From the NCBI GenBank assembly GCA_964459975.1, contig CAYWOT010000001.1, forward strand, positions 1-31,674: a DNA stretch of 31,674 nt. The letters run 5' to 3'. Origin of the DNA: an uncultured bacterium (lineage in GTDB: Bacteria > Desulfobacterota > Deferrimicrobia > Deferrimicrobiales > Deferrimicrobiaceae). The notes beneath the pieces were generated by a model. It did not search any database. It was given only the letters and a program-made list of their open reading frames with translations, and had not been told where the DNA came from. Of the stretch, positions 1 through 31,674 are shown in pieces. The stretch's first letter is position 1, and each line of letters begins with the position of its first letter. The translations under genes and the position numbers were made by a program.

Positions 1-1
1 G

Positions 2-1234
2 ATGCGGCCGGCGGTATCCTCCCCCGCGCACCGGACCGGATGGTTCGCCGAGCTGGTCTGCAGCAACTCCCTGGGAGGGGACCGGACGGACTCGGGAAAG
101 GGTCTGCTCAAGGCGGAGCTCCGGGCGCTGGGCTCCAATCTTCTCCGCGTGGCCGACCGGGTCCGGGTTCCGGCCGGCAAGGCGCTCGCCGTGGACCGGG
201 AGGCGTTCGGACGGCGCGTGACGGAGGCGGTGCGCGCGCGGCCGACCGTCCGCATCGTCGCCTCCGAGGCGGCGAGAATCCCGGAGGACCCGGTCGTGAT
301 CGTGGCTTGCGGGCCGATCCCGTCGGAATCGATGTCCGAGAGCATCGTCGATCTGGTCGGCGAGCGCAGCTTCTATTTCTACGACGCCATCTCACCGATC
401 GTGGACGCCGGGTCCCTGGACTTGAGCCGCGGCTTCTTCGGCGACCGGTACGGGGCGGGGTCGGGGGACTACCTGAACTTCCCGATGACGCGGCCCGAAT
501 ACGAGGCGTTCCTCGGTGCGCTGCTTTCGGCGAGAGTCGCCCCCGCGCATGCCTTCGAGGAGGAGCGGTACTTCGAGTCGTGCATGCCGATCGAGGTGCT
601 CGCGCGCCGTGGGCCGGAGACCCTGCTGTTCGGTCCCCTGCGTCCCGTGGGGCTTCGGGATCCGCGGACCGGAACCGTGCCTCACGCCGTGGTGCAGCTG
701 CGCCGCGAAAACGAGGCGGGAACGATGTTCAACCTGGTCGGATTCCAGACCCGCCTTGCACGCCCGGAGCAGGAACGGGTCCTTTCCCTCATTCCGGGGC
801 TGTCGCGCGCCGTATTCCTCCGGCACGGGTCGGTCCACCGCAACAGTTTCCTTGCGGCGCCCCGGCACCTGCACGCCACGATGGAGTTCCGCAAGCGGCG
901 GGGGCTGTTCTTCGCCGGGCAGATCACGGGAGTGGAGGGATACGTCGAGTCGATCGCGTCGGGGTTCGTCGCGGGGGTCTCCGCGGCCGCCCGTGCGTCC
1001 GGGTGCGAGCCCGCCGAATTTCCGGTCGAGTCGATGATCGGCGCGCTCATGAAGCAGATTACGACTCCCGGGCGAGGGGCGTTCCAGCCGATGAACGCCA
1101 ATTTCGGTCTCCTGCCCCTTCCCGCCGGCGGGAGAAAACGGGAGCGGAAGGCGCGCCAGGCGGAGCGGGCCCTCCGCGCCGTCGACGATTTTCGGAGATG
1201 GACCTTTTCCTTTGATCCCGTGTGTGTTACATAA
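2..1234 (+). CDS. trmFO: FADH2/methylenetetrahydrofolate-dependent tRNA m5U54 methyltransferase TrmFO (Gid); 5' end truncated by window edge
   Basis: Motifs (E)MRP..SPAH.T..FAELVCSNS, YFYDAISPIV, YFESCMPIE, GFQTRL, HRNSF, FAGQITGVEGYVES, FQPMNANFGL. The ATG at 2 is an internal Met because the N-terminal GxGxxG FAD motif lies upstream of the window. The gid-xerC-hslVU order is known in Firmicutes and deltaproteobacteria. Confidence 0.95.
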   Translation: MRPAVSSPAHRTGWFAELVCSNSLGGDRTDSGKGLLKAELRALGSNLLRVADRVRVPAGKALAVDREAFGRRVTEAVRARPTVRIVASEAARIPEDPVVIVACGPIPSESMSESIVDLVGERSFYFYDAISPIVDAGSLDLSRGFFGDRYGAGSGDYLNFPMTRPEYEAFLGALLSARVAPAHAFEEERYFESCMPIEVLARRGPETLLFGPLRPVGLRDPRTGTVPHAVVQLRRENEAGTMFNLVGFQTRLARPEQERVLSLIPGLSRAVFLRHGSVHRNSFLAAPRHLHATMEFRKRRGLFFAGQITGVEGYVESIASGFVAGVSAAARASGCEPAEFPVESMIGALMKQITTPGRGAFQPMNANFGLLPLPAGGRKRERKARQAERALRAVDDFRRWTFSFDPVCVT

Positions 1235-1252
1235 ATCTTTTCCACACGCGGG
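1217..1252. repeat. 10-bp inverted repeat (CCCGTGTGTG / CACACGCGGG, one G-T mismatch) around a 16-nt AT-rich core, spanning the trmFO stop and upstream of xerC
   Basis: Read directly: arms 1217-1226 and 1243-1252, loop TTACATAAATCTTTTC. Confidence 0.5.
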
Positions 1253-1273
1253 GCGAAGGGACGGGCAAGGGGA

Positions 1274-2248
1274 TTGGATTCCGCCATCGAGCAGTTCTCG
1301 CGGTTCCTTCTGTCTGAGAGGAATGCCTCGCGCGAAACGGTGAGGGCCTACCTCCGCGAGGTTACGGCCCTCCGCGCGTTTCTGTCGGGAGCAGGGGACG
1401 ACTCGTCGCCGCGCGCCGGCGGCCCGGGCTGGGAGACGGTGTCGGCCGCGGATCTGCGGCGGTATCTCGCCTTCCGCTTCCGCGGCACGAAGGGTTCGAC
1501 CGCGGCCAGGACGGCCTCGGCGCTGCGGACGTTCTTTTCGTTCCTGGTCACCGTGGGGCGGATCCCCGCAAACCCGGCGGCCGGCGTGGCGGGTCCCCGG
1601 CGCGCGATGCGCCTGCCGGAGTTCCTCCCGGTGGACGAGATGATGGATCTGCTGCGCTCCCTGCCCGCGGAAGGGGAAGCCGGAAAGCGGGAGGCCGCCA
1701 TCCTCGAGCTGCTCTATTCGTCCGGCCTGCGGGTGGGCGAGCTCGTTGCGTTGCGAAGGGGCGACGTGTCGCTCGAAGAGGGGACGGTTCGGGTCCTCGG
1801 CAAGGGACGGAAGGTCCGCGTGGTCCCGGTGGGGGAAAAAGCGCGGGGGGCCCTCTCTGCGTACCTCGCCGAGAGGCGGACGCCGGACGGGGCGGATCCG
1901 GGGGACGACCGCCGGGGGGCGCTGTTCCACAACCTCCGCGGCGGGGCTCTCTCGGCCCGGAGCGTGGCGCGCATCGTCGACCGGGCGGTAGCGCGGGCAG
2001 GGCTGTGGCGGCACCTGTCGCCCCACGGCATCCGGCATTCGTTCGCCACGCATCTGCTCGAGTCGGGCGCCGACCTGCGAGCGATCCAGGAGATGCTCGG
2101 GCACGCGTCCCTGTCGACGACCCAGCGGTATGCGCGCGTGAACGTCAGCCACCTCGTGCGCGCGTACGAGTCGGCGCACCCCCGTGCATCCGGGGCACAG
2201 GGCCGCCGCGGACGGGGGCGCGCTGGGGCGAAAGGAGCGGACCGGTGA
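1274..2248 (+). CDS. xerC: Tyrosine recombinase XerC (chromosome dimer resolution family)
   Basis: TTG start after AAGGGGA. N-terminal SAM-like domain ([15 protein letters not shown]). Catalytic residues in GLRVGEL (R), GKGRK (K), HGIRH (HxxR), LGH and TTQRY (Y). Housekeeping context between trmFO and hslV. Confidence 0.9.
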
Positions 2249-2787
2249 CGGAGACGCGGGGGACGACGATCGTCGCGGTGTCCCGCGGCGGCCGGGTGGC
2301 GATGGCGGGAGACGGACAGGTGACTCTCGGGAACACCGTGCTCAAACATACCGCCCGCAAGATCCGGCGTCTCCACCACGACCGCGTCGTGGCGGGGTTC
2401 GCGGGTGCGACCGCCGATGCCATGACGCTCTTCGAGAAGTTCGAGGCCAAGCTCGTGGAGTTCCGGGGAAACCTGCGGCGCTCCGCGGTCGAGCTCGCCA
2501 AGGACTGGAGGACGGACCGGGTGCTCCGACGCCTGGACGCCCTCATGGTGGTGACCGACGGCAGCGGGCTCATGCTCCTGACCGGCAGCGGCGACGTGGT
2601 CGAGCCCGACGACGGCGTGATCGCGGTGGGGTCCGGCGGCCCGTACGCCATGGCGGCGGCCCGGGCGATGCTGCTCCATACGGACAAGTCCGCCGTGGAG
2701 ATCGTCGGCGAGGCGCTTCGGATCGCCTCGGAGATCTGCATCTATACGAACAACAATGTCGTGACCGAGGAGGTTGCCGCGCCGTGA
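2245..2787 (+). CDS. hslV: ATP-dependent protease peptidase subunit HslV (ClpQ)
   Basis: GTG start overlaps the xerC TGA (GTGA), RBS AAAGGAG. Short propeptide, then TTIVAV nucleophile Thr; [28 protein letters not shown]. Confidence 0.97.
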
Positions 2788-4160
2788 ACGCCAGGGAACC
2801 GGACCGACCGGCCGCCAGTCCGATGCTTCCGCGCGAGATCGTCGCGGAGCTGGACCGGTTCATCGTGGGCCAGCAGAAGGCGAAGCGCGCCGTGGCGATC
2901 GCGCTCCGGAACCGGTGGAGGCGCATGCAGGTCCCGGAGGAGATCCGGGAGGAGATCGTTCCGAAGAACATCATCATGGTCGGGCCGACCGGCGTGGGAA
3001 AGACCGAGATCGCGCGCCGCCTCGCGCGCCTGGCCCACGCGCCGTTCGTCAAGGTGGAGGCGTCGAAGTTCACGGAGGTGGGGTACGTCGGCCGGGACGT
3101 GGAGTCGATCATCCGCGACCTGGCCGAGATCGCGGTCCACATGGTCCGCATGGAGGAGATGGAGAAGGTCGCGGAGCGGGCGAAGGCCAGCGCCGAGGAG
3201 CGCCTCCTCGACGTCCTGCTTCCTCCGCGCCCGCAGCCGCTCAAGGAGCCGGGGGGCGAGTCCGCCGAGCCGGGGCGGGAGTCGCGGGATCGGATGCGCG
3301 CGATGCTCCAGGAAGGCAAGCTCGCCGACCGTACGGTGGAGATCGAGGTCCGCGAAAGCAGCGTTCCGGCGATCGATTTGATCGGAGTGACCGGGGGGGG
3401 AGGCGAGGGAATCGAGGGAAACATCCAGGAGATGCTCGGGAACCTCCTCCCCAAGAAGATCCGGCGCAAGCGGATGCGCGTGCCGGAGGCGCTGGCCTTT
3501 CTCGAAAAGGAGGAGGCCTCGCGCATGGTCGACATGGACCAGGTGAAGGCGCTGGCCGTGCGGCGCACCGAGGAGAGCGGGATCGTGTTCCTGGACGAGA
3601 TCGACAAGATCGCCGGCCGCGAGGCGGCCACCGGGCCGGACGTGTCCCGCCAGGGAGTCCAGCGCGATCTGCTGCCTATCGTGGAAGGGTCCAACGTCAA
3701 CACGAAGTACGGAATGGTGCGGACGGACCACATCCTGTTCATCGCCGCCGGTGCGTTCCACACGGCGAAGCCGTCGGACCTCATCCCCGAGATGCAGGGA
3801 CGGTTCCCCATCCGGGTGGAGCTCGAGCCGCTGACGAAGGCGGACTTCGTGCGCATCCTGACCGAGCCGCACGGCTCGCTCACCCGCCAGTACACGGAGA
3901 TGCTCGCCGCGGAAGGGGTCCGGCTGTCCTTCGCGCCCGAGGCGGTGGAGCGGATCGCCGCGATGGCCTGCGACGTGAACGACCGCACGGAGAACATCGG
4001 CGCGCGCCGTCTGCACACGATCATGGAGAGGCTCCTGGAGGATCTGCTGTTCTCGGCCCCGGAGATCTCCGGGCAGGAGATCGTGATCCCGCCGGCGTAC
4101 GTGGACGAGAAGCTCGCCGGCATCGTGCGGGACGTGGACGTCAGCCGGTACATCCTCTGA
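2784..4160 (+). CDS. hslU: ATP-dependent protease ATPase subunit HslU (ClpY)
   Basis: GTG start overlaps the hslV stop, RBS GAGGAGG (alternative ATG at 2823). PREIVAELD, Walker [13 protein letters not shown] pore loop, Walker [19 protein letters not shown]-terminal RYIL. Confidence 0.97.
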
Positions 4161-4172
4161 CGGACGGAATCC

Positions 4173-5081
4173 ATGGGAGACATGCGGGGATACCTCGAGA
4201 AGGCCCGGACGCTCGTCGAGGCGCTGCCGTACATTCGGGAGTTCAGCGGCAAGACGATCGTCGTCAAGTACGGGGGCGCGGCGATGGCGGGCGAGGACCG
4301 GATGTCCGCGTTCGCGGACGACATCGTTCTGCTCCAGTACGTGGGAATCCGGCCGGTCGTCGTCCACGGCGGCGGACCCCAGATCGATCGCATGCTGGAG
4401 AAGCTGTCGATTCCCTCGCGCCGGAACGAGGGGTTGCGGGTGACCTCCCCGGAAGCGATGGAGGTCGTGGAGATGGTGCTCGGCGGGACCGTCAACAAGC
4501 GGATCGTCGCCCTGATCCAACTCCACGGCGGCCGGGCGGTGGGGCTGACGGGCAAGGACGGGAACCTCATCCGTGCGCGCAAGTACCTGGCGCCCTCCCC
4601 GGCGGGAGGCGCGTCCGCCCCCCTGGACCTGGGGCTCGTGGGCGAGGTCGTCGAGGTCCGCGCGGACGTGCTGCGCGTGCTGGAAGCGAGCGGATTCGTC
4701 CCGGTCATCGCGCCGATCGGAGTGGGAACCGGAGGCGAGGCGTACAACATCAACGGGGACACCGTAGCCGCCGAGGTGGCGGGAGCGCTCCGCGCCGAGA
4801 AACTGATCCTGTTGACCGACGTCGCCGGCGTGATGGACCGCGGGGGAGCGCTGGTCTCCACCATGAGCGCCGCCGAAACGGCGGACGCCGTCCAGAGCGG
4901 GTCGATCTCCGGCGGCATGATTCCCAAGGCGGAATGCGGGCTGACGGCGCTTCGGAAGGGCGTCCGGAAGGTGCACATTCTCGACGGCCGGGTTCCTCAC
5001 AGCGTCCTGCTCGAGATCTTCACCGACGCCGGAATCGGAACGGAGATCACGGCGGGGGACGAGGAGGACCGGCCGGCATGA
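4173..5081 (+). CDS. argB: Acetylglutamate kinase
   Basis: N-helix LVEALPYI typical of arginine-inhibited hexameric NAGKs; VVKYGG, VVHGGGPQI, GLRVT, YNINGD, LTDV, GGMIPK. Confidence 0.96.
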   Translation: MGDMRGYLEKARTLVEALPYIREFSGKTIVVKYGGAAMAGEDRMSAFADDIVLLQYVGIRPVVVHGGGPQIDRMLEKLSIPSRRNEGLRVTSPEAMEVVEMVLGGTVNKRIVALIQLHGGRAVGLTGKDGNLIRARKYLAPSPAGGASAPLDLGLVGEVVEVRADVLRVLEASGFVPVIAPIGVGTGGEAYNINGDTVAAEVAGALRAEKLILLTDVAGVMDRGGALVSTMSAAETADAVQSGSISGGMIPKAECGLTALRKGVRKVHILDGRVPHSVLLEIFTDAGIGTEITAGDEEDRPA

Positions 5082-6277
5082 CGTCCGCGGAGATCGCGGC
5101 CATGACGCAGAAGTACCAGATCGGGAACTACGCGCGCCTTCCGGTGGCGTTCGTCCGGGGGGAGGGGGCGCGCCTGTTCGACGCCGAGGGCAGGGAGTAC
5201 ATCGATTTCCTGGGCGGGATCGCGGTCGTTCTCCTGGGCCATGCCCACCCCGACGTCTCGCGGGCGGTGTCGCTCCAGGCCAAGAACCTGGTGCACGTCT
5301 CGAACCTCTTCCACGTGCCGGTCCAGGCGGAAGCGGCGAAGCTGCTCTCCGACTCCACGACCGGCGGAAAGGTCTTCTTCTGCAACAGCGGCACCGAGGC
5401 GAACGAAGCGGCGATCAAGCTGGCCCGGAAGTGGTCCGCCGACCGGGGCCGGGGAGGGGCGCACGAGATCGTCGTGGCGGAAGGGTCGTTCCACGGGCGC
5501 ACCTACGGCGGGCTGTCGGCTTCGGCCCAGCCGAAGCTCCACCGGGGCTTCGAGCCGCTGCTCCCCGGGTTCCGCACGGTGCCCTTCGGAGATGCGGCGG
5601 CGCTCGAGAAGTCGCTGACGGATGCGACGTGCGCCTTTCTGGTGGAGCCGATCCAGGGGGAGAGCGGGGTGCGACTCCCTCCCCCCGGCTACCTGGAGGA
5701 GGCGCAGCGTCTCTGCAGGGCGCGGGGAATTCTCCTGCTCGTGGACGAGATCCAGACGGGGCTCGGCCGCACCGGCTCGATTCTGGCCGGAGAGCGTTTC
5801 GGGATCCGCCCGGACGTCGTCACGCTGGCCAAGGGGCTGGCCAACGGGCTGCCGCTGGGCGCCGTGGTGGCGGACCCGGACGTGGCGAGCTCCTTCGTTC
5901 CGGGAAGCCACGGGAGCACGTTCGGAGGGAACCCGGTCTGCTGCGCCGCGTCCCGCGTGGTCCTGGAGGCGCTGCGGGCGCCCGGATTCCTCGACGAGGT
6001 CCGCCGCAAGGGCGACCTCTTCGCGGAAGGTCTGCGGGCGCTGGCCGGCGCCCGCAGGGACGTGCGCGAAGTCCGCGGGATGGGACTGATGCTCGCGATG
6101 GAGATGGACGCCGAAACGAAGCCGGTCGTCGCGCAGTGCCTGAAGAAGGGGCTCGTCGTCAACAGTACGGCGGAAAACGTCCTGCGCTTTCTGCCGCCGC
6201 TGGTCATCACCGAGGGGGAGATCCAGCGGGGGCTTTCGATTCTTGCCGAGGCTCTGCCCGAGGGGGGGCGGCGTTGA
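5078..6277 (+). CDS. argD: Acetylornithine aminotransferase (class III PLP)
   Basis: ATG overlaps the argB stop (ATGA). YIDFLGGIAV, FCNSGTEANE, SFHGRT, EPIQGE, DEIQTG, TLAKGL (PLP Lys), HGSTFGGNP. Confidence 0.95.
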   Translation: MTSAEIAAMTQKYQIGNYARLPVAFVRGEGARLFDAEGREYIDFLGGIAVVLLGHAHPDVSRAVSLQAKNLVHVSNLFHVPVQAEAAKLLSDSTTGGKVFFCNSGTEANEAAIKLARKWSADRGRGGAHEIVVAEGSFHGRTYGGLSASAQPKLHRGFEPLLPGFRTVPFGDAAALEKSLTDATCAFLVEPIQGESGVRLPPPGYLEEAQRLCRARGILLLVDEIQTGLGRTGSILAGERFGIRPDVVTLAKGLANGLPLGAVVADPDVASSFVPGSHGSTFGGNPVCCAASRVVLEALRAPGFLDEVRRKGDLFAEGLRALAGARRDVREVRGMGLMLAMEMDAETKPVVAQCLKKGLVVNSTAENVLRFLPPLVITEGEIQRGLSILAEALPEGGRR

Positions 6278-7209
6278 CGAAGGACCTCCTCCGGGTTCTC
6301 GATCTCAGTGCGCGGGAGGTCCATGGACTGATCGCATCGGGCCGCGCATGGAAGCGCCGGAAGGGACGGCCCGGGGCGCCGCGCCCGCTTGCGGGTAAGT
6401 CGCTGGCGATGGTGTTCCAGAAGGCGTCCACGAGAACCCGGGTGTCGTTCGAGGTCGGGATGACGCGCCTGGGGGGACACGCGCTGTTCCTCGCCCCCGC
6501 CGACACCCAGATCGGGCGCGGGGAGCCGATTCGGGACACCGCGCGGGTCCTGTCCCGGTACGTCGACGGGATCATGATCCGGACGTTTTCGCACGCCGTC
6601 GCCGAAGAGATGGCCCGCACTTCGTCCGTTCCCGTGATCAACGGTCTCACGGACGAGCATCATCCCTGCCAGGTGCTCTCCGACCTGATGACCGCCCAGG
6701 AGCGGGGGCTCGATCTTCGCACGATGAAGGTGGCCTACGTGGGCGACGGGAACAACGTGGCGAACTCGTGGATCGAGTCGGCCCATCTCCTCGGATTCAC
6801 GCTGCGCATCGCCTGCCCGAAGGGATATGAGCCGTCGGCCGCGGTCCGTCGCGAAGCGGCGGCCCTCGGGAGGGGCGACACGCGGGTGGTCCGGGATCCG
6901 GCCGAGGCGGCCCGGGGCGCGAACCTCCTGTATACGGACGTGTGGACGAGCATGGGGCAGGAGGGGGAGCGCCGAAGGCGGCTCGCGGCGTTCCGCGGAT
7001 ATCGGATCGACGCCGGTCTGCTCCGGGCGGCCGCGAGGGGCGCGCTCGTGATGCATTGCCTTCCGGCCCACCGCGGCGAGGAGATCACCGACGACGTCAT
7101 CGAGGGGCCCCAGTCCGCCGTTTTCGACGAGGCGGAGAACCGGCTTCACCTGCAGATGGCCGTCCTGGAGAAATTCATCCCCCGGGGACCGGGAAGGAGG
7201 ATTTCGTGA
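6274..7209 (+). CDS. argF: Ornithine carbamoyltransferase
   Basis: TTG start overlaps the argD stop (TTGA). [47 protein letters not shown]. Confidence 0.96.
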
Positions 7210-8420
7210 AACATCCGAAGCTGAACAAGGTCGTGCTGGCCTATTCCGGCGGTCTCGACACGTCGGTCATCCTCCGGTGGCTGATCGAGACGTACGGGGC
7301 CGAGGTGATCGCGTTCGTGGCCGACCTGGGCCAGGGCGAGGAACTCGCGCCCGTCCGGGCGAAGGCGAAAAAGACCGGGGCCGCGAAGGTCTACGTCGAA
7401 AACGTCCAGGACGAGTTCGTCCGGGACTTTGTCTTCCCGGCCCTCATGGCGAACGCCGTGTACGAGGGCGCGTACCTCCTGGGGACGTCCATCGCCAGGC
7501 CTCTCATCGCGAAAAAGCAGATCGAGGTGGCGCGTCGGGAAAAGGCGGAGGCCGTGTCCCACGGCGCCACCGGAAAAGGGAACGACCAGGTGCGGTTCGA
7601 GCTGTCCTATTACGCGTTGATGCCGGGGATCCGCGTCATCGCCCCGTGGAGGGAATGGGACTTCCGATCGCGCACCGACCTGGTCGCCTACGCGAGGAAG
7701 CACGGGATCCCGACCCCGGTCACGGCCCGGAAGCCGTACTCGAGCGACCGCAACCTCATGCACATCAGCTTCGAAGGCGGCATCCTCGAGGATCCGTCCG
7801 CGGAGCCGCCCGAGGACATGTTCGTTCTGACCCGTTCTCCGGAGAGGGCTCCCGACCGGGCGCGGTACGTGGAGGTGGAGTTCGCGCGCGGCGTGCCCGT
7901 GGCGGTGGACGGGAAGGCGATGCGCCCGGCGAAACTCCTCGCGCACCTCAACGGGCTGGGCGGGGTCCACGGGATCGGCCGGGTGGACTTGGTCGAGAAC
8001 CGCTACGTGGGGATCAAGTCGCGGGGCGTGTACGAGACCCCGGGCGTCACGATTCTCCACGCCGCGCACCGGGCCGTCGAGTCGATCACGCTCGACCGGG
8101 AGGTGATGCACCTCCGGGATTCCCTGATGCCGAGATTCGCCGAGCTGATCTATTACGGGTACTGGTACTCCCCGGAGATGGACCTGCTCCGAGCGACGGT
8201 CGCCGGGACCCAGGAGAACGTCGCGGGAGTCGCCCGCCTCAAGCTCTACAAGGGGAACTGCACCGTGGTGGGGAGGGGTAGCCCCGTGTCGCTCTACCGG
8301 CCCGACTTCGCAACCTTCGAGCAGGAGACCGTGTTCGACCAGCGGGACGCGGAAGGCTTCATCAAGATCAACGCGCTCCGGCTCAAGATCCGCGCGATGC
8401 GCGGGAAAGGGAAGCGATAA
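7206..8420 (+). CDS. argG: Argininosuccinate synthase
   Basis: GTG overlaps the argF stop. [53 protein letters not shown]. Confidence 0.97.
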
Positions 8421-8424
8421 GACG

Positions 8425-9801
8425 ATGGCGAAGACGAGAAAGCCTTGGGGGGGGCGGTTCGACGACCGGATGGACGCCTTCGTCGAGGAGTTCATGGCGT
8501 CGATTCCGTTCGATGTTCTCCTGTACCGCCAGGATATCGAAGGAAGCATCGCGCACGCGCGGATGCTCGGGAAACAGAGGATCATCCCGAAAGGGGAGGC
8601 GGACCGCATCGTCTCCACGCTGAAGGTCATCCGCGAGGAGATCGAGGCCGGGAAGATCTCCTTCGACCTTTCCCAGGAAGACATCCATATGGCGGTGGAG
8701 CAGTCGCTGACCCGCAAGCTGGGAAAGGTCGGGGGCAAACTCCACACCGCGAGAAGCCGAAACGACCAGGTCGCGCTGGACTTGAGGCTCTATCTGCGGG
8801 AAACGATCGACGCCGTCGTGCTCCTCCTGGGCAAGAGCAAGGAAGCCCTTCTCTCGCGGGCGGAGGAGTTCTTCGGCGTCGTGATGCCCGGGTACACGCA
8901 CGTGCAGCGGGCCCAGCCGGTCCTGCTCTCGCACCATCTGCTCGCCTACCACGAGATGTTCTCGAGGGACCAGGACCGCTTCCGGGAGGCCCGCCGGAGA
9001 GCGAACGTCTCTCCGCTCGGCGCGGGCGCGCTCGCGGGGACCTCGTTTCCGGTGGACCGCGACGCCGTCGCGCGGGAGCTCGGCTTCGAGGGGTTGTGCG
9101 AGAACAGCATCGACGCCGTCTCCGACCGGGATTTCGCCGTGGACTTCCTGTACGCCTGCGCGGTGACGATGATGCACCTGTCGCGACTTTCCGAGGAAAT
9201 GGTCTACTGGTCGTCCGCCGAATTCGGATTTGTCTCCCTGCCCGATGCCCTTTGCACCGGCAGCAGCATCATGCCGCAGAAGAAGAATCCCGACCTCCCC
9301 GAGCTGATCCGGGGAAAGGCGGGCCGGGCCTACGGGAACCTCGTGAACCTGCTCACCGTCATGAAGGGGCTTCCGCTCGCCTACAACCGCGACATGCAGG
9401 AGGACAAGGAGGCGGTGTTCGACTCGGCGAGGACCGTGAAGCAGTCCCTCATCGGGGCGGCCCTCCTGCTCCGCGGGATGTCGGCGAACGAGGAAACGAT
9501 GAGGGCGGCGTGCGACGACGGTTTCCTCACGGCCACGGACCTGGCCGACTACCTGGCGCGGAAAGGGGTCCCGTTCCGGGAGGCGCACGAGATCACCGGA
9601 CGGATCGTCCGGCACTGCGAGAAGAACGGGAAGCGGCTCAAGGATTTAAGTCTCGCGGAGTTCCGTTCGTTCTCGCGCCGGATCGAGGAGGACGTGCGTG
9701 ACTTCGTCTCCCTCACCAACGCGGTCCGGTCGAGGAACGTCCGCGGTGGAACCGCGCCGCGGAGGGTCAAGAGCCGCATGGAGGCGCTGAAGAGGTCATG
9801 A
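8425..9801 (+). CDS. argH: Argininosuccinate lyase
   Basis: WGGRF, EDIHMAVE, HTARSRNDQ, MPGYTH, signature GSSIMPQKKNPD, YNRDMQEDK, PFREAH. Confidence 0.97.
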   Translation: MAKTRKPWGGRFDDRMDAFVEEFMASIPFDVLLYRQDIEGSIAHARMLGKQRIIPKGEADRIVSTLKVIREEIEAGKISFDLSQEDIHMAVEQSLTRKLGKVGGKLHTARSRNDQVALDLRLYLRETIDAVVLLLGKSKEALLSRAEEFFGVVMPGYTHVQRAQPVLLSHHLLAYHEMFSRDQDRFREARRRANVSPLGAGALAGTSFPVDRDAVARELGFEGLCENSIDAVSDRDFAVDFLYACAVTMMHLSRLSEEMVYWSSAEFGFVSLPDALCTGSSIMPQKKNPDLPELIRGKAGRAYGNLVNLLTVMKGLPLAYNRDMQEDKEAVFDSARTVKQSLIGAALLLRGMSANEETMRAACDDGFLTATDLADYLARKGVPFREAHEITGRIVRHCEKNGKRLKDLSLAEFRSFSRRIEEDVRDFVSLTNAVRSRNVRGGTAPRRVKSRMEALKRS

Positions 9802-9947
9802 CCCTCCTCCGCGGAAGGCGCGTCGTCCGCGTCGCGCTCGCCCTGGTCGTCGCCGTCTCGTGCCTGTTCCCCGCTTGCGGGCGCAAGGCCAAGCCGCAGC
9901 CGCTCTGGGGAGCGGCGGCCGCCGCGCTTCCGCCCGGAGCGAAGTGA
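9798..9947 (+). CDS. 49-aa predicted lipoprotein, LptM(YifL)/LppL-like ([49 protein letters not shown]); absent from ORF track
   Basis: ATG overlaps the argH stop (ATGA) with AGAGG RBS; the stop ends 4 nt before the lysA ATG. Basic n-region, hydrophobic h-region, lipobox-like FPA-C27 followed by G-R-K-x-x-P. GC3-rich codons. Position immediately before lysA-dapF matches lppL/yifL synteny. Confidence 0.75.
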
Positions 9948-9951
9948 GCCG

Positions 9952-11304
9952 ATGAACCACTTCGCGAGAAAGCGGGGCGAGCTGACGTGCGAGGGCGTGC
10001 CCCTCCGGCGCATCGCGGAGGCGGTGGGAACCCCCGTCTACGTCTACAGCCACGCGACCCTCTCCCACCACTACCGAGTGTTCGACCGGGCGTTTTCGGG
10101 CGTGCCCCACATCGTCTGCTACTCGATGAAGGCGAATTCGAACGGATCCGTCGTCCGGTTGCTGGCAGGTCTGGGAAGCGGGGCGGACATCGTTTCCGGG
10201 GGAGAGCTCGCCCGAGCCCTGGCGGCGGGGGTGCCGGCCGGAAAGATCGTCTACTCCGGTGTCGGAAAGACGGTCCGGGAGATCGAGGAGGCCCTCCGTC
10301 GGGGGATCCTGATGTTCAACGTCGAGTCGCGTCAGGAACTGGAGACGATCGACGACGTCGCGCGGCGGATGCGGAAAAAGGCGCCCGTTTCTCTCCGCGT
10401 GAACCCCGACGTGGATCCGAAGACGCACCCTTACATTTCGACGGGCTTGAGCAGGAACAAGTTCGGCATCCCGATCGACCAGGCGGTCCGGGACTACGAG
10501 TGGGCGGCGGGGCGCCGGCACGTCGAGGTCGTCGGCGTGGACTGCCACATCGGCTCGCAGCTCACGGACCTGTCCCCCTTCGTGGACGCGGCCGGACGGA
10601 TCCGGACCCTGGTCGAAAGACTGATCCGGACGGGGTTCGACATCCGGTTCGTCGATATCGGGGGCGGGCTCGGGATCCGGTACGAAAACGAGCTTCCGCC
10701 GGATCCCCGGCAGTACGCGGATGCGGTGGAGGGCGCGTTCCGGGGCCTGCCCGTGACGATCGTGCTCGAGCCGGGACGGGTGCTCGTGGGGAACGCCGGC
10801 GTCCTCCTCACCCGCATGCTGTACACGAAACCGTCCGCGGCGGGAGGCCCGAAGGGGGGGAAGAAGCGGTTCTTCATCGTCGACGCCGCGATGAACGATC
10901 TCGCGCGCCCCTCGCTCTACGGGTCGTACCACGCGGTCGTGCCGGTCGCCGGAAACGCGTCCGGCACGGTGACCGCGGACGTGGTGGGGCCGATCTGCGA
11001 ATCCGGCGATTTCCTGGCCAAGGACCGGGAGCTTCCCGACCTCCATTCCGGGGATCTCGTCGCGGTCATGAGCGCCGGGGCATACGGGTTCTCGATGTCG
11101 TCGACGTACAACTCCCGCCCGCGGGCGGCCGAAGTGATGGTGCGCGGCTCCCGGTTCGAGGTGGTTCGGGGGCGCGAGACGCTCCGCGACCTGGTCCGCG
11201 GAGAACGCACGGCGTCGTTTCTTTCCCCGAGGGCGCCGGCGAAGCGCCCCGGCGGGCGAGGCCCGGGGTCTGTTGGAAGGCGGGGCCGCAATCTGCTACG
11301 ATAA
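9952..11304 (+). CDS. lysA: Diaminopimelate decarboxylase
   Basis: TPVYVYS, YSMKANS (PLP Lys), [47 protein letters not shown]; basic non-conserved C-terminal tail. Confidence 0.96.
11273..11302 (+). promoter_or_regulatory. Candidate internal sigma70 promoter in the lysA 3' end: TTGGAA-N18-TACGAT with extended -10 TG
   Basis: TTGGAA 11273-11278, TG 11294-11295, TACGAT 11297-11302; about 30 nt upstream of the dapF start. Confidence 0.5.
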
Positions 11305-11331
11305 CCGAACCTTTTCCACGGCGGATGCAAG

Positions 11332-12171
11332 GTGACGAAGGCAATTCCGTTTTCCAAGTTGAACGGCAGCGGAAACGACTTTCTGCTGATCGACAACCGG
11401 GACGGGGCCGTGAAGGGAATCGACCTCTCCCGGTTCGCGGCGAAGGTGTGCGACCGGTCCCGCTCGATCGGAGCGGACGGGATGATCTTCCTGGAACGCT
11501 CCCGCCGCGCGGACTTCCGGTGGAAATTCTTCAACGCGGACGGGTCCGTGGCGGAGATGTGCGGGAACGGGGGCCGCTGCGCGGCTCGGTTCGCCGCCGA
11601 GCGCGGGATCGCCGGCCGGTCGATGGCCTTCGAGACGCTGGCGGGGATCATTCACGCCGAAGTTTCCGGGCGCCGAGTGAAGCTCCAGATGACCCGGCCG
11701 CGCGACCTTGCTCTGGACCGGACGCTCACCCTCCGCGGGAAGACGATCCGGTATTCCTTCGTGGACACCGGCGTCCCGCACGCGGTGGTGTTCGTCCGCG
11801 CGCTCGAGACGGTCGACCTGCCCGGCCTGGGGCGGGGGATCCGGAGGCATCGCGCCTTCGCGCCGCGGGGGACCAACGTCGATTTTGCCCAGGCGCGCGG
11901 CGGCACGGTCTGGATGCGCACCTATGAGCGGGGCGTGGAAGGGGAAACGCTCGCCTGCGGCACGGGAGCGGTGGCCTGCGGGATCGTCTGCGCGGCACGG
12001 GGCCTCGTCCGATCGCCGGTGACCGTGCGTACGCGGGGAGGGGACTTAGTCGTTCATTTCGATCCCGGCGGGGAGGGGGTCGGCGACGTTTGCCTGGAGG
12101 GCGACACCCTGTGGTCGTGCGACGGGGTGATCGGCGAGGAAGCGTACCGCTACGAAACGGGGAGGCGATGA
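11332..12171 (+). CDS. dapF: Diaminopimelate epimerase
   Basis: GTG start; GSGNDF, both catalytic Cys motifs (EMCGNG and TLACGTG), GVPH, GTNVDF, RTYERGVEGET. Confidence 0.96.
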   Translation: MTKAIPFSKLNGSGNDFLLIDNRDGAVKGIDLSRFAAKVCDRSRSIGADGMIFLERSRRADFRWKFFNADGSVAEMCGNGGRCAARFAAERGIAGRSMAFETLAGIIHAEVSGRRVKLQMTRPRDLALDRTLTLRGKTIRYSFVDTGVPHAVVFVRALETVDLPGLGRGIRRHRAFAPRGTNVDFAQARGGTVWMRTYERGVEGETLACGTGAVACGIVCAARGLVRSPVTVRTRGGDLVVHFDPGGEGVGDVCLEGDTLWSCDGVIGEEAYRYETGRR

Positions 12172-13043
12172 TGTTCCATGGCGCGATGGTCGCGACGGTA
12201 ACGCCGTTCCGGAACGGGAAGCTGGACGGAAACGCGCTGAAACGGCTCGTGAGGTTCCAGATCGAGAGCGGAACGGACGGCATCGTTCCGTGCGGAACGA
12301 CGGGGGAGTCGGCCACGCTGTCCTTCGAGGAGCACGAACGGGTCATCGACCTGGTGCTCGAAACCGCCGACGGCCGCGTGCCCGTGATCGCGGGCACCGG
12401 CTCGAACAACACCAAGGAGGCGATCGTCCTGACCCGGTACGCGAAGAAGGCCGGGGCGAACGCGGCGCTCGTCATTACGCCGTACTACAACAAGCCGACG
12501 CAGGAGGGGCTCGTCCGGCACTTCCTCGCCATCGCGGAGTCGACCGATCTCCCGCTCGTGGTCTACAACGTGCCGGGGAGGACCGGCGTGAACATGACCG
12601 CGGCCACGGTGGCCCGGCTGGCCGAGATCCCGACGATCGTCGGCGTGAAGGAGGCGTCCGGCAATCTGAGCCAGGTGTGCGACATCATCCGGGCCACGGG
12701 CCGGAAGTTCTGCGTTCTGTCCGGCGACGACGCGCTGTTCTTCCCGATGATGGCGCTGGGCGCGAAGGGCGTGATCTCGGTGGCGTCGAACGTCGCTCCC
12801 CGGCTGATGGCGGAATTGTACGACACCTACGTCATCGGCGAGATCTCCCGCGCGCGCGACATCCATTACCAGCTGTGGCCGCTGTTCCACGCGCTGTTCG
12901 TGGAGACCAACCCCATTCCCGTAAAGACGGCGCTGGCCATGATGGGGAGCGTCCGCGAGGAGTTCCGCCTTCCCCTCTGTCCGATGGGGGAGGCGAACCG
13001 GAAGCTGCTCGCCGGGGTCCTCTCCGAGATGAAGCTTACGTGA
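12168..13043 (+). CDS. dapA: 4-hydroxy-tetrahydrodipicolinate synthase
   Basis: ATG overlaps the dapF stop, RBS GGGAGG. TPF, GTTGES, TPYYNKP, YNVPGRTG, GVKEAS (Schiff-base Lys), SGDD, ETNPIPVK. Confidence 0.96.
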   Translation: MMFHGAMVATVTPFRNGKLDGNALKRLVRFQIESGTDGIVPCGTTGESATLSFEEHERVIDLVLETADGRVPVIAGTGSNNTKEAIVLTRYAKKAGANAALVITPYYNKPTQEGLVRHFLAIAESTDLPLVVYNVPGRTGVNMTAATVARLAEIPTIVGVKEASGNLSQVCDIIRATGRKFCVLSGDDALFFPMMALGAKGVISVASNVAPRLMAELYDTYVIGEISRARDIHYQLWPLFHALFVETNPIPVKTALAMMGSVREEFRLPLCPMGEANRKLLAGVLSEMKLT

Positions 13044-13063
13044 GCGCGGCGGGCGGACGAACG

Positions 13064-13867
13064 ATGGCGAACGTCGCCGTCTGCGGGGCGATGGGACGCA
13101 TGGGCCGGGCGGTGCTCGGCGTTCTCCGGGAACGTCCCTACGGGCTGGTCCTCTCCGCGGCGGTGGAGACGCCGGGCCATCCGCTCCTGGGCCGCGACGC
13201 CTTCGAGGCGATCGGAGAGGGAACGGCGGGGGTCGCCGTGACGGCGGATTTCCCGGCGGCGGTCGAGGCGGCCGACGTCGCGATCGATTTCACCGACGGC
13301 GCGTCCTCCGTGCGGCACGCCGCGGCCGCGGCCGCGGCGGGGAAGCCGATCGTCATCGGGAGCACCGGGCTCACCGGGGAACAGGCGGCGGAGATCCGTC
13401 GCGCGACCGCCGCGATCGCCTGCGTGATGTCCCCCAACATGAGCGTGGGGGTGAACGTGATGTTCCGGACGGCCGCCGAGGTCGCCCGCGTGCTCGGGGA
13501 CGAGTACGACGTCGAGATCGTGGAGACCCATCATCGCTTCAAGAAGGACGCGCCCTCGGGAACGGCCGTGGCGCTCGCCGAGGGGGTGGCCAAGGCCCTG
13601 GGCCGGGAATGGAAGGACGTTGCCGTCTACGGAAGGCACGGGACGTCCGGAGGACGAGGGGGCAAGGAGATCGGCGTCTTCGCGGTCCGGGCGGGCGACG
13701 TGGTCGGCGAACACACCATCGTGTTCGGCGGCATCGGGGAACGGTTCGAGATTACGCACCGGGCGCACGGCCGGGACACCTTCGCGCGGGGCGCGGCGCG
13801 GGCCGCCTCGTGGGTGCTCGGGAAGCCGGCCGGTCTCTATGACATGCGTGCGGTATTGGGGGTGTAG
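13064..13867 (+). CDS. dapB: 4-hydroxy-tetrahydrodipicolinate reductase
   Basis: GAMGRMG nucleotide-binding motif, IDFT, IGSTG, PNMSVGVN, ETHHRFKKDAPSGT, RAGDVVGEH. Alternative GTG start at 13040. Confidence 0.95.
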   Translation: MANVAVCGAMGRMGRAVLGVLRERPYGLVLSAAVETPGHPLLGRDAFEAIGEGTAGVAVTADFPAAVEAADVAIDFTDGASSVRHAAAAAAAGKPIVIGSTGLTGEQAAEIRRATAAIACVMSPNMSVGVNVMFRTAAEVARVLGDEYDVEIVETHHRFKKDAPSGTAVALAEGVAKALGREWKDVAVYGRHGTSGGRGGKEIGVFAVRAGDVVGEHTIVFGGIGERFEITHRAHGRDTFARGAARAASWVLGKPAGLYDMRAVLGV

Positions 13868-13871
13868 GGCG

Positions 13872-14636
13872 ATGAAGATAGCCCGGTTCGAATTCGGAGG
13901 GCGGGTCGCGTACGGCGTCGTGGACCCGGAAACGGGCGAGATCCGGGAACTCGACGGGGCGCCGTTCGACGGGATCCGCGCGACGGAGCGGAAACGGGCG
14001 CTGTCCGAGGTGCGCCTCCTGGCTCCCGTCGTCCCCTCCAAGATCGTCGCCATCGGGTTGATCTACAGGGACCACGCGCGGGAGATGCGCATGCAGGTCC
14101 CGGCCGAGCCGCAGATCTTCCTCAAGGCGCCCTCCGCACTCAACCGTCCGGACGGAGAGGTGGTGTACCCGCGTGCCTCGCACCGGGTGGACTACGAGGC
14201 GGAGCTGGCCGTCGTCATCGGGAAGAGGGCGAAGGACGTCAAGGCACAGGAGGCGCGGTCCGTGATTCTGGGGTACACCTGCTTCAACGACGTGACGGCA
14301 CGCGATCTTCAGGCGAAGGACGTGCAGTACGACCGGTCCAAGGGCTTCGACACGTTCGCCCCGCTGGGCCCCTGGATCGAGACGGACCTCGACCCGTCCG
14401 CGCTGGCGATCCGATGTCTGGTGAACGGCCAGGTGAAGCAGGACAGCAATACCCGCGAGATGAACGCATCGGTTTTTGCGCTGGTGGAATATATTTCGCA
14501 CATCATGACCCTGTTCCCCGGAGACGTCATCGCGACCGGCACGCCGCCGGGCGTCGGCCCCGTGCAGCCGGGCGACGTCGTGACCGTCGAGGTCGAGGGG
14601 ATCGGGGCGCTCACCAACCGCATCGTGTCGGCGTAG
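13872..14636 (+). CDS. Fumarylacetoacetate hydrolase (FAH) superfamily protein with N-terminal DUF2437/Rv2993c-like extension
   Basis: PSKIVAIGL, FLKAPS, VDYEAEL (metal ExE), GYTCFNDVTARD, KGFDTFAPLGP, PGDVIATGTPPGV. Confidence 0.92.
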   Translation: MKIARFEFGGRVAYGVVDPETGEIRELDGAPFDGIRATERKRALSEVRLLAPVVPSKIVAIGLIYRDHAREMRMQVPAEPQIFLKAPSALNRPDGEVVYPRASHRVDYEAELAVVIGKRAKDVKAQEARSVILGYTCFNDVTARDLQAKDVQYDRSKGFDTFAPLGPWIETDLDPSALAIRCLVNGQVKQDSNTREMNASVFALVEYISHIMTLFPGDVIATGTPPGVGPVQPGDVVTVEVEGIGALTNRIVSA

Positions 14637-14667
14637 GCCGGCAAACTTCCCTGGAGATCGTGACGCG

Positions 14668-15834
14668 ATGATCCGCTTTCCGCTTTCCGCCCGGATCCGG
14701 GCCCTCCCCCCGTACCTCTTCTCCGAGCTCGACCGGATGAAGCACGAGGCAACGGCCCGCGGGGTCGACATCATCGACCTGGGGGTCGGCGACCCGGACC
14801 ACCCCACTCCGAAGTTCATCGTGGACCGGCTGAAACGCGAGGCATCGCTCGCGCCGAACCACCGCTACCCGAGCTACGAAGGACTCCCGGAGTTCCGGAC
14901 GGCCGCGGCGCAATGGTGCCGGCGCCGGTTCGGCGTTTCCCTGGACCCCGCCTCGGAGGTCGTGGCGCTCATCGGATCGAAGGAGGGAATCGCCCATTTC
15001 CCGCTTGCGTTCGTGAATCCCGGGGACGTCGTGCTGGTGCCGGATCCCGGATATCCCGTCTATCACATCGCCACGCTCTTCAGCGGAGGGCGGTCGCATT
15101 TTCTGCCGCTCCTCCGGGAGAACGGGTTTCTCCCCGACTTCGGGAAAGTGCCGGGCTCCGTGCTCGCAAAGGCCCGCATCCTGTTCCTCAACTATCCGAA
15201 CAATCCCACGTCCGCTTCCGCCGGCCGCGCCTTCTTCCGCAAGGCGCTGGACTTCGCCGAGGAGCACGACCTGATCGTCGCGCACGACGCCGCGTACACG
15301 GAGATCTATTTCGACGGGGAGCGGCCCGGAAGCATCCTCGAGCTCCCCGGCGCCGGGAAGCGGTGCATCGAGTTCCACTCCCTGTCCAAGACGTACAACA
15401 TGACGGGCTGGCGGGTGGGGTTCGCGGTCGGAAACGCGGAGCTCGTGGCGGGCATCGGGAAGGTCAAGACGAACGTGGACAGCGGCGTGTTCCAGGCGGT
15501 CCAGGGCGCGGGCATCGCCGCGCTGCAAAGCGCCGACGACGTCACGGACCGCATCCGGAGGACGTACCAGCAGCGGCGGGACGTCCTGATTCCGGGGCTC
15601 CGGAAGCTCGGTCTGGACCCCGTTTTCCCCCGTGCCACCTTCTACGTGTGGATCCCCGTTCCGAAGGGGTACACGTCGGTCTCGTTCTGCAGGCACCTTC
15701 TTACGAACGCCGGCATCGTCACGACTCCGGGCAGCGGGTTCGGGAGCAGCGGAGAAGGATTCATCCGGATCGCCCTGACCAAGGAACGGGCGCAGATCCG
15801 GGAGGCCCTGTCGCGCATGGCGAAGGCGGGCTAG
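14668..15834 (+). CDS. dapL: LL-diaminopimelate aminotransferase (class I PLP, DapL2-like)
   Basis: LGVGDPD, HRYP, GSKEG, PDPGYPVY, NYPNNPT, HDAAY, SLSKTYNMTGWR (PLP Lys), KTNVDSG, TPGSGFG..GEGFIR. Completes a dapA-dapB-X-dapF-lysA route with no dapD/C/E or dapH/ddh in the cluster. Class I aminotransferase is certain; the DapL call relies on context. Confidence 0.75.
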   Translation: MIRFPLSARIRALPPYLFSELDRMKHEATARGVDIIDLGVGDPDHPTPKFIVDRLKREASLAPNHRYPSYEGLPEFRTAAAQWCRRRFGVSLDPASEVVALIGSKEGIAHFPLAFVNPGDVVLVPDPGYPVYHIATLFSGGRSHFLPLLRENGFLPDFGKVPGSVLAKARILFLNYPNNPTSASAGRAFFRKALDFAEEHDLIVAHDAAYTEIYFDGERPGSILELPGAGKRCIEFHSLSKTYNMTGWRVGFAVGNAELVAGIGKVKTNVDSGVFQAVQGAGIAALQSADDVTDRIRRTYQQRRDVLIPGLRKLGLDPVFPRATFYVWIPVPKGYTSVSFCRHLLTNAGIVTTPGSGFGSSGEGFIRIALTKERAQIREALSRMAKAG

Positions 15835-15866
15835 GGCGTCGGCCGCGCGCCCGGGGAGGAGTCCGG

Positions 15867-16346
15867 TTGGCGGACGAAGTGGTCCTGCTTCTCGGCAGCA
15901 ATACCGGGCGGCGGGTGCGCCGCCTCCGGGGCGGGATCGATGCGCTCTCCGGTGCCGTTCGGATCGGGAACGTGTCGCGGATCTACGTGGCCGAACCGAG
16001 CGGAAGGGCCGACCAGCCGTGGTTTCTGAACATGGCGCTCCGGGGTGAGACCGACCTGTCGCCGGACGCCCTGCTTCGGGTCGTCAAGCAGGTCGAGCGG
16101 GACGCGGGCCGAAAGGCGGCGGTGCGCTTCGGGCCCCGGGCGCTCGACGTCGACATCATCCTGATGGGGGACCGCGTGGTCCGGAAGCCTCACCTGCAGA
16201 TTCCGCATCCGAGGATGGCGGAGCGTCGTTTCTGCCTCGTGCCCGTTGCCGAGATCGCGGCCGAGGTCCGCGTTCCGCCGGGGAATGCGACGGTCGCGGA
16301 CCTTCTTCGGAACTGCCGCGATCCGCTCGAGGTGACGTTGCCATGA
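15867..16346 (+). CDS. folK: 2-amino-4-hydroxy-6-hydroxymethyldihydropteridine diphosphokinase (HPPK)
   Basis: TTG start after GGAGGAG. LLLGSN, QPWFLNMA, KQVERDAGR, RFGPRALDVDII, LQIPHPRMAERRF. Confidence 0.92.
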   Translation: MADEVVLLLGSNTGRRVRRLRGGIDALSGAVRIGNVSRIYVAEPSGRADQPWFLNMALRGETDLSPDALLRVVKQVERDAGRKAAVRFGPRALDVDIILMGDRVVRKPHLQIPHPRMAERRFCLVPVAEIAAEVRVPPGNATVADLLRNCRDPLEVTLP

Positions 16347-16906
16347 ACGGGAACCGGTTTCGGACCCTTGCCGTCGCGGCGGTTGCGCTCATCCTGGTTC
16401 TTTCGGGCGGCTGCCGAAAACGGGAGGCCGCGCGCCCGCCCGCGGGCGAAGCGGTCAACCTGAGCGACGTCGGCGCCATCGAGAACTATAAGGAAATCCT
16501 GCGAAGGGATCCGAACAACCTCCAGGCGCTGATCAACATCGGAAACCTCTATTTCGACACCGGCCAGGACCGGCTGGCCATCGAACAGTACCGACGCGCG
16601 CTCTCCCTCGACCCTCGCAACGTCAACGTCCGGACGGACATGGCCATCTGTTACCGGAGGACGGGGGACCCCGACAAGGCGATCGATGAGTTGAAGAAGG
16701 GGATCTCGATCGACCCGAAGCATCCCCAGGCCCGGTACAACCTCGGGGTCATTCTGATCCACGACAAACACGACATCGAAGGAGGGATCCGGGCGTGGGA
16801 AGGCCTTCTGGAGAACGTTCCGAACTACCCCTACCGCGATGCGTTGAAAGAGGAGATCGCGAAGCTGCGGGCGACGGTCGACTCCATGAAACCGAAGGCG
16901 AAGTAG
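16343..16906 (+). CDS. Tetratricopeptide-repeat lipoprotein (resembles CcmH/CycH-type TPR modules)
   Basis: ATG overlaps the folK stop. Signal peptide ending LSGG-C; about three TPR units with DP turns (RDPNN, LDPRN, IDPKH) and LGNLY/LGVIL-type helices. Confidence 0.85.
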   Translation: MNGNRFRTLAVAAVALILVLSGGCRKREAARPPAGEAVNLSDVGAIENYKEILRRDPNNLQALINIGNLYFDTGQDRLAIEQYRRALSLDPRNVNVRTDMAICYRRTGDPDKAIDELKKGISIDPKHPQARYNLGVILIHDKHDIEGGIRAWEGLLENVPNYPYRDALKEEIAKLRATVDSMKPKAK

Positions 16907-16914
16907 AACGATTT

Positions 16915-16929
16915 TGTTTTCCGAAAACA
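16915..16929. promoter_or_regulatory. Perfect 7-1-7 palindrome TGTTTTC-C-GAAAACA, candidate transcription factor site
   Basis: Read directly; in an AT-rich intergenic region about 190 bp upstream of the IclR gene. Confidence 0.4.
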
Positions 16930-16958
16930 TTCCGGAAGACAAGGATAAATGCCTTTCC

Positions 16959-16991
16959 AGGTTTGCGGGGGGCGCCACCGCCGCAGCCTTT
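16959..16991 (+). terminator. Possible intrinsic terminator for the upstream housekeeping operon
   Basis: Imperfect GC-rich stem (AGGTT.GCGG...CCGCAGCCT) with only a short T tract (TTT). Confidence 0.3.
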
Positions 16992-17013
16992 CCGCCGTTC
17001 CGGCCCGAAATAG

Positions 17014-17062
17014 AAAATAGTTATATTTTTCTGTTGACACATCCGGGATCAAGGAATAAAGA
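17014..17062 (+). promoter_or_regulatory. Candidate sigma70 promoter of the IclR gene: AT-rich UP-like palindrome AAAATA-GTTA-TATTTT, perfect TTGACA, weak -10 (TAAAGA)
   Basis: Palindrome 17014-17029, TTGACA 17034-17039, TAAAGA 17057-17062 at 17-bp spacing. Confidence 0.55.
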
Positions 17063-17117
17063 AATACATGGAACGTTGTTTTGTTATCCTGCCTTTCATT
17101 CTGGACATGGGGGTCCC

Positions 17118-17897
17118 ATGGTACGACGCGACAAGTCCAATTACATCATCCAGTCCGTTTCCCACGCCCTCGACGTGCTCGAGGAGTTTCGCGGCGACGT
17201 GGACGAACTGGGGGTGACCGAGCTCAGCAAAAAGCTGAAGCTGCACAAGAACAACGTGTTCCGAATCCTGGCGACGCTGCAGTCGCGCAATTATATCGAG
17301 CAGAACAAGGCGAACGAGAACTACCGGCTCGGGCTCAAGTGCCTGGAACTGGGGCAGACGTTCATCCGCCAGAGGGGAATGCTCAAGCAGGGCAAACCGA
17401 TCCTCCGGGCGCTCGCCCTGCACACGGGGGAGACGAGCTACATCTCGATCCTGCGCGGCGATGAAGTCGTCTACATCGATTCGGTCGAGCCGGAGACGAC
17501 GGTCCGCGTGGTTTCGCGTCTCGGGCTCAACATGCCGGCGCATGCCACGGCCGCGGGGAAGGCGCTTGTCGCCTTCGACTCGGAGGAAGACCTTCGGAAG
17601 AAGTTCCGGGCGGAGCTGCAGGGGTTTACGGCCTCCACCATCCGGGACCTGGAGAGTCTGTTGCGGGACCTCCGCGCGGTGCAGGAAAAGGGATTCGCGA
17701 CCGACATGGAGGAGTTCGAAGAGGGGCTGCGCTGTATCGCCGCCCCCATCCGCGACTATACGAGGAAAGTGATCGGGGCCTTGAGCATCTCGGGCCCCGC
17801 GAACCGCCTCACGGAACAAAAGATCGAGACCCACTACGGTCCCGAGGTCGTGCGGTCGGCGACGGACCTTTCCGCGCGCCTCGGCTTCCGCGAGTAG
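17118..17897 (+). CDS. IclR family transcriptional regulator
   Basis: IQSVSHALDVLE, wHTH LGVTELSKKLKLHKNNVFRILATL, YRLGLKCLELG, HATAAGKAL, EEFEEGLRCIAAPI, ALSISGP. Start at ATG 17118; the ORF track start at 16914 runs through intergenic DNA. Confidence 0.93.
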   Translation: MVRRDKSNYIIQSVSHALDVLEEFRGDVDELGVTELSKKLKLHKNNVFRILATLQSRNYIEQNKANENYRLGLKCLELGQTFIRQRGMLKQGKPILRALALHTGETSYISILRGDEVVYIDSVEPETTVRVVSRLGLNMPAHATAAGKALVAFDSEEDLRKKFRAELQGFTASTIRDLESLLRDLRAVQEKGFATDMEEFEEGLRCIAAPIRDYTRKVIGALSISGPANRLTEQKIETHYGPEVVRSATDLSARLGFRE

Positions 17898-17955
17898 GTT
17901 CCGGCCGGTACGCGCCTTCCGCCACGGATTCGCTTTCGCCCTGGGCCCGGCCCCC

Positions 17956-17985
17956 TTGACACTTCCCCGCGCCCGATGGTACTCA
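17956..17985 (+). promoter_or_regulatory. Candidate sigma70 promoter of fadR-acyl-CoA dehydrogenase: TTGACA-N18-TACTCA with extended TG
   Basis: TTGACA 17956-17961, TG 17977-17978, TACTCA 17980-17985. Confidence 0.6.
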
Positions 17986-17989
17986 GTTT

Positions 17990-18009
17990 ATGAATGAAGA
18001 TTCATTTTC
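17990..18009. promoter_or_regulatory. FadR(YsiA)-type operator ATGAATGAAGATTCATTTTC
   Basis: Matches 15 of 18 specified positions of the B. subtilis FadR box as I recall it (WTGAATGAMTANTCATTCAN). Covers the expected TSS of a TetR gene whose recognition helix matches YsiA. Confidence 0.75.
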
Positions 18010-18021
18010 GAGGGGGCGTCT

Positions 18022-18651
18022 ATGGCGCGGCGGGGCCCGCGGGGAGGGGGGGCGGCGAAACGCGACCGCATCCTGCGGTCGGCGATCCGGGTCTTTTCCC
18101 AGAAGGGATTCTTCAATTCCAAGGTTTCCGAGATCGCGCGGCTCGCGGGCGTCGCGGACGGAACGATCTACCTCTACTTCAAGAACAAGGACGACCTCCT
18201 CATCTCGCTGTTCGAGGAGAAGATGGCCGAGGTGGTCGCCGACGTCAGGCGCCGGGTCGCCGCCGCGGACGGGGCGCTGGACCAGCTTCGGATCTTCATC
18301 GAGAACCATATGGACCTGCTCGTGCGCGAGGCCGGGCTGATTGAGGTGCTCCAGGTGGAGCTCCGGCAAAGCAACCGGTTCATGAAGGAATACGTGCCCG
18401 CGAAGTTCCTCGAGTATCTCGACGTGATCAGCGAGATCCTCAACCGGGGGAAGCGGGAAGGAATCTTCCGGCGGGACCTCAACGTCACACTGGCGCGCAG
18501 GGCGGTGTTCGGTGCGCTCGACGAAATGGCGCTCGCGTACGTGCTTTCCCGAAAGCGGAAATACGATCCTGCCGAAGCCTCCGCGGAAATCTACCGCATT
18601 TTCGCGGAAGGACTTTGCGGCGCGACTCCAGTCAGAGAGGACGGGGGATGA
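18022..18651 (+). CDS. fadR: TetR family regulator, Bacillus FadR/YsiA-like (acyl-CoA responsive repressor)
   Basis: AGVADGTIYLYFKNKDDLLISLFEEKM is near-identical to the YsiA HTH as recalled. The C-terminal ELRQSN and LARRAVFGALDE motifs are also YsiA-like. The gene overlaps an acyl-CoA dehydrogenase and has a FadR box upstream. Confidence 0.8.
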   Translation: MARRGPRGGGAAKRDRILRSAIRVFSQKGFFNSKVSEIARLAGVADGTIYLYFKNKDDLLISLFEEKMAEVVADVRRRVAAADGALDQLRIFIENHMDLLVREAGLIEVLQVELRQSNRFMKEYVPAKFLEYLDVISEILNRGKREGIFRRDLNVTLARRAVFGALDEMALAYVLSRKRKYDPAEASAEIYRIFAEGLCGATPVREDGG

Positions 18652-19790
18652 TCGGGTTCGATCTGTCGCAGGAGCAGATGGCGCTTCAGGAGATGGCGAG
18701 AAAGTTCGCCGCCAACGAGATCCGGCCCAAGGCGGTCGAGTACGATCACGCCGGGACCTTTCCCTCCGACATTTTCGAAAAGGCGTTCGGACTCGGGCTC
18801 ATGAGCGGCTACATCCCGGAAGAGTACGGCGGCCTGGGGCTCAAGGCGCTCGATACGTGCGTCATCGAGGAGGAGCTGGGGTGGGGATGCTCCGGGATCG
18901 CCACCTCCATGACCGCAAACGGGCTCGCGCTGACGCCGATCCTCATCGCCGGAACGGACGATCAGAAACGACGCTTCGTCGCCCCGTTCGCCGAGGCGCT
19001 TCAGTACGCGTCGTTCTGCCTGACCGAGCCCGGCGCCGGCTCCGACGTCGGAGGGATCGCGACGACCGCCCGGAAGGCCGGGGACGCGTACGTTCTCAAC
19101 GGGCGCAAGTGTTTCACCACCAACGCAAGCTACGCCTCGCAATACACGGTCTTCGCCTCGACGGACCGCGCGAAGGGGCACAAGGGGTTATCGGCGTTCG
19201 TCGTCCCGCGGTCGCTGCCCGGCGTGTCCGTCGGGAAGAAGGAGGACAAGATGGGGCAGCGCGCCTCCGACACGGCGGACGTGCTCTTCGAGGACGTGTC
19301 GGTCCCGGCGGCGAACCTCCTGGGCAAGGAGGGCGAGGGATTCAAGATCGCCATGATCACGCTGGACTATGCCCGGCCCACGGTCGCCGCGCTCGCCGTG
19401 GGCGTCGCCCGGGCGGCGTACGAGCTGGCGATGAACTACGCCAAGGAGCGCGTGCAGTTCGGCGTTCCGATCGCCATGAACCAGGCGATCCACTTCCTGC
19501 TGGCCGACATGGCGATGGACATCGAGGCGGCCCGCCTCCTGACGTACAAGGGGGCGTGGCTGCTCGACCAGGGAAAGAGGAACACCAAGGAATCGTCCTT
19601 CGCCAAGGCCTTCGCCGCCGATCTGGCGATGCGGGTCACCACCGACGCCGTCCAGGTCTTCGGCGGGTACGGCTACATGAGGGACTACCCGGTGGAGAAG
19701 CTGATGCGGGACGCCAAGCTCCTGCAGATCTACGAGGGGACGAGTCAGATCCAGCGCATGGTGATCGCCAAGGAGGTCATGATGCGCTAG
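18648..19790 (+). CDS. Acyl-CoA dehydrogenase (butyryl-CoA DH/AcdA-like)
   Basis: ATG overlaps the fadR stop. PEEYGG, FCLTEPGAGSD, LNGRK, KMGQRAS, GEGFKIAM, RVQFG, FGGYGY, QIYEGTSQIQR (catalytic Glu). Confidence 0.95.
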   Translation: MIGFDLSQEQMALQEMARKFAANEIRPKAVEYDHAGTFPSDIFEKAFGLGLMSGYIPEEYGGLGLKALDTCVIEEELGWGCSGIATSMTANGLALTPILIAGTDDQKRRFVAPFAEALQYASFCLTEPGAGSDVGGIATTARKAGDAYVLNGRKCFTTNASYASQYTVFASTDRAKGHKGLSAFVVPRSLPGVSVGKKEDKMGQRASDTADVLFEDVSVPAANLLGKEGEGFKIAMITLDYARPTVAALAVGVARAAYELAMNYAKERVQFGVPIAMNQAIHFLLADMAMDIEAARLLTYKGAWLLDQGKRNTKESSFAKAFAADLAMRVTTDAVQVFGGYGYMRDYPVEKLMRDAKLLQIYEGTSQIQRMVIAKEVMMR

Positions 19791-19816
19791 CCCGCGTTTC
19801 TCACCAGGCTTCTGCT

Positions 19817-19843
19817 GCTGCCGCGGCCGTCGGCTGCGGCAGC
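19817..19843. repeat. Strong GC-rich hairpin GCTGCCGCGGCC-GTC-GGCTGCGGCAGC downstream of the acyl-CoA dehydrogenase
   Basis: 12-bp stem with one G-T pair and a 3-nt loop. No T tract on either strand, so not a canonical intrinsic terminator. Confidence 0.45.
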
Positions 19844-20045
19844 CGTGCCCCCGCCGACGTTCGGTCATCCCCGGCCGCTCTTCCTTCTGTTCGCGCCGCT
19901 CCTGCGCCTCCATGCGCCCGCGGCACTCGCCCGTCCATGGGCAGCGTCGACGCCCTCTTCGGAGCGTACGTTCTCCCGCCACCATCCCGTGCGGACGGAA
20001 CCTCGCTCTACGCCCGTCTCCATCGCCTCGCTACGAACCCCGGTT

Positions 20046-20076
20046 AAAAAACGCGGTCCGGGCGGGCCCGTTCGCG
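20046..20076 (-). terminator. Intrinsic terminator of the minus-strand HTH-ARH gene
   Basis: Minus strand reads CGCG-AA-CGGG-CCCG-CCCG-GAC-CGCG followed by TTTTTT, 6 nt after the stop codon. Confidence 0.6.
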
Positions 20077-20082
20077 CCTGCC

Positions 20083-21744
20083 TCACGGCTCCTTGCGGGC
20101 GAACGCCAGGAGCCGGTCCGCCGACGCCTCGAGCTCGGCCTGCCAGATCAGCCCTTCGAGAAACCGTTCCGGAATCTTTCCCGCGCCGAGGTAGGCGCCG
20201 GCGAGGCTGCCCACCATCGCCGCATTCGCCTCCGCCTCGCTGCCGAGGTTCACCGCGGCCAGCACCGCGGAGGCGAAATCCTCGGGGTAGCGCAGGAAGC
20301 ATGCCCAGGCGAAGGGGATTCCCTCGGAGGCGGCGGGGCCGTTTCCGAGCGCTTCGCGGGCTTCCTCCGGTTCCGCCCGCCGGAGCAGAAGGGCGGTCAG
20401 CTCCGTGCCGAGCCGCCTCCAGATCGTCGGTGCCCCCTTCGCTCCCGTCCTGCCCCCGCGGGGCGGCCGGTCGGCTTCGACGCCCGCCACGACGTGGGAC
20501 AGTCCGCGGGCGAATCCCAGGACGTCGAGCGCCTCCGCCGACGTGTGGAGGAGACGCGCCACCGCGGAGGCCTGGGCGATCGCGGCGGCCAGCGACGCCG
20601 GGTGCGGATGCGTGATCGCGGCTTCGATTCCCGTCTCGAGTTTCAGGAGCCGGAAGTTCCCCGCTCGCAGGAGGGCGAGCGGGGCAACGCGGGCGGCGGG
20701 AGCCGACTCCGGAAGGCCGGCGCCCGACTCGAACCAGGGGAACTTCCGATCGAGCAGGTTTCGCGCGAATTCACTCCGGTCTCCGGTTCCCGGCATCCGG
20801 CGGGATCTGGCGAAGAGACCGGCGATCCGCTCGGGGTCGAGCTTCCGGGCCGAGAGAAGCGCGCGGGACAGGAGCAGGCACGCCGGAGGGGGTTGGTCGC
20901 CGAACGGAACGTTTCCGGACCCGGGCGCCGCCGGGCCGTCGATCCGTCCGAACAGCTCCCGGATGTCCCGAGGGGAGAGCCCCTGGGTGAGCCTCCCGAG
21001 CACCTCTCCTACGGCCGAGCCGAGCAGGGCGCCGCGAAAGCGGTCGCGGTAGTCGATGTTCGCGTCGAACGCGAGGAACACCGTCTCTCCCTTGGCCATG
21101 TACGAGGGGATCTTTCCCCTGCGAACGAGAAACTGGTAGATCGCCTCCGGTTCCTTCTCGAACAGGAGCGGCTGGTCCGCATCGTGGCCGGCTACGTGGG
21201 ACACCTTCCGTTCCGCCTGCAAGGCAAGCGTCCGAGCCATCTCCCAGAAATCCTCGTTTCCCGGAACGGGAATCCTGGGGAGGGTCTGCTGCAGGCTCGC
21301 GACGACGTCCTCGGCGGCGTCGAACGACAGATCGATCGGGGCTCTTCCCCTTTCGTCGCCGGGCGCTCCGCCGCTCCTCGCGGACGCGTTCGGCTGTGAC
21401 GCGGAGAGAAGTCCGTTTCCCTCTCCGGCTCCGGCGACGGGCCCGGGAGACGCCGGTTCGCCGCGGAGGGGGTACCCGCCGAAATGGAAGGCCATCAGTT
21501 TCTGGATCTGCGAAGGAGTGAAACGCAGCGCCTGCAGGATGGTCAGGAGGGTCTCCGCGCGCGGAACCCTGCCGCCATAGACGACCTGGCGAAGCAGTTC
21601 GTAGCTGAACGGGATTGCGGTGCTGTCCCGGGCGAACTTCTTCAGGGACGTGTAGCCCAGGCTCTCGATCCGTTTCCTCAACGTTGTCGCGAGAAAACCA
21701 GCGGAATGATCACCCACGATATGGGTCCTCCCGAACCCGGGCAT
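20083..21744 (-). CDS. XRE/Cro-like HTH fused to a degenerate ADP-ribosylglycohydrolase (DraG/ARH3-fold) domain; likely true start GTG at 21717
   Basis: aa 17-90 LRKRIESLGYTSLKKFARD..SYELLRQVVYGGRVP...TLLTILQAL fits the XRE HTH pattern. aa 232-550 carry ARH landmarks RDRFRGALLGSAVG..LG, R.APLAL, ITHPHP, LGNG.AA.E.IP.A..CF, AVLAAVNLG....NAAMVGSLAGAYLG, IP. GTG 21717 has GGAGG at 8-nt spacing. Confidence 0.85.
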   Translation of the reverse strand: MPGFGRTHIVGDHSAGFLATTLRKRIESLGYTSLKKFARDSTAIPFSYELLRQVVYGGRVPRAETLLTILQALRFTPSQIQKLMAFHFGGYPLRGEPASPGPVAGAGEGNGLLSASQPNASARSGGAPGDERGRAPIDLSFDAAEDVVASLQQTLPRIPVPGNEDFWEMARTLALQAERKVSHVAGHDADQPLLFEKEPEAIYQFLVRRGKIPSYMAKGETVFLAFDANIDYRDRFRGALLGSAVGEVLGRLTQGLSPRDIRELFGRIDGPAAPGSGNVPFGDQPPPACLLLSRALLSARKLDPERIAGLFARSRRMPGTGDRSEFARNLLDRKFPWFESGAGLPESAPAARVAPLALLRAGNFRLLKLETGIEAAITHPHPASLAAAIAQASAVARLLHTSAEALDVLGFARGLSHVVAGVEADRPPRGGRTGAKGAPTIWRRLGTELTALLLRRAEPEEAREALGNGPAASEGIPFAWACFLRYPEDFASAVLAAVNLGSEAEANAAMVGSLAGAYLGAGKIPERFLEGLIWQAELEASADRLLAFARKEP

Positions 21745-21771
21745 CCCCTCCGGCGAGGATGACTACAACAT

Positions 21772-21801
21772 ATTTTGCCTGGAGACAAAATTAGATTTCA
21801 A
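21772..21801 (-). promoter_or_regulatory. Candidate promoter of the HTH-ARH gene (TTGAAA-N18-CAAAAT) overlapped by the 20-bp near-palindrome ATTTTGCCTGGAGACAAAAT
   Basis: TTGAAA on the minus strand at 21801-21796. The palindrome at 21772-21791 has 8 of 10 pairs complementary. The region is strongly AT-rich against the background. Confidence 0.5.
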
Positions 21802-21853
21802 GAAAAAAATATCATTTGCATGAAGACAAGCGCAGTTGTTGCCTTTGGTCGGG

Positions 21854-23872
21854 TTACAGCGACTCCATAAGGAATTCCGCAATATCCTTCACGTGAACGC
21901 GACCCTCGAGATCGTGGAACTTTGCGGCGTCGTCGAACATGGTAAGACAGTAAGGGCAACTGGAGGCGGTGGAGTCGGCGCCGGTCCGCATCAGCTCGTC
22001 GAACCGGATGTAGTTGATCCGCTTGCCGGGAATCTCAAGCCACATTCCTCCGCCGCCGGCGCCGCAGCAGAACGCCTTCTCGCGCGTGCGGTCCGGTTCC
22101 TGGAGGACGATCCCCGGAACCGCCCGGAGGACTTCCCGCGGCGCGTCGTACAGATCGTTGTGCCGCCCCAGGTAGCAGGAATCGTGGTACGCGACGAGGC
22201 GCTCGACCGGCCTGGAAGGGACGAGCTTCCCCTGGGCGACGAGCTCGCGCAGAAGGACCGAGTGGTGGATCGCCTCCACGCGGAGTCCGAACTGCGGATA
22301 CTCGGTGCGGAAGGTGTTGAAGCAATGGGGACACGCCGTGATGACCTTCCGGACGGAGTAGGAGGCGAAGGCCTCCTTCACCGCTTCCACCATGCCGAGC
22401 TGGAAGAGCCCCTCCTCACCGAGACGGCGGACGGATTCTCCGCAGCACGTTTCCTCCGGGCCCAAGGTAGCGTAGTCGACGCCCGCCCGGTCCAGAAGCG
22501 AGACCAGCGCGCGGGTCACCTTCTGGTTGCGCGGGTCGTAGGCGCCCGCACAGCCCGCCCAGAGGAGATATTCGAAGCTCCGTTTTTCCGCCGCGAGCGG
22601 GACCGTAAGCCCGTCCGCCCAGCGGAACCGGTCGTCCTGGGGAAGCCCCCACGGGTTGCCGGTATCGCCCATCTTCCGCAGGGCGATCCGGGCCGAGTCG
22701 GGGACCTTTCCGGCGGCGACGTATCCGCGGCGGACGTCGACGATCATGTCGATATGCTCGATCAGGACCGGACACGCCTGCATGCAGGCGCGGCAAGTCG
22801 TGCACGCCCAGATCTCGTCGGGGGCGAGCACCTCGAAGGTGAAGGGGCGGACGACCGGCCGTCCCGTCTGTTTGTCGAGCGTGGCGGCGGACGGGACGAG
22901 GCGCGAATAGAGGTTCCGGCTCATCTGTTCTCCGGTCTTGAGGACCACGTCGCGGGGAGAGAGCGGCATGTCGGCCGCAAACGCGGGGCACTCGTCCTGG
23001 CAGCGTCCGCACTTGGTGCAGGCGTCGGCGGAAAGAAGGTGCTTCCACGAGAAGTCCTCCACGTCGACGACGCCCGGCCTCTCCTCGTCTTCGATCCCCG
23101 GAACCGTCTGGAGCGCCCCCTTGGGACGCGACGTCCGCAGGAAGATGTTCACGACGCCGGTCCCGAGGTGGAACATCTTGGAGAACGGGATCGTCGCGAG
23201 AAAGGCGAAGGCCAGGAACAGATGGGTCCACCAGAGCCCGCGGTGGAGGGACAAGAGGTTCGGCAGCGGCATCGGCGCGAACATCGGAGCGAGCGCGTTG
23301 CTCACCCAGGAGGCTGCAGCGCCCTCCGGCCGCGTCGCCGCCAGCCGGACCGCCTCGATGAGGAAGCCCGTCACGGCGATCGCGCCGATCAGCAGCAGTT
23401 GGAGGAGGTCGTCGCCGTCGCGGGTGAGCCCCTGCGGCCGGAAGAGCGTCCGCCTCACGAGCGCGGCGAGAACTCCCGCCAGGAGAAGAAGGCCGAACGT
23501 GTCGGCGAACAGCTTGAAGACGAGGTAGAACCCGTCGTGAAGGATCGGGATCCCGAAATCGTAGTCGACCGCCACGAGGCAGGTTGCGAGAAACAGCACG
23601 AGGAACGCGGAATAGACGGCCAGGTGGATCAGGCCGCCGGCCCTCCGCTTGAGCACCGTCTGCTGGCCGAGTCCGATCTTCCAGACGTCGACGACGCGGT
23701 TCCAAAGGTCGTCGGTCCGGTCCTCCCGCTCCGCTCGTCCGCGGCGGTACATGCCGACGCGCTCGAACAGGCCCCAGGCGACGATGAGCAGGACCACGCC
23801 GAACAGGGCATACAGGACGACAACCGCCCAATGGGGAAGATTCCAGAGGATTTCCCGACCGATCGGCTCCAT
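21854..23872 (-). CDS. Membrane-bound heme b / Fe-S oxidoreductase (NarI-like TM domain + 2x[4Fe-4S] + two CCG domains), FadF/ETF:menaquinone oxidoreductase (EMO)-like
   Basis: Hydrophobic N-terminal third with His in TM helices (LIHL, SLHR, WTHL, MFHL). CTKCGRCQDECP and CTTCRACMQACP; CCG domains WAGC...TCCGE...ACPHC and YHDSC...FCCGAGGG...SCPYC. RBS AGGAG. Confidence 0.85.
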   Translation of the reverse strand: MEPIGREILWNLPHWAVVVLYALFGVVLLIVAWGLFERVGMYRRGRAEREDRTDDLWNRVVDVWKIGLGQQTVLKRRAGGLIHLAVYSAFLVLFLATCLVAVDYDFGIPILHDGFYLVFKLFADTFGLLLLAGVLAALVRRTLFRPQGLTRDGDDLLQLLLIGAIAVTGFLIEAVRLAATRPEGAAASWVSNALAPMFAPMPLPNLLSLHRGLWWTHLFLAFAFLATIPFSKMFHLGTGVVNIFLRTSRPKGALQTVPGIEDEERPGVVDVEDFSWKHLLSADACTKCGRCQDECPAFAADMPLSPRDVVLKTGEQMSRNLYSRLVPSAATLDKQTGRPVVRPFTFEVLAPDEIWACTTCRACMQACPVLIEHIDMIVDVRRGYVAAGKVPDSARIALRKMGDTGNPWGLPQDDRFRWADGLTVPLAAEKRSFEYLLWAGCAGAYDPRNQKVTRALVSLLDRAGVDYATLGPEETCCGESVRRLGEEGLFQLGMVEAVKEAFASYSVRKVITACPHCFNTFRTEYPQFGLRVEAIHHSVLLRELVAQGKLVPSRPVERLVAYHDSCYLGRHNDLYDAPREVLRAVPGIVLQEPDRTREKAFCCGAGGGGMWLEIPGKRINYIRFDELMRTGADSTASSCPYCLTMFDDAAKFHDLEGRVHVKDIAEFLMESL

Positions 23873-23973
23873 GGGAGAACTCCTTTTCCGGGGTCGCGCG
23901 CTTAGTACTATCAGAAGCGCCCGAGAGCCGTAAAGACAATTCTTTGCGCCCTCCGGAACGTCGCGTTTTCCGA

Positions 23974-23979
23974 TATACT
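23974..23979 (+). promoter_or_regulatory. Candidate -10 element (TATACT) for the alpha/beta hydrolase; no good -35
   Basis: TATACT lies 30 nt upstream of ATG 24010. Confidence 0.35.
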
Positions 23980-24009
23980 GAACGCCACTTGCGCCCCGGG
24001 GGACAGGCG

Positions 24010-24774
24010 ATGCCCGAAGTCACCGTCGCTGGCGAGAGCATCCGCTACCGGGACACGCTGCGACGCGCAAAGCGGACCATCCTGTTTCTTCACGGGGCGG
24101 GTGGATCCCATCGCATCTGGCGCGACCAGTGGGCCGGATTGAAAGAGGCGGCCCGTCTCGTTCTCCCGGACCTCCCCGGGCACGCGGGGTCGGGCGGCGC
24201 ACCGCGCGGATCGATCGGAGAGTACGCGGCGTGGCTCGCCGAGTTCGTCTCGGAAACCGGGCTTGCGCGGTACGTTCTCGCGGGACATTCCATGGGTGGC
24301 GCGATCGCCCAGCAGGCCGCCCTCGACGGGATTCCGGGAATCGAGGCGCTCATTCTCGTGGGGACGGGGGCAAGGCTCAAGGTGCTCCCGGCCATCACCG
24401 ACGGCATCGCCAACCGGTTCGGCGAGTTCGCCCCGGAGCTTGTCGGGATGCTCATGGCCGACGGTCCCAATCCGTTTCTCCTGGAGGACGTCGCCCGGGA
24501 CGTGCTCGCGACGCGTCCGGAGACCTTCCTCGCCGACTTCGCGGCCTGCAACGCGTTCGACGTCATGGACCGGCTGGACCGGATCCGCACTCCCGCCCTC
24601 GTCGTTACGGGCAGCCGCGACCGGTTGACGCCGCTCAAGTACGGACAGTACCTGGCGACCAACCTCCCCGGGGGGGTCCTCAAGATCATCGACGGTGCGG
24701 GCCACCTCGCGATGCTCGAGAAACCGGTCGAAACGAACCGGGTCATCGCCTCGTTCGTGCAATCTCTCGCCTGA
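24010..24774 (+). CDS. Alpha/beta fold hydrolase (esterase/lactonase-like)
   Basis: FLHGAGG oxyanion motif, DLPGHAGS, nucleophile elbow GHSMGG, acid in GSRDRLT, His in GAGHLAM. ATG 24010 after GGACAGG. Confidence 0.92.
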   Translation: MPEVTVAGESIRYRDTLRRAKRTILFLHGAGGSHRIWRDQWAGLKEAARLVLPDLPGHAGSGGAPRGSIGEYAAWLAEFVSETGLARYVLAGHSMGGAIAQQAALDGIPGIEALILVGTGARLKVLPAITDGIANRFGEFAPELVGMLMADGPNPFLLEDVARDVLATRPETFLADFAACNAFDVMDRLDRIRTPALVVTGSRDRLTPLKYGQYLATNLPGGVLKIIDGAGHLAMLEKPVETNRVIASFVQSLA

Positions 24775-24905
24775 CGCAGCGTTCGCGCGGCGGATGACGG
24801 CTTGCCGGGCATGGCCGACTTCTACGATCTCCGGCAGGAGCTCGACGACGGCGTGACCCCCGCGCTCGCGGACAGGGGGCGTCCGGACGGAGCGGGCGGC
24901 CGCTG

Positions 24906-24914
24906 TGGTAGAGT
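24906..24914 (+). promoter_or_regulatory. Extended -10 promoter TG-G-TAGAGT six nt before the glcD-like ATG (leaderless arrangement)
   Basis: TG 24906-24907, TAGAGT 24909-24914, ATG at 24921; no Shine-Dalgarno between them. Confidence 0.55.
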
Positions 24915-24920
24915 GAAACC

Positions 24921-26327
24921 ATGATCCGACGGGCGATTCCCGCCCTCCGCGAAATCTTCGGAGAGCGGTTTTCCACATCCCGCGACCAGCGGATCCGCCA
25001 TTCCTACGATGCGACGGGGAGGATGGTCCTGCCCGACGCCGTGGCGTTCCCGGCGAGCGCCGAGGAGGTGCGGCGAGCGGTCCTCCTGGCGAACGAACAC
25101 CGGTTCCCCGTGCTCCCCCGCGGCGCCGGGTCGGGTTTTTCCGGCGGCGCCGTGCCGGTGCGGGGGGGGCTCGTTCTCTCGACCCGCGGGCTCGCCCGCA
25201 TCGTGTCCTTCGACGAGGCGAACCAGCTCGCGGTCGTCGAGCCGGGCGTGGTGACGGGGACCCTCAAGGACGAGGCCCGGAAGCGCGGCCTGTTCTACCC
25301 TCCCGATCCCGGTTCTCTCGCGTTCTGCACGATCGGCGGGAACATCGCGGAGTGCGCGGGGGGCATGTGCGCGGTCAAGTACGGGGTCACGCGGGACTAT
25401 GTCCTGGGACTCGAGGCGGTGCTGGGTACGGGCGAGCTGGTCCGGACGGGCGTCTCGACCCGGAAGGGCGTCGTCGGCTACGATCTCACCCGGCTGCTGG
25501 TCGGGTCCGAGGGCACGCTCGGAATCGTCACCCAGGCGACGCTGAAGCTGATTCCCCTCCCCGAGACGGTGGCCACGATTCTTTCCTTTTTCCGGACTAC
25601 CCGCGAAGGGGCGGCGGCGGTGGCGGGGATCATCGCGGACCGGATCACGCCGTGTGCGCTGGAGCTGATGGACCGGACCGCCGTCGACTGCGTCCGGGAG
25701 ACCGGCGGACTCGCTTTGCCGGAGGAGGCGGGGTGCGCCCTGCTGATCGAGGTGGACGGATCGACGCAGTCGGTCGCCGCGGACGCGGGGCGCGTCGAAC
25801 GGGCCTGCCGGGAGCGCGCGGCGATCGGGATCGGGCGGGCGGCGGACGAGGCGGGAAGGGAGCGCTTGTGGGCGCTGCGGCGGGCGATCTCGCCGTCGCT
25901 CAGGAAGGTGAACCCGGTCAAGATCAACGAGGACATCGTCGTCCCCCGGAGCCGTCTTCCCGACATGATGTCGTTCCTCGTCGACCTGGGGTCCCGCCTG
26001 AGCCTTCGGATCGTCACCTTCGGCCACGCGGGCGACGGGAACGTCCACGTGAACCTGATGATCTCGGGCACGGACGCGGGCGAGAGGCGGCGGGCCGACG
26101 GCGCGGTCGCCGAGCTGTTCCGGAAGACGATCGATTTCGGCGGGACGATCTCGGGAGAGCACGGGGTGGGGATCGCCAAGGCCCCCTTCTTCGAGATGGA
26201 AGTCGGGCCTTCGGGGGTTTCGGTCATGAAGCGGCTGAAAGGCTGCTTCGATCCCAACGGCATTCTCAATCCCGGAAAGATCTTCGAGGAGGAGGGAGCG
26301 GTTTCCCAAGGAATTTCCAATCGTTGA
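24921..26327 (+). CDS. FAD-linked 2-hydroxyacid oxidoreductase, GlcD/D-lactate dehydrogenase family
   Basis: PDAVAFP, PRGAGSG..GGAVP, VEPGV, YPPDPGS...CTIGGNIAECAGG..AVKYGVTRDYV, GSEGTLG, FGHAGDGNVH, GTISGEHGVG, DPNGILNPGKIF. Confidence 0.92.
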   Translation: MIRRAIPALREIFGERFSTSRDQRIRHSYDATGRMVLPDAVAFPASAEEVRRAVLLANEHRFPVLPRGAGSGFSGGAVPVRGGLVLSTRGLARIVSFDEANQLAVVEPGVVTGTLKDEARKRGLFYPPDPGSLAFCTIGGNIAECAGGMCAVKYGVTRDYVLGLEAVLGTGELVRTGVSTRKGVVGYDLTRLLVGSEGTLGIVTQATLKLIPLPETVATILSFFRTTREGAAAVAGIIADRITPCALELMDRTAVDCVRETGGLALPEEAGCALLIEVDGSTQSVAADAGRVERACRERAAIGIGRAADEAGRERLWALRRAISPSLRKVNPVKINEDIVVPRSRLPDMMSFLVDLGSRLSLRIVTFGHAGDGNVHVNLMISGTDAGERRRADGAVAELFRKTIDFGGTISGEHGVGIAKAPFFEMEVGPSGVSVMKRLKGCFDPNGILNPGKIFEEEGAVSQGISNR

Positions 26328-26364
26328 CACCGATTGCAGCGGGATGGTATGAAGATCCATTACC
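26324..26364 (+). promoter_or_regulatory. Candidate promoter of the carboxylase-mutase operon (TTGACA-N18-TATGAA, extended TG) overlapped by a second FadR-like box TGGTATGAAGATCCATTACC
   Basis: TTGACA 26324-26329 contains the glcD stop codon. The core ATGAAGATCCATT (26349-26361) matches 12 of 13 nt of the operator core at 17994-18006. Confidence 0.6.
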
Positions 26365-26394
26365 GCTTCCATCGTCGACTCGAGAGGGGGGAGG

Positions 26395-27938
<1,544 letters not shown>

Positions 27939-27951
27939 GAGGAGGCCGCCC

Positions 27952-29460
27952 GTGTTCCGGAAAATCCTGATCGCGAACCGGGGCGAGATCGCCGTGCGCG
28001 TGGAGCGGGCGTGCCGGGAGATGGGCATCGGGACGGTGGCGGTCTATTCCGAGGTGGACCGGCACGCTCTCCACGTCCGTTGCGCGGGCGAGGCATTCCC
28101 GGTCGGCCCGCCGCCCGCCGCCGAGTCGTACCTCGTCATCGACCGGATCGTCGACGTCGCAAAGCGGAGCGGCGCCGAGGCGATCCACCCGGGCTACGGG
28201 TTCCTCGCCGAGAACCCGGCCTTCGCCGACCGGTGCGAGGCGGAGGGGATCCGGCTGATCGGGCCTTCCGCCTTCGCGATGCGGACGATGGGGTCGAAGA
28301 CGCTGGCGCGCAAGACGGTGCAGGCCGCGGGGGTGCCGGTGGTTCCGGGGACGGTGGAGCCGATCGCCACGGAGGAGGAGGTGGCCCGGCTCGCGAAATC
28401 GGTCGGCTTCCCCCTCATGCTCAAGGCCACGGCGGGCGGCGGCGGGAAGGGGCTGCGCCTCGTGACCTCGGAGGGCGACCTGCGGTCCGCGCTGCGCATG
28501 GCGAAGTCCGAAGCGCGGTCCGCCTTCGGCGACGACTCGATCTACATCGAGAAGTACATCGAGAATCCCCGCCACGTGGAGATCCAGATTCTCGGGGACC
28601 GGCACGGCCACTACGTCCACCTCGGGGAGCGGGAGTGCTCGATCCAGCGCCGGCACCAGAAGGTGATCGAGGAGTCGCCGTCGGTGATCGTCACTCCGGA
28701 AATGCGCGAGGCGATGGGGAAGGTGGCGATCGAGGCCGCGCGGGCGGTGCGCTACGAGGGCGCCGGGACGGTCGAATTCCTCGTCGACAAGGGGCGAAAT
28801 TTCTATTTTCTCGAGATGAACACGCGGCTCCAGGTCGAGCACCCGGTCACCGAGATGGTCACGGGGGTCGACATCGTCAAGGCGCAGATCCGGATCGCGG
28901 CGGGGGAGCCGCTCGCCCTTCGCCAGGAAGAGGTGAGGCAGACCGGGCACGCGATCGAATGCCGCGTGTACGCGGAGGATCCCGACCGCAACTTCATGCC
29001 GTGCCCCGGGCTCGTCACGTCCCTGCGAACACCGGGCGGCCCCGGGGTGCGCGACGACTCGGGCGTCTTCGAGGGGTTCGCGATACCCATCCACTACGAC
29101 CCGATCATCTCGAAGCTGATCGCCTGGGGAAAGGACAGGGCGGAGGCCGTCGCGCGGATGAAGCGCGCCCTCGGCGAATACGTCGTGACGGGCGTCAAGA
29201 CGACGATCCCGTTCCACATCCGGGTGATGAACCACCGGCGCTTCCTCGACGGCGACTTCGACACGAACTTCATCGACCGGGTCTTCTTCCACGAGGAGAC
29301 GAAGCGCGAGCTTCCCCACCTCGACGTCGCCGTGGCGGCGGCCGCCATCCAGCTCTTCCGCGATGAGAGGAGGCGCGCCCTGGCCCGCCAGCCGGGGGAG
29401 ACGCGGCCGTTCTCGCCGTGGAAGTACGCCGCGCGGCCCGGCATGCCGAAGAGCGGATAG
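27952..29460 (+). CDS. Biotin carboxylase subunit of acyl-CoA (propionyl-CoA) carboxylase
   Basis: GTG after GAGGAGG. KILIANRGEIA, HPGYGFLAEN, GGGGKG, RECSIQRRHQK, FLEMNTRLQVEHPVTE, YDPIISKL. Confidence 0.95.
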   Translation: MFRKILIANRGEIAVRVERACREMGIGTVAVYSEVDRHALHVRCAGEAFPVGPPPAAESYLVIDRIVDVAKRSGAEAIHPGYGFLAENPAFADRCEAEGIRLIGPSAFAMRTMGSKTLARKTVQAAGVPVVPGTVEPIATEEEVARLAKSVGFPLMLKATAGGGGKGLRLVTSEGDLRSALRMAKSEARSAFGDDSIYIEKYIENPRHVEIQILGDRHGHYVHLGERECSIQRRHQKVIEESPSVIVTPEMREAMGKVAIEAARAVRYEGAGTVEFLVDKGRNFYFLEMNTRLQVEHPVTEMVTGVDIVKAQIRIAAGEPLALRQEEVRQTGHAIECRVYAEDPDRNFMPCPGLVTSLRTPGGPGVRDDSGVFEGFAIPIHYDPIISKLIAWGKDRAEAVARMKRALGEYVVTGVKTTIPFHIRVMNHRRFLDGDFDTNFIDRVFFHEETKRELPHLDVAVAAAAIQLFRDERRRALARQPGETRPFSPWKYAARPGMPKSG

Positions 29461-29469
29461 GAGCGGGCC

Positions 29470-29970
29470 ATGCACTACGTCGCCACGATCGGAGACAGGG
29501 AAATCCGGATCACCGTCGAGGAGATCGCCGTCGGCCGCTACCGCGTGACGAGCGACGGCGCCGAGCGCGAGGTCGACGCCCACCGGGTGCAGCACAGCGT
29601 CTGGTCGATCCTCTCGGGCTCGGCCTCGTTCGAGGCGGACGTGCAGGGTGCGGACGACCAGTACGAGGTGCTGATCGACGGGGACTGCTACCGGTTCTCG
29701 CTGATGAACGAGCAGCGCCGGGCGCTGATGCGGGCCGGGGGCAAGGCCGCGGCCGGCAAGCCGCTCGTCACGTCGCCCATGCCCGGGAAGGTGGTGACGC
29801 TTCTGGTCGGCGAAGGGGAGGAGGTGCAGGCGGGGCAGGGGCTCATCGTCGTCGAAGCGATGAAGATGGAAAACGAGCTCAAAGCCGCGGCGGCCGGCCG
29901 GGTCAAGGAGATTTTCGTCGAGGAAGGAGACATCGTCGAGGCGGGGGCGAAACTGCTCCTGGTGGAATAG
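29470..29970 (+). CDS. Biotin carboxyl carrier protein of the carboxylase
   Basis: [21 protein letters not shown] (biotinylated Lys), with an N-terminal BT-like beta domain. Confidence 0.94.
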
Positions 29971-29980
29971 GGGGATCGGC

Positions 29981-31674
29981 ATGGCGGCACCCAAAGGCAA
30001 GGGGTCCGGGGCGCCCCGCATCCGGGCGGCCCGCGAGCGGTGGGAGCGGGAGGTCCTCTCGCCGGGGACGGCGAAGGCGCCCGAGCGCTGCAAGCGGTTC
30101 GAGAGCACTTCCGGGGCGGCGGTCGAGCGGCTCTATACCCCGCTCGACCTGGAGGAGTTCGACTACCTGAGGGACGTGGGGTTCCCGGGACAATACCCCT
30201 TCACCCGCGGCGTGCAGCCCACGATGTACCGGGGCCGGTTGTGGACGATGCGGCAGTACGCGGGATTCGGCGACGCGCGGGAGTCGAACCGGCGGTACCG
30301 GTACCTCCTGGACCAGGGACAGACGGGGCTGTCCGTCGCGTTCGATCTGCCTACCCAAATGGGATACGATTCGGACCATCCGGCGGCGTCGGGGGAAGTG
30401 GGAAAGGTCGGCGTCTCGATCGCCTCGCTTCAGGACATGGAGGCGCTCTTCGACGGAATCCCCCTCGGAACCGTGTCCACCTCGATGACGATCAACTCGA
30501 CGGCGTCGATCCTTCTCGCCATGTACGTCGCGGTGGGAGAGCAGCAGGGGGTCGATCCGTCCGCGCTCAACGGAACGATCCAGAACGACATCCTCAAGGA
30601 ATACGTCGCGCGGGGAACGTACATCTATCCGCCGGCGCCGTCCATGCGGATCATCACCGACATCTTCGCGTTCTGCAGGGACCGCGTGCCGAGATGGAAC
30701 ACGATCAGCATTTCCGGGTACCACATCCGCGAGGCCGGCTCGACGGCCGCGCAGGAGATCGCGTTCACGCTGGCCAACGGGATCGCGTACGTGCAGGCGG
30801 CGATCGACGCGGGGATGTCGGTGGATTCGTTCGCCTCACGCCTCGCCTTCTTCTTCAACGCCCACAACGATTTTCTCGAGGAGGTCGCCAAGTTCCGCGC
30901 CGCCCGCCGGCTGTGGGCGGGGATCATGCGGCGGCGGTTCCGCGCGAAGGACCCCCGCTCGTGGATGCTCCGGTTCCACACGCAGACGGCCGGGTCGTCG
31001 CTGACGGCCCAGCAGCCGGACAACAACGTGGTGCGCGTCACGGTCCAGGCGCTTGCCGCGGTCCTCGGAGGCACCCAGTCCCTGCACACCAACTCGCGCG
31101 ACGAGGCCCTCGCGCTTCCCACCGAGGATTCGGTGCGCATCGCCCTCCGCACCCAGCAGATTCTCGCCCACGAAAGCGGCGTCGGGGACACCGTCGACCC
31201 GCTCGGCGGCTCCTACTGCGTGGAGGCGCTCACGTCCGGGCTCGAGCGCGAAGCGCAAGAGTACATCCGGAAGATCGACGCGATGGGGGGGGTGGTCGAG
31301 GCGATCGTCCGCGGCTACGTGCAGAAGGAGATCCAGGAGGCGGCGTTCCGGTACCAGCAGGAGGTCGAGCGGAAGGACCGGATCATCGTCGGCATGAACC
31401 GGTTCGCGGGGGCGGAGCCGCAGGCCCGGAAGCTGCTCCGCGTCGATCCGAGGATCGAGAAGGGCCAGCGCCGTCGGCTCGCGGCCCTTCGGAAAAGGCG
31501 GGACGGCCGGGCGGTCCGGGAGCGGCTTAAGGATCTCGAGGAAGCGTGCCGCGGAACGGACAACGTGATGCCGGCGATCGTGGCCGCGGTGAAATCGTAT
31601 GCGACGCTCGGAGAAATCTCCGACGTGATGAGGAACGTTTTCGGAACGTACCGCGGAAAATACGGCGACCACCG
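29981..31674 (+). CDS. Methylmalonyl-CoA mutase, substrate-binding large subunit of a split (two-gene) enzyme; runs off the window, absent from ORF track
   Basis: Open from ATG 29981 to the window end (564 codons, no stop). [95 protein letters not shown]. Confidence 0.95.

Follow-up and report, generated by a model that had tools for sequence, protein, structure and literature searches.

The question raised by this locus is what becomes of an ARH/DraG-fold domain when the residues of its two-metal catalytic centre have been replaced. The window, that is, the whole 31.7-kb stretch of DNA that was analysed, encodes such a domain on its reverse strand, and the original prediction took it for a pseudoenzyme that has been retained for binding. 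The altered motifs span 20227..21006, which corresponds to codons 247-506 of the following open reading frame.

20083..21744, reverse strand: open reading frame of the HTH/pseudo-ARH protein, 553 amino acids from ATG 21744, stop codon at 20083-20085
21726-21732, reverse strand: ribosome-binding site GGGAGGA, 8 nt upstream of GTG 21717

Translation more likely begins at GTG 21717 (residue V10), giving 544 amino acids, than at ATG 21744, because the ribosome-binding site precedes the GTG and the homologues start at the aligned position. Residue numbers are counted here from ATG 21744, and all fall by 9 if the GTG is the start. A PADLOC scan gave no match for the protein or its upstream neighbour, and an Rfam scan of the window gave no RNA-family match.

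The C-terminal part of the protein carries a complete ARH-type domain. Pfam PF03747 (ADP_ribosyl_GH) matches residues 238-527 over the entire profile (1-287/287) with an E-value of 2.8e-37 and a score of 129.4 bits against a gathering cut-off of 26.2, and it was the only family matched in a Pfam scan of the whole protein, which found no Nudix domain. The AlphaFold model has a pLDDT of 80-98 over most of the domain, and Foldseek matches it to MJ1187 (1t5j), ARH3 and DraG with target-normalised TM scores of 0.72-0.79 and a probability of 1.0, the best fold match being 1t5j (E 7e-11, TM 0.79). The domain and its motifs are located as follows.

20086..21048, reverse strand: pseudo-ARH domain with the ARH/DraG fold, residues 233-553, delimited by PF03747, Foldseek and motif states
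20983..21006, reverse strand: E247 (GD changed to GE) to Q254 (ARH3 Glu41 changed to Gln), from the species alignment
20884..20904, reverse strand: loop replacing T-D-D (MgA ligands), residues 281-287, variable in the family
20698..20709, reverse strand: E346-S-A-P349 in place of the G-N-G-(G/A) loop
20608..20610, reverse strand: H379, the retained His of the TH motif
20323..20346, reverse strand: G467-N468-G469 to E474, retained and invariant
20227..20244, reverse strand: G501-S-E503-A504-E505-A506 in place of G-G-D-T-D-T (MgB and bridging ligands)

The motifs were paired by phmmer alignment to human ARH3, in which E247 corresponds to D34 of the GD motif, Q254 to the catalytic Glu E41, G282-D-Q-P285 to T76-D77-D78-T79, E346-S-A-P349 to G150-N151-G152-G153, H379 to H182 and E503-A-E-A506 to D314-T315-D316-T317. 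The catalytic Glu is E41 in ARH3 and E28 in DraG. Every substitution listed in the original prediction is present in this alignment, and H379, G467-N-G and E474 are kept, as it had stated; the ARH3 adenine-stacking residues have no counterpart. The pairing of the TDD loop is ambiguous by one residue, hmmalign setting T/D/D at 283-285, and under either alignment the window's protein has at most one acidic residue in the loop, which is unconserved in the family. As aligned, E503 and E505 are conservative D-to-E changes and not outright losses. In ARH3, Mg is held by T76, D77, D78, D314, D316 and T317, of which each acidic residue is essential; the D314E change alone removes MgB, and metal-free ARH3 binds ADP-ribose ~44-fold more weakly (PMC8141533). 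A binuclear centre is required by all characterised ARH enzymes (PMC7050489). Read from the aligned motifs, it is shown that the MgA site (T-D-D) of the present protein is lost, that the catalytic Glu has become a fixed Gln and that the MgB site is left with one acidic residue, D/E503. With these residues gone, canonical Mg/Mn-dependent ADP-ribosyl hydrolysis should be absent, and the ARH domain most likely senses or binds rather than cuts.

The substitutions were followed in 120 full-length homologues of 520-560 amino acids (50-82% identical), with per-position states taken from 43 species-level sequences. All seven canonical residues are found in none of the 120 family members, as against 82/113 more distant ARH representatives; members keep 0-3 of the seven each, and the window's protein keeps none. 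In these sequences the family-wide loss is far beyond chance, which upholds, as far as sequence reaches, the predicted loss of canonical metal-dependent hydrolase chemistry and excludes the alternative, raised with that prediction, that homologues retain intact TDDT/DTDT motifs. Position 247 is E/D in 42/43 species (D in 114/122 other ARH representatives) and position 254 is Q in 43/43 (Glu in 106/123 of the others). At the first G-N-G loop, where other representatives have G in 92/132, N in 86/132 and G in 114/132, position 346 is E/D and position 349 is P in all 43 species, and H379 is found in 42/43 (His in 128/132 other ARHs). G501, D/E503 and A504 are likewise each present in 43/43; position 505 is E in 20, R in 15, S in 4, D in 2 and G in 2, and position 506 is mostly A, the family consensus at the MgB motif being G-[GN]-[DE]-A-[ER]-x. 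Of EAEA and GDQP, whose conservation the original prediction had put up for comparison among homologues, D/E503 and A504 are fixed; position 505 and the GDQP loop vary. The invariance of Q254, A504, P349 and E474 (43/43 species) excludes recent pseudogenisation, and the alignment indicates that the loss of the metal centre is ancient and fixed in the family.

Intact full-length ORFs are found in ~44/48 species-level genomes, and the dN/dS of the ARH domain (0.21, 128 pairs) is well below the 0.48 of the linker, a codon-level comparison by which purifying selection on the domain is shown. Together with the confident AlphaFold model and the TM scores of 0.72-0.79, this agrees with the earlier proposal that the fold is kept under selection. 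Selection for binding, as the original prediction worded it, goes further than this result: binding is our inference, and the active-site-homologous positions (10/20 conserved versus 37% in the rest of the domain, p 0.24) show no significant excess of conservation. When the decayed loop is dropped post hoc, the same test gives p 0.037. The family has been found only in Deferrimicrobiota (MBNT15), an uncultured candidate phylum (PMC9386147).

The original prediction's finding did not include the most informative fact about the protein, which is the fusion of the ARH domain to an N-terminal helix-turn-helix (HTH).

21481..21708, reverse strand: XRE/Cro-C1-type helix-turn-helix of five helices, residues 13-88, from AlphaFold, Foldseek and dN/dS

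The five helices are modelled with a pLDDT of ~88-95 across residues 13-88, and XRE HTH proteins (DdrO, ClgR, C.AhdI, P22 c2, HipB) make up nearly all of the 50 best Foldseek matches, with target-normalised TM scores of 0.6-0.77, rmsd of 2.2-3.1 A and probabilities of 0.96-1.0, although the shortness of the domain leaves the E-values at 0.09-0.4. No variation is seen in the putative recognition helix, S47-Y48-E49-L-L-R52-Q53-V54, and the dN/dS of the HTH is 0.056 (128 pairs). These features make residues 13-88 a probable XRE/Cro-type DNA-binding domain in the modelled fold, and its fusion to the ARH domain makes a transcription factor the most likely identity of the protein. The HTH was identified by fold comparison only, and sequence profiles gave none: a Pfam scan of the N-terminal 232 residues of 21 family members found nothing significant (best HTH_3-type E 0.12, in 1/21), a PDB profile search with the N-terminal domain gave no significant match, and hhalign of the SYELLRQVVYGGRVPRAETLLTIL segment to the Pfam-verified HTH_3 of the fusion protein P0132 gave a weak match (E 0.1). 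PDB matches to the N-terminal region were designed helical repeat proteins, to which 'GNEDFWE...AERKV' was matched by composition, and they were rejected.

Between the HTH and the ARH domain lie two segments of different character.

21316..21474, reverse strand: disordered low-complexity linker, Pro/Gly/Ala/Glu-rich and variable in length, residues 91-143, pLDDT <50
21049..21315, reverse strand: conserved helical middle region, residues 144-232, with the motifs GNEDFW and DQPLLFEKEPEAIYQFLVRR

The linker (dN/dS 0.48, 128 pairs) has no column that is 90% conserved. The middle region (dN/dS 0.20, 128 pairs) contains helices at 144-157, 164-189 and 199-208, modelled by AlphaFold at moderate pLDDT, and over residues 188-232 it aligns with the cap at the N terminus of standalone ARH relatives, the BLASTP alignment to one of them, P0127, beginning at 188.

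The region upstream of the gene contains a promoter-like site and candidate operators.

21745..21853, reverse strand: AT-rich intergenic region from the Fe-S oxidoreductase gene to the HTH/pseudo-ARH gene, with a promoter-like site and candidate dyads
21772..21801, reverse strand: sigma-70-like promoter, TTGAAA, 18 nt, CAAAAT (9/12 match)
21764..21779, reverse strand: proximal candidate operator GGCAAAATATGTTGTA, a degenerate TACAA-N6-TTGTA overlapping the -10 box
21825..21840, reverse strand: distal candidate operator AACAACTGCGCTTGTC (ACAA-N6-TTGT)

When 41 orthologous upstream regions are aligned, conserved ACAA/TTGT blocks are seen, and in ~25/42 loci the -10 position of the alignment reads TACAAT, preceded at a distance of 16 nt by a -35-like hexamer. 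The proximal candidate operator has orthologous sites with 0-1 mismatch in most clade-A loci; the distal one is the sole ACAA-N(4-12)-TTGT match in the window, and its position, ~61 bp upstream of the proximal one, is conserved. The window's own two sites have 2 mismatches each. In the 41 upstream regions there are 26 copies of ACAA-N6-TTGT and 33 of TTGT-N6-ACAA, compared with ~0.2 in shuffles and none at N5 or N7, although these are not independent events because the regions are related by descent. Across 582 kb of related loci, all dyads with at most 1 mismatch (34/34) and 96/113 of those with at most 2 lie within 200 bp upstream of the HTH/pseudo-ARH gene. A second AT-rich intergenic region has ~8 dyads with at most 2 mismatches; before neighbouring genes in these loci no dyad with at most 1 mismatch was found, and 2-mismatch sites are scattered. 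A shift in the half-site variant (TTGTA or TTGCC) coincides with the HTH changes L50V and R59H, in a single phylogenetic split. The operators of phage 434 are 14-bp ACAA-N6-TTGT sequences, of which the half-site and spacing are, we assume, the same as those of the candidate operator here. Against the operator reading, the conservation of TACAAT may reflect no more than its role as a -10 box, and the dyads could be bound by a different regulator, for instance the IclR or TetR protein encoded nearby; the distal 'site' of clade B, for its part, forms one side of a terminator hairpin that shows covariation. This intrinsic terminator between the Fe-S gene and the HTH/pseudo-ARH gene is clear in clade B and weak in the window (-7.3 kcal/mol, z -0.36), and the two genes may be co-transcribed in the window's lineage.

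The upstream neighbour is conserved in position.

21854..23872, reverse strand: co-directional membrane Fe-S oxidoreductase gene, with a NarI-like transmembrane part, 2x[4Fe-4S] and 2 CCG domains

This 672-aa Fe-S oxidoreductase gene is found upstream in all 41 aligned loci, and is treated here as a neighbour and at most a putative partner. On its other side the HTH/pseudo-ARH gene converges on a pair of genes for TetR and an acyl-CoA dehydrogenase (ACAD), the TetR regulator, of FadR/YsiA type, being encoded ahead of ACAD. Synteny extends over all 25 kb of the block throughout the lineage (arg, dap and folK genes, IclR, TetR, ACAD, the Fe-S oxidoreductase and more), so that adjacency says little about function, and an assignment of function from the gene neighbourhood was rejected, the examined loci sharing the entire block. 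The context consists of housekeeping genes, with no adjacent ART toxin among the Pfam-scanned ORFs, and draT, nifH and PII were absent from the Pfam-scanned window ORFs and from the Pfam families listed for three related loci.

These observations make it reasonably probable that the protein is an autoregulated one-component transcription regulator of the Deferrimicrobiota (MBNT15), with the pseudo-ARH domain as its sensor module. Along the chain the order is XRE/Cro-type HTH, disordered linker, helical region and ARH/DraG-fold domain. The conserved helical middle region could serve in dimerisation, and the dimer would bind the TACAA-N6-TTGTA dyads over its own -10 box and repress its own gene. 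The pseudo-ARH domain would receive the signal, and filling of its remodelled pocket, presumably bordered by H379, G467-N-G, E474 and D/E503, all retained, together with Q254, E/D346 and P349, which are newly fixed, would alter DNA binding. An ADP-ribose- or NAD-derived nucleotide would be the most plausible ligand and a protein partner a less likely one. An ADP-ribose-like ligand is a leading guess only: against it are the ~44-fold weaker binding of ADP-ribose by metal-free ARH3, the adenine-stacking residues of ARH3 that lack a counterpart and the replacement of the Gly-rich G-N-G loop by E-S-A-P. The most specific form of the proposal, a conversion of the ARH fold to a metal-free receptor that binds an ADP-ribose- or NAD-derived molecule and allosterically controls an XRE-type repressor, is put forward tentatively, as possible and no more.

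Several other explanations have to be weighed against the sensory regulator. It is unlikely that the domain is still an enzyme of altered chemistry, in which E/D247, E/D346, E474 and D/E503 together with H379 form a new site, either mononuclear in metal or a metal-independent glycosidase or esterase site, for an ADP-ribose-related or unrelated substrate, the HTH coupling catalysis to transcription as in bifunctional enzyme-repressors. The four acidic positions and the His are indeed fixed in 42-43/43 species, E346 is an acidic gain where other ARHs have Gly, enzyme-HTH fusions exist (P0132 and P0270 join a verified HTH_3 to an intact ARH), and the inactivity of ARH2 may reflect the model substrates used (PMC9738213). 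However, the Glu41 equivalent is Gln in every species, the entire T-D-D loop varies, Arg at position 505 (the bridging D316) in 15/43 is hard to square with a conserved metal site, and the characterised ARH enzymes all need the binuclear centre (PMC7050489). Nor is it probable that the domain has no small-molecule ligand and acts as a structural, oligomerisation or protein-docking module, in the last case for an ADP-ribosylated or other partner, as in DraG-PII or the ARH-like subunits of ribosome-assembly complexes. The lack of a conservation excess at active-site-homologous positions (p 0.24), the existence of purely structural ARH-like chains (mt-SAF23 6sga, ARHL 8xks) and the DraG-GlnZ complex 3o5t among the fold matches are consistent with such a module, but the invariant H379, G467-N-G, E474, G501 and D/E503 coincide exactly with the motifs of the ligand cleft in this fold, a search of the Pfam-scanned window ORFs for a PII, DraT or ADP-ribosyltransferase gene found none, and no co-varying partner gene stands out because the whole block is syntenic. 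The original prediction had named PII as a candidate ligand; with no PII, DraT or nitrogenase gene among these ORFs, that suggestion is unsupported.

Quite improbable is a sensor of acyl-CoA, CoA or another ADP-containing cofactor that regulates the neighbouring ACAD, Fe-S oxidoreductase and carboxylase genes. The constant flanking by the 672-aa Fe-S oxidoreductase gene, the convergent TetR-ACAD pair and the predicted fatty-acid oxidation of Deferrimicrobiota (PMC9386147) point in this direction, but adjacency is uninformative in a 25-kb block that also includes arg, dap and folK, none of the neighbouring genes is preceded by a dyad with 1 mismatch or fewer, a FadR/YsiA-type TetR already precedes the ACAD gene, and the clade B terminator splits the HTH/pseudo-ARH gene from the Fe-S gene. 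The acyl-CoA ligand that had been proposed from the neighbourhood found no support, since the block is syntenic and the candidate operator occurs nowhere else in the loci. As for recent pseudogenisation or random decay of the window's allele, the chance is negligible: the degenerate motifs themselves, and nothing more, speak for it, whereas the ORF of 553 aa is intact with a conserved promoter and ribosome-binding site, the same substitutions recur throughout the 120 homologues, to identities as low as 50%, and the dN/dS is 0.21.

The regulator proposed here combines features of several known systems. With ARH1, ARH3, DraG (R. rubrum, A. brasilense), Tri1 and MJ1187 it shares the all-helical fold and a full-length PF03747 match, as well as the TH-motif His, the second G-N-G with its following Glu and the first Asp of D-x-D-T as D/E. 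It differs from these hydrolases in having Gln for the catalytic Glu, no T-D-D MgA motif, an unconserved bridging Asp and final Thr, E-S-A-P for the first G-N-G loop and a fused DNA-binding domain, and the nearest catalytically intact ARH relatives are only 32-33% identical. Non-catalytic proteins of the ARH fold include the jellyfish J1 crystallins, reflected in the domain name 'Ribosyl_crysJ1', and ARH-like structural chains of ribosome-assembly complexes, mt-SAF23 (6sga) and ARHL (8xks), were among the PDB sequence matches. In the ARH paralogue ARH2 the SDDT/DSDS motifs are altered and no activity has been detected, although the review that describes it warns that the absence of activity may reflect the model substrates (PMC9738213). 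Like ARH2/ADPRHL1 and other non-catalytic ARH-fold proteins, the present family has a fold under selection with altered metal motifs (PMC9738213, PMC7050489). ARH2, the crystallins, mt-SAF23 and ARHL are eukaryotic, standalone or part of large complexes, and none is a transcription factor, whereas the window's family is bacterial, HTH-fused and restricted to one phylum.

The closest analogy of design, not of family membership, is NrtR, a Nudix-domain regulator that senses ADP-ribose, upon which repression is relieved (summarised in PMC9503650). Both designs join a domain from an ADP-ribose-processing enzyme family to a DNA-binding domain; NrtR differs in its Nudix sensor fold, its DNA-binding domain and the position of its gene beside NAD-metabolism genes. 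In its predicted five-helix HTH and the short candidate dyads over its own promoter the family resembles XRE/Cro-C1 repressors (434, P22 c2, DdrO, ClgR, C-proteins), but its HTH has no significant HTH_3 sequence match, and an enzyme-derived C-terminal domain of 320 aa replaces the small dimerisation or peptidase domain. P0132 and P0270 have the same domain order, XRE HTH then ARH, and their ARH domains are 33% identical to the present one, including the subfamily-specific insertion 400-460; they keep GD, E, TDD, GNGA and GYDADT and thus an intact catalytic set. Such fusions of HTH_3 to an intact ARH are rare (2 clusters, within an ARH subfamily in which members with a named source carry the labels Actinomycetota or Acidimicrobiia). 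The JGI name for them is 'ADP-ribosylglycohydrolase/transcriptional regulator with XRE-family HTH domain'. In the N-terminal module only the HTH core aligns, weakly, with that of P0132, implying that the HTH-ARH fusion probably arose independently. A literature search for HTH-ARH or ARH-pseudoenzyme regulators in bacteria found no description of the window's family.

Reports of non-catalytic ARH-fold proteins come so far mainly from eukaryotes (ARH2, crystallins, ribosome-assembly factors). The present family is bacterial, ancient and strongly conserved, and its dead ARH domain is coupled to a DNA-binding domain; 'ADP-ribosylglycohydrolase', 'DraG' and similar automatic annotations of its members are probably wrong as enzyme calls. 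Through the DNA-binding domain and candidate operator, ARH-domain function could be read out simply, as DNA binding or as expression of a reporter, which may make the family a tractable model of the repurposing of the ARH cleft. The practical impact is modest, the family being confined to one uncultured phylum. An ARH-fold sensor would be added to the enzyme-derived sensor domains of bacterial one-component regulators. If the metal-free receptor proposal is true, the family would represent an undescribed one-component sensor class, the counterpart of NrtR on the other ADP-ribosylhydrolase fold, and would link NAD/ADP-ribose status to transcription across the Deferrimicrobiota.

The HTH/pseudo-ARH gene lies on the minus strand and encodes a putative DNA-binding domain joined to an ADP-ribosylhydrolase (ARH) domain. 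Its layout is as follows, with residues counted from ATG 21744.

20083 to 21744, minus strand: HTH/pseudo-ARH open reading frame, 553 aa from ATG 21744
Residues 13-88: N-terminal HTH-like domain, five helices, pLDDT about 90 in the AlphaFold model
Residues 91-143: linker, disordered and variable
Residues 144-232: middle region of conserved helices with the motifs GNEDFW and DQPLLFEKEPEAIYQFLVRR
Residues 233-553: ARH domain

The mechanically called ATG 21744 is probably wrong and GTG 21717 is the likelier start. The ribosome-binding site GGGAGGA sits 8 nt 5' of this GTG (21717-21744 region), which lines up with the starts of homologous proteins and gives a 544-aa product, the length shared by most of them. 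If GTG 21717 is the true start, the residue numbers used in the original prediction, and kept here, are 9 too high.

The Pfam profile ADP_ribosyl_GH matches residues 238-527 over its entire length (E 2.8e-37, 129 bits), and the last 45 residues of the middle region correspond to the cap found at the N terminus of relatives that consist of an ARH alone. Sequence searches of the PDB return MJ1187, ARH3 and DraG, on which the AlphaFold model, confident across the ARH domain, superposes with target-normalised TM of 0.72-0.79 (Foldseek). Alignment to human ARH3 shows that the substitutions originally listed between codons 247 and 506 (20227 to 21006) were all read correctly.

Pairing of window residues with human ARH3 by sequence alignment; the T-D-D loop is ambiguous by one residue
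E247: D34
Q254: E41
G282-D-Q-P285: T76-D77-D78-T79
E346-S-A-P349: G150-N151-G152-G153
H379: H182
E503-A-E-A506: D314-T315-D316-T317

G467-N-G and E474 are also retained, and E503 and E505 are conservative replacements that do not delete the charge. In ARH3, MgA is held by T76, D77, D78 and D316 and MgB by D314, D316 and T317; alanine at any acidic ligand cripples or abolishes activity, and D314E is enough to lose MgB (PMC8141533).

The loss is a fixed trait of the family. A word-indexed search gave 235 homologues, the best 120 of which are all 507-561 aa long and 50-82% identical over their full length. When 1.84 billion representatives were searched exhaustively with the profile, the full-length architecture fell into two or three 50%-identity clusters, and the matches beyond them cover the ARH domain only. 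When all retrieved sequences were aligned to the family profile and scored for the seven canonical residues (E, T/S, D, D, D, D, T/S), the set was complete in 82 of 113 other, more distant ARH representatives and in none of the 120 family members, which keep zero to three each; the window protein keeps none. The change is thus not confined to one allele. Among 43 distinct species-level sequences from GTDB genomes, Q254, P349, G467, N468, E474, G501 and A504 are invariant, an acidic residue fills positions 247 and 346 in all or nearly all, 42 keep H379, and position 503 holds D in 30 and E in 13. Position 505 is variable (E20, R15, S4, D2, G2) and the former T-D-D loop is freely so. The family as a whole has lost the catalytic glutamate, the MgA motif and most of the MgB motif while keeping the ARH fold.

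Pooled Nei-Gojobori dN/dS over 128 pairs with dS of 0.05-0.5 is lowest in the N-terminal domain (0.056), intermediate in the middle region (0.20) and the ARH domain (0.21), and highest in the linker (0.48), showing that all three folded parts are under purifying selection. Recent pseudogenisation of the window's allele is excluded by the family-wide fixation of the loss and the ARH-domain ratio. In three contigs of long-read-derived MAGs (L049, L050 and L051) the gene is split across two reading frames, probably by assembly frameshifts rather than real pseudogenisation.

Residues 13-88 have no significant Pfam or PDB sequence-profile match. With the model of residues 1-232, the Foldseek matches are almost all XRE/Cro-C1 DNA-binding domains, including DdrO, ClgR, C.AhdI, C.Esp1396I, P22 c2, HipB and HigA, over 65-74 columns with rmsd of 2.2-3.1 Å, target-normalised TM of 0.6-0.77 and probability of 0.96-1.0, though E is only 0.09-0.4. 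The segment SYELLRQVVYGGRVPRAETLLTIL also aligns weakly to the Pfam-verified HTH_3 domain of P0132, an ARH relative from outside the window. The predicted structure thus strongly suggests an XRE-type DNA-binding domain.

The region 5' of the gene carries a candidate operator.

21745 to 21853: intergenic region, 109 bp, AT-rich (window GC 67%)
21764 to 21779 and 21825 to 21840: candidate dyads, two mismatches each
TTGAAA-18-CAAAAT: promoter-like site of the window
21854 to 23872, minus strand: membrane Fe-S oxidoreductase, 672 aa, with a NarI-like transmembrane part, two [4Fe-4S] motifs and two CCG domains (HdrD/DsrK-like)

Alignment of 41 orthologous upstream regions reveals conserved ACAA and TTGT blocks with variable sequence between them. 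The arrangements ACAA-N6-TTGT and TTGT-N6-ACAA are present 26 and 33 times, against about 0.2 in shuffles, counts that are not independent because the regions are orthologous; the same half-sites at spacing 5 or 7 are absent from the 41 regions. Across the related loci, 582 kb in all, TACAA-N6-TTGTA is matched 34 times when one mismatch is tolerated and 113 times when two are; all 34, and 96 of the 113, fall within 200 bp upstream of the HTH/pseudo-ARH gene. Another AT-rich intergenic region in those loci holds only about 8 dyads at two mismatches. The conserved motif is therefore restricted to the DNA just upstream of its own gene. Two clades differ in HTH variant and half-site: clade A (HTH ...SYELLRQVVYGGR...) has the right half-site TTGTA and clade B (HTH ...SYEVLRQVVYGGH...) has TTGCC. 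Parts of the pattern may have other causes. In about 25 of 42 loci the proximal dyad (about -61) coincides in part with a conserved TACAAT that has a -35-like hexamer 16 nt 5' of it, and TACAAT may have been conserved for promoter function. The distal ACAA-N6-TTGC 'site' of clade B overlaps, as one arm, a 12-bp GC-rich hairpin that follows the Fe-S oxidoreductase gene (L034 690-775 and other clade-B loci), shows compensatory changes between species and precedes a U-run; it looks like an intrinsic terminator. No comparable hairpin is found in the window (21790-21856).

The window is core chromosome. A XerC/D-like recombinase and an AAA+ ATPase with AAA_2 and AAA domains (ClpX/HslU-like) are followed by arginine biosynthesis genes (amino-acid kinase, class-III aminotransferase, ornithine carbamoyltransferase, argininosuccinate synthase and lyase), then a diaminopimelate decarboxylase-type gene, DAP epimerase, DHDPS and DapB, then FAA-hydrolase, aminotransferase, HPPK, TPR protein, IclR and TetR(YsiA-like)-acyl-CoA dehydrogenase (ACAD) genes, and finally the HTH/pseudo-ARH gene, the Fe-S oxidoreductase, an alpha/beta hydrolase (a hemerythrin gene takes its place in L001), a GlcD-like oxidase, a carboxyltransferase and a biotin carboxylase. 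This order is retained in loci where the HTH/pseudo-ARH protein is only 51-66% identical, so the neighbourhood says little about function. The Fe-S oxidoreductase gene is strictly conserved beside the regulator gene, and the DNA that encodes its last 30 residues is highly conserved throughout the phylum. In three related loci (L001 356-1624, L002 175-1443, L004 193-1461) a 422-aa GlcF-like Fe-S/CCG gene stands between the GlcD-like FAD oxidase and carboxyltransferase genes; in the window the space there is too short for it (26327-26480), so it was seemingly lost in this lineage. The converging stops of the ACAD and HTH/pseudo-ARH genes are separated by 292 nt of 72% GC (19791-20082) without similarity to the other loci, where matching gaps measure -13 to 268 nt. 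PADLOC gave no match for the HTH/pseudo-ARH protein or its Fe-S oxidoreductase neighbour, and Rfam none in the window.

All 48 GTDB loci are MAGs, most labelled Deferrimicrobiaceae, Deferrimicrobium or 'Deltaproteobacteria' (CSP1-8, GWA2_65_63) and several just 'bacterium' or 'uncultured bacterium'. NCBI places Deferrimicrobiaceae in the candidate phylum Deferrimicrobiota (= MBNT15), which is uncultured (PMC9386147). A few are labelled Limnocylindria, Actinomycetota or Gemmatimonadota, and four of these have the conserved 3' end of the Fe-S gene common to all aligned loci. Among MAGs with such labels, L011, L021, L024 and L033 carry the gene in the same syntenic block; the labels are likely binning or labelling errors on Deferrimicrobiota contigs.

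Relatives with an intact catalytic centre are at best 32-33% identical; the nearest are P0127, a standalone 370-aa ARH, and P0132. The latter is an HTH_3-ARH fusion with every catalytic motif intact. Such intact fusions are rare (P0132 and P0270, whose ARH domains are 33% identical to that of the window protein), and their subfamily, with source-named members labelled Actinomycetota or Acidimicrobiia, also contains ARH+PF08719 (NADAR/YbiA-like) and VWA+ARH fusions. Another representative, P0136, is a HARE-HTH+ARH fusion. About a quarter of the other ARH representatives miss one or more canonical residues, so degeneration of this domain is a sporadic event. A published precedent is ARH2, which has motifs altered to SDDT/DSDS and no detected activity (PMC9738213). 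No description of an HTH-pseudo-ARH regulator was found in the literature searched.

The loss of ARH metal ligands described in the original prediction thus stands, and its interpretation as a pseudoenzyme selected for binding is supported in part only. Neither of two ligands it had suggested, acyl-CoA and PII, gained support. An acyl-CoA sensor had been suggested by the neighbouring genes, whose order is uninformative, and it carries low weight. The other alternatives, likewise of low weight, are that the domain serves as a scaffold or binds a partner, or that it is an enzyme whose new chemistry would use the fixed carboxylates and histidine. We favour the pseudo-ARH domain as the input module of a regulator. 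An ADP-ribose- or NAD-related input is the least secure step of this proposal, since the metals add about 44-fold to the ADP-ribose affinity of ARH3 (PMC8141533), the first Gly-rich loop of the fold has become E-S-A-P, and cleft-homologous positions show no significant excess of conservation over the rest of the ARH domain. A published precedent for sensing ADP-ribose is NrtR, a Nudix-domain regulator (PMC9503650). The HTH/pseudo-ARH protein would then be an autoregulated one-component regulator, in which the degenerate ARH domain may respond to such a molecule.
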